A stretch of DNA of 64,000 nt from Hormiphora californensis (taxonomy: Eukaryota > Animalia > Ctenophora). The position numbers and the translations under genes are program-made. Positions 1 to 64,000 of the stretch are shown here, piece by piece (position 1 is the stretch's first letter; every line of letters begins with the position of its first letter). Below the pieces are notes generated by a model, which saw only the letters and a program-made list of their open reading frames with translations, had not been told where the DNA came from and did no database searches. The stretch is taken from contig CM035354.1 in assembly GCA_020137815.1 (NCBI GenBank), forward strand, positions 4,340,001 through 4,404,000. The letters run 5' to 3'.

Positions 1-3000
1 TGGTCCGGGGCTCCTTAACTTCCTTGCTCACTTTCTTTGCCTTCTTCACCTTCTTAACAGGTTCTGGCTGCGGCTCTGGTATCCTAATCTTCAGTGGTTT
101 AACAACCGGGTCAGGACTCGTCACAGTAGACGAGGAATAGGAAGGAGAGGGAGACTGGGCCGGGGATATGAGATCGTTGAGATGAGCACCGCCAATTTTT
201 ATTTTTATCTTGGGTATCTTTAGAGAAACACCCTCTGATGCTGGGGGTGGTGTTGGGGGTGGCGGGTCCACTACCATTGGTTGAACCGGAGACTCTAATG
301 TTGGTGTTGGGGGACCTTTTGGTAATGTTAACTTAGCCAATGGAACCTTGGGCGAGCCCCGTGTAGACGAAGAAGAGGATGAGTTTTTCCCTATTTTAAT
401 TTTCGGTGGTTTAGATTTACCACTCTTGGTCACCGCCGGTGGTGTGTCGTGCTCATGTTTAGAGGAGGCCTGGGGTGAGGAAACAGGGTTGGGGTTTTTC
501 AACTCTGCTTTCGTTTTAAATGTCCGTTTACCATCATCACTGTCTTTCAGTTTCACCGGTTTTTTCTTGGGTATCAAAGTTTCAAACACTGCTAAGGAAT
601 CATCATCCGAATCTGAGGAAAGGGAATCCAGGTCGCTGTCAACTGTACTTTTTGATTTGAACTTCGAGCTGTTTGGGTTTTTAAAGGAGATCTTCAGCGA
701 TGGTTGTGATGGTTGTTCTGGTTTCGGTGGTGCTGGAGCGGTCGGTTTTGTGGGTATCACTAATGTTGGTTTGGGGGGTGCTACCAGGGTTGGTTTTGGG
801 GGCGCTGTAGATTTAGGTAGTTTAGGTGAAGCAACCTTACTGGGTGGTAGGGGTTGATCTATCACCATGGGGGCAACTACTGCCGGCGGAGGAGGCGTAG
901 CATGACGGTGTTTCGATTTCTTCCCCTCCGATAACTTCAATTCCTTGGTCGACAAGGACAGTGTAATTGGAGCGAGTTTAGGTCGAGGTGGTTCAGCAGT
1001 CACATGATTCACCGTTGTTGTCGTTGATTTCACTTTGGGTGTTTTATCAAGTTTACTGCTATGGTTTGGAACCTTTATTGGCGACTCGTCAAATAATCCA
1101 ATTGGTTTCGGGGGTATTTTTGACACCGGTTTCACCGTCACTTTGATGGGTGGTCCTTAACCTTTTTCACCTTCTTGGGTTTCGAATTTTCATGGTGATT
1201 CTCCGAATGATTCGAGTTGGGAGGTTTAGGTTTCTTGATCTTGACAATGTGTTCACCCTTCTTTTTACTGCTGTTATGATGATGATGGTGGTTACTGGAC
1301 GACTTTTCCTTGGCCACCACATGGTTACTGTTGTTGTGATTGTTTGTACAACTTGCACTCTGGTTTAGAGGGCTTGGAAATCGGGCTGTTATGATCTGTT
1401 ATTAGATCAGGTCGATACTTCAGGAGAACTCCGTCCGTTGGTAGTTTTGGGGAGGCAACAGGAGAATCGAGTCTTCGTCTCTTGTTTACAGGAGACCTGC
1501 TTCCCGGTGATGCGACAGCAGCAGGTGTCGGTTTCTCAGCAGCAGCAGCGGCGGGGGAGTCAGTTGCCCTCTTCAGAAGCTTCTCCATATTCTCCTTAGC
1601 AGTTGAAAGCTCATCTGAACTTGATTCACTGAGGCCGAAATCGTTAGCAAAATCATCCGAATCACTGTCAACCATGGCAGGGGTTTTGTAGGTGTCCTTC
1701 TTTTCATCTGTAGATAGGGCAGTTGTGGGTGGTTTGACACCGGATACCTTGTTGGTGGATGGAGGTTTAGGTTTCCTTTTTTCAGGCACAAACCCACTCA
1801 ACTCTTCCTCTACAACGTGTTTTGTCTGTTGTTTCGACTTCTCAAACAGTTTCTTAGTGATACCATTCTTCTCCACATCACCCAGCTTGATCTTGATTTT
1901 CTCCATCGGAATGGGGGTAGAGGCAGACACTGGTGGAGGGGTGGAGATTTTGCTACTGGTAGTGGGACCGTTTTGGGACAATGCAGCTGGAGGTGGAGGT
2001 GTTCTTGGCGCCACAGAACCTGGACCGTTGGGAATTGGTTTTTCTGTAGGCTTGTTCTTCTCCGCATGTTTCTTATCCTCCTTGGCTTTCTTGTGTTTGG
2101 CAGTGAAAACAAAGTCGTCTGAGTTTTCTGTTATCGTGTAGCTATCAGGCGAAGATTTTTGTTTTTCCCGGGGTTTTCTTGGAACATCACCCGCTCCACT
2201 TTCTCCTCCCCCTGTCGACTCTCCACTGATGTTAACCCTTTTGAAGCCCCAGCTGGACACGTTGGGTATGGGTAGCTCACTCCGGTTGATAAAGGGGCAG
2301 TTGGGTGCCACAGGTGCTGGTGCAGCTGCTGCTTCATCAAAGGGATCAGGACCTTTCTCAGACGTCTCATTCGCAAGTGAAGAGGTATTCAGGGCAGATT
2401 TATCTGAAATAAAAGAATGTAAGTTAGCAAATAAATGGTCGTGTTAAACAAAAACAAACAATTGCTTGGTTTCCAATGATCACACCAGTTGTGTGGGTGG
2501 GTTGTTTTATAACGCAGAAGACGATCCTTCTGTGTTTTAAAACACCCACCATAGGGTGATCATTGGAAACCATGAAATTCACTACCCCACCAGCCTCTAC
2601 CACCTTATAAAAACAAACAACGTACAGGTACATGTTGTAGTAATTACCTTCTGGTTTAGGCTCCTGTTTAATCACAGTTGTGGGTAGATAATCAGGAATG
2701 TATTCCGGGCGATCCTCTATAATCTCTTCTGGGATTTGCAGCTGCGATTCTGCAGTAGCAGGGAACGTCCGGTACTGAAAATAGGGCAATGTTGGGTAAG
2801 TACATTAAAACTGTAGAACAGAGATGGGATCTTGATAATGTAACTTGGAGATTTCCCAAGGGACCTACCTGGTAACTACGTCCACTCTCAGTTTCAGACC
2901 AGAAGTTCTGCAGTTCCGTTAAAGTTATTCCTAGTTCGCTGAACGAGTTTGCCAGGTCATTGAGATCCGGCTCAAATCGGCCAGCTGTAAAGGAAATTTT

Positions 3001-3231
3001 GGGTAAAAGCTAGCGCCACACGTTACAGGATGATCAACTACTAATTTGAGAGTGCATTTCATTACCATGGGTTGCACTACGTAATGCATTAATTCCAATG
3101 TTGGTTACATAGTGTTTGGTTATGTCTGAAAGCAGTGAAATTCCAGATCCTGATGTATGATGCCAGCCTTGTTGTCGGCACATGCGGGCTACGGAGGAGA
3201 TGAGCAGGTGCTCTGCGAACTCATCGGCCAT
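1..3231 (-). CDS. TAF3: TFIID subunit 3-like (N-terminal histone-fold/BTP domain, long Lys/Pro-rich region); 3' end outside window
   Basis: N-terminus MADEFAEHLLISSVARMCRQQGW..LLSDITKHYVTNIG..ATH|AGRFEPDLNDLANSFSELGI is a bromodomain-associated histone fold; PEYIPDYLP motif follows; then a long low-complexity exon with apparent frameshifts near 1325 and 1138. Confidence 0.75.
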
Positions 3232-3915
3232 CCTTTCATACCCTGATATGGAAACAAGCGGTAGAAACGCAGTCGAATCATATTTAACATATTTATCATT
3301 TTCGCTTGAAATCTGGCATGGGCTCCGCCGGCAAACCGCAGCGACAGAGGCCGCCGAAAAGTGAACTTCTGGCGTGTTTTCTCCAAATTTTGGATCTGGA
3401 AAATAAAACTTGATTTTGCAGAATATGGCGCGCGCGTTTGCGCGCCACTTTTGGCGATGGACAATGCGTAATGCTGCGCCGCGCTACCGCACACTGTTTA
3501 CGGGGGCGTATTGTGTGTGTGTGTGTGTGTGTGTACAGTTTTAAAGAGTTACAAAAGTCACAGTTTACACTTTTATGTTTATTCTCGATAATGATTTCTC
3601 ATCAGGCCATGCAATTGCCGAACAACGACCCGGACCAATACCAAGATAAACATCAATTTATGTTGAAATGTTGTGAAATCAAAAGGGTACCCGAATCACA
3701 GAACAAAATATCGTTGATAACAACCCAAATATATTTTCTATCTAGATCACATATTAAGGGAATAAATTACATACATATTATTTATCTCATATCACACACA
3801 AAAACGGCTCACAAAACGGGTTAACTGTAAATTACAACAAGGGAAAATTACACAACGTCACATTATTGTCCATGTCCCTTGAACCTTGATACCATATTTC
3901 TTTTAGGTCATCAGT

Positions 3916-5305
3916 TTAATAATCGTCTTCGGTAGGGTTGAGAATGGTTTTGGGTACCATGAATAGGGAGAGTAGGGTCTCAGGGAGGAGCAGAACAATT
4001 TGCCTGAAGAGGGAAGTTGATGTTAATTGTTAGATATACTTGGTGGATAGATTGGTGCTCAACAATTTGAATTGTTGAACAAATAAAATTAGTTGAAAAT
4101 CAGAATCAAAGTTCCTAAGTCCTGCATGTAACGTACCACATCACATCGTGATCATAGAGACGAGCCTTAGCGAAGAGGTACTGTCCAAAGTACATGGCCC
4201 ATACTCCGAATACAAGCGTAACTTTAGCCCTCCACTCCTGGATTGAAAAACGGTATTAGGGGAAATGAGGGGAGAGCTTACTGGCTATTGATTGTTGGCT
4301 ATATCCAGATTGTAAAGTTTACAGGGAAGAAACCAGAAAGCACAGAAATTCAGATTATCATGATGTTGGAAGTATACTTACAGGCTGTAGAAGAGGGGTT
4401 CCCATTGCCTTCTGGGTGATGAGATCCAAGATAAGGAGACCACCATACACGGTCATGGGTCCGAGAACTCCAAATACCAGCCTATTACAATCTTTAGAGA
4501 CCCTCCTGTTCTTATCTGAGGTCTTGCTCATGTTTCGGAGGGCACAGAACAACTGGTTGGGTAACTGGTAGAGGAAGGGAGCCATGGCCAGGCCAGAGAG
4601 TACTCGGACAATGTTCCAGTGGTTGAAAGAGAAGTTCCACCAGAGCACAGTTGAGATACAGCAGCCGGAGAAGAAGTGGATTCCTAGACACTCAGCTGGG
4701 GGAGGAAAAAAGTTAATTATTTAAAAATTGTTTGGGACGGATATATGGTGATTTAGAAAACCAATTGTGAAGTAACAGAATCTTTACAAACAAACAGTAA
4801 GTAACAGAAACTGACATCCTCGTGCGTTGTGGTTCATAACGGGGGAGTTAGCTAGGAGGACGGTCAGGAATATACAGATCACAGCAGCTCCAATTCTGTC
4901 CTGGAAGAAGAATGATTTGGCGGCTACGTAAGCACCCATGGCACATGCTGCCAGCATAAAGCTGAATGTTCGGAGAATCTGAGCGTAGTAGATATCTTCT
5001 CCTTTCCTCCTGATGAAGAGAGTGGGGTTAGAAACTGCAGTGATAAACAGAAATGTGGGTTAGGATTTAGCTGATCGTTAGTGCAGTGCTAAGTCAAATA
5101 AAGAATTGTTGGGTGCCAATAAAAGTAGAGAGAATCAGCCGAGAAAACGAGAACCCAGCTGACTGAATCAGAACTGAACTCAGTTGACAGAATCAGCTAA
5201 GTGAACTTACAGGTCCTCATAATCAGTTAGAGACTTGTAACTGAGATGTACAAAGTTGGAGGCAGGTTTAGGTTCACCACCATCAGAATTCTTGGCTTTC
5301 GGCAT
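3916..5305 (-). CDS. Multi-exon multipass membrane protein, possibly Bax-inhibitor-1-like
   Basis: ATG at 5305 (MPKAKNSDGG), several hydrophobic exons bounded by GT/AG, stop at 3916 (..ILNPTEDDY*). Family assignment is weak. Confidence 0.5.
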
Positions 5306-6063
5306 CTTGACAACTCACACAATTAGTAAAACTTCAGGGAGGAGGATGAAAGGATGTAATGGTTAAAAGGATCGGCTTGCTCTCTTGCAAACACCCACGC
5401 ATCCCATAAGCACACACACACGGGCATGGTGGTGAGAGAACCAGCCCACACAATGTTGAGAACAAGTGTAGACATGTGTTTGGTCGTTCAGAGGTATATA
5501 TATTCACTCTAAGTATTCGACTTAAAATAAAATGTATTTAATTGGGTGCATGGTTCCACTGGACCAGCTGGTACCAGGTTCCAGGTATTGACACGTGTGC
5601 GTGAAACATATCTCACAGGTGAATCACCTGAAACAAGCTCGCACATAAACGTGTGTTATACGGGACATGAATTGAGGCATCATACTCTTGAGATTCGAGT
5701 GGGGAGGAGAAATAAACTACCACAAGCCATTTCCTTAGTTGAGGAAATATAACAACTATAACATCCGATTCAAGTTGCAAACAAAGTTAAATTCGAGTCT
5801 TACCAAACGATTTAAATTCTCAATTTTCACAGATTTTACAGAATAACTCGGCAGCTGTATTTTGTAGCCTGCACAAAACTACAATTTTATTTGTGTAACC
5901 AACTTAGTGACGCTGGGAATCTGACTCATTTTATTTCCAGCGGCCATCAATCAAACGCAAAGTTATGGTACCAGAACTGTGCAAACAAAGTTATTTCAAA
6001 GGTCTACTTCAAGCTGTAAAGTTACATAGGTCTACAGTAGACCCGGTCTAGTTCGATCATTTC

Positions 6064-9000
6064 CTACTGTAGCTGAGTACTGTTCCCGTTATAAGTGTTC
6101 GTATCGTCATCATCACCATGGTTATCCGCCCCACTTTTCTTGCTGTCTGATAATCTGGTGATGTTACCGTCCAACCGAGTTCGCTTCCTCAACCCTCCCT
6201 GATTGCTATTAGAGTCATCATCCGCTGCTGTTGTCGGGGTTTGGGGCGGCGGTCTGTTAGGGGAGAGGGTATAAGGAATAGTAGGTGTAGAGAAGGGCTC
6301 GTATAATAGTGGAGAGTCTAGGGTCAAATGTGAGAAGTAGCTGTTCTCAAACAGAAGTGACCAACTAAATATTAAGCCCTAATCACGTAATACCTGGATG
6401 CCGATGGTTGGGAGGTCCTGTTGAGAGGTGGTGGTACTGGTCGAGAGGTCGGGGCAGCTGGAAATATCACATCCTTAATGTAGCCGAGAATGGTGAATGG
6501 GAGCTGTAGGAGGGTAAGAAGTAGACCCCAAATATCACCTCCTGCTGCCACCTAGAGAGGGGGCAGGACGGTGTAAAACAGAAGAAATGGAGCAACTTTT
6601 ATTGGAACAATTCCCATGTGCAGAATCCTGCACTACTGATCCCGACAGCGGTTTGATAAGTTACTATTAACCCAATCACTAAGACGTCTTACCGAGTTGG
6701 CTGGTCTATCAATGGGTTGACTGTTAGATATCACTAGTATAACTGCTGAAGGGTGCATCTCTAGCTCCTCAAGGGATTGTGTCATGTGGGCTGCTGTTAG
6801 TTCGTATCTTGGATACAAACTCCATAGTGCCGCACCCTCAACATCTAGGAATAGTTTTTCGAACTGTTTAAATTGATAGGCTCTAGTCTATGACAACATA
6901 CTAATATCTCTTCGAGAACTATTATTTCAAATCCAAACACAACTGAACACGTGTTTCTCACCATCGCATTGCTGTTTAAAGTACTCCACTACCTCACCCA
7001 GTTTAGCATCCTTTTCAAACAGGTGGAGCAGTGAGGTACCATCAGTCTTCTTGAACTGTATCCGTGTAGTGGTCAGGGCCCTGTAGCAGAGGGTAAATTA
7101 GGAAAAGGGGGAGTAGGAGAGAGGGGGAATTGAGATATATACTGGGATAATGCAACAGAAAATCATATAATTAGACCTACTCGCTGCTACTGCCCAACTT
7201 ACTTTTTCTGAGCAGTGTTCTTGGCAGCAGCGGGCAGTGGCTCTCTCTGCTCCTGCTCCTCAACACTCGGATCCTTCTTGATATATCCCTTGCCACTCAT
7301 GGCTAACAGCTGAACATGTCCAGACAGCTGGAGATCCACTAGACTCAGAGCAAGATGACCCTCTGTGAACCTCATCCGGGGATATGTGTTCCACAGAGTG
7401 AAGTTCTCCTTTTGTAGCGACTGAAACAGGAGGATATATTCGCGATTATCATTTCACTCTTAGAGTTCATGAGATATCTTAAGATCAGCTAAGAATAACT
7501 TTTTATTCCTCCGAACAACGTACCTCTTTGACAAATTCCACGACCTCAGAGAGTGCATCCGTTTCATCGAATGTGCGTGAGATAGTTGTAGATGTACCGT
7601 ATTTTATACTCAAATTCACTTTACCCTCCCTGTGTAGAGTAGAATTGATTAGTGGGGGCAGTAAGGAATGATTGCCTCCCAATGATCTAGCAGATATAAA
7701 GATTAGCCAGTTTTTTGTCAACCTCAATTTTATTACTCACGGTAGGGAGGGAGCAACTATTGTAGCCGTTGAAACTGTAGTTGTAGAAGACCCACTACCC
7801 TCAACAACTGCCCCTCCTCTTCTCTCCGCCTTGTCTCTAGCAATCTGGGCTCTTATCCTCTCCATCTCCGCTTTCTGGGTCATTTTCTCCTGTCTGATAG
7901 CCTGAGCGTGTTGCCTCAAAGCCTCATCATCTCTCTTCTTCTTCTGCTCCTGGACCTTTTGACCAACCTCCCTTCTCTCCCTCTCCTTTACTTTTTCCTT
8001 CTCCCTCTCTGCCGCTTCCTCCTCTTGCCTCTTTTTCTCTATCATCTGCAGAGCCCTATAAAAAAGTAGCTGTTAGGAAAAGAATTGATGAGAGTCACTG
8101 ATCCCCCTCCCAGATTCTGAGGTCTAGAATTATGACCTACAATGAAATCGATATAGAGCATACTTCTCTTTTCTCTCCTCTAGAGACAGCTCAGTTGGTG
8201 CTTGTTGTGGCGATGTTGGTTCATCTTCACTAGGTCCTGCTCCCTCCCCCTTCAGCTCACGACTCCTGAACAAATAGTGATTATTTAACTATCTATAATC
8301 TAAGTCAAAGAGAATGAAAAAGGGTTTTAGATTTGTTTATTTACCGTTTTATCTTGGCCTCAATGGATTCAGGTGTAACAGTGTTAGAAATTCCAGTCTG
8401 ATCCGGAGCTGCTGCACTACTAGCAGTAGTTGTAGGTGCAGTAGTTGTAGGTGCAGTAGTTGCACCACCAGCTGCAGGCTGAAAAAGTTAAGTCATATCA
8501 GCAAGGGGTGGGTTACTGTATGAGGGACGGATGCATCCGGATGTGGTGACTGAGAGAAGGAGGGATTTCATGTTTTCGCGCTTGTCAGTACAAAACATTG
8601 CGGCGCGCACTAACGCGAATGAAGCTTAGTACTTGTTGCACATCAGCGTCACCGCGCTCTACTGAGTTTATATCCCTCACACGGGACACGTTGCATGAAA
8701 ATGTGTGGCTGAGACTTCCCTTTGAGAATGATGTCAATGGACTAGGGATTTCTCATTTTATTACTCCGGTAATGAATTCATCCGAAAGTGAATGACGAAT
8801 ATCTGATGAATGTGATGGAGGTGGATAAATCCATGAAGTCTTGGAATGTACTACTACTAAGTTGTTTAGTTGATTCTGTCTAAGAGGGGAGTCCGAGGTC
8901 TCCGAAGCCACTTTTGACATTCGGTCCGGCTCGAAGAGATACTCTGGGGATCAAACTGTGTCTCCCTTGGAAACTTATTTCCAGCAGAGTACAAGCAGGT

Positions 9001-9464
9001 CAATACTCAATAGCAGTAACTCAGCAGTTCAGTCATAGCAATATTGGTAGAAACAAGGGTTCAGTTTGTGTACCCATTGTAATACTGGAGGTGAGACAGT
9101 TTTTATGAGGCCACAGTCCACACACAGTACACACCAAAACAACGATAGGAAGTGGCCAAAATCTAACATCTTGATATGTAGTGGTTTAGGTTCAATTGCT
9201 AACAACCATGGACCTCTATCTGAATGTTTCTCAGAAAAACTGTTGGCTGGTTCACAATGTCTAACTCGTGATACAGGAATGAGATTACAAGAAACCTAGA
9301 TTTTATCGAGGATATAGTGAAGTTTTGACTGGAATGATTCCAAATATGATCTGGAGAGTTGTTATTATGATTGAGATGCGTATCAGTCAATGATTTTGAT
9401 GACAAGTGCGGCTCAACTGATGTGCTCGCAATAAACTTACACGCACATGTAAAGAGAGATAGAG

Positions 9465-9548
<84 letters not shown>

Positions 9549-12500
9549 TGAGAAAGAGAAAAGAGTATTTGTGTCTTGAGACTGACCTTAGTTGTTGAGC
9601 TCTCAACTATTTCTTGTATTTTGTCCTTGTCTACGATTGCTGCTACACATTGTCCCGCCCCGTCAATTAAATACACACAGGGTACCACCAGGATTGGATA
9701 GTAAACTGCAAACTGTTCTGCTGGAGTTCTGAGGGAGAAGGGGAGATATCAGTTATTTTAGAAGAAATAAATCTTACACCACAACATAACAAGGAGGAGA
9801 AAAAGAGACTAAAAGGGTGGAGGAGGGAGGAGGGGGAGGAATGTGGAATAAGATATGGAGGAAGGTGACCCACACTAAGAGACCTACAACTAACAGCTAT
9901 GATAGGAGGTTGTTTGAGCAGGTCTATGACTTTACTGATTGTTGCAATTGGGGAACTGGTATGATGATGGGAGCCGGCGTGTTTACCTACCTGCCTGTCG
10001 TTATCAAGTTAGTGTGATTGTGTTTGGTTATGTTTTTGTGCTTTCATAGACAATCGTATTTTGCATTTGCAATCCCTCTACAGCCCCAATATTATGAATC
10101 CTCTCTGTCAGGTATGTTGCTGGACCCAGTACAGTCCTATCGTACATTCTAGGAGGTGCCATTGTGTACACCTCTGTATTTGCATTCACGGAACTCTCTA
10201 CAATCTACCCATACTGTGGGGGAACATATGTCTACAACTACTCAATATTTGGAGGGTTTATGGCGACCCTTTTGGGCTTCTCCCTGTTCATTCAACATCT
10301 CATGATCGCTGCTGATATGTGCACCAGTCTGTCCGATCACATTGACTACTTCATATTCCACAAGTGAGTTGTTGTTGTTGTTGTTGTTGAGGTATCATGT
10401 ACATCATTTACTGCTGAGGTAGCCCGTTATCTGTCCAAGAGTATTTACTTGTTACTAATTTATTGATTTATTTTACCAATAACATTGCGCTCCCCCACTC
10501 TCCAGGTCACTAAAAGAGTTTGAAATGGATGAATTTAATAACTTTTTCTCGGGATCCTCAATTGCCATGGCATCTTATCCACAGTTCTTTTCAGCAATCA
10601 TCTTTGTCTTTATAGCCTACCTTCTTACAACCCGATCATATATCAACAACCTAGTTGGATCAATAGCAAACTACATTTCGTTCCTCGCTGTGTTTCTGAT
10701 AATATTCGTGGGTGCCTTCTACATTGACATTGACAACTGGTTAACAGTACAAGGAGGTTTCATGCCCTATGGTTTAACTTCAGTGTCCCGTGGTGCGACA
10801 GTGATCCTGTCAACCTATCTGGGATTCACTATGTTGCCCTGTCTGTCAGAAGAGGAGAAGAACCCTCAGGTTGATATCAGTCAGGCAACCCATGCTAGCT
10901 TCTTCTTTGTCATGGCTATCTACATATCTGTGAGTCTGGTGGTCAGCCTTATGGTACCTTATAATGATGTCATGACCAACTTTGCCATGTCCAACATTTT
11001 TATTGATGTGGGTGCTGGGTGGATGAAATATTGTGTGGAAATTGGTAAGTTGATCAGCAGTCAGCACTGTGTGTTATTGTGTGTTTGTGAGCTCAACATA
11101 CATCACCTCAATCTAATAATTCTTTGTTAAACTTATGAGGGCCTCGGTAATACACATACAGCGTACCATGCCGAGCATCAACAACCTCAATATTTACCAT
11201 CGTTAGATTAATCTCTCTCCCTCGATTTATCTTCGTTTACTAATAAACTATTTACAACCTAGGTTCAATTGCGGCATTCTTTTCCACTGCCATGTGCTTT
11301 ATTGTGGCTGCATCAAGGCTCATGTTCTCAATGGGCAAAGACAGAGTAATACCCCAGTGCTTTGGATTGCTTCAACCTAGGACTAAAGTAAGTTATTTTG
11401 GATACGAGATTTCAGGAAGAAAGATCTTTGTATGTTTTATCCCCAAATCTCTCCCACGAGTACCCACTACCCACTCAACCCAGTGGGTACTACCCAACAC
11501 TCACACTTCCAACTAAACTTCACCTACTCCCTCAGATTCCCTACAATGCGGTTATGTGGGTTGGATTCCTGGGAGGTACATTGGCCCTTATTTTCGATAC
11601 CTCCTACCTCATTCGGATAGCAAATACAGGCTACATGGCAAACTGTGTAGCCGCTAACTTGGGAATCCTGAAACTTCGCTACAGTTTCTACAACTTTTAC
11701 CCAGCAGAATTTCAACCTCCGAGGCTACCCCGACCAGCTACCCGACCAGCAGGCTCCAATCAAAGAGATGGATCGTCTGATGAAAGAGACGATAAGTGTA
11801 CAACAGATAAATTGTTGCTGTGGAAGTGGTACAAGACAGTCACAATATGGACAGATCGGGCAGCTAAAGCTTGTATCAGTTTGTGTTTTGTGTGGTTGTT
11901 TGGCCTTGTTGGAACACTAAACCGCTGGTGGTGGAGCATCTTCTCCTTCCCACACCACTTTTACCATCCTATGATGTGGACCTTTGTAACACTGATGGTT
12001 ATACAAGTGTGCATATTGGCAATGATTCCACAACGACATGTTAACCACGTACACAAGACACCATGGGTAGGTGTCAATTTAAAACTAGGATATTGTTTTC
12101 ATTAGTAACCATAGCAACAACCTCACTCCCCTCTCAGGTACCATGGTTACCAATGACGTCAAACTATCTTGTTGTGTTACTGATGTTCGAGGATTGTCCT
12201 AATTTTGTTTGGAGGGTAAATACAGCTATTTCCAACTTTGTTTCGATTAGAATAGCAGTTATGAACTGCTACCCACTTCATATTTCCTAGTTACTTCACC
12301 GATATTTCATTTCAGGTTGAGGGGTACATTCTACTGATATCCTTCCTCGTCTACCTAACTTACTCGTATTGGCACATGGAGAACCCCCCTGAGAGGGACG
12401 ACTCTCAGGATGAGATGGGAGAGAGAGATGAGCTGGTAATGACACTTCAAACTGGTTACCACAGCTGTAACACCCAGACAATAGCGGGTGAAGGTGATGG

Positions 12501-13479
12501 TGGTGGTGGTGGAGGGTAGTAGCGGAGAGAGAGAGGGAGAGAAGGAGAGGACGGTGAGAGGGATTGAGAGAAGGGAAGACAATCTACAAACCGAGAACGA
12601 GTGCTTGAGAGTTGAGGAGTGAGAACTGACCCCGTCGACGACAGACACTATGACCGATTTTCAGTCCTTCGGGGCGTGCTCTTATTACCCTTTCTATTGC
12701 ATCCCCTGCATGTTTAAATCTTGACACTGTGCGAAGGACAGAGTCACGCTAGCTTTATACTTTTTTCGGCTTCACGTGCTTCCTACACACGTATCCGTGT
12801 CGGTCAACTCAGACTGTCTGTCTGATGTGATCGTGATCACTGGTCGGCATCCCGTCCTACTCCCCAGGATGTAGGGATCTAGAACCAGCCCAAATCCCTT
12901 CCATAGTTCTGCCTCTCTTCTCAATCTCAAACTGAAATCTTACACTTTTCAAAATCCCTTTATATCTGAAGTGTTGACAATATGGTGGTACTGAGCACCT
13001 GCGTCTCCTTCGGGTCTTTCATATAGATATTATAATAACACGGTGCCGACAGTAGCTGGCTGCTTAGTGGCAAGACCGTAGTCCTACCAAACCAAACCAA
13101 ACCAGACCGGGGAAGGGATATGTGGAGAGAGATAGAAAGAGAGACTTTGGTGATTTTTATAAAACTCTTGTTGTTGTTGTTAAATGGTAGTAATTTCGAT
13201 TTTTCTTACGTTCCAAATTCAATTTGAATTGAGATGAAGTTGGTAAACAGTTGATGATTCTCTGTCAGAGCCGTCATCATTCCTCCACTCGCCTCTTTAT
13301 CATCTGGGGGATGGTGTAAAGACTAAATATCATTCAACGGCAAATAAACGACAGGGAAATTTGGTAATTAATTAATTAAAAACTCCTAAGTATGTACCTT
13401 TTACAAAGACACAAAGGAATGTAGATTTCTCCCGGACAACCTTAATAGCCTCTGCAATTGAACCGCCATACCAATTCAT
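6064..13479 (-). CDS. UBXN4: UBX domain protein 4 (erasin) with two UBX-like domains
   Basis: Exon 1 MNWYGGSIAEAIKVVREKSTFLCVFVK (13479); exon EQFAVYYPILVVPCVYLID (9586-9728); coiled coil at 7737-8045; UBX exons at 6690-7630; C-terminus GNITRL..DDDTNTYNGNSTQLQ characteristic of UBXN4. Confidence 0.85.
9470..9543. repeat. (GA)n microsatellite in a UBXN4 intron
   Basis: Directly visible GA run of about 70 bp. Confidence 0.95.
9841..12519 (+). CDS. APC/SLC7 cationic amino-acid transporter-like, nested antisense in a UBXN4 intron
   Basis: GMMMGAGVF, FTELSTIYPYCGGTYVY, GGFMPYG, YLGF..LSEEEKNPQ, SRLMFSMGKDRVIP and HKTPWVPWLP motifs across about 7 exons; 3' end approximate. Confidence 0.85.
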
Positions 13480-13686
13480 TATCTAGCAGGGCTCTGTACC
13501 AATAAAGTTTTGTTAGAAGAGTTTGAGTGAAATAGGTAAGCAAAATTTCTTAAAACATTAACTTACGAAAAATACAAAAAATCAACAATATTCAGAAATG
13601 TCTGTTGAATAAAAACATCACTGCCCTCAGAAATTAGCAAAAAAATTCATATTCAGCCAGTAGGAACTAACGGACCTATTAAAAGG

Positions 13687-14883
13687 TCACCCGTAGTGTT
13701 CCGAAAAGAAGGGACAAGTTTTGGTGGGTGTGTAATCCCTCAACAACCTCCCAACAAAGGCAGCTGCAGTCTTTAAACACCTCTGTAACACGTGAATTCC
13801 ATTGTGACTGAGGAGAAGAATCTCAAAAAGTCCATCACTAGTGACGTCACTATAACAGATACTAAACAGGGGGACTGTTGTAGTTCCTGATATATCTCAG
13901 CACTGGTTTAGGGTGTACCGTCCTTTAGAAATGTGATCTTGTACACCAACAACATACCCCCATACGTTACCCACCAGGATCTCATGTTGCCGATCATAAT
14001 CAATATCCATCAACTGGCAGGCATGTTGGTGAGTCGTACATGTGGGCATCAGGGTAGGGGGACAAACCGAGATAAATTCTGTTTTTCTCTCAGATGTGTG
14101 AATAGGACCACTTGCTCAACTGCACACGCGGCAACAAGACACAACACCCCCTGGAGAGATACAAACCGGATATCCGCAATGGGACCCTCCCACTCATAAC
14201 AATCTCTCCACAGCACCCTCCACTCTTTATCCGACGCAGTAACGTGTACACTCCCGTCCACTGTTCCACACGCCACATACCTAACTCCCCCACCCACCCA
14301 GACATCAACTGTTATAATGTACAGACCATCTTGTGCCTTCTCACTCAGTAGTTCACCCCGATTACAGGGCACACCAAGGGACCTGGTGGTGGTGTCCCTG
14401 TGTAGTCCTCCCTCCCCCTGGTACACAAACACAGCAGTACAGGGCTCCAGGTAGAACGTCAGGAAAACAACACATGATCCATCTATATCGGTAAACACGT
14501 GTAGAAGATTTGGTTTACTGTGCAGGACTTCCTCTTGTTTAGCCTCTATCTTCAGAGTTTCCAAATCGAGGGAGAAAATCGCCAGAACGTATTTTGATGA
14601 GGTATAATATACACAAGATATGGTGAATGAATGTATCACCGTCCCTGGAGAGGGCGTGGAGCAACACAATTTCAGTAAAGAGCAGGTTTAGATAGTTTTG
14701 GTTTAAAGCATGGTCTCCGTTTTAACTCGCCCCCTTCCCAGCGAATGTGAAACACTGAATCTGAATCTGACATAGGTACAAAACGTTCTCGCCTGAGGCA
14801 GACATACAGAGGAGGTTGTGTTCGAATGTGTCAGAGACACCCTTCAGCTCCTCAAAGTGCATTTCGTAGAATCGTAAATCCAT
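13687..14883 (-). CDS. KPTN: Kaptin (KICSTOR subunit), essentially intronless, with frameshifts
   Basis: DSPTCL..DIDYDRQHEILVG.YGGMLLVYK and SPLFSICYSDVTSDGLFEILLLSHNGIHVLQ resemble the KPTN C-terminal repeats; also GPIADIRF. Confidence 0.75.
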
Positions 14884-15325
14884 GGCCCTAGATAATAGAT
14901 CTTGTTAGGTTATTTGGGAACTCGGGAATTATATAACTGGGCTGACTGCTTTTTAAATGTAACTCAAGTAGGGGTAGAGGTGTCGAAAAAGTAGACGTAT
15001 CATTTGAACCAGGTTTAACAATTCATACTGAATTAACATCACATAGAACAGAAATACTAACAACACACTCATCTCACACAGTCCAACCACATAGACACAT
15101 GCACTGAAAAACTAGGCACATGTAACTGAATTGTTTTCACATTATCATGATAGAAGGTTCAAATAGCCAATCGAGTTCTGAGTTCAAATAACAATATATG
15201 TAGTAGGATATCAAGTAATGCATGCAGTCTATACCAGACAGGTATCTTCAAAGCTTGAAGTAGAAATTAGAATAGAAGGGGGTTTTAGGCCAAAGAAAAT
15301 AACTGAATAATCAAACACGCAGAGT

Positions 15326-16783
15326 CTATACATCCTGTAAAACCTTGGACACGTTCAGGGGCTGCTTGTTTTTGAAGTACCCAAACACAGCAAGTTGAAT
15401 GAATCCAAGGAATGTTCCAATAATGTTGGGAAACTGAAGAATTATTTGTTTAGTTTTAGTTAATATTAATAGATTCAGCGCAGTTCAACACGACCTACGG
15501 TTGCCATAATGTCGACCCAGTTCGGAGAGGCAGTCTTTTGTGAGACAAACCAACAGGCCAAAATCTAAACTGATCAAGCAATAAAATGTCAATACCAGGT
15601 ATACTAACCATTACATATATGTCCCCTATCAGGACGCCATACCACCACCAAAGAAGACACTGGACACACACCATGAATGAAAGGAGAAATGACATGCTCT
15701 CTGTGCTGCCCGTCTCAATAACCACTCTCTGGGGTGGGTTATCAGTGGGTTAACAGTTAGTAACTGGGCTTACATGGATAATCTATGAGCTGCTAATAGC
15801 AAAGCAGGACGGCTAGGATAAATCCAGTGCCGGGGGTGCTGATATCCCTTTCAATAACGTTCAGCCACGGTCCTTCCGGTACAGATTTTCTCTGCAGCGT
15901 AGCCAAGCGCCACCCCACAACATACGCACTCGTGTTGCTTTCGGGTCTCTCAAGAGAGCCCCTACCAATCATAGCTTGGTGGACTAGACGACATGCGCTA
16001 GATCAGGATCGAACCCTGGACCTAATGCATGGGAGGCGAGTGTACTGGCCACTATACCACCCTGCCGTCAAAATAACTTAATAGAAATAGATAATAGATA
16101 ATCTAGAAAATAGATTGAAGTTCAAAACCTCCTTACCAGCTGGGCAAGGGGCGATGCAAACATGGCAATAGCCAGAACATTGCCAAATAGGCCAAAGAAC
16201 TCGATGGCCTGATCTTGGTTGGCATGGTAAATATTGCTATACATGTGAACCAAAAACAGCACACCAATAAATCCACCAACTGTCTTGTACACAACTTTCT
16301 GGAACGGAAATGAGTTGTAACAATGTTATAAATCAATAAATCGTAGCACTTTAAATTATATCTCTACATGATAAGAGGAAACTGTAATCTAATTGTTGGT
16401 CTGCTTCTCTGTTACCTTGTTTGGTGTGTACCAATAGTACAGGAGAATGTAGGCACAATTTAGGACACACCCGATAAAGTTTACAAACAAAATTGTCCCG
16501 TCCCCCTTCATCAGGCCGTAATTTGTCCAAACAAAAGCACTGGTAGCCATTGTAACGAATGGTAAGATTGGAATGTTTCCTGTTCCCTGTTTCTTGATCT
16601 TTTGGACAGTTTGGCTGAAAGAAGTTTGTGGTTTTGTGGTTTGATTTTAGTGCTACAATTCAGACAAAAGCCCGGCACTATGACTAGCACACTGCTGACG
16701 TTCATTACTTACAATCCCGAAGAAAACATCCCCAGGGTAAAGATGGTGGCCAACTTGGAAACCATGAATTCCAAGAACGCCAT
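15326..16783 (-). CDS. SLC50A1: SWEET sugar transporter (SLC50A1-like)
   Basis: MAFLEFMVSKLATIFTLGMFSSGL; AMFASPL; VIETGSTESMSFLLSFMVCVQCLLWWWYG; PNIIGTFLGFIQL (MtN3/saliva repeats). Confidence 0.88.
15810..16066 (-). mobile_element. tRNA-derived SINE in a SWEET intron
   Basis: Minus strand GGCAGGGTGGTATAGTGGCC (box A)..CTCCCA..GGTTCGATCC (box B), no acceptor-stem 3' half, followed by a non-tRNA body; 3' end uncertain. Confidence 0.65.
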
Positions 16784-17275
16784 ATTGGTTCGCACTTCTA
16801 ACGGAAAGACACAATGCATTTGAAAATACTTAAGAAAATTCAAAGAATGCCTTTCAATGTTAACAAAGATAGTATCATCATAACTGGCTGTTCCTCTTGA
16901 GTAACAATCACCGAATACAATTTGGTGGTGAGTCCAAATTGCGAAAAATCACTATGAGAATACCACATACATATTTAGAAAGCTCAATTTAGCTAATCAC
17001 CGGCGGGGTATGGGGCTGAGGTACTGGCATTGCTTGCTCAATGTGTGTGTATTCTCATTAACTTCCGGTGACGGCCCAGTGCTCCCAATCACTGGGCCGT
17101 CCCATTATTACCCAGCCGGTCGGCGAGAGTCGACATTTATTTTCTTGGTAGGTTGTGTACAAATAAGTAATAAAAACCTTGACGGCCGCTGCAGGCCCCC
17201 CTAAAGGCCCCCCTAAAGGGCCTGCAACAGCCAGCACATGCCAAATACAACCTAGCAAGAAAGGGAAAACGTTAA

Positions 17276-17524
17276 AATCTGGGTGCCTTTCATTGCTAAC
17301 AATTCGTAGTTTTGGCGCGCGCGACGGGTTAGGGCTATCCGTTAGGGTCTGGTTAGGGTTTGGTTTGGGGTTATCGGTTAGGGCTATCGATTCTCTAACT
17401 GATACCGTTTAGTTTACTCAAATCGGCCATGTGGTTCCATGGCTATAGCCGTTTGAAAAAAGTCGGTCTAAGTATACTCTTTTGGTAGCGCGCACCTGTA
17501 AACAGGCTGCAAGGCACCCAGATT
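17276..17524. mobile_element. MITE with 14-bp TIRs and internal TTAGGG-like repeats
   Basis: AATCTGGGTGCCTT (17276-17289) / AAGGCACCCAGATT (17511-17524); degenerate GGTTAGGG array at 17326-17385; related left end at 39683. Confidence 0.7.
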
Positions 17525-18745
17525 ATAATCGCGCCCGCAAGAAAGCCACAAAAAAATAACGAAAAAACGTAATTTTGAAATTTAAAAAAGCTTCAACCGA
17601 TTTTTACGAATGGACTTTGCATTGGTACGTAACGCGCTGCTATAGTTCAAAAATGCGCTGCTTCGTGTGCGCGGCGCGGGTGGTGTGTTGTCAAACTTTA
17701 AAAATAAAAACTGAAACCAAATTTTTGAAGCCGCAGTGTCCAGAAACAAGACGTAGAATATATACCGAATCCTGAGACTGAGAAAGCCACAGCCCTCAGC
17801 ATCAAAACTGGCAAAGCTAATTATCACAAGGAATGCAGGGAAAAAATCGTTCAGTCAATCAAGCCAAGAGAGGCGAGGAACCTTGATCTACTCAGCGAGA
17901 AAGGGGCATCAACATGGCTCACTTGTCTACCCCTAGAGTCATTGAAGCTCACACTCAATCGCCAAGAGTTCTTTGATTCAATCTCAGCACGATACGATCT
18001 CCCACTAGTGGGACAGCCGAGAGCAACACAGTGCGTTTGTGGGGAGGAAAACAGCATCGATCACTCCATGTCATGCAAACGCGGGGGATTTGTTGCGGTC
18101 AGACACGATTGCGTTCGAGACTTTCTAACTGCGGAGCTGGACAAAGTGTGCTACGACACTAAGGCTGAACCCCACCTACTGGAAGTTAGAGGAGCAAAAC
18201 TACCACCTGGGACCATTACAGAGGATGGAGCTCGCCTTGACATTCGAACGAGGGGATTCTGGGGTCCAATGGACTGCACCTATTTTGACGTAAGGGTTTT
18301 TAACCCAAGGGCACAGTCTAATGAGACTCAGGATATCCCTCAAACGTATATCAAGCACGAGGAAGGGAAGAAGAAGAACTATCTACATCGCATTCTCGAG
18401 GTGGAAAAAGCTTCTTTTACTCCCCTCGTTATGTCAACGACCGGTGGACTTGGTCAAGAGTTCAGCAGAACTCTGAAGCAACTCGCAACCAAGAAATCGC
18501 GGAAAACTGGCTATACCTACCAGGAGTGTATTCGATACCTCCGTGTTCGTCTATCATTTTCAATGGTTCGCTCCATAATCATCATCATCATCAATTAACA
18601 TTTAATATACCGCTTTATAGCATATTGGTAAGATATCACTTAAAAAAGAAAACACTTAACGGATACCTTCCTGCTTTCAAAAGCGGTTTTACTCTATTTG
18701 ATCAATAAATTAGAGTCCATGAGCTAGTAGTGTTTATACAAATGT

Positions 18746-19738
18746 TCAAGTGTCCCTTGGTGCTTCTAACACCCTCTTTCCACGGATTATGAAGTGGGTT
18801 CCAGGGGACTGCTTTACCTTCTCCTTCAGTTCAACAACAAGCTTCTTCCGTTCTTTCCGTTCTTCTACTGTTCTATCAGGAGATATAAAGACTTTGCCAA
18901 ACTTGTCGTTCCCTTTCAGCAGGGATTTCTTCGACAGGATTGAAATTTGAGCGTCTCTGCTCCTCAGTACGACTTTCACAGGTCTTGCAGATGAAGACTG
19001 CTTTCCCAAGCGCTCGGCAGATTGCACTTTCGGAGCCTCTTCAAGCTCACCAAAAAGAGACTTAATTTGAGTTTCAAGCTTCTCACCGTGTACATTGTCT
19101 TTCAACTCTTCCAATCCATGGATGATGATGTTACACCCACGGTCCTCCGATGCTGCCACGATTGCCGATTGAATCTTCTTTGGAGCCAGGGCCGAGGCAC
19201 ACTCCTTCTCCAAGACAGCTGCAAAGCTCTTCATTTCGTGTTGTGCTGTTGACTGCACAGCTGTTATCTCAACCTCCCTCTTCTCAAGTAATTGCCTCTG
19301 GATTTTCAGGAGCTCCTCTTGTGCAGCCACTAGATTTCTTTGGGTTTTTATGAGCTCTGTACTGTGTATTTTGAGCTCTTTCTCCAGCTGGTTTATCCTC
19401 AAGGTTTCGCAACCCACTGCTAACAACTCTTCAGTAACTGGGAAGGTCTGTTCCATAAGAATACGGCATGCATCCTCCACAAGGTCTAAAAGCACTGGCT
19501 TGGTCAGTGCATTGAGTTTGGTTCTGGAGGGGACCTTCAGATCATTCCAAACTTCCGCTGTCTGTGGTCCGTACTGCTGCACTTTGTTCGGGTTTATTTC
19601 ACCGAACCCACCGGTTAGGGTTAATACCTCGCTTACCCACTCCACGGTTTGTTCTTGACAGTATCGGACGTGTTCTTCTTCCACATCTGTTTCCCGCAGG
19701 TAGGTCCGTGTATCTAGTTCATCATCAGAGCTTTCCAT
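18746..19738 (-). CDS. LINE ORF1p-like protein (coiled coil + RRM + CTD; CR1/L2/L1-type)
   Basis: Intact 330 aa: heptad region, then RGCNIIIHGLEE, AERLGK..ARPVKVVL, KVFISPDRTVEERKERKKL. Confidence 0.85.
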   Translation of the reverse strand: MESSDDELDTRTYLRETDVEEEHVRYCQEQTVEWVSEVLTLTGGFGEINPNKVQQYGPQTAEVWNDLKVPSRTKLNALTKPVLLDLVEDACRILMEQTFPVTEELLAVGCETLRINQLEKELKIHSTELIKTQRNLVAAQEELLKIQRQLLEKREVEITAVQSTAQHEMKSFAAVLEKECASALAPKKIQSAIVAASEDRGCNIIIHGLEELKDNVHGEKLETQIKSLFGELEEAPKVQSAERLGKQSSSARPVKVVLRSRDAQISILSKKSLLKGNDKFGKVFISPDRTVEERKERKKLVVELKEKVKQSPGTHFIIRGKRVLEAPRDT

Positions 19739-19782
19739 CTTCTTGCTGCCCTCTTGGGCTCTTACATAGACATTTGCTGAAA

Positions 19783-19823
19783 CTCAAATTAATTTGTTTA
19801 AAGTAGTGTTGAAAAGTTTGAAA
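19783..19823 (-). other. Retroposed spliced-leader exon sequence
   Basis: Minus strand TTTCAAACTTTTCAACACTACTTTAAACAAATTAATTTGAG matches the ctenophore SL as recalled; not followed by a GT donor. Confidence 0.85.
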
Positions 19824-20095
19824 ATAATAACTTGTTCTATTCGGGGTTACAGAGGAAGGAACAAGAATGATGGCTCTTCATCAGATCTGTACCATACATA
19901 CTAGTCTTTAACTGTTGCATGTATTTTATGTGATTTTCTTCGTGTAGCCAGTCAGGCAAAAACAATTTATATATACTATTATTGACATTGTTAGGCCAGA
20001 TGCATGTGGCTTCTTTATTGTGAATTTTTGAAGCCGCAGTGTTTGTTGGCATGCGCTGCAGACCCCAAGTGCGCGCGTTTTCCACGGCTTCTAGC

Positions 20096-21809
20096 ATGAG
20101 GCCCCTCGGAAATGTTCAAGTCATGCACATCTTTTGGACCCAGTTTTGGGTACTTTGTCAACCCTTCCAAAAGTGTACTGATAGTAAAACCCCAGTTCCT
20201 GGAGACAGCTAAGAGCATGTTCGGAGATACAGGGATGCAAATAACAGCAGATGGGGCAAGACATTTGGGAGCAACCATTGGTTCAGAACGTTTCAAAAAC
20301 TCGTTTGTCTCCAAAGCAGTGTCCACCTGGCGTGAAGAGCTCAAGAACTTAGTAGTTATTGCGAAGACCAATCCCCACCTTGCATACAGTAACTTTACGA
20401 GAAGTTTCAAGTTCAAGTGGGGCTTCATGCAGAGGACCATACCAGATGTAGCAGACCTCTTTCAGCCGCTAGAGGATCTCATTCGATCCGAACTGATCCC
20501 CTGTTTTGCTGGTAGACAGGTGTCTGATTTGGAGCGAGAAATGTTTGCACTTTCGACTAATCTAGGCGGAATGGGGATTGACAATCCTGTGCTCACTAGT
20601 GACAGGGCCTTTGCCAACTCATGTTCGTTAACCAAGCCACTGGTTGATGCTATTCTTGTATCACATGAGATTGACATGGACATGTCCAAAGTTGAGAAAC
20701 TGGCTAGGGATGCTCGTGTTGAGATTGCTAAATCAAACGAGGGCCACAACTCTGAATCTCTTAAGAAGTTGCTGACCAGGATATCATGCCCGAAACTAGT
20801 GAGATGTCTTGACCTTGCAGGAGAATCTGGTGCATCAGGATGGCTTACGACCAGGCCTTACCCCCATTTGGGCTTTGAGCTTAACCAATTAGAATTTGTT
20901 GACTCAATAGCTCTGCGGTATGGATTTGAAGCGAAAGATCTAGGCTCAACATGTGCTTGTGGTAAGCCTAACGATACCGATCACACCTTGTCATGTGCTA
21001 AGGGCGGTTATACAATACTCAGACACGATAATATCAGAGACCTTATGGCTGAGATTTGTTCATATGCCGGCCTCAAAGCTGTTGAAACCGAAAAGCTTCT
21101 GCAACCGTGTCCAGATGGTATCCAGTTTCACCCATCGGCAAACACGGCTCCTGACGCACGAATGGATGTGGTCGCACTAGACCTGTGGCGTAAATCGCAA
21201 CTTGCCCACATGGATGTGAGTCTTTCATGCCAATGCGCCGTCCCATATCAACACGCCCATTGATCAACTCTACCGAAGGAATGAGTCAAGCAAAAAGCAA
21301 TCATACGGTAAACGGGTTCGAGAAGTTGAAGGAGGGACATTTTCTCCATTGGTCATGAACACAGCGGGTGGGATAGCTAATGAGTTTCACAAAGTCCTGA
21401 AGACACTCTCATCCCGAATCTCAACAAGAACAGGAGAACCATACGCTGAGGTCATGGCTCACCTCAGAACGAGGTTACGGTTCTCACTACTGAGGACATG
21501 CCTCATAGCCTTGAGAGGAAATCGGAGGAAGATCGCCATCGCCAACCTAGCTTGCACTGAGCTTGTTACGTGAAGAAAATATGAAGAGGATTTAAGAAGA
21601 ATTATCAAGACCATGAATTAATTTATTATATACTTTTTTGCACTTTTTTGCCGTCACTTTCCCGATACGACACTTTTTTTAGTCATGCACAATCAAGTCA
21701 CGCCCACCAATCACAGCTCAGAACGCGCGAAGCACTCCGCGCGTTCTGAGCTGTGATTGGTGGGCGTGACTTGATTGTGCATGACTTGAACATTTCCGAG
21801 GGGCCTCAT
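20096..21809. mobile_element. 152-bp perfect palindromic MITE-like element split by CRE copy 2
   Basis: Joining 20096-20129 to 21692-21809 gives two perfect 72-bp arms (ATGAGGCCCCTCGG..) around the 8-nt loop AAGCACTC. Confidence 0.88.
20130..21680 (+). mobile_element. 5'-truncated CRE-clade retrotransposon, copy 2 (RT C-terminus, zinc knuckle, RLE)
   Basis: GYFVNPSKS, RHLGATIG, GGMGI, GASGWL, CACG..DHTLSCAKGG, RHD, RMDV; frameshift near 21220; T-rich 3' end; 11-bp TSD AGTCATGCACA at 20119-20129 and 21681-21691. Confidence 0.9.
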
Positions 21810-21837
21810 AGGCCAACAGTGTTTGCTAACTTCGAAC

Positions 21838-22253
21838 AGGTCGAGAAGGCAACCTTCACACCTCTAGTCTTCTCAACAACTGGGGTTATGGGCCCCCAAG
21901 CGGAGGTGTTCTACAAGAAGGTTGCTAAACTTCTATCAGACAAAACGGGGCACACTTACAACGATGCTATCCGGTACATTCGTCTCCGTCTGTCTTTCTC
22001 GCTGTTGAAGACCATTCTCATCGCCATCAGGGGGTACAGGGGCAATAAATGGACACACTTTTGTAGCAAAACAAACGATTTTCACCTTATTATCTGATTT
22101 ATTTATACTTAACTTATTACACCCGTAAGAGTAAATTTTATTTTTATACCTATTCATGTAAATAATATTGTACTGACATATTTTCTATTTGAACCGGTAC
22201 CCCGGCCTTCGCAACCGCCGTCCGTCACCCCTGAGGTCCCTAGTTGATTGTGT
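21838..22253 (+). mobile_element. Short 3' fragment of a CRE-clade retrotransposon, copy 3
   Basis: VEKATFTPLVFSTTG..IRLRLSFSLLKTILIAIRGYRG; 9-bp TSD ACTTCGAAC at 21829-21837 and 22254-22262. Confidence 0.8.
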
Positions 22254-23409
22254 ACTTCGAACTTCTCTCCATTTACACCGTCGTGTAGGGCTCTACGTTA
22301 TCCCGCACTGTCCACTCGGACCGTAGCATATGCCAAATAATCGTCTCTGCGTGAAGAAATCGTGGAACACTTGAAATTTTTCCTTTTAGAATTCGACAGC
22401 CCGTCAGTCATTGATACGGGTTCAAGAAAAGCAAGTGAACTCGACTTTGCAGTTTAACAAATGACATCAATTTATTACTTAACGCTCACATACACTTTAG
22501 ATATATTCTCATTTCTCAAATTAACTTGCCAGTTTAAAAAAGAGAATAGCCTCAAGAGAATGGTCCCTATGAGAATGACCCCTAATAACGACCCCAAGTT
22601 TTAACGATAAACCTTTTACGATAAACCTTGAAGTCTGTAGCATATGTCAAACAGTTACCTGGATGTTGGGCGTTTTCCTTGGCGCCTGGCGGGGTCAGTA
22701 ACTAACCATCTGAGTGCACAAATTTCAAGCCATTAATTTGAAATTCAGAAATGCTCCTTTCATTCTGTCCAGTAATATATTTCACACCATCCAAGTATCC
22801 TAAAAACTGACTTCGTCTGGCTATCAATTATTTCATTGCCTGCCCGAACATGATCCAAGCTTAATGATGTCTTTGACAGCTATTAGTCGCATTCCACTTA
22901 AAATTCTTTTATGAGCCTCTGATCATGTGATCTAGTAAGTAGTTGATGAGCCATTACTCAATTAACGATCTATGTTAAACGACCACATTTCTCTTTGCAC
23001 TACTTAGCACTGGCTACTACTTAGCACTGGCTACTACTCGGATATCCGATGAGTTATGAGAGAGTGGGTCTTGCTTCTTATCAATGATGTCAGCCACCAT
23101 TACGCAAGCCAACTCACTATTTTTGCGGATCTGCACACGACGATTTAAATTGAGGGGTGCTTGTTTACACGCCTACACATTGTTGCGTGGGTGTCTTCCC
23201 CCCACACCTCTCACCGTGTGTACAAAACCGCCATCCAACTTTATAAATCTTAGTAATGTACGGAACTACCAGTGTGTTTTTTATATCTGGTTTTTTCATC
23301 CATTATTGGATTAGCTAGTCATTGTTTTTTCTTAGTTCAATTCTTCCTGCCCCTTATTACTTCTGATACACTAACTGAATACCCGTCTGTAGCTATAAAA
23401 CACTGAGAT

Positions 23410-25750
<2,341 letters not shown>

Positions 25751-26281
25751 TGATTGTGTGTGTGTTAGTGTGAGCGCGGTGAGAGATTATTAATTAATTA
25801 GTTTTAATTAATTATCGAACTCACCTGCAGCTCCATTGAAGCTGTACCTTGTTTTTCTGAACTTGTTTGTCTGTGTCCCCAGAGTGAGAGAGAGAGTGTG
25901 TGTAAGACTGAGTGAGAGAGTGAGCTGATATATATTTATGTGCGTTTATGTGAGAAAAGATGGAGAGCTGTGTGTGGTTGCAAAACATGATATAATTTAT
26001 TTTCCAAATTTATTATGTTTATCTCAGTGTTTTAAAGAAAAGCTCGAATTCTCTTTTATTTTCTGACAGAATTTATATGACTTGTTTCATTTTGTAACCA
26101 AGGGAGATTACTATGGGAAATTGGTAGAAAGACGCAGTGACGTTACCCAGCAGCCGAAATTAGTAGAACTGGGAACCGATAGAAATGTTGAAGAGATGAT
26201 TAACAGAGAAATGATTTGTCACCTTCCCTCTGTAGCACAATGAATGGTGATATACCCAGCAATCAGAACACTGACACGCCC

Positions 26282-29200
26282 ATGGAGACTGGCGAGGTAT
26301 GCTGAGAGAGAAGCCAAGTGTGTGTGTGTCACATGTGTGTGTCAGTGTCACATATGTGTTACTTTTTAATGAACTCTCATTTTACCACAATGTAACATCT
26401 TGGCTCTATTCCAAACACCCCTCCCCCCTCTCTCTAGGCGGCAACATCCTCAGCGTCTGTAGTGGTAGAAGGGGGTCCTGTCCAGTCTCTACAAGATCTA
26501 TCTCGAAGGTATTCCATGCTCTCTTTGTGTTGGATTCTCAGTGTGTGTGACAAAGAGGGACAGTGATCACCCAAAACATCTTCAGCGACTAGCAGCCGAA
26601 TAGATTTTCCTTGGGGGTCATCATAAATTTTAAGCGCGATGCGCGGCGCGTCCCGCACGAGGCCGGCTGATTGAAGGGTGAAATAAGGCGGGAAGTCCAA
26701 CCCATCCGGTTTGAAAGATAGGATATCCGAATTGAGACATCTCTGATTTAGCGACCACAGCTTGGAATCAGTAACGGCTTTCTCTCCTGCCCCATGACTA
26801 CAAAGGTCCCAAATAATACCCTCCCAATTTCAACTGACCCATCGCCTTCTTGGCTCAGTTGGTTAGAGCGTCAGTCTCATAATCTGAAGGTCGTGAGTTC
26901 GAGCCTCACAGAGGGCATGATATTTTGTAAAAACTGACGACAAACTTGTTTTTTGTATAGTTCCAATCGTGTCTGTAAGCCGTGTCTGTGTCGAATTTTC
27001 CAACTTCATCTTATGATTTTTACAGGGTCCAATCCTTGATGGATGGTGACACGGGGAGAGAGAAAGAGGTCCTAGAAGTAACTGGAAGTCTGGCGGAAAG
27101 GGTTGCAGAAGGGCCCATTCCTAGCATTGTCCTAGGGGCAGTACACCACATGACAAATGTGCTATGCCAAAACGGCACCGCAATCAAGGGTAAATATATC
27201 GCACTTGGTTGGTCCTTGTTTGCAATTATTGATTCTTGACTCTATTTCGAATCAAGATATAACCGTACTATCACTGACAGCCTCTCTATTCCAGGTATTC
27301 TGATTGTGAAGAAGCTGATTACTAGAGCATGTAGTCCGGGTATTCTGAGTTCTCTCCACAGTGATTTGCTACAACTCTGTTTAGCGGCTAAACTCCCCTC
27401 CCCGGCCCTCCCCTTCCTGGACACCCATATCACTGATATTACCACTACTGAGGTTGGTGAGAGGTTACCCCCCCCCCCCCCCTAGTACCACGACGAATTT
27501 TCTAATTTATAGAAGAGAAATAAGTAAAAAGAAAATAGTTCTCCAACGTAGTATAACTAAACTAACTGATTACCCCGGCCCCATATTAATTCCCCCACTT
27601 CATATATCTCTCAGGATATTGATGTACAGCACATCCTCCAGTATTTCTACTACGGGGGTTGTATCTACAGCTCCCTATCCAACTTCCCCCGGGCCCTACA
27701 TTTCTTCGAGATGTGCCTCTCTGTCCCTGCTCAGCAGACCTCTGTTATCCAGGTAACCCCTTCTTCTTTTTTGGGGCCCCGGTTTAGCTTCTTCCATTCG
27801 CGATCTTACAATCACCCTACTGCATGTTGTCTCATATATAAGACCGTCCTCTTCGCACCGGGCCGCGTAGCGAGGTTGCGTGGTGTACAGTCAGTGTCTG
27901 ACAAATTGCATGCAGTTTAGTGTTTTGTTTGAAGAGTACTTTGCTAACCTTCTCCCCACTAACAGGTGGCTGCCTACCAGAAGGCAGTGTTGGTGACCCT
28001 GATATTGGGACGATGTAAACCCAACCACTTGATCCTATCCCGACCCTACTTCTCTCTGTTTGGTGCGGAGGGGAATGCAGAGAAGCTGGCAGCCTCCATC
28101 GCCCAGATGACACCGACATTAGAGAAACATGATAATCTCGGTCTCGCTAAACAGGTTAGGCGGGGTCGGGCTTGTTGAAACGGGCGGCGGGCGCGGAAAG
28201 AGAGGGTCGAGCAAGGAAAAGTTCGGTTAGGGTTTTAGCAATACTTTTCCCCCCGTACCAGACTATTATGTAACCCCTTCCTTTGTTCAGGCTTTAGAGA
28301 GTGTTCGAGAACGAGAAATTGCCAAATTCCACGATACCTTTGTGTCCCTCAAGCTATCATCTCTTGCGAGCCACCTAAAGCTAACAGTGACTGAAATCGA
28401 GAAACGGATCGGTAAAATGATAAACAACTCACAATTTCCTGCCCAAATTTGTAAGTTGAAAAAGAAATGAAGCTATCGTATTTGGTATTGTGGCAGCAGG
28501 CAGGACTGTATTGATAATTCTCCACTTTCGTCGGCCACCAATCTGACCGAGCACTCAAAACAAAACCATAAACTACCATCCCTCTAACTCCACCACCACT
28601 CAAACTCCACTCCTTCTAACTCCACCCCCTCTTACCACTACCCCCCTAACACCTGCAGGCAAGAAGGAGGGAGTGTTGTGGATGGAAACTGAGACTCAGG
28701 ACCCTGAAGAGTCTCTGGAACAAGTAAAGGCAGCTCTGGTGACCTCTATGAACTCTTATAATAAGGCAAAGGTAGGTCTCCCCTTGTTGTGTGATTAACA
28801 TAAAAGTTAGATGGTTAATTAAAGAGCCTTCTCGCCCAAATACGTAGTAGAAATAGTAGAGTTCACTTTCAACAAACAACAAGTTACACTGTACTGTGAG
28901 TCTGTCTAGTACAGTTTCAGTTTCTCTCTCTCTACATCATGGTTTAAACCCCCTGAAGCAAGGAATCAAGAAGAATATTTCCTGGAAAAGCGGGAAGTCC
29001 TCCTTTCTCAATCACCTCATTCTTCTCTTCTGAGACCTCTAATTTCTCTTCTCCATTTTCCTCCTCATTCTCAACCTCTTGTTTAATCTCATCTTCAACC
29101 TCGCTCTCTATTTCACTCTCTACCGCCTCTTCCTCCTCTTCCCAAACCAGATTCCTGGGAAAGTTACTAAACGGCCTCTTATTATCGCCCATACACGGCC

Positions 29201-31472
29201 AAGCTGAATCCCTTATCTTGCACCAGTGGTTCCGTGCTAGTGTTGCCAGGGTCCCATCTTCTCCCACCAACTTGATCCCCTCCTCCCCCTCCTCTAGTGT
29301 TTCTAGGAAGGAACACGCTAACTGAGCATCAGTAATCCGCTCCAACGCGACCATCAGGGACTTCATAACATGTCCATCACAGAGCTGTTTGAAGTTGAAA
29401 TTAGCCAACCAGTAGCGGAACAGGGGGATCTTGTATCCTACCATGAGAAGAGCTAGGATCTGCTGCATGAACTCACCGACTAGGTCGAACTGGACCACCA
29501 TGGCCATTAGAAGATCCAAGTGTTGTGGTTTCGTGGTCTTCGCCAGGAGGGTTGAGAAGTGGAGTTGGAGGTTAGATTTGTCTGCTGGTGTGTTGGATAG
29601 AAGGACGGCGAAGGAAGGCCCTGGAGCCGTGTTTAACTGCCAGATCCAGAGCTAGGAGAGCATAGTCCCAGTAAGCCGTGAAGCCATCTGATGGGTCAGG
29701 AAGGTTGGTTTCATAGAATGATAGACATCCAACATCAGTCCAACTAACTTGGAATACTCCCAACAATTTGACCAAGTCACCAAACACCTTGAATTCTGTA
29801 TCATCCACCAGCTTCTCAAGACTACCCGTGTAACAAGCGTCCACAAAGATTCTCACTGCCTCGGGTTGGAAATCAGAGACATCGTGATCTAACTCCCCTT
29901 CTCCCTCGATAATGTTCTTCAGGACAGGAGAGTTGTGTGCTAGGATGAATGATGTCACTTCAATCTTGCTACCATCCTTCAGAATAAATGAGTAGTTGCC
30001 GTGCTGGGGTGATGCTAGTAGTCCTCTCCCAAAGTTAACACCCTGTGATAGGGAGGGTTTGTCCTCTACAGTGTGAATATCAATAGTAATCTCCACCACA
30101 GAATCTTCACCTTCAATCTTGTAGTCGGGGTATTTAGCTTCATACTGGACTGGACTGGATTTTACTCTCACTTCCGTTCCCTGTCGAACTGTGCTTACAA
30201 CCACATCATTGAATGCCATAACTAGACCAGAACCAGCGTTGTATCCTGTTACTGTAACACCTAACTCCCCTTCCTTCTCCTTCTTTCCTTTCTTGAAGAA
30301 CACACTTCGAGATCCCAAATGATCTGCTCAGTCTTGTAGCTGGAGTGTAACTCACCCCCACGTAGTAGGAGGTGTCCCGGGAAAGTCTCGTGAAAATACA
30401 ATAGGGAGGGATAGATAGGGTCTAATGGATGGTTCACCAAAGAAGCTGTCTTTAACCGAGATCTCAGCCAAGATAACGAATTCCTCCCTCTCCCCAATCT
30501 CACTAATAGGCATGAATTCAGTCCATCCCTTGCCTAGTTTCAATGCCGTCTCATCCTCCTCAACAGCACTAGAGAAAGTATGCACCTACGTACTGGTGTA
30601 GTCCTGAATCCCTGTTCTGTGAGAGAGAACCCCTGCAGTACAACTCCACTCTGGGCACTGAGTCAAGGGGTTCATAGTGGAGGAATGCAGATAGCTGGTC
30701 TTGGGTTTGTTTAACCTGCTACCTCTCCACGCAAAGCTCTGGTAGATGAAGGTTCCACCAGTGGTCGGTTTGTTTGTGTTGAGATCAGAGGTTTTGAATG
30801 TCTGGGTAAAAACTGTAGGCTTCATGGTTGAGATCCTAAATAATAAAAGAGAATTTGAGTTAAAATTAAAGCTTGTTACAATCAACAACGGACCTAAATT
30901 TAAAATTCCTTCAAAGGCAAGGACAGTTCAAAAGCAGCTGAAAAGTAGTAGAGTAGAACAACAAGAACAAGTGATCGGGCAGGCGACTGCGGTGCAGGAC
31001 AGTCAACCGTGAACATCAAGATAAAGAATGTGTGTGTATGGTATGGGAGGGGGTTGGAGCACTGTGTCGCGTGATCTGACACACTCACAGAAACTGATAG
31101 GTCACACAGACAAGTCGTCAAACAGACAAAGAATTGTTTAGGCTGTGTGAGAGACAGTTAAAACAAATCTCTCTCTGTTGGATGAATGCGAATATTGGCC
31201 GATAAGTGATATCACAAACGGTTTGAAAGTCGAAACTGATACGAACACACATACGAAACCAGATCTTGCCAGTTTCATTAACCCTCTACTCTCCGCAGGA
31301 ACTAAACACTGCACTGTCCCTAAACCCAAAGTTCCTGGCCCGAATGGTGGAACTAGGACCTAATAAAGACCCCTCTGGGGCTTCCTCATCTTACTTTCCT
31401 GCACACGGGAAATCAACCCACGAGAAAGATCAGTTTAAGAAGAAAATAATTGACCTGTTGGAAATGGAGTAG
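26282..31472 (+). CDS. COPS3: COP9 signalosome subunit 3
   Basis: LSSLHSDLLQLCLAAK..ALPFLD, LQYFYYGGCIY..RALHFFE, DNLGLAKQ..FHDTFVSL; last exon ELNTALSLNPKFL at 31299-31472 after the intron 28772-31298. Confidence 0.85.
26844..26917 (+). tRNA. tRNA-Met(CAT), elongator type, inside a COPS3 intron
   Basis: GCCTTCT/AGAGGGC acceptor stem, D arm GCTCAGTTGGTTAGAGC, anticodon loop CTCATAA, T loop GTTCGAG. Confidence 0.95.
28944..30825 (-). CDS. Intronless BTB/POZ protein with N-terminal MATH-like region, nested in the last COPS3 intron; frameshifted
   Basis: BTB motif FILKDGSKIEVTSFILAHNSPVL..DFQPEAVRIFVDACYTG; GKGWTEFMPISEI MATH-like; four ORF pieces joined by +1 shifts. Confidence 0.75.
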
Positions 31473-31674
31473 AGGAACTTTTGTCACTGTGTGTCACGGT
31501 CGGCTGATTTGGTCAAAAGAGACAAATAAACTCTAAAGTTCTTTATGTGGTGTTATTGTAAATATCCGTTTTGTGTTTATTTCAACCAAATTGAACTGGT
31601 TTAGGATTTTGTACCAAACCGCCGACCGATAAGGAATTGAAAGTTCCAATGGTTCCAGGTTCCGCTGTATGGCG

Positions 31675-31722
31675 GCGCCATACCCCATTTGATTCTCAGA
31701 TGGGTCGCGGCGCCAGACAGAG
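31675..31722. repeat. Dispersed repeat fragment, inverted copy at 44217-44282
   Basis: CCCCATTTGATTCTCA..GATGGG..GCGGCGCCAGACAG recurs reverse-complemented in a glutaminase intron. Confidence 0.6.
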
Positions 31723-32275
31723 GTTCCGTGATTTGATCTCACACATGTTTACATCTGCGCAGATGGTCCCTCATGTCGAGTTACACACGATGCTTAAGTG
31801 GTGTACTTTTTACATAACGATGAGACCGCGCGCAACGCAAATGTTCAGAAATGTGTGGGACAGTATGGCACACCAAGTTCCATGGTCTAAATTGATCTAA
31901 GAACTTTGTTTGAACACAAAACTCGGGTTTTAAGCTCTGAAATAATAAGTCATACAAAATCATAATTTACATCTGAAGGATAAAAACGTGTTGTCACTGT
32001 TTCATATCATTATTCATGCGTCAATCATCATCTTTTAATTCTTGTACCTACAGGAACACCATTCTTCGATTCATGTATGCCAGTGAGTCAGCCCTTGATA
32101 TTACAAGTCATGTCCCGAGTTCTTTACCATTTCTCTGCTGCAGTCCCTACGTACTCCCTACCCATCGCTATCTTCATCTTCTCTACTGCAACTCATGCTA
32201 CTACATCATTTATTTTAGCATCTCTAATTGCATGCTCAACTACTACTACTGCACATTTGTCTTTGTCTCGCTCAC

Positions 32276-35200
32276 TCAAAAGTTCCATTGCCAAGAACTA
32301 CTCTTGCCGTTTGTCCGATCTTAGGACAGCTCAGCCTCAGGACCCGTTTCTTGTTTCCCGATGATTTGAACAGTAGGGAGGGTGCTGTACATGAGAGGTG
32401 AGCCACCAGTGCCTCTCTCAGTTCTTGCTCCATGGCTCCCTTACCCCACTCAGATCTGTGTCGAGCTACGTGTTTCTGGGGTAGGGGGAAGTTGTTAGGA
32501 TTATTGGATTAGTGATGGTGTAGTGAATAATTCGCAACCAGATAAATAGCTATTCGTCTGCAGCTGAGTATTTAGAGAGATATGGAAGGAGTAGACCATA
32601 TATCCACTTACCAGGTCAGCTAAGGGGAACCAGTTATCGATGGTATGAAAGTGCCGAAATTCTCCCAGGGGCACCCTTATCTCTCCCAGAAAATCATCAG
32701 CCCCCAGTGTCCTCTTGTGGTACACAGCTAACAGCACAGTCCTGGGGTGGAGTTAGTCTCAGATTTGGAAGGAAGATTGGAATTGGGGATATTTAGGGTG
32801 AGTTAGGTGCTCTCTGTCGTTGAGTACCCTCTGCTGTATACACTTCTCGCGGGAAGCCACCTCGGATGTATGGCTCTGTCTCTCCCTCTCTGGTTGCTAT
32901 GGCAACAGTTTGTAACTGGGGCCCCTCAATTTACAGAATGGCAAGGAGGAAATGCATCACAGTATAATACATTCTCTCTCCTACAGTGTCTCTTGTCATT
33001 TTGAACTGTGTTGAATTTTTCCCATGCTTTAATTAGGATTATAATTTCTCGCTTGACTCTCACTCAGATTATGCTAATGCACTTACGCTGTTTGAAGTAG
33101 CTGGACGGGAATTCCAAAATCAAATGTTTCGTTCCATACGGGATCCAGGCTGTTTTTAACCACCTGAAATGAAGGGTTGTAGCTGTAGTTCCCAGTTGGT
33201 ATTATATTTATCAACCATGGGGTATCAAATATCTAAAAAGATATCACTTTACTCAGGTGCCCTCCCTCCCTACTCTCAGCCAGTCTCAGTCCCTCTTATT
33301 TGCTCGTTCTGATGTTCTAAATCAATTCCTCTCAGCCCTCTCTTCAGCAGAGCTTCTATCCTAAAGTGCTTCGTCTCTCTCTCGCCGCAGTCTAATTATC
33401 TATTTACGTCAGAGTGTACTGTATACATTGTAGCTGTGCTCTACGTTATATAGTACAGCTGACATTGTATGATATTTTGTAGTTGTTTGTCTTCGCTTTG
33501 GTCACCTGTCGTGTGTAGTAAATGTACAAACGTGAACGTTACTCGCAAGACCCCCTTTTTGAGATTTAGCACATCTATCATGTAATACAACGCACTCTAT
33601 CGCTGTTTGTTCCTACCTTGGTCGATTTCACTGGATATTTCCCTGCCAGGGTAACCCTAACATAGGTATCACTAGACGCTCCATCCCCTCCCTTTGCTGC
33701 AAGAGCCTCTCCAGCACAAATCCGCACGTGCAGGGTACTGGGTGTTGTATAGGATATCTGCATATGAACCCCTCCACTAATACTCCAATCTTGCTGCAGG
33801 GAGGGGGTGTAAATTTGAGTTGGGAAATTCAAAATGAAACATATTCTAGAAACTAAGAATATATTGAAATATTCAAGTAGAATTATTATACCGATACCCT
33901 ATCATTGTGTGTCCGATATGAGCCTGGTGTGTGAGGTGTGTGAAAATCACGCCAGCACCTCACACGAGATTATGGAGTTGAGTTGCTGGAGATAAAGTTA
34001 CAACCCAGTTAGACCCAAGGTTTTGTTTGGTGTACTTGTAAATGTATCTGGTTGCCCCCCCCCCCCCGGCCCCCTAAACTACAATCGACAATCTCTACTT
34101 CTTGTAGGCCTGTGGTTGAGTAGTTATATTAGACTGATGAGTAGTAAGGCTGCTGAATAGTGATATCATGCCATCATGGGTATCATATATTATTCTCTAA
34201 ACTCTGCCGTTTTCTCTCTTATTACTCTCTCGTGTTGTTGTTTTATCAACGCTTTGAAAACCAGCCAAGTTTGTTAGATATTACACAGCCATTTTTGTCC
34301 GACCTGTCAGTGTGAGGCAACTCAATTTATGCTTTTTGTAGTTTGTATCTTTCTTTTCTGGCCTACTCAGGAACTGAACTTGCAAGTGCACCTTGTATAC
34401 TAGAACTAACTCCCACCCCCTATCCACTTTTAGTACATGTGTCTCATGTCCAGTTGCATTTGACCATCCTGACAAAAACCATGGCAACAGAAGTCCGGAA
34501 GCGTCTCATCTCACAGGATCTCTCTCCAACCTCCTCCGAGCTCCCTTCAGACCTCCTAGACGGGCTATGTGAGGAGGAGCTAAACAGTGCCAGTGAGGGG
34601 GGATGATGATAGTGTGATAGGAGAGATGGAGGTGGAGGAAGTGGAGGAGGGTTATTGGAGGGAACTAGATCTGGGGATATCACGCCAAATATTTGATAGA
34701 ACATCTGAAAGTGAGCTGCTGGTAGTGGTATTCAAGTTGTGTGAGGTCTTGTTCTCAACAGTTACCCTGGTGCCCTTGACTCTCCTGATAATCCTTCAAT
34801 CTGGAGATTTGGATCGTTTTACCAACTCAACTAACTTCCTCCTAACCACTCTTCTGAACCTTGTTATCACTATTGTTGTCAAGGCATTGGTTGCTAGGGA
34901 ACGTCCAACAGGGTACCCCTCAATTGTTCTATTTAGTTTTCCATCAGGCCATGCATCCCGTGCAGGGGTTATAATCATGACAGTTCTCCTGACTAACTCT
35001 ACCTCTCTTCTGGGTGTGGTGATATGTGGTGGTATTATAGCGGTGTCCAGGGTTGGCATTGGGAAACATTTGGTTAGCGATGTGGTTGGTGGAGTTGTAG
35101 TGGGGATGATGAACACTGTTCTGGCAAGCGCTACCGTGTGGTGTGAGAGAGATACACTGGCGGGGTCTTTTGGGAAGGTTCAAATCTTTCAGCATCGAGT

Positions 35201-36648
35201 GGAAGAGTGTTTTGGAGTTTTATCGTGAGTTGTTTTGTGTGATTTATAAACTGACTTGAACGTACTGGACGAAGTGGCAAAATGTTAAATTTGTGATTCT
35301 AACATTCTAACATTTTTGATTCAAATAATCACGTTTTGATGTCTGAATTTATGCTGATCTTTTCCCATGATTCCAAAGATTATTGTTTCACTTGACCTTG
35401 ACCCAAACTGAGATTGTCCTATATACTCGGAGTCGCGACTAGTCGGACCTGAGGATAACAGTACTACAAACTACAATCGAGTCTTGTACCTGGTCTTGTA
35501 ACTCCTCCCAGATGGGATCACCAGCCATATCATCCCATGATACCTGAACCATTGTCTCACCTATCACATCACTGTCATCGTACACCCTGGATTTTGTTGT
35601 TATAAGTTGGGGGAAGTAAGAATGAAGCTAGATGGATTTCGGACACTAAGATAGAGCTAAAGGGTCATGGGGTGAATCGGTGATTTCGATAAGGAAACAA
35701 TTAGGTATACGTTTTATAGCTGCCCAGAAAACAAAACATCTCATATTTCGATCCATGTATTACAAACCGGGAGTACATACCTGAAAAGTAGTCGAGTATT
35801 GGGTAAATCCTCCTCACTGACTCTAAACACCAGGATCTCATTCCAAACAGGGTTAGAGGAGTCCTTCTTTTTCGTCGTCCTATCACTTTCCCCGTCTGTA
35901 GAGTCCAACAATATCACCTCGATCTTCAAACAGGATGATATGTTAGAATAGGTTCATGGGTAGCGAGGTGATTACTAAGCACATCTATTGAAGTTGTGAC
36001 GGCACCAAAGTTAATAATGTTCATCATAATTTCAAGTTGCCCATTTTGCCCACCTGTGGGTTAACGTTTAGCCGGGCCACTTGGCGAGACGCCAGCCCCT
36101 GGGCAGCGATAATCCGGACCATTAGCAGCTGCCTATCTGACTTGTATTTTAAAGCAAACCCAAACTCTCCCGTAGCATCACCCTGAGCCTTCTTTACAGC
36201 TGGGTCCAGTTGGGAGAACAGGGACTTCACACACGCATGCTTCACCTGATGAATATGTTGCTTTAGAGAATGAAAGATCCCTTTTTCTAGATTCTGACAA
36301 TTTGAGCGAGATAATTGATAAAAACAATGGAATCGACAAACAGAAAACACATACCTCTTGACTCATCTCATTTTCTTCCTCTTTATTTTCATCTTCACCA
36401 CCTCCCAATGTGTCATGATAGGGAACCGTGGGTCGCTCTACTCCCCGTGGAGACTGAGGTTTCGGGGACTGAGGTTTCGGTGACTGAGGTTTCGGAGATT
36501 GAGGTTTTGGAGATTGAGAAGACTTTGGTGATCCCAGTGAAGATTGTGGGGTTGATGATTTGACTGGAGGAGAAGGTTGTGACCTGGGGAGTGATCGGAT
36601 AGTTTCCCCTCCTGCCCCTGGATCAGGGGTTATCTCCTGATCTAACAT
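32276..36648 (-). CDS. Tandem C2-domain protein (synaptotagmin-like, no transmembrane segment seen)
   Basis: GEFGFALKY..LLMVRIIAAQGL, KKDSSNPVWNE, LHVRICAGEAL..SSDTYVRV, LDPVWNETF, DDFLGEIRVPL; N-terminal PQSPK repeats. Confidence 0.8.
34481..35228 (+). CDS. Intronless PAP2-family lipid phosphate phosphatase (PLPP6-like), nested antisense in the C2 gene
   Basis: C1 KALVARERP, C2 SFPSGH, C3 SRVGIGKHLVSDV; one extra G in the run at 34597-34602 splits the ORF. Confidence 0.85.
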
Positions 36649-36775
36649 AGCACTATTATAATAGGAGTAGAGTTGGTAGTTAGTTGAATCTTCAGAATCA
36701 GTTATCACGTTTAGTCGGTCAAATAACAATATGCAACTGTATTTACAATATTTACAAGTTATAAATCTCTTCATT

Positions 36776-37695
36776 TTATCGGTTATTTCGTTTAGAGGCT
36801 AAGTGAGCTAAAGATGGTCGATTAGAGTTCACTTTTTGAGTTGTATTTTGGGGTGAGGGTGGTGGTTGGGGCTTCTTTTTCGGTTGTTTGTCCCTATTTT
36901 TATCGTTCGTCATCTTGAACAGCCTATCAATATCTATTTTCCCTACAACAACAGATTTATCTGCCACCACTATGTCTGCATCGGTGTCTCGTAACTTCCT
37001 CCCCAGCTGTTCGTCATCTATGGCAAGACGAACAGGTGCGTAGAGGTTAAACCATTGTTTAGACATGGGTGACTAGGCCAATATCTGTGAAGGCATACTG
37101 CCACTGAGGTAACCCAAGGTGCATAACCATCAGCCGGAAATACTCCATGAAGGAGGATGCCAGAAAGTGCCATCTAACCGCTCTATCCAAGAACCAGATT
37201 TTAGGGTTTGCTACCACCCCCTCTTCGTAAACGAGGCACACCTTCCCCTGGGAGCAACACGCGTCTATCTCAAACGCCTTCTCGATCTGACTAAACCTCG
37301 GTCTATCAGTTTCATCATCACTTTCAGTGTCAGTCACAGTCACACTTTGTGTTGCTCCCTGTTTCTCACTACCCGGCATTGCAATTCTCTTCAGATTTCC
37401 CAGTGGGATTCACCTCCATCCTGCCGAGAGGTATGACGGAACCGTTAAATTTGACACTCCAGCACAACAGTAACCCATCTGTGGTGATGTAGAAGTTCTT
37501 CAAGTCTTCAGGCATGTGAGTGCAGTGTTCCTGTTCCCAGTCACATATCCGGCCTGGATCCGCTGGTTTTCTGTCCAACAGCTTGACATCGGTGACTCCC
37601 GTTCTCTTTTCTAGTGATCGCACTATTCCAAGGCTGATCCGATCGTACAGTTCTCGAGTCCGGGCAGCTTTCTCATCAGGTAGGGTGGTTGTCAT
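36776..37695 (-). CDS. TPGS2: Tubulin polyglutamylase complex subunit 2, intronless, two frameshifts
   Basis: WEQEH..MPEDLKNFYITTDG, IPLGRME, IWFLDRAVRWHFLASSFMEYFRLMVMHLGLPQWQYAFT..KQWF. Confidence 0.9.
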
Positions 37696-37895
37696 CTAGG
37701 ACGCTAAAACCTGAAATCACGAGTTTTAGGGAGAGTGGCATAGTCGAAAACATCAATAGGGAAATTAAGCATACAGCGTTTGTAGAAAAATCTGAAAACT
37801 AATAAATTATACAACCATTTTTACAAGACCTTGACAATCCCAATTCACAAATATCAATACTGTATTCAAATTCCAATAGTACTTTAGTTTGCATT

Positions 37896-39525
37896 CAGCC
37901 AGTAGCAGTGGCTTGGTACCGAGGGTTATATTGAACATCTCTCAACCCCGGAATAGACCCCTTCAACCTGGTAACACTCTCATTAGTCACCTCAGGACAC
38001 CTGTGCAGATTAATGCTCCTCAACCTCCTGGTGCTTCTCCAGAAACCCTAGCCCAACACCCGTTACCCCCTTACAACCCATGAGACTAAGGTGTTCCATC
38101 CTGGGGAGACCGTGAGAGATGTGGTGCAGGGATACATCCGTCAGGAAATCAAGATGATCCAGGTCTAGCCGCGTTATTGAGCCAATGGTACAAATAGAGC
38201 CAACACCAACGTCTGTGACTGCACGGCAGAAGTCGATGGAGAGGGATTGGAGAGAGTTGGGGGAGCAGGAGGCTAGGATTGAGAGGTGGTCATCTGTTAT
38301 GTTTGTGTGGAATAATGCGAGTGCTTTGATGGAGGAGATGAATATACCGGCATGGGGAAAGATTCCAGGTGCACACTTGACCCAGCCCAAATTTAGGTAT
38401 CTGAGGTGTTTGGATTGAAGGATTATTGCTGCTAGTGCATCTTCATTCACTGCCATACATGTGACCAGTTCCAGTGATTTCAAATTGGGGGCCTTGATCC
38501 GAGATACAATATCGCTGGTGACTGCAAAGGATCCTGACAATATGAGGGTTCGAAGGGTGGGAAGTTCAAACACAGTCAGCACTTCGAGGGACGAAACTGA
38601 GAGATGAGAGAGATCAAGATACCTCAGACCAACTATAATGTCCTGAATGGGATTGATGCTATCCAGACTTCGGCATCCAGACAAATCTAAGTCCCTGAGT
38701 TGAGTCAGGCTACCCAATCCATGGATGCTCTTTAGTTGAGTCAGCCCCGCTAAACATAACCGTCTCAGTTTGCCCATTCCTCCTATGACATTTCCAACTT
38801 TGGTAAGCCCAGAACATCCTTTGAGAGACAACTCCGTAACATTGACACACTTCTTTTGGATCATTGTGAGAGTCTCTGAAGTCACGGAACTCCTGTCAAG
38901 GTATATCTTGGTTATGGCACTGTAACAAGCAAGATGTTGGAAGCATATCAACACTGACACACTCTCATCATCTAGTTTTTCTGGGCCAATTCTGCAGTTA
39001 GACATGACAACTGCACTTCCCACACTCCCATTCCTGGTGCAATAAACATTTGGAATGAGCTGTTGGGGTGGATGGTACTTTGAAGGGTCGTTCAGCAGGT
39101 GGCAATTGAAGTCTGCAGTCGGTGAGGGCAAAATTTATCGGGATCCGTTCAAGTTTCTGAATTGGGAAAGAAGAATTTTTGATGTGCAGTGTGCTATTGC
39201 GGTTTAGAACTGAGATTAGAGGGTCAAACCAATCTTCGCAAAACTCATCCAAGAACACATTCTGTGCAAAAGAGAGAAGTTTCAGTGTCCAGTTATCCAA
39301 CAATCTTGTAGTAGAGACAAGGGTAATTTTAGAACACTCCCAGCTATTCCAAGTTTCATGACACAATTCCAAATCAGGATTAGGAAGAATTAGGGAGTAT
39401 GCTCCAAAGTATGGACTGCAAATCCGTCTGAAATTAGAACACGTCGTTGAAATGGTAATGATGTCATGAAAGCTTAGGTATCCCAAAACTTCTGAGAGGA
39501 TTTCTTCCGGCAAGCCAAGAATCAT
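37896..39525 (-). CDS. F-box/leucine-rich-repeat protein, intronless, frameshifted
   Basis: F-box LPEEILSEVLGYLSFHDII..TCSNFRRI; multiple LxxLxLxxC LRRs; the frame continues past 38010 after a +1 shift. Confidence 0.85.
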
Positions 39526-39682
39526 TATTGATTCCAGAGGCCATTAAGAAACTAAGGGTCCTAAGAAGAGCTAGACATTAGCCTACCAGTAAATAGTAAT
39601 CCAGAGAAAAATCACGGCCAGAACCCCCGACCCAGCCGTGAGCCGACGCAGGGAAGGTCAGGGTGGCGGGGGCCAGCGTTGA

Positions 39683-39770
39683 AATCTGGGTGTTTGGTGA
39701 GTGCTAACAAACGTTTTTCAGGGTTAGGGCTAAAGTAGGGTTAGGTTTGGGGTTTGGATTGGGGTTAAGC
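39683..39770. repeat. Partial relative of the TTAGGG-containing MITE at 17276
   Basis: AAATCTGGGTG..TGCTAACAA..GGGTTAGGGCTA..TTTGGGGTT colinear with 17275-17385. Confidence 0.6.
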
Positions 39771-40568
39771 AGTAAGCCTTGACATTTCCTACCGGTGACG
39801 GGGGCCGAAAGTGAAAAATCACTCGAAATTTCGAAATTCCAGAGTTTTCATTTTATTATTTTTTCAGTTGCACGAGCGCGCGGCGATATTTGCAGTGTAT
39901 AACTTCGACACTATCTCGCGCCGCGCAGTTTAAATTTGAGATTTTATCCCAAAAATTCATTTTCGTTAAAGTTTAAAACGCTTAAAATTTGAATCAAGCA
40001 GTCAGCAGACGAAGCATTTTAGATCTTAGCCACTACAACTTAAGGTCGGTTTTACATAAGCTTAAGAAGCATTCAAGGCTGAAGGCCGTCTATGTGAACA
40101 ATTAGTCATGACTATCGAATGAAAAAAGTTTTGAGTTTTGTCTTTTGATGGGAGCGGGCTACCAACAGCCAACTTATCCCCCAATTTGCGGTTTTCTCGA
40201 TTCTGTTTTGATATGTTTACAGTTTAGACATCGTCATTAAGATAGTTTAAAGCAATTTTATGCGGGATGGTATTTTTGGCCTTGTTTCCGAATTCCGGGC
40301 GCCGGGCGGTCGTGTCCCTAGTTCCGGCCGGTATGGTTTCTCTTTTTGATGGTGGACAGGGTGGCGGGTGCGTGGACGTCTTGGGGCGGGGTTGGGTCTT
40401 CCCTGTACATTGGGTGGGGGATTGGGCTGCGTGTGTGTGTTTAAGCAACTAACCTAACTGTTTAACCTAACTGTTTAAGCAATAGTATTTTTTGTGTATT
40501 TAAACTGTTGTATTTCAGCAGAATGGTATAATTCTGGAAACATGTGATTGCAATTATATCTGGCTGTA

Positions 40569-43482
40569 TGGAAGGAAATTACTACCCCCGTTCGGACACA
40601 TCATATTCACTTATTTCCTCATACAACACTCGAGCTAGAAATGGTAGACAGCCCCGTAATACAGGCCAATACTCCGAGATGGACGGCTCTGACTCTGTAC
40701 TATCTGACAGTGATTCTAACCAAGGAGGTGACAACTACCAAAACAGTTGTCATGATTCAGAGGACTCGGATGACTATGATGTAGCTCATGTTTTGGTCCA
40801 GACTGTGCCGATCCGTACACAATCCAGGTTGATTCAAGCCGAGGAAAAGTTTATACGAACAGAGATTGAGTTACAGGAACGGTACGGTAAAGATGTTCAA
40901 CCCCCGAAATATGTAGCACCCAAGCCTGCGGTTACTATCAAGGTTGTGGCCGTCCCTCCCACTCCAAAATTCCGGTGCAAATGTCTGGTGATCTTCCCGA
41001 CAGAGGAGCAATTACACGAACACATCAGAACGATGCATCCAGTTATGGATTTCAAGTGTATTGCATGTCCCATGTCATTTGACACAAGTACCGCTCTTGA
41101 TGCCCACGTGTACACTCATATTCGTGTCCAACCGTACCAGTGTAAATTATGTCAACAAGGTTTCTCCGAACGTAAAAACCTGACCCGCCACGAGAAAAAT
41201 CCACCCATTTCCTGTAGAAATATCACTGAGGCGGGCAGTAACGTTAAGGATTTCAAATGTATTGCGTGTCCCATGTCATTTGACACAAGATCCGCTCTCG
41301 ATACCCACTTATACACTCATATTGGTGTGAAACCGTACCGGTGTAAAATATGTCACCAGGGTTTCACCATACGTAACAACCTGACCGGGCACCAGAGAAA
41401 TCCACCCTATTCCTGTAGAAAATTCACTGAGGCGGGCAGTAAAGAAATAAGGAGGAAAAGAAATACATTTTCATACACAGGGGTGCGTAGTAAAAGGGCA
41501 AAGTTGGGTAAATCTGTCAAGACTGAGGAGACGGACTGTACCACTCCTATGTATACTGTTAAAGAAGGACCTGGTAGCTGGGTTTTCAAGAGATTCGAAC
41601 CAACCAACCAATCGGGAAGCTCGTGTCCTGAGAAACCAATGGACCAATTTGACAACACAAGAAGTGTACCAACTCAGGCACCTGAAACTGCTTCTAAGGA
41701 GGTTCAGGTAGACATTGGAGAGTCTAGCAGCAACTTTGTAGCGGCCCCTCAACCGTCAGATCTTCATAACAATCGTAAGTTTCTACTCAATCTAATTACT
41801 ATGAATGACCCGCTTTAAAGTTTTACTTGATTAAAAGACAAGTCTTCATGCTAATCATCCCATTATTTTCAGAGGGGGTGAATGATAAAGCTCCGACTAT
41901 GAAAGAACCAAACAAGTCCAAAAAAGGCCGTCGTACTAATCGAGGTGACTTCTTATGCATAGTGAGCGGCTGTTGGATAAGATGGCAGACGTTGGAAGAG
42001 TTAGACCTACACGTGAGAAACGATCATCCCAGGAAAGAATTCCAGTGTAGTGAGTGTGCCAGGTCATACGACACCGAAACAGGTTTGGCAATACACCAGC
42101 ACACACACAGCCTTTCGAGAAAGTTCGTGTGTGAATACTGTGGCTTACGGTATGAATCAAAACGCCTCTTGTTGGTTCACAGGCGGAAGAACCATATTAA
42201 AAGTGAACCATTCAAGTGCCGGTATCGTGTCAGCAATACTAATAATAGGGGAGGCCCGTGGTGCAGGTTTGAAGCACTCTCTATGAAGGAGGTGTACGAT
42301 CACATCATCGCTGATCACCCCGTGAGAAGGTTCAAATGTAAAATATGCCCACTTTCCTTCGACTATTCGGGAAGCAGATGGAAGCACACGGTTAAGGAAC
42401 ATGGGAAGAAGATTGACGACAACCAGCCGACTAGAGGAGAGTCACCTGATGAAATGCCAGAACTTGAGTCGGCCATCTTGGAACATGATGAAATGCCAGG
42501 TCCCGAACCCACCTCGCCGAACAGTGACCCATCCAGTCCAACATCTTCTGGATCGCAGGTTTACCCTGAAACTGAAGTTCAACTGGATTCCATTTCTACA
42601 GCCAGTACTTCTTCAACCGATCCTTCTAATCCAGGTTGGTAATATAAAGTAACGACTGTGTAAACGCTGTGTAAATACTGATATATGTTAGGGATCCTTA
42701 TACCTACTTTTAATATTTCAGGGCAGGCAAGATCTTTCGATAAAACAGTAATCCGAAAACTCAAGAACCACGGAATAAAAACTCAAGCATTTCAGTGTCA
42801 CCTGCGAAATTGTTCATTTACCACATGTACGTCTCAGGAGACACTGTTTGAGCACATTCGAAATGATCATCCTGTTAAAGAATTCGTGTGCAGTGAGTGT
42901 CCCATGTCATTTGATTATAAGACTTTCCTCAAGAATCACATCATGGCAGTTCATGGCGGAGAAAAGAAATACGCGTGTAAATACTGTGGGCAGGCGTTTT
43001 CTCAACGTAGCAACATGCTGACACATCAAGGCCGCCACACGGAGTTTAAATGCAAATACAAGGGATGTTCTCTTAGAAAACGCAGCCAGGAGGAGTTAGA
43101 TGACCACATCAGGAATGAACACCCAATCAAGAATTTTATGTGTGATCAATGCCCTATGTCCTTTGATACTGCTTCTCTGATGAATAGTCACAAGTCTTGC
43201 CACGACGATTCGAGACCTTTTCCCTGCGAAATTTGTGGAAAAACTTTTAAGAAAGAGTACCATGTTGTAGATCACAACAGGAGAGTTCACTCGGGTATTA
43301 AACCGTGGGTTTGTCAAGTGTGCGGAAAAGCTTTTGCCGAGAAACATAGCCTTGCAAGACACAAACGAGTACACACGGGTGAAAAGTTGTATGGGTGTGT
43401 ATACTGTGGGAGAAGATTCGCATCTGCTACCAGACTGAGACATGAGCAAACTTGTTGGAAGAGACCTCCCGATGACTTGTGA
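40569..43482 (+). CDS. Multi-C2H2 zinc-finger protein (3 coding exons)
   Basis: Many CxxC..HxxxH motifs and HTGEK-type linkers; introns at about 41777-41872 and 42635-42721. Confidence 0.88.
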
Positions 43483-43810
43483 ACTGAATAACGATTTATT
43501 TATATTTTATACCTCCATATTTTAAATGTTTTTACGACGGGTTTCACCAATGTATACATGTGATTTTGCATCAATGTCCTTAATTTGATTCATCATTATA
43601 TGTTATATGTATGAATAATATTACCTTTCAATTGTTCTACTTACTACGTAATTAATCACTCTGATAATAAATCCGATTTAAATGCAGTTTAACGCTGCCG
43701 CATGTTTAGTGTGCGTTTACCAAATGAGTTGCACAAACTCAGTACTCAATGCAGGTAGCTGCATATATTTTCACAGCAATAAAAGTCTGTCATTTCACTG
43801 TTGATCATCA

Positions 43811-46800
43811 TCAGTAGTCTGGATCAATGTCAATCTCAGAAAATCCAAGGGCACCGTGCCTCCTCAATAACTTGAAAATGCTGTTCTTTTTTAGTTTCTT
43901 AGCGTCGTCCAGTGGTGAGGTTTGCCATCTGGTAGGGAGGATTAGTCATCAAAAGACAAACTGGTAGGATGGTTCCCTGCCCATCATGAACTCTTAGTAG
44001 TACTCAGAGTAACTTAGAGAACAGGATCATTACATTTCAATATGGTGCACGTACCTGTCTATGGGGTTGATATTAACTTTACACTTTAACACAAGGAAGG
44101 TGACTGCATCGAACTGTTCTGAATGGGGGGGGGAGTGCAATTGAAGTTAATCAAAACCCAGAATTTATACTGCTTGATGATGCATTAATATAATATACGG
44201 TGGACTCCTACCAGTCCTGTCTGGCGCCGCAACCCCATCTGAGCGCACTGTCGCAATTTGAGAATCAAATGGGGACATGGCTCCCCCATACAGTGCCAGT
44301 CCTGTGATTGGTTACATACCTCCACAAACAGCCAGGTGAAGAGCAGTTCTACCATCATAATCTGCCCAGTTGAAATCAATGCCATCAGCGTGGTAACGAT
44401 ACAGCTGACTCATGTTGCCCCTCACCGCTGCAAACAACAGCGACATCATCTGCTGTTCCTGGAGAGACATCATTCAGAGTGAAATCTTTAGGGACATATT
44501 GGTGAAGAAATCAGCTGGTTTAGTTCAATTTTCCATTCGATGCCTGCCCCTAACTAGTTTAACTTGTCAACATGGTTTGTTGTAAAGTGTTTAGATCTTT
44601 CCTATGGTTGACCCATCATGTACTCACCTTTGTTTCACCAAGCCCTTTTCGTACTGGATTCATCTTCTCGAGTCCCAATTTGAGGTTTCCTTCGAAAATG
44701 TGAAACCTGAATCGCTCGGTAAATCGTTTGCAGAATTCCAGGCCCCGGACACTGTTGCTGGAGATATCCAGCTTTGGTGAGAAGATGCACATTCCCATAA
44801 CGTTAGGTACCACAATCATGATCATTCCTGCCAGGTTGCTCTTAGCAGGCAATCCTACCTGAAGAAAAAACGTGCAGGATTTCAGCCAAATTATACACTT
44901 AACACGGTGGATCCGGAGCACGGACACAGTGTCAAACGACTCAAGTGGATCTTTACCAACGTTAGCAAAGATCCAAAATGAACACGGTATGATGTACATG
45001 TGTTTCCGCTCCAATTACATTTTAAACCGGAATGTCCAAGATAACGTACCTCAAAGGCGTATGCTCCTGTGTAATCGTTCATACCGCAGCTCAGCATGAG
45101 GCTGAGTGTGTCTCTCACTGCACACGCTGATATTACCTGGAACGTGGGTGACCATTAATCTTACTGCTGATCACATGATGGACCATAATTGATGGTCCGT
45201 GAGGAAATGTACTCTTCTCTTTCCAGCTAGACTAGATTCCGGCTAGATTAATAGCCGGGTCGTTAATTGTTATAAGTGTCACGTCACATGGTGTTCAGGT
45301 ATTTACCTTCTTGTAGTCCAGTGGGCACACGCCCCCTCCCGCCAGGGTTGCAGCCATAACAGACCCGGCATCAGTGCCAATACTGATGGCATTAAGATGC
45401 ATGTACATCTCCACTATCTCATTGAGGTTCTTTGTTTTGGGGATGGCTCCCTGTTCCCTTAGGTGGTGCCCAATACCATACAGTTCATTGTTGTTCCCTA
45501 TCAGACTGAGACTGTAGGAGTTACTGTACTGCATCCCCGACCCATCACCCGCAAACCTCGTCAACTGTGGAACATTTGTGTTATTATTCGAGAGTGGAAT
45601 ATTCCATCAGTAGGGAGATCAGGCTGGTCCTGATATATAGTTCTATGTTGAAATGTATCAATAGTTCATGGCTTACATTAACTATTCTGAATTCTCTGTT
45701 CAAGGAATGTCTTACCTTGTTGTAGAGAGTCTCAAAAGAGGAGCTACTGCTTTCTTCCTGGCACAACAAGCTAGTTAACACTATTCCTCCTGCATCCGTC
45801 AACGGGTTATACGGTTTTCCTGAATAAAAACCTGAATGTCAGTCTACCAACTCACTTGTCTTGTCGAGACTGCCGAATGAATAACAGAGCAACCTACCGG
45901 CCTTGTTTAGGTTGAATGAACAATATAGCAACCTACCAGCCTTGTTTATCTTAAATGAACAATATAGCAACCTACCAGCCTTGTTTAGGTTGAATGAACA
46001 GCCATCCTTTGGCTGGGTTTCTTTGCCTATGTACTTGTGAATGTGTTGAGTTCCATGCTCCGTGACAGCAATACTATAGAGGAGGGGTAGGACCCCCGCA
46101 CACAGGGGAACTCCCTTCTTACCATCACCAAATGATAACATCTGATAGATATATCGTTACCATGGGAACATTGTCGTTACCATGGGAAAGCTTTGTGAGT
46201 GTTGACTCAATGCTACAATTAGAACATCTAAACTTCACTTACCTGTCCGTCAACAGTGCAGATGCTCACATTGAAATCGTTTTGACACCCCTTAGGAAGG
46301 AGGTTGGGAATCTTCCGGAATACCTGATAGTGAGGTAGAGTACTGTGTTATCACTGCTTTACCGATCTATCTGCTGTCTGCCACTGCATCCTAGCTCTCT
46401 TGTTACATTTACCTGTCCCTTACTGGTACGTTCCACAATACTATTATAGATGCCCTCACACTGAGTAGCAAAGTCAACCCACCCAGGGATTATCAGATTG
46501 TCTCCGAATATCTTGTTAAAGAAGGACAGATTCGGCTTTATACACCTACAGGTCGGAAGTAGTGTTTGGATGAACCTTTGTTGGGCCTAAAATTGATTGC
46601 AATTCAACTTGGAAATTGATCACTAACCGGTAGAACTCTTCAATGTCCAGGGTTTCAGGAAAAGGGTTGGACTCGCAGATATCAATACCGCCGCTCTTCA
46701 GAGATTTGAATAGCTTGATCACATTGACAAATCGTGGGTCAGTCAATGGGTGAATCCCATGCCTCTCCAGATACTAAACAGTTATATTTTAGTTTAACAT

Positions 46801-47258
46801 TCCTTGTGTTTGAGTCGCCAGACACAAGGTTGAATGTTTCATAGATGTTCATCTATGCACAATTCAACCTTGTGTTGTGACATGTATTTTTGCATGCTAC
46901 ACAGTACACTCTTCAGTCCCCTCGCACGCATCCCCAGATCTTCATAGTGTTTTACATGTATTGTTACCTTGAAGAACTTTGGAAGTGAAACTTCCAGTCC
47001 TGTATCCTCGTCCATAAAGAGGTTCAATATCTTCTCGTCGATCTCTATGCCATTGTAGTCAGTCAGGAGCGATGTAGATCTGTATAGCAGAGAGTGGAGG
47101 CTATTAGCAGTAGTTACACACACTTGATTATCAGAAGTGCATGGCGATAGTTATAATTAGCAAGACGACACATTTCTTGTTACATACCCGTGTGTGCTAC
47201 TTCCAGACATAGAGCTGAGAGCCTTGTGACGACGGAGACTCACTTGAAACTCCTCCAT
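43811..47258 (-). CDS. Glutaminase homologue with C-terminal ankyrin repeats; catalytic residues substituted
   Basis: SICTVDGQ, HKYIGKE, KPYNP, MAATLAGGGVCP, VGLPAKSNLAG, SPKLDISSNSVRG, DYDGRTALHLA. Confidence 0.88.
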
Positions 47259-47577
47259 TGTTGTTGTTATGGCAACTGTAGCTGTAGCAACCGGGGAATT
47301 CAGGGAAACAATACAACTATTCAAATAAGCTTTCTCTAGTAGAAAACTAACTAAGCAGGGTTTCAAAAGGAACACAAAGTTATCTTCATCTGATCATACT
47401 CTTTTGCGAAAGGGCAAGGGATTCCATTGTAATATCGAGTATTGCGACAAATTCAGATTGCATGCTGATCTTGCCTACCCCGACTAATTCACCCTGTAAT
47501 TGAACCCTACCCATAAATTGTACATATCAATCTTATTCAATCCGCCCTCTCTCCCTAGCGGAATGTAACAGATCAAT

Positions 47578-49208
47578 ATGACATTTCACAGAGGTAGGAA
47601 ATTATCTGACACTACCCCTAATGATGGAGATGGAGGACAAGAAAACAGAGGACTTATTGAAAGGTGTGTATAGTAAAACCGACCAAACTAAGGCTAAAAC
47701 CGGCAACTAATTTAAATCAAATCGAAAACCACTCAGCTCTGTCCGACTAATTTTTACCCTCCTATTAGTTGGTGTTTTCCACCGTATTACTGCACATGTT
47801 AACCACATGTATTCCACATCTAGGGTATCGTATGGAGCGGTTGAGTTCTCTATGTGGTGTGTTCTGTTGGCCCTGTTGCCGCTGCTAGGGTGGCGACATG
47901 TAAAGAGGATAGGACCTAATCGGGCACTGGTAAAACACCGACTGGGAAAGAGTCCAACTGTTAGCTACACGGGGTATGACGTTGTCCTCCCTGCAATAGG
48001 TTAGTGAAAGGAATCGTTACTCACTTGCCCAAACCTTCTGTTTCACAATTTAATCACGTTATTACTTTCACTTTCTCTTTATTGGATCCCAGTGTAAATA
48101 CCCACGAATCTGATTGGAGATCTAGGTATCATCAAAACTATGAAGTTTCCCAGGACTCTACCCTATCCTTCCAGATACGGCAGTTGAGTTGAACCTGGAT
48201 GCAAAGAGCATTGTGATTCCTTCAGCACAGCACGTTACCTTAGATAAAGTGTTCATTACTGCGGGTGTGATTGTGGAGTACAAGATTACTGATCCCCTTA
48301 CATGTGAGTTACCATGGTTACCATGGTTACCATTTCTAAATTAGTGATTGTATTAGAAGAAGTGAGAAGAATAAACTACACACATATGGTAGCTGTCACA
48401 TATCATGCCAATTAATTGATTTGTGTAGTTTCCTGCTAACACCCTGTACAAGAGTACATCTAGACTACACTCGCATTCTAACCACACTCCCATCTTGTAG
48501 TCGCCTGAACTAGAAACCCCCACCTACCACATCTTATACAAGATTATAAGAGACTTTCCACTAACCCACTTCTATTCAACAGGTGTTAGGGAGACCCAGG
48601 ATGTTGATGAGAGTGTTACACTAGCCAGCAAGACGGCCCTCCCAGTAGTTCTCTCCCAGAACACCTCGGCAATGATACAGTGCTCCAAGAAGTTGATCGA
48701 GTACGCGGTAGTTAAGAATATCAACAATGCCATCTTTCTATGGGGTGTAGAGGTGATTAGTGCGGAGTTGAAACCACTCAGTTTCGCCCGACCTCCCTCA
48801 ACAACACCTTCATCATCTTCTTCCAAAGACCCCGCTTCAATATTTGTAAATCTGATCAACAAGCTAGCAGGAAACAACCCCCTTCCGGAGCGGGATGAGT
48901 TTACCATTACCTCCCTTATCGACTCCCTCATGCCCTATCTGACACCCTCAGTTGGTTCAAAGGTTGATGCTGTGGTGCTACTAGATCTAGAAGGGGAGAG
49001 GGGTGGCAAGTGTCTGATTGACTTTAGGACATGTTCTATGGTAGCTGACCCCAAGGTATGTCATCCCGATGTAACTCTACACATGAGTGTGGAGACTCTG
49101 CACACCTTAGTGGAGGAGAGGGACAGTGTAGTGGGTTATGTTCGGGATGGACGGATTCGTGTTGAGGGTGATATGGAGGTCGCACGCCGGTTACAGAACT
49201 TCTTCTAG
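47578..49208 (+). CDS. STOML1: Stomatin-like protein 1 (SPFH + SCP2 domain)
   Basis: Membrane hairpin, RALVKHRLGK..VVLPAID, WGVEVISAEL; C-terminal PDVTLHMS..DGRIRVEGDMEVARRL (SCP2). Confidence 0.8.
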
Positions 49209-49395
49209 ATTATTGTGTGTTTCAAAATATTGTGTGTTTATTTGTGTGTAAAGTTTACTTATTGTACATTATGAGTTGGGAATTTGCATCAAATCGCTGT
49301 TATTGCTTGTAATACTTTCTTTGCTCACGCTACACAGTGCTGCATCCAGTAATTGTTTCAATCCCCTTTCCTCCCACTAGCTCACGTCCTACGCC

Positions 49396-51860
49396 ATGGA
49401 CGCGGCCACCATGTCGCGGCTGAGTGCGGCGTGTGCCCGACAAGAGCGGAGTGAGAATGCTGCCAGGGCTCGGGAAGATGCCATTATGAGATGTAAAACC
49501 CGAGGTGGAGGGAGGGGAGGAGGGAGAAGGGGTGGTGGTGGAGGAGGGAGATTTAACAGCAATAGTTCCACACAGATCAACTACAGGACACCTGCAGTGC
49601 GGCAACGGTTTACTGAATTCAGTGGATTTGTGCCCTCTTTAGAGATTAAAATCTCCAACAATACGGTCAAAGCATCCCATCGAGCTTGTGTTCGGTGCAG
49701 CCCCCAGAGCAGGCAGCATTGGCACCCGTCCAGCGAGGGTAGGATAGATCTAACAAAACTGCCAGTGTATAGGAGGTTTGGGGTATTCCATTACTACTTC
49801 TCTGATGTCTGTAGTTGTTCCAAACTCAAGGTAACAGCCCACCCGGACCTGCAGAATACAGTCCTGGACAGTAAAGAGGTCCGTGTGGAGATGGAGAAGA
49901 CTGGCTCACCATCAGCGGAGAAAACAGCACGAACACTCCTAGCCACCATTACCGCACATTCCTGTTCTCTGGTTGCTAAGATAGCAGGTTGGGTTCTCAC
50001 CAAGGTCTTCCAATTCTCAACCAGTGGTGTGTTTGTAGAGCGAAGTGAAGTGGAAATCCTGCAGGAAGCATCAGGGAAGGGTGTTCCAATCTTATACCTA
50101 CCCCTCCACAGATCACACCTGGACTACATGATTCTCATGTGGGTTCTCTGTCTGATGGACATCCCCTCTCCCTTCGTAGCAGCTGGGGACAATCTGAATA
50201 TAACCCTGGTCGGGACCATTCTGAGGAAGTTGGGGGCATTCTTTATCAGGAGACGGCCCGGTAAGGATCAGGAGTTATACAAGGCTGTGTTGGGAGAGTA
50301 TCTAGTTGAGTTGCTGAGACAGGGACGCAGTGTTGAGTTCTTTGTGGAGGGGAAGAGGACCCGGAGTGGGCTGATAAACGCTACTAGAGTTGGACTTATC
50401 CAACAGGTAATTTATAGCCACGCTAAATCTTTATGTTTTCTTATTTCACAACGTTGTTCATTCTTTCCCTTTTGCTTACCCTCTATTTCTCCTATCCCTC
50501 TCAAACAAACCGTACCCTCTCTCTCCCTCTGCAGGTTATCACAGCAGTTCGGAGTGGTGTCATTAACGATGTTCTAATCTGTCCACTATCACTCACCTAC
50601 GACAAAGTTCCCGAGGAAAGTCTAACATTGGAACTTCAGGGAGCGAACAAGACTGCTGAGAACGTCCTGTCAGCCCTGTGGCACAGCCTCACATTCCCCT
50701 TTCGGCAGCACTACGGTTCCATTCGGGTTAACTTCTCTGAACCATTTAGTTTGAGTGAGTTTGTGGACCAAGTTAGTGTGGTGCAGAGAACGGACGATGT
50801 GTTCCAGTTAGCCACGTACCTGGGTGATCACGTGTTGCATGCCGCCATGGAAACCAGTTCCATCAGTGAGACATGTCTCCTGGCTGTCCTTCTTCTCTCT
50901 ACTGATACCAGGATCACCCTTACTGAACTGGAAAGGAGGGGCAGGGAGTGGGAGACAGTTATCAAGAGACTCAACAAGAGACTCCCCTTTGAGACAACAT
51001 CTGATGGGTATCTGAAGGTTGGGTTGCAAGGCTTGAGGGATCTACTAAACTGGGAACATGGAGCTGATGGTGAGGTTGTTGTGAGTAGAATCAGGAACAC
51101 CCAGGCAGACCTACTCCTTCATTACTACTCTGCTCCCCTTCTAACGTTCTCGTTCACCCTCTCCTGTCTCTCCATCTCTGTTGCTCCCCTGCTCGCTGCT
51201 AATATTGGAGACGAGGAAGGGTACTATAATAATCCTGCCAGTTCCCAGCACCTTGAGGACAGGATCAGTAAGACAAGGTTGGTTAGCAATGGTAACACAC
51301 TCTGCCAACTCCTCCACCCGATAATCCGGTCTATCCCGCCCTGTGATGATATGGATCAGAGGTTATCATATGATGTGGATATCCTTCAAACACTCTCAAT
51401 TATCAGCCCTGGATTATCCGCTCTGAGTAGCATTGAGGAACAGAGGAACAGGAGAACCGCGGATCAGTTGGGTATGGAGGATTGGGATTGTGTCGAACAG
51501 GAAACTTATGTGTTTGTGAACCGGTTCAAGATGGGTATGGTGACCATGTTGTCCCAACTAGTCCTGCCTTATGTCGAGGTGGTGTGGTCTGTTTTGGGCA
51601 TGTTTATTGATATCGATCAGGAGTACTCCAGCAAGGATGAACTTGTGACGGTGGTGTGTGCTGATGCTGTTGAGAAGTATGAGTTGGGGACGAGAGAGGC
51701 TCTCTCTACCTCTAAATTACACGTGATGGGGGTTGTGAACAGTCTAGTCGAGCAGGGGGTGCTGAGTGTTGGGCAGGATGGGAAAGTCCAGGTACTGGTG
51801 GGTGATGATTGTTTTTACATCTGGATGATTTTCATTAGCACATACTTCACTGACCACTGA
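49396..51860 (+). CDS. GPAM: Glycerol-3-phosphate acyltransferase, mitochondrial GPAT1/2-like
   Basis: PLHRSHLDY, GAFFIRR, FFVEGKRTRSG; one intron at 50407-50534. Confidence 0.85.
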
Positions 51861-52004
51861 TGTTAACTGCGGGATGTGTCTTTTAATTATTTTTAATACG
51901 ACCACAATTATTTTAATTTTCACTCATTGAATTTCCAAAACTGAGCTGTTTTATTGTTCCACACCATATCGACTCCAACCCCCCTCTATCCCACAATAGC
52001 TGCT

Positions 52005-55000
52005 ATGTCTCTGTTCCGTCTGGCTGCTACTACTACCCGGGTCCCTGCTACCCGGTACATGTCCTCCCTTCTGGTAAATCAGCCTGAGTACGGGTGGTTA
52101 AAGGACATTGGAATTGGAGAGGTTAACGATGGGGTATACAATGGGAGCTGGGGTGGTAATGGCAAGATAATCGAGTCCATCTCACCAATCAACGAACAAC
52201 CCATCGCTAAAGTTAGAGAGGTAAGAATGAGTTTCATTCGTCATCAAAAAGAACAATTTTAGAGTGAATCACTCTAAAATGGTTCGCTCTAAAATTAATG
52301 ATTACTGCTACTGTTTACTGATTATTAAATGACGTACAACTAAGAGCCTTCCTCTCCACTCACACAACTAAGAGCCCTCCTCGCCTCTTTTCAGGGTACC
52401 CTGGCAGACTATGAGAGTGTAGTTAGTGCATCAGTAGAGGCATCCAAAATGTGGCGTATGGTAAGATTACATATCCCCCGCTTCAGTCCCACCTTTGTAG
52501 ACCCGGGACCCAGGACCCCCTCCCCACCCTTGTATCCCTTTCTGATCACCTTTTATCTTCCCTTTAGACCCGGGACCCCCTCCCCCTCTTTGTGTCCCTT
52601 TCTGATCACCTTTTATCTCCCCCTCAAGTTCAGACTCCTCCCATCCTTGCTTTGTGTCCCCATCAGATCCTCCTCCTTTTATGTACATCTCTGATTTTGT
52701 TTTTCAAATTCCATTCACGATCCACATGGGTTAATGTCACTCACAGAGTTACACGCCGATCGATTGTCGATAGTGTTTTCCTTTGCTCATGGAGAGATTT
52801 TGGGCTATATACTAATAACTTCGTCTGGGTTACACAGTTACCATCGTTTGATACTAAATATTGTTATCGCTCTAAGTAGTAAGTGAATATATTATTTAGC
52901 TGCATAGGAACTCACAGGACTCTTACCTTTTTTAGATCAGCTAATTGCACTGGGTCATCAGCCGTTAGGTCGTTAACTTTGACGCGGGTTATTTCTTGCC
53001 ACGCGGCCAGTGCTGCACCTGTTGGCACACCTGCAGTGTGGGAGGGTGGTACAGCTCGTCTTCTACATTTGTGAGACAGGATCGAATTGTAAGGCAAGGT
53101 ATACAGCTGGTAAAGCTGCTGTACCTTATAAGGAGGGGAGAGCGAAGGGAGGGGGGGTAGTCTCCCTGCTTCTTCGTATAATATGTGTACATAATTGTTG
53201 TTTTATATTCTGTAGTATAATCTCCAAATATGGCACAACAATATCTCTCCTCCTCTTAGTGAATGCTATTATTATATATTTTAATGGCTCTGCTATGTGT
53301 GCCACCGTGTTGTTATCTTGTCTGTTTGTTACTGTGTTTGTTACAGTGTGTTATAATGAGCTCCTTGTCTGATCTCGGTGACACCACTTGCTTATAAATC
53401 TACGCCAATTGGTGTAGTAGACTTGTAGTTAATACAACACCAATAGTAGTATCATTTTATGCTATATGCTATAGGCGCAACTTCCTCATAACAACCGCAA
53501 TTAGTTCAGTTTAACATACTCTGTAGATCTACTATAGGTTACAGTTTTATTCTTTCTCGCCTATGTCCTATAATGACCTAGTAGTGATGTGGCTGTCCAC
53601 ATGGGACATAATATACCAAGTTCTCTCATTCTTTTGTAATATGTATGTGTGTGTTTAGCTTTACTTTGTTGACCACATAGACTTTAAGTAGCAGTTCTTT
53701 TAAATGTCCTTGGTATAGAAGGTGCCTATGCCCTCATAGAAGTTAGAAGTTGCTGAAACAGAAGCCAGAAGTGACTGAACACCTTCTGGCTTCTGTTTAA
53801 TCAACTTCTGTTCAGTGAACTCAGCCCGTGTTTGATATTAGTCAGATTGAAAATTTCCCTTGATCAAATTCAATAGAGATACCACGTTTGTGGCTATAGT
53901 CTCTAGGTTATAGTGTACCAAACCTTTCCATCTAAAAGAACGGTGTTGCAACCTTCGTCATAAAGTCGGTGGTCAGTACTCAGTATGGAAGATAACAGCT
54001 AAAACTTCTCTAATATCCTAACTGTTTGTGGTATCTGTATTGGGGCACTATCTCGTGCAAGCTTTATTGTCCTGTCACCAAGTTTTCTCATTCCTCTTTT
54101 TATATAATATGCGTGTTTAGCTTTACTTTGTTGACCGTGTAGCAGTTGGTACTATATTCCCTTATGTATAGAAGTTGTCTAGATGTCCTTACACAGAAGC
54201 CAGAAGGTGATCAACAGTGAACTTAGCCCGTGTTTGATATTGGTCAGATTTAAAATAACCCTGACTCAACTTCAATAGAGATAAAGTACGATGACGACAG
54301 GCTACCAACCAGTGACGAGCAGTACTCCTAGTGTTAGCAAGCTAGGTCACAAGTGTCTATCAGCTGCCACCATGGATATCATCAACATGTCCTGCGGGTT
54401 GACTCTGGCGAGTTTGGGCATACTGGCAAACATCGCATCCCTCATCATCCACTGTTTTCTAGGAGAGAACAAGCTAGTTACTCACCTAACCCGCCTTCTA
54501 AACACTCTTGACGCCCTACTCTGCCTGTCTGTCATCCTAATAACAACACTTTCTGATGTATCCGCTCACATGGACTATATTGAGACGTTCTTCATTCGAG
54601 GCACTGCCTTCGTGACTCTACTTCTCAGTGTGTGCAGGACTGTGTTAGTGGTGTACCCCCATCACCAGATTAGGACCCATATCCTGTGGGCTGTCTGTGG
54701 GATTTACCTGACATTTAGCGCAGTCATCTGTGGGTACTTGGTGATCGGTGATGAGCATCTGGTCATGTATGAGTACTTTATCTACAATGCAGTGGAGATG
54801 GCACTGTCACTATGTGTTGTAACTGTATCTACTGTGGTGTGCTGTATTCGGCTGTTTAAGAGTATGAACAAGTCAACAAATAACCGGATTGTTAAGAGGG
54901 GTACCACCACTATTATAATCGTTTCAGTGCTTTATATTATCTTTAATTCTCTCTACTTTTTAACGGCTATGTTCGATGTGTTCATGGCACCTTGTTACTT

Positions 55001-57726
55001 GGATCTCACTGACATTGTGTGCAATGTTGTCTTCCCTCTCAACTCTACGTTAAATCCCATCATTATTGTTTTCCGTAAGAACGCTGTTATTAAACACCTG
55101 GAGAAGTGTTTTAGGAAGTCGAGACCAGTAGTTTCAAGAGGTGATAGTAGATTGTCAAATGTGGCTACTAAAACTGATACTGCATCAGTATCTCGTTGTT
55201 AGATTTTTTTGCTTGCGAAAATGATGTAATCGTTTTTATTTCCCAAACCCGTATTATTTAAAGTGTTCCGACTATCAAACCATCCTTCTCACCAACTCTA
55301 CACAATACCCCAGACCCCTCGAATACCGCCCCAGTCCCCACATTTACCACCCTCTCCCCAGACCCCTCACTCACTCCCCCTCACTATCCCCCGTCCTCCA
55401 AACCCCTCACTTACCACCCCCTCCCCCAGACCCCGGCACCAGTGCGAGGAGAGGTCATCCGACAAGTTGGTGAGCAACTCCGATCCAAATTGGAGCCCCT
55501 TGGTAAGCTGGTATCCCTGGAAATGGGGAAAATCCTCCCTGAGGGGATTGGAGAGGTCCAGGAGGCTGTGGACATCGCCGACTATGCTACCGGTCTTTCC
55601 AGGATGCTCAACGGAAAAGTTATCCCCTCTGAGAGTAAGTTGGTACTAAGGTGTGAAGGCATAAATATGGCATAATGAACGTTTATGAGCCGCATAATTG
55701 TAGTAATAAAAATTAATTGGTCACGTGTTGTTTAGTGCATTCAGCTCATATTAAATAGACAGCGTCAAAAAGGAACTGTTCACTGTAGGAGACAAAGGAT
55801 TAAGAAACAATTGCGTATATTGTTACTGTATCTTCTTTTTATACTTTAGCCTAAACCCCATTATATAACCCACGACCTGCACATTATCTCTATACAACCC
55901 CTGCAGGACCAGGTCACATGATGCTAGAACAATGGCACCCTCTGGGAGTTATCGGGGTCATCACCGCCTTCAACTTCCCTGTGGCACCCTACTTCTGGAA
56001 CTTTACCATCGCATCTGTGTGTGGTAATGCGTGTTTCTGGAAAGGCGCCCCCTCTACACCACTATCCCACATTGCCTGTACTAGACTGGTTGCTGAGGTA
56101 TTGGAGGCTAATAACCTGCCTGGTGGGCTCAGTGGGCTGGTCACTGGTGGAACTGATATTGGGTAAGGTGTTCCAGTACATTCTTAGTACATATTCAATA
56201 TTGAGAAGGGGATTGGGTAGAATCTTAATTGTAATAAGAGTCCCTTTTCATCTGGTACATTGAGAGTGTAATCATATCACACACAAAAAGATTAGAAATT
56301 TGATCCGCTTCAAACACATAACACCCCCCCCCCCTTTCATCAGAGAAGCGATTGTTGATGATAGCAGGGTCAACTTGGTATCCTTCACTGGTAGCTGCGA
56401 GGTAGGAAAGAAGGTTGGAACTAAAGTTCAGTCCCGGTTCGGTAAGATGATTCTGGAGTTGGGAGGTAACAATGCTATTACTGTGATGGAGGATGCTGAC
56501 ATTGGCATGCTCGTTCCTGCTGTTTGTTTTGCTAGTTTCGGAACCGCAGGACAACGGTGCACTACAACCAGGCGATTGGTAAGAGAGAGACATGTATGTT
56601 AGGAATGATTTACATCATCAGATTAGGATATCCCGGTTCTTGGCGAACGATTCACAGTCACCACTGTCTATTACCAAGTTAATTTCTTCAGATTTGTCAC
56701 AGTTCTCTGATTGAAGAGGTGGTACCCAGGCTGGCTAAAGCGTACGGTCAGATCAATATCGGGGATCCTCTAGTGAAGGGAAACCTCTGTGGACCACTAC
56801 ACACAACTGGGGCTGTAGAGAGCTACCGGGCTGCTATTGAGGAGGCCAAGAGTTTGGTAAGAGTTAAACCAGATCACATCAGATCAGGATTCAGGTCAGA
56901 TCAAGATATATTTGAAACAATGTGTCGTTTAAATAACACATTGACCATAACCATCACACACAGGGAGGAAAGATTGAGGTGGGTGGAAATGTCCTTCATG
57001 GGCGATATGTGGAGCCAACCATTATAACCGGCCTACCCCACGACTGTGATCTTGTGAAGAGAGAAACATTCGCCCCCATCCTTTATGTGCTCCCTCATAA
57101 CTCGTTCGAGGAGGCTGTTTCTATCAATAATGAGGTCGCTCAGGGACTCTCATCTTCCATCTTTACCAAGAATACTGAATACATCTTCAGGTACAATATA
57201 ACACGCGTTGATCATGACACGCACACACAGTGCCCCGCACCACGCTTGTATTGTCTAATTCTCAGTTTGATGGTTGCTGAGCCGTGAGGGGCTTGTTTAT
57301 CTAAAATCACACTCTCTCCCAGGTGGGTAGGACCAGAGGGTGCAGATAGTGGTATTGCAAATGTGAACATCCCCACCAATGGAGCTGAGATTGGGGGCGC
57401 CTTTGGAGGGGAGAAGGAGACGGGAGGTGGCAGAGAGAGTGGAAGTGATGCATGGAAACAATACTGTAGAAGAGCAACATGGTAAGACAATGTCATGATT
57501 CGTTTTCCGCAGTGCCACACACACCATTTCTACCCCTACAACCCCTTTCTGCTCCTAACATACACCCTTTCTACCCCTAATATCATAACCCTTTCTGCTC
57601 CACACACCCCCTTCCTGCCCCTATCACACTCACCCACCCTTTAGCTTTCTAACACTCACAACTATTTTCAGTACAGTCAACTACTCCAAATCACTACCCT
57701 TGGCACAAGGTATCGACTTCAGTTAA
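52005..57726 (+). CDS. ALDH7A1: Alpha-aminoadipic semialdehyde dehydrogenase (antiquitin)
   Basis: [67 protein letters not shown]. Confidence 0.96.
54291..55202 (+). CDS. Intronless rhodopsin-like GPCR nested (same strand) in an ALDH7A1 intron
   Basis: Seven hydrophobic segments, LNTLD in TM2, LLSVCRT in TM3, NSTLNPII in TM7; start may be the ATG at 54372. Confidence 0.82.
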   Translation: MTTGYQPVTSSTPSVSKLGHKCLSAATMDIINMSCGLTLASLGILANIASLIIHCFLGENKLVTHLTRLLNTLDALLCLSVILITTLSDVSAHMDYIETFFIRGTAFVTLLLSVCRTVLVVYPHHQIRTHILWAVCGIYLTFSAVICGYLVIGDEHLVMYEYFIYNAVEMALSLCVVTVSTVVCCIRLFKSMNKSTNNRIVKRGTTTIIIVSVLYIIFNSLYFLTAMFDVFMAPCYLDLTDIVCNVVFPLNSTLNPIIIVFRKNAVIKHLEKCFRKSRPVVSRGDSRLSNVATKTDTASVSRC

Positions 57727-57934
57727 GAAGAGGAGAGGAGGACAGCGGGGGGTCCAGTAAGACACTTCTTTTTAAGTTAGGTGTAGTTTTTAGTAGCTTG
57801 TCAAATACATTATAAGTACACAGAGGTTGGATAAATTATTATCTGGGGTTTCAAAAGAGAGGAATGTTTATTTGATATATTTGTTAAGTTAAAATATTAT
57901 TTGTTAACTTATTAGCTAAGAGTTCTAAAGTTTG

Positions 57935-59354
57935 TTATGTACAGAAACTAACAACAAACTCATCTAGAAAACATTCAAAATCACACACTTCATTGGCTCG
58001 ATCTGTAAAAACCGCTGCACAGAGTCTTGTCAGTGCTTTGGCCATTTTGAAACTACAAACCCGTCTCCTACTAACTAAATCTAAACAATATCTTAACCGG
58101 GGTTCATGAGCTGGAAATATAACCTCCTCTCCCCGTATTGTCCGGTGGTCAGAGTTTAGCCTCCAGCTACTTAGAAACTCCTCGACAACAGTAGCCTGCG
58201 AGACAAACTGCCTTGGTCGGAGGGAGGGAAATCCTATGACATTGTTACCACAGATCCCAATTGATGCCCTGCCTAGAGGTACAGCTAGAAACAGGTCTCT
58301 GTCCCTATTCCATACTATCGTATATTCATTACTTCTCACAATTACTGCTCCGTGTGTTCTTGTAATAGTGTGACCTTTACCCAGATTCAGGGTGGACCCA
58401 ACCTCTAGTTCCCTTGTCAGCACACTATTCTCCATCCTGATTCTACCGAATCTGTGAACTGAGAATATTAGGTTTTTGTTGTAGATAGTCACTGTGTAAA
58501 GGTGACTGTAATACCGGACATAGATGTACCAGTTGAACGAAGCAGCGTCTACTGCAATCACGAAATCACCCTGAAGTTTGGTTGCCAAGATCTGGCCGTC
58601 AAACGTTTGAATTATTGATCCTCCAAGGATCGAACAGACTGATCTATCATCAGTATTAGGGGGTTGATGAATGTATACTACTTTCTCACTCCTCTTTTTC
58701 CCTCCGCACATCTCAACTACACACGTGCATCTACCTGGAGTATCAGTTTCCATGACAACCGTTGCTGTGGAAATGTGTTGAGTTGTCATAGCAACAGTAG
58801 AGGAAGAAGAGTTCTCGTCAGGGTCGGAAATCCATCGAATATTGGGTGGATGAGAGGAGTAAACCACGTGACATGTGACACGTGACCCAGTAACGTGTAA
58901 ACTATCCAACCATTCCTCATTGGGCTGATCTGAGGTTACAGCAATTGTTGGGCCGATGTTAGGCGGGCACCAGCCCTCTTGTAACAAATATAATGTTGGA
59001 TCCAGACAGGCAGCCCGCTCGAAATCGCAGCGGTTGTAGAAGAGTCGGCAGTTACTTGCACACAGGGGTGTGAAGGAGATATTTGTGCAGCGTGTGGAAC
59101 AGGGAGAGGGTGTAGAATTGTCTGCAATACCCTGAAAAGGTATCTGAGATTCATACAGGCAATTTAATCATTGGTGACAATAATGTATATACAGTTATAG
59201 GTAAAACAGTTTCCCAATTATTATAACGTTTAATTACCTCGGAAGGGGAGGAGGGAGCGGTTTGGATGGAAAATGGGAATGTTGTCGGTAGTACACTCAG
59301 GACCGACTGGAACAGGAGACAAACCATACACAAAATTACCGGGAACAAATTCAT
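57935..59354 (-). CDS. Secreted protein with an Ig-like region and a von Willebrand D domain
   Basis: Signal peptide MNLFPVILCMVCLLFQSVLS; CSILGGSIIQTFDG, GICGN, FLSSWR. Confidence 0.7.
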
Positions 59355-59363
59355 ATTGATACA

Positions 59364-61324
59364 TCAAATACAGTAAATCATCGGGTTAACAATAGCATTG
59401 AGGGTTAGTGCCATGACACCTGCAGGGAAGGTGATCTTGTTAGAGGCATCCTCCTGACTGACATCCCCGTGTTGCCACTGAAACACCTCAACCCAGTGCA
59501 TCCCAACTAGACCCACGTGGGTCGTGAAACACACTACAAAGTTAAACAGATACAAAAAGGCTTTCGGGTTGTGCTGGGGGGTCGCAACAAATCTTTGCTC
59601 CAAGGGCCGCCACTCTTTCGGTCCTCCTGTTTTGTTGGCAATGAACTCTGCTCCTGAGGTTACCAAGATTCTCATGCCCAGCATAAGGACTATCATATAG
59701 CAAGAAATGGGGAGGGAAGTATATATCCATTCCACGACACTCGATGGTACACCAAAGAGATCCCAGTCACCCGTGAATTCAATTAGGCCAGCTCTATTGT
59801 TGGAGTACATAGCTCCACCCACTGAAAAGTAGACGAGTTATTTCTCTCTTTTTGTCCGATGTCTATAATAATAAGAAAGCTCCTAGCGTCTCTCCATCTA
59901 ATCAATTCGATCACCATAATGATTTTCGCCCCGTCTACTTCTCCAGTATTTCAAATCCTAGTTTTTGGAGTTTTAAGAAAGCGGGAACAGACAAGCCATA
60001 GCTTTACATAATCATTATTCACATCTATGTCTAATATTTACAAGTACATTCGGCTATAGGCTATAGACCCAGAATGGCCACATGTTGGCCTACTAATAAC
60101 TAACCTAGTGGAAGATTGACGATGCCCAGCACAAAGCACAGCCCAACAAATGTCGTAGTGTAGGCCGTCCTCTTGGTGAATCTAATCTTCTCTGGGCCGA
60201 GGTACCAAAAGAGTAGCTTCTCAACTCCCCATACTAACATTATATAGTAGGTACCAAACTGCTTTAGAAACCACACCCACCCTGGAATACAAGTGTCAAA
60301 GATCATACAAGTGTGTAGTTGTCTAGTTCTCGACTCTCTTAGACTGATAGCGAAGAAGGGTCAGATACAAACTAGACACTATACTAGACACTATATTATT
60401 CAGGCAGCAATGCAAGTACTACTGTAAATACGCAATGAAGTTAGGTGCAGTATTCTGGAACATTTGGAAGATCGCGGAATGTAATATGGGATAGTGGTCA
60501 ATGCCACGTCACTCTCTCATTAACACACAAAATACAGGTTCCGAATAATGCAGGTGTGTCTATCGAATCACACCATAACTCGATATGAGGATATCGGGAG
60601 GAATTCGACGCAGAGAACATATCACACAGAACTAGCACACTCCCGGTATAAGTCATGAAAGTGAGCTGGAATTCTTTGCGTGCTAATACGATACAGTGAT
60701 ACACGTGAGAAGCCGTTCGGAAATTACTTTCTTTTTATCTCTCTCTCCTCTATCATATATTCTCTCACTATCTTTCTTCTTACATGAAATATGGATGATA
60801 TAAAATGCAAATATATGTCTTGTTTATATTCCCGGTAGGAATCGGGTTCTACTTTGATTCCCTAATCACGTCGGAAGTTCATCAAAGAAAGCTCTTTACC
60901 TGAGCTGTTGATAATGATCTCAGCCTCATATCTCTGTAGCCGAACCAGATTATTTCTATCATAGTGAATGTCTGCAAGAAACAGGGATGGAACTAGACAG
61001 TGGAGAGTATCAATCACAGCAAGCTGCATTTGGAATATCAGAGTAGGAGAGTTGGGGAGTTTCCGACTTTTCATTCGACATATCACCATCGCGTTCAAAC
61101 CAACTCTGGGAAGGGAAATGGATTTAGTCAGACTCTTGGAAGTGGGAAGGGAATCCGAAAGTAGTCAGTAAACATCAATAACCAAGGCGAATCATGATGA
61201 TGTTACTAAATGCTCACCCAATAACAGAGAGAATAAGGGTAAGGCGACCCACCACGATATCAAACACAGGTGTCCCTACATACTCGTCCTTGTGGTCGTG
61301 CCACAAATCAGTGTAGACAGTCAT
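59364..61324 (-). CDS. Multi-exon rhodopsin-like GPCR
   Basis: TM1 VGLNAMV, TM2 QLAVID, TM3 WGVEKL, TM7 NAIVNPMIY; 3' end uncertain. Confidence 0.7.
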
Positions 61325-62363
61325 GGTGTACAAACAAAGATACAGACAGGAGGTATATAGACAGCCCCCTCCTCCTGTAATGGTCTCCTTCTGTTAGCTA
61401 GCCACACTTGGCACCGGGCCATGCTCTGCCACCATTCTCCACATGTTAGGTGCCTAGATAATCCAGGCTTGATCTCTGTAATCTGTTATAAAATGGTTTA
61501 ATGATTGAGTAGTGAGTACCCTTTAGAAACGTTAATGTTCGATCATGAATTGGCCCTGTCTTAATTCTTTCACGATGTTGAGTGCAGTTTGTTGTGTACC
61601 TCCCGTACTTCCACCAGTTTTGCTGTCACATCCCCTCATCCCTTTAATCCAAGATATTATTCACTAAACAGGTCACACCTTGAAGGTCCTTTCGATTCAG
61701 GTCCCATTCGAGAAATTTCTCTACTTGTTCATTATCACGCAGTGTTGAGGTTTGGCGCCAGAATCGGACTCTGTCACACTTGGCGTGTTGAGTGTGTGTC
61801 GCGCGCGATGACACTCCTTGAGGTGAATAAGCGCACTGTTTTATAACGCGCAAATTTACTTTTGTAAATTCGCCTACTTTAAGCCGCGCGCGCGGCGGTT
61901 TTTGGTTTAATTTTAAAAGTTTTAAAATTTTTACTTCGATTTTTAATTTTCCTCGATTTTTAAATTTTAACAGACGTCAGGTTCGCTCAAATTTCCGTTT
62001 TCCTACACTGTAATGTGACTGTATCATGTGGAACTCTATTTACGTTTTTATTTGTTAAAGCTTGACCTACATTGACGAACCACAGCGCAGAAAAGCTCAA
62101 AACACGCGTCACGCACTTGATCTTCACGCATTCTGAGCGGTGATTGGTCCATGAAGGGCACGTGGTAATAAGTAACAACTTTATTAGGGTCCCTTATGGA
62201 TGGTGGAAGAATATACATAGTTGTCAGGCAAGGGGCTAAACCAATATTCAACAATTCCACTTTTTTCCAAATCCTGAAACCTGCAGGAGACTTCATACGA
62301 CCCTTGGTACAATACTCAAGTGTTTACTAAAACGTGTTTTAAAAACTGTTTAAAACCATACAA

Positions 62364-63222
62364 TTAAAGAGGCATGTTCCATGTCAGCTTGGCAGTTTCT
62401 CCCACAGTATAAAGGTCAGGCCTTTTCTGTTCCCAAATTGGAACGCCAGCCCTAACCACCTTGAGCTCCTCCATACTAAACTCCGTATACACAATGCCCT
62501 CCTCCGGGCCGATCTGGTCCATGATAATACCACTCGGGCCCGCTACCAATGTGCAGCCCCATGCCACATAGCTGGCATCCACGTCCCTTGCTGGAGACAC
62601 ACTGGCACAGTAAGCCTGGTTATCAGTTGCACGTGCACGTGTTAGGAGGTCAAAATAAAGGGGACCTGTTGTCATGTTGAACGCACCCGGGTAGATCAGG
62701 ACATCTGCACCTCGCATTTTCATCAGGTGAGCGGGTTCAGGGAATCGGATATCATAACACACGCCCACACCGATCTTGAACTCACCACAGTCGAATATAG
62801 GTGAATGTATCACCTGGTGTGAGAGCAGATGATTCTTGTAGGAGTATTCCCTCCTGGAATATTTACATCTGCCAAATGTACCTTCCTGTGCTTGGCAATC
62901 GCCTCCCCGTCCGGCCCGAATATTACACATGTATTGTAGAGTTTATCACCAGTCCTCTCTCAGGGTGGAGAACCGCCTATCAGGTAGATACCAGTGCTTG
63001 ATAGCTTGCTCCTTTAGAAAAACAGTTGTCGGTCCATCGGGAATAGGTTCAGCATAGTCAGGCGAAGAATTGAGCACCGTAGGGCGAGTTGAAACATTCC
63101 GGAAGAGAAATTCAGTTTAGCTCCTTTAGCGGCCGCTTCAGCTATTTTCTCTCCCTGCTCGTACGGAGATTTGTGTCCTTGTCTGCACAGACCTTGAGCT
63201 GAATTCCAGCAAACTTTAGCAT
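62364..63222 (-). CDS. NIT2: Omega-amidase NIT2 (nitrilase family), intronless, many single-base insertions
   Basis: LPECFNSPYG, KHRKVHL, VCYDIRFPE (E-K-C triad), YPGAFNMTTGP, RARATDNQ. Confidence 0.88.
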
Positions 63223-63513
63223 GGCTATAACCTGGAAAAGGTTTAGTGGTTGTAGTAACTGAGCAAGGACGATCTTGTGCAAGCAAAAGTTAACTTTATT
63301 TTTGACAAAATATTGATGCAGAGAATATCACCAATGACCAAGCGTTGTAACGGGATGTGAAACAAGAGTCAAGACTTCAAGGAAATAAGATACAATTTGT
63401 TACTGATAGCACCAATGTGCAGCTTAATGATTAGCAACCCGATACTTTTTTTGATAACAAGCTTGACAACGCACGTACGACTGTTTTAACACATTCCCCC
63501 AACTGTTATAGCG

Positions 63514-64000
63514 ATGGGTGGCGATGGTGGCTCGATACCGACTCGGGGTGAACTGGTGAAGCAGAAGAAGGAACCTGAGAAGAAGAATAGGGATCAGGAT
63601 ATGGTGGGGAGATGGCAACACTGTGCAATCAGTGGACACAAACTAGTGAAACCAATCGTATCGTGCCCACTGGGAAGGTAGGAATCGAAATTGTAGAACA
63701 AATGTTGTTTTTATAAGACAGATTGGAGCAGAGCTGAAGTTTAAACAGTGGACTGCTGCTACTGCTGCAAAATAGAATTAATTTAGTGCGTGTGCGTGTG
63801 TGTGCGTGATATTCAACTTTGTTCCTGACCCTCAATATGTAATGGATGCTGCAGGCTGCTCCGACAATAGCAAGAGTTTCACAAAAACTCAGTCTATCAC
63901 AATCTAGACTGACAACTAACCCCGGAAGTCAATATAATAAAAACTATCCCTGTCTCTCTCCCAGGTTATACAACAAGGAAGCGGTTATAAACCACATCTT
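63514..64000 (+). CDS. RTF2: Replication termination factor 2 (5' part)
   Basis: MGGDGGSIPTRGELVK..RWQHCAIS..LVKPIVSCPLG|RLYNKEAVI; intron at 63678-63964. Confidence 0.92.

What the first reader, a model, noticed from the sequence alone, without database searches (positions are those of the whole stretch)
18580..19823. Spliced-leader-headed, ORF1-only retroelement with an intact ORF
Seen: a 1.24-kb antisense insert splits a CRE ORF (..SFSMVRSI | ITCSIRGYRG) and has a 4-5 bp ATAA(T) TSD. On its own strand it reads: 41-nt SL-like sequence, 44-nt UTR, intact 330-aa ORF1p-like ORF, about 150-nt 3' UTR, (GAT)n tail. It has no RT or endonuclease. Known: the head matches the ctenophore SL (from recall), microsatellite tails typify CR1/L2-type LINEs, and ORF1-only non-autonomous LINE derivatives exist (HAL1). 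Inference: this is a full-length cDNA of an SL trans-spliced transcript from an ORF1-only family mobilised in trans, with the host SL defining its 5' boundary. I know of no description of this combination.
Basis: partly seen in the sequence, partly recalled or inferred. Interest (0 to 1): 0.92.

Follow-up and report, generated by a model that had tools for sequence, protein, structure and literature searches.

The report
Spliced-leader-headed ORF1-only retroposon in ctenophore
A 1.25-kb jumping gene in a comb-jelly genome begins with the host's trans-spliced mRNA leader and encodes only an L1-ORF1p-like RNA-binding protein, which shows that host trans-splicing makes the 5' end of this mobile RNA.

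Summary
The genome matches Hormiphora californensis. Window 18579-19826 (minus strand) is a true insertion: at least 10 uninterrupted 99-100% identical paralogues of the host repeat fix a 4-bp ATAA target-site duplication.

The head matches 41/41 nt of the published H. californensis spliced leader (SL). It ends where the 16 real SL RNA genes have their GT donor. Then come a 44-nt 5'UTR, an intact 330-aa ORF, a 3'UTR and a (GAT)n tail.

The ORF's model matches human LINE-1 ORF1p best (Z 11). There is no RT or endonuclease.

About 50 copies exist, some 5'-truncated. ORFs are mostly intact, with dN/dS 0.05-0.28.

Trans-splicing is the source of the head. Copies with 98.9% identical bodies carry two different leaders, with at least 4 switches on the copy tree. 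Some copies skip the TTTCAG after the leader. All 19 retrieved TTTCAG-bearing 5'UTRs follow an SL, so I infer the resident leader's terminal AG is the acceptor.

This is not unique. About 98% of roughly 800 genomic SL copies head retro-copies, including autonomous APE+RT LINEs. This scan had already noted SL-headed LINE, CRE-like and Penelope-like elements elsewhere in this genome. The reverse-transcriptase donor was not found.

The parts
18575..18578 (.). Target-site duplication, 3'-side copy relative to the element (ATAA on +, TTAT on the element strand)
   Evidence: In empty paralogous sites the left-flank match ends, and the right-flank match starts, on the same 4 nt
18579..18592 (-). Microsatellite tail (GAT)4GA. 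Its length varies among copies
18593..18745 (-). 3'UTR. It holds a conserved terminal box GCGGTATATTAAAT (18613-18600), which includes an ATTAAA motif just before the tail
   Evidence: About 48 genomic matches to the 3'UTR. The box plus tail was found at about 55 sites. The related box GCGGGATAT(A/T)AA occurs in sister families
18746..19738 (-). Intact 330-aa ORF with stop codon. The model shows a disordered N-terminus, a long helix at residues 80-184, an RRM at about 197-288, then a C-terminal helix and hairpin. This is an L1 ORF1p-like architecture
   Evidence: ORF. (model, pLDDT 70). (Foldseek: top 9 hits are human L1 ORF1p, E 2e-5). (Z 11.5 to 2w7a; Z 10.5-11 to ORF1p RRM+CTD). (dN/dS 0.05-0.28)
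19746..19759 (-). Conserved 5'UTR motif GCCC-N4-GGGCAG, a possible 4-bp GC hairpin, 7 nt upstream of the main ATG
   Evidence: Present in 13 distinct SL-headed 5'UTRs from about 7 families that share only 25-63% protein identity. The stem is invariant, so no covariation test is possible
19762..19773 (-). Mini-uORF ATG TCT ATG TAA (M-S-M-stop), ending 2 nt before the GCCC motif
   Evidence: 3-5-codon uORFs with the same 2-nt spacing occur in 10 of 13 related 5'UTRs; an 11th has a 4-nt gap
19777..19782 (-). TTTCAG, an internal 3'-splice-site-like hexamer directly after the leader. It is absent from copies L005, L006 and L020
19783..19823 (-). Spliced-leader exon (SL-A), 41 nt. It lacks only the first G of the SL RNA
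   Evidence: 41/41 to the published leader. It is the same sequence, ending at the GT donor, as in SL RNA genes L062, L064, L065 and L066. In marine RNA libraries this stretch has depth 579-1834, with many different sequences joined at 19783/19782
19824..19826 (-). Three extra nucleotides (TAT) between the 5' TSD copy and the leader. Probably untemplated or from microhomology at the 5' junction
   Evidence: Deduced from the empty-site coordinates
19827..19830 (.). Target-site duplication, 5'-side copy relative to the element
17942..18578 (+). Host repeat, left part. This is the C-terminal ORF of a young dispersed element with a CCHC/restriction-like-endonuclease-looking motif. It is the target of the insertion, not part of the element
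   Evidence: Paralogues at 99-100% identity. No Pfam or PDB sequence match, so the 'CRE' label was not tested
19831..20016 (+). Host repeat, right part, up to the end of paralogue similarity

Best explanation
The insert is one copy of a non-autonomous, ORF1p-only, non-LTR-type retroposon family of the ctenophore Hormiphora californensis.

Proposed life cycle:
1. An element RNA is transcribed.
2. The host spliceosome trans-splices an SL exon (SL-A or SL-B) onto it. This creates a capped RNA with a precise 5' end. This step is shown indirectly, and strongly.
3. The RNA is translated into a coiled-coil + RRM + CTD protein of the L1 ORF1p type. That protein presumably coats its own RNA. The fold is shown; the function is inferred from purifying selection.
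4. A reverse transcriptase and endonuclease supplied by another element copies the whole RNA, starting in the 3' box and (GAT)n tail, into a nicked target. The insertion hallmarks are shown; the donor was not identified.
5. The result is short TSDs, variable tails, frequent 5' truncation and, in full-length copies, the SL as the first nucleotides.

Every retrieved genomic copy that retains the TTTCAG hexamer already has an SL in front of it. The most economical source of new RNA is therefore read-through transcription of SL-headed copies. Trans-splicing would then occur at the resident leader's own terminal AG, or at the TTTCAG acceptor 6 nt downstream. The 5' end would thus renew itself without an element promoter. 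This last step is inferred.
For: Organism and leader
- The genome has 110.7 Mb in 45 contigs. The head equals the published H. californensis SL.
- Real SL RNA genes have a conserved upstream region, then the SL, then GTAAGCTGAG, a Sm-like CUUUUGG and stem-loops (fold z -5.3). There are only 16 of them.
- The insert's head stops exactly at their donor site.

RNA origin of the head
- L016 (SL-A) and L017 (SL-B) have 98.9% identical bodies but different leaders. The window copy L001 and L016 have 84% identical bodies but identical leaders.
- The leader type needs at least 4 switches on a well-supported tree of 18 copies.
- The junction reads SL+TTTCAG+CAAATG in most copies and SL+CAAATG in L005, L006 and L020. 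Sister families show an analogous cag/no-cag variant.
- The nucleotide before TTTC is G, as in the SL gene, in 31 of 48 retro-copies.
- In marine metatranscriptomes the leader is joined to many different sequences at exactly 19783/19782. One contig spans leader, 5'UTR and ATG (19730-19803). Body contigs occur in four runs, one of them oligo-dT.

Retroposition
- Empty paralogous sites give a 4-bp TSD.
- About 50 copies were found, many 5'-truncated, with variable (GAT)n tails.

Protein
- The fold matches L1 ORF1p.
- The ORF is intact in 13 of the SL-headed copies sampled in loci L001-L030.
- dN/dS is 0.05-0.28, even among 98-99% identical copies.

ORF1-only state
- No copy has multi-kb spacing between ORF and 3'UTR that encodes an RT.
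- Sister families L031/49, L033/44/58, L053/56, L060 and L041/52 are all 1.13-1.27 kb with one homologous ORF.
- Homologues in public assemblies sit on 1.1-1.7-kb contigs.

Resident-SL acceptor
- All 19 genomic TTTCAG+5'UTR sites retrieved are preceded by an SL 3' end, 9 SL-A and 10 SL-B.
Against: - No autonomous LINE with the same 3' box and (GAT)n tail, or with a homologous ORF1, was found. The autonomous SL-headed LINEs seen (L086, L042, L047) have a different, zinc-finger-type ORF1. The one complete example, L086, ends in (TTGAAC)n.
- Eleven further (GAT)n 3' ends could not be fetched. Genome searches score only the best 40 or so candidates.
- TSDs of other copies are short and only modestly better than mismatched controls.
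- No reads from H. californensis itself were laid. The RNA evidence comes from contigs of seawater libraries, which cannot show 5' ends, strand or precursors.
- SL-B is inferred to be a true leader from a single SL-B+GTAAG site. It was not seen in RNA here.
- The pattern misses sites with C at position -8. A master copy could also lie in unassembled DNA.
Confidence: 0.8

Rival explanations
1. Derivative of a living autonomous LINE. The 1.25-kb form would be made again and again from a full-length ORF1+ORF2 element, by internal deletion or by splicing out ORF2 (as in spliced L1 insertions). It would not be an independent ORF1-only lineage.
For: Autonomous SL-headed LINEs with intact APE+RT ORF2 are abundant in the genome: 1850 first-look candidates, many with open frames of 1020-1095 aa. 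Only the best-scoring candidates were examined, and 11 (GAT)n ends were not fetched.
Against: None of the roughly 50 copies or 3'UTR hits has ORF2. ORF1 of the autonomous LINEs seen is an unrelated Cys/His-rich protein with no BLAST similarity. At least five sister families, 25-63% identical in protein, are all about 1.2 kb. The divergence pattern (dS up to 0.5-2, dN/dS about 0.2) fits long independent evolution of the short form.
Confidence: 0.1
2. Retrogene family. A host gene encoding an ORF1p-derived protein is SL-trans-spliced like other mRNAs, and LINE machinery occasionally retrocopies it, giving processed pseudogenes.
For: More than half of the host's mRNAs carry the SL. Any retrocopied mRNA would therefore be SL-headed, as with the SL-tagged retrogenes of dinoflagellates (PMC6050394, PMC5585692).
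Against: No intron-containing or SL-less parent was found. The tail is a family-specific microsatellite after a conserved 3' box, not poly(A). Several subfamilies each have multiple intact copies. Purifying selection is visible among the dispersed copies themselves. Sister families have their own distinct tails.
Confidence: 0.06
3. Inherited head. The SL-like sequence was captured once and is passed on as ordinary element DNA, for example as an internal promoter, without trans-splicing in each cycle.
For: The adjacent 5'UTR is also nearly invariant between subfamilies, so conservation of the head alone proves little.
Against: SL-A/SL-B exchange occurs between 98.9% identical copies, with at least 4 switches on the tree. 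The TTTCAG hexamer is present or absent exactly at the junction. The same two leaders head unrelated families. The leader's upstream gene promoter region is not carried along.
Confidence: 0.03

Closest known systems
HAL1 (half-L1) elements of mammals
   Same: A non-autonomous LINE derivative that keeps only an ORF1p-type gene. It is thought to depend on an autonomous LINE's ORF2p. Here too the ORF is conserved (named from my own knowledge; not found in the paper library).
   Different: HAL1 is recognisably derived from L1 and shares its ends and poly(A) tail. Here no parent LINE was found and the tail is a microsatellite after a specific 3' box. The 5' end is a host spliced leader. The short form has diversified into many families with different tails.
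Spliced-leader-tagged retrogenes of dinoflagellates ('recycled' processed cDNAs)
   Same: The DNA copy begins with the host SL because the template was a trans-spliced mRNA. The SL thus marks retroposition (PMC6050394, PMC5585692, PMC12014239, listed).
   Different: Those are host genes, and by my own recollection they often carry stacked, truncated relic leaders. Here the carriers are transposable-element families. The leader is complete and single, and appears to be replaced exactly at its own terminal AG.
Human LINE-1 ORF1p (PDB 2yko, 2ykp, 2ykq, 2w7a, 2ldy)
   Same: The predicted long coiled-coil helix, RRM and C-terminal domain superpose. Z is 11.5 for the RRM and 10.5-11 over RRM+CTD, above all generic RRMs.
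   Different: Only 14-18% sequence identity. No Pfam Transposase_22 match. No profile-to-PDB sequence match. No ORF2 downstream.
5'-end formation by self-cleaving ribozymes in R2 and L1Tc retrotransposons
   Same: A promoter-independent way to cut a defined element 5' end out of a longer host transcript (PMC3185411 and PMC3383444, listed).
   Different: Here the cut and the new capped 5' end would come from the host spliceosome and SL RNA, not from an element-encoded ribozyme. The added leader also becomes part of the next DNA copy.
SL-gene-targeting retrotransposons (SLACS, CZAR, CRE, NeSL)
   Same: An association between non-LTR retrotransposons and spliced-leader biology.
   Different: Those elements insert into SL RNA genes. 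Here the element carries the SL exon at its own 5' end and inserts elsewhere. This copy lies inside another repeat.

Membership tests
L1-type (type II) ORF1p | Central non-canonical RRM domain | tested here: met
   Model residues 199-288 versus 2w7a: Z 11.5, rmsd 2.3 A over 89 residues. The best generic RRM scores Z 8.9.
L1-type (type II) ORF1p | N-terminal coiled coil followed by RRM and CTD in one chain | tested here: met
   Helix 80-184 with pLDDT up to 97. The top 9 Foldseek hits are ORF1p trimer chains, about 185 columns, E 2e-5. RRM+CTD aligns over residues 197-330. Trimerisation was not testable.
L1-type (type II) ORF1p | Sequence membership in Pfam Transposase_22 or a significant sequence match to solved ORF1p | tested here: not met
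   No Pfam hit above threshold. The profile of 14 homologues finds no ORF1p chain in the PDB at E<=1.
L1-type (type II) ORF1p | Encoded upstream of an ORF2 (EN+RT) in the same element | tested here: not met
   The element is 1.25 kb with a single ORF. No copy has ORF2.
Non-LTR (TPRT-type) retroposon | Insertion flanked by a target-site duplication, shown against an empty site | tested here: met
   4-bp ATAA duplication defined by at least 10 empty paralogous sites.
Non-LTR (TPRT-type) retroposon | Common 3' end with a variable simple-repeat tail, and variable 5' truncation | tested here: met
   the L006-L010 and L024-L030 alignments start at query positions 23 to 639, and most end in the shared (GAT)n tail. 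L007, L009, L023 and L024 end short of the tail. Tails have 4-8 repeat units.
Non-LTR (TPRT-type) retroposon | Own reverse transcriptase and endonuclease (autonomy) | tested here: not met
   Absent. The element is therefore non-autonomous.
HAL1-like ORF1-only LINE derivative | ORF1 kept functional | tested here: met
   13 intact ORFs among the SL-headed copies sampled. dN/dS 0.05-0.28.
HAL1-like ORF1-only LINE derivative | Identifiable autonomous parent or partner sharing ORF1 and 3' end | tested here: inconclusive
   None among 48 3'UTR hits, about 55 box+tail sites and 44 scored ORF2 loci. Eleven 3' ends could not be fetched.
Retrocopy of an SL-trans-spliced RNA | The head equals the SL exon and ends exactly at the SL gene's splice donor | tested here: met
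Retrocopy of an SL-trans-spliced RNA | The leader is acquired independently of the body | tested here: met
   SL-A versus SL-B on bodies 98.9% identical. At least 4 switches on the tree. Alternative acceptor use.
Retrocopy of an SL-trans-spliced RNA | Direct observation of trans-spliced element RNA and its precursor in the host | not testable with these tools
   Only contigs of seawater RNA libraries could be laid. One bridges leader, 5'UTR and ATG. No host raw reads were available.
Processed pseudogene of a host gene | Intron-bearing parent gene and poly(A) tail | tested here: not met
   No such parent was found. The tail is (GAT)n, not poly(A).

The most novel reading that the evidence does not exclude
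Each DNA copy of the leader may be the element's own trans-splice acceptor. Read-through transcripts from any genomic site would be cut at the resident leader's terminal AG and given a fresh capped leader. The element would then need no promoter and would regenerate its exact 5' end in every cycle. On this platform an ancient ORF1p-only clade has radiated. The clade is ctenophore-rich so far. It has about 12,700 clusters at 50% identity in public data, mostly on 1.1-1.7-kb contigs. Its members carry a conserved mini-uORF + GCCC..GGGCAG 5'UTR module and live as hyperparasites of SL-headed autonomous LINEs.
Probability: 0.5. Interest if true: 0.9.

Novelty: new variant of a known kind. Interest (0 to 1): 0.8.

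Why it matters
Non-LTR retrotransposons must recreate a full 5' end in every generation. Known solutions are internal promoters and self-cleaving ribozymes. Using the host's spliced-leader machinery, with the copied leader serving again as the acceptor, would be a third solution. It would also be the first systematic case I know of in an animal.

The result changes how the H. californensis genome is read. The published 718 'leader loci' are almost all retroelement heads. Only about 16-17 are SL RNA genes. This matters for gene models that share 'first exons'.

The leader gives a built-in tag for full-length retro-copies and a clock-independent marker of RNA origin. The ORF1p-only class offers a natural system for asking what ORF1p does for an RNA that lacks its own reverse transcriptase.

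Tried and rejected
- Pfam on the ORF and on the host-repeat ORFs: nothing above threshold.
- Sequence search of the PDB with the host ORF and with the ORF profile: only chance coiled-coil hits. The 'CRE' label of the host repeat therefore stays untested.
- Partner hunt. I took the 3'UTR hits not explained by known copies and fetched 7 kb upstream of each. All are short 5'-truncated copies (L061, L082-L085, L087) or lie beside an unrelated LINE (L086). Coordinates of 44 ORF2 loci do not adjoin the remaining (GAT)n ends.
- L007/L024 as a possible SL-less master. L007 has an intact ORF but starts at CAAATG after ..TTGGTA, with no AG. It lacks the tail and lies in a segmental duplication, so I rejected it as a source of the TTTCAG forms.
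- TSDs of other copies: short (0-7 bp) and only modestly above mismatched controls.
- Hammerhead ribozymes in SL-headed CTGANGA..GAAAC repeats: no Rfam hit at E<=0.01. The microRNA 'hits' are palindrome artefacts.
- Literature: four searches found no paper describing SL-headed transposable elements in animals. Derelle et al. 2010 is not held.
Full report
**What is there**

On the minus strand, window 19823-18579 reads as follows.
- A 41-nt leader, 19823-19783.
- A 44-nt 5'UTR, 19782-19739.
- An intact 330-aa ORF, 19738-18749, with its stop at 18748-18746.
- A 3'UTR of about 150 nt.
- A (GAT)4GA tail, 18592-18579.

The window is G000:C5:4340001-4404000 of a 110.7-Mb, 45-contig genome. This size fits the published Hormiphora californensis assembly: 110 Mb, 44 scaffolds, 13 chromosomes. 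That paper prints a 44-nt trans-spliced leader, and the insert's head equals its nt 4-44. The leader core occurs once in the window, against none expected.

**It is a real insertion**

I searched the two flanks separately against the genome.
- The left flank matches at least 10 other copies of the host repeat at 99-100% identity, up to window 18578.
- The right flank matches the same copies from window 19827 on.
- In those copies the two matches overlap by 4 nt, for example C3:7158337-7158340 and C13:6263866-6263869.

The pre-insertion site was therefore continuous and the TSD is ATAA (18575-18578 and 19827-19830). The insert is 18579-19826. Three extra nucleotides lie between the 5' TSD copy and the leader. 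Removing the insert and one TSD copy restores the host frame.

**The head is the true SL exon**

The leader 29-mer occurs 626 times in the genome with up to 2 mismatches. Only 16 of these sites continue with the conserved SL-RNA intron start, GTAAGCTGAGTT. They are three divergent pairs on C5, C9 and C11, one site on C12 and a nine-gene cluster on C13.

These genes share an upstream block ending ..CCATCAGCAG. After it come the leader, a GTAAG donor, a Sm-like CUUUUGG and terminal stem-loops. L064:951-1076 folds with z = -5.3. The insert's head ends exactly at their donor site and carries none of the intron.

In four seawater RNA libraries the leader stretch has depth 579-1834, against at most 17 over the body. 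Many different sequences are joined to it at exactly 19783/19782. One contig spans leader, 5'UTR and start codon (19730-19803). Contigs of the body occur in all four runs, one of them an oligo-dT library. These are contigs from environmental samples. They show presence in RNA libraries, not 5' ends or precursors.

**The family**

The whole insert finds at least 46 matches, at 99% down to 75% identity. The 3'UTR alone finds 48 candidates.
- Full-length copies begin at the leader.
- L006-L010 and L024-L030 are 5'-truncated, starting at query positions 23 to 639.
- Tails are (GAT)n of variable length.
- The ORF is intact in 13 of the SL-headed copies sampled, at 321-330 aa.
- Pairwise dN/dS is 0.05-0.28. 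Among the 98-99% identical copies there are 10-16 synonymous against 2-7 non-synonymous differences.

The differences therefore arose in lineages where the protein mattered.

TSDs of other copies are short (0-7 bp) and only modestly better than mismatched controls. I rest the TSD claim on the window copy alone.

**Why the leader must come from trans-splicing**

1. A second leader heads copies L013, L014, L017-L023 of the same family. This is SL-B (for example L014:1501-1542). It shares the first 11 nt and the final TTGAG with SL-A.
2. On a tree built from the bodies alone, the leader type needs at least 4 switches, and strongly supported branches force these switches.
3. L016 (SL-A) and L017 (SL-B) are 98.9% identical in 1171 nt of body. 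L001 and L016 are only 84% identical in body, yet identical in leader and hexamer.
4. Most copies read leader+TTTCAG+CAAATG. L005, L006 (SL-A) and L020 (SL-B) read leader+CAAATG. They lack exactly a pyrimidine-rich hexamer ending in AG, as alternative 3' splice sites would give. Sister families show the same with cag (L044, L058 against L033).
5. The nucleotide before TTTC is G, as in the SL genes, in 31 of 48 retro-copies. The copies therefore reach the SL RNA's own 5' end.
6. SL-B occurs 179 times. It is followed by GTAAG only once, at C13:2741217. It also heads other families: SL-B+ATATG occurs at 7 sites, and ATATG begins the L031-type family.

**Where new RNAs come from (inference)**

I searched for the hexamer plus 5'UTR with 8 free upstream positions. 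All 19 genomic sites retrieved are preceded by a leader 3' end, 9 SL-A and 10 SL-B. Sites with C at position -8 are not covered by this pattern.

No SL-less master with ..AG|TTTCAG was seen. A daughter that keeps TTTCAG but has a different leader must therefore have been spliced at the resident leader's terminal AG. This makes the copied leader a self-renewing acceptor and would free the element from needing a promoter. A master in unassembled DNA is the alternative. I rate the self-renewal model at about 0.5-0.6.

**The protein**

Pfam gives nothing above threshold. An AlphaFold model built on 14 homologues has mean pLDDT 70. It shows a long helix at residues 80-184, a beta-alpha-beta-beta-alpha-beta domain at 203-287, and then a helix and hairpin.
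- Foldseek's nine best PDB hits are chains of the human LINE-1 ORF1p trimer, E 2e-5 over about 185 columns.
- VIA-align gives Z 11.5 (rmsd 2.3 A, 89 residues) to the ORF1p RRM 2w7a.
- It gives Z 10.5-11 over RRM+CTD. Generic RRMs reach at most 8.9.

By fold and architecture this is an ORF1p-type protein. By sequence it belongs to no Pfam family.

A profile search finds 12,682 representative clusters at E<=0.001 and 275 at E<=1e-30.
- The ten sampled have no relevant Pfam domain.
- They sit mostly on 1.1-1.8-kb ENA or Logan contigs.
- The only named sources are two Pleurobrachia bachei proteins.
- The nearest ESM-Atlas clusters are 'hypothetical protein, commonest Ctenophora'.

**ORF1-only is a class, and the SL head is general**

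None of the first 30 leader sites on contig C1 is an SL gene. All head repeats. I distinguish three classes.
- Class A. This includes our family plus L060 (GAT)n, L031/49 (TAA)n, L033/44/48/58 (ATT)n, L053/56 (TTGATA)n, L041/52 and L004b. Each has one homologous ORF of 318-341 aa (25-63% identity). Wherever two copies could be compared, similarity ends 1.13-1.27 kb after the leader.
- Class B. This includes L040, L042, L047, L067 and L086. ORF1 is an unrelated, Cys/His-rich protein of 430-486 aa. In L086 it is followed by a 1048-aa ORF2 with APE and RT domains (RVT_1, E 3.9e-26) and a (TTGAAC)n tail. ORF2 homologues start right after ORF1 of L042 and L047. Autonomous LINEs are therefore SL-headed too.
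- Class C. This includes L036 and L068, which have PHD fingers. L068 has PHD+RT.

The leader is thus not peculiar to this element. What is particular is the short ORF1p-only lineage. No relative of it with ORF2 was found among the 3'UTR hits, the box+tail sites or the 44 scored ORF2 loci. The partner reverse transcriptase is unknown.

**A conserved 5'UTR module**

Thirteen distinct class-A 5'UTRs carry the motif GCCC-N4-5-GGGCAG.
- In eleven of them a 3-5-codon uORF, typically M-x-M-stop, lies upstream of the motif.
- The uORF ends 2 nt before the motif in ten of them and 4 nt before it in one.
- The motif lies 7-18 nt upstream of the main ATG.
- In the window the uORF is 19773-19762 and the motif is 19759-19746.

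The stem never varies, so structure cannot be separated from sequence. The function is unknown. Candidates are translational reinitiation control or an ORF1p binding site.

**Comparison with what is known**

The nearest analogues are these.
- HAL1, for the ORF1-only state.
- Dinoflagellate SL-tagged retrogenes, for a leader that marks retro-copies (papers listed).
- Ribozyme-defined 5' ends of R2 and L1Tc, as a promoter-independent 5' end (papers listed).
- SLACS, CRE and NeSL, which show the opposite relation because they insert into SL genes.

Four full-text searches found no description of SL-headed transposable elements in animals. The genome paper counted 718 leader sequences and treated them as leader loci.

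**Earlier notes of this scan**

This scan had already noted SL-headed LINE, CRE-like and Penelope-like elements on other pieces of this genome. It also holds two first-reader notes on ORF1-only forms. My tests were made independently and agree with them.

**Limits**

- Only the one read-laying run returned contigs only.

**Verdict**

I class this as a new variant of known kinds (ORF1-only LINE derivative plus SL-tagged retroposition). It belongs to a genome-wide system that is of high interest.

Noticed in passing
genome-wide; SL RNA genes at L062, L064:951-1076, L065, L066: Only 16 sites have SL-A followed by the conserved SL-RNA intron: divergent pairs on C5, C9 and C11, one on C12, and a 9-gene cluster at C13:3.18-3.20 Mb. 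One site has SL-B+GTAAG (C13:2741217). The other roughly 790 SL-A and SL-B copies head retro-copies. The published '718 leader loci' are therefore mostly retroelement 5' ends.
   Followed up: yes
L086:2100-6600 (minus strand; G000:C2:8765050-8772300): An SL-headed autonomous LINE. It has the leader, a G/C-rich 5'UTR, a 430-aa Cys/His-rich ORF1, a 1048-aa APE+RT ORF2 and a (TTGAAC)n tail. Near-identical intact ORF2 copies lie at 5 other loci. L042 and L047 have the same layout.
   Followed up: partly
L043, L046, L051, L059 (about position 1400-1600 of each); also L034, L035, L054, L057: The leader is followed at once by a hammerhead-core-like CTGANGA-hairpin-GAAAC. In several loci two such units lie head to head, as a perfect palindrome of leaders. 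Rfam gave no hammerhead hit at E<=0.01, only palindrome-driven microRNA artefacts. Earlier notes of this scan call these Penelope-type pLTRs.
   Followed up: partly
window 19746-19773 (minus); L004, L033, L041, L049, L052, L060 5'UTRs: A conserved mini-uORF (M-x-M-stop) ends 2 nt before a GCCC-N4-5-GGGCAG motif, upstream of the main ATG. It occurs across ORF1-only families that share only 25-30% protein identity. Function unknown.
   Followed up: partly
L007:1501-2677 and L024:1501-2233 (G000:C12, about 9 kb apart): Two copies inside a segmental duplication lack both the leader+TTTCAG and the (GAT)n tail. L007 still has an intact 330-aa ORF and starts exactly at CAAATG after ..TTGGTA. It is not explained by simple TPRT and is not a plausible master.
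   Followed up: partly
L011 5' end (G000:C9:5326240-5326290): The leader has an internal 13-nt tandem duplication (ACTTTTCAACACT twice). This may be polymerase or reverse-transcriptase slippage within the SL.
   Followed up: no
window 19662 (run X1, record 1): A 549-nt RNA-library contig of the element body ends at 19662 with 12 extra letters. They equal the start of the leader but in inverted orientation relative to the element. This may be an assembly artefact or a 5'-inverted copy.
   Followed up: no
window 17942-18578, 19831-20016, 20112-21263, 21753-22097 (+): A cluster of fragments of a young dispersed repeat whose paralogues are 99-100% identical. Its C-terminal ORF has a CCHC plus restriction-endonuclease-like motif and the ending ..RLSFS..IRGYRG.
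   Followed up: partly
L084:3490-7047: A copy of the family is interrupted by about 3.5 kb of tandem-repeat sequence (periodic ORF-like repeats on both strands), not by an RT.
   Followed up: no
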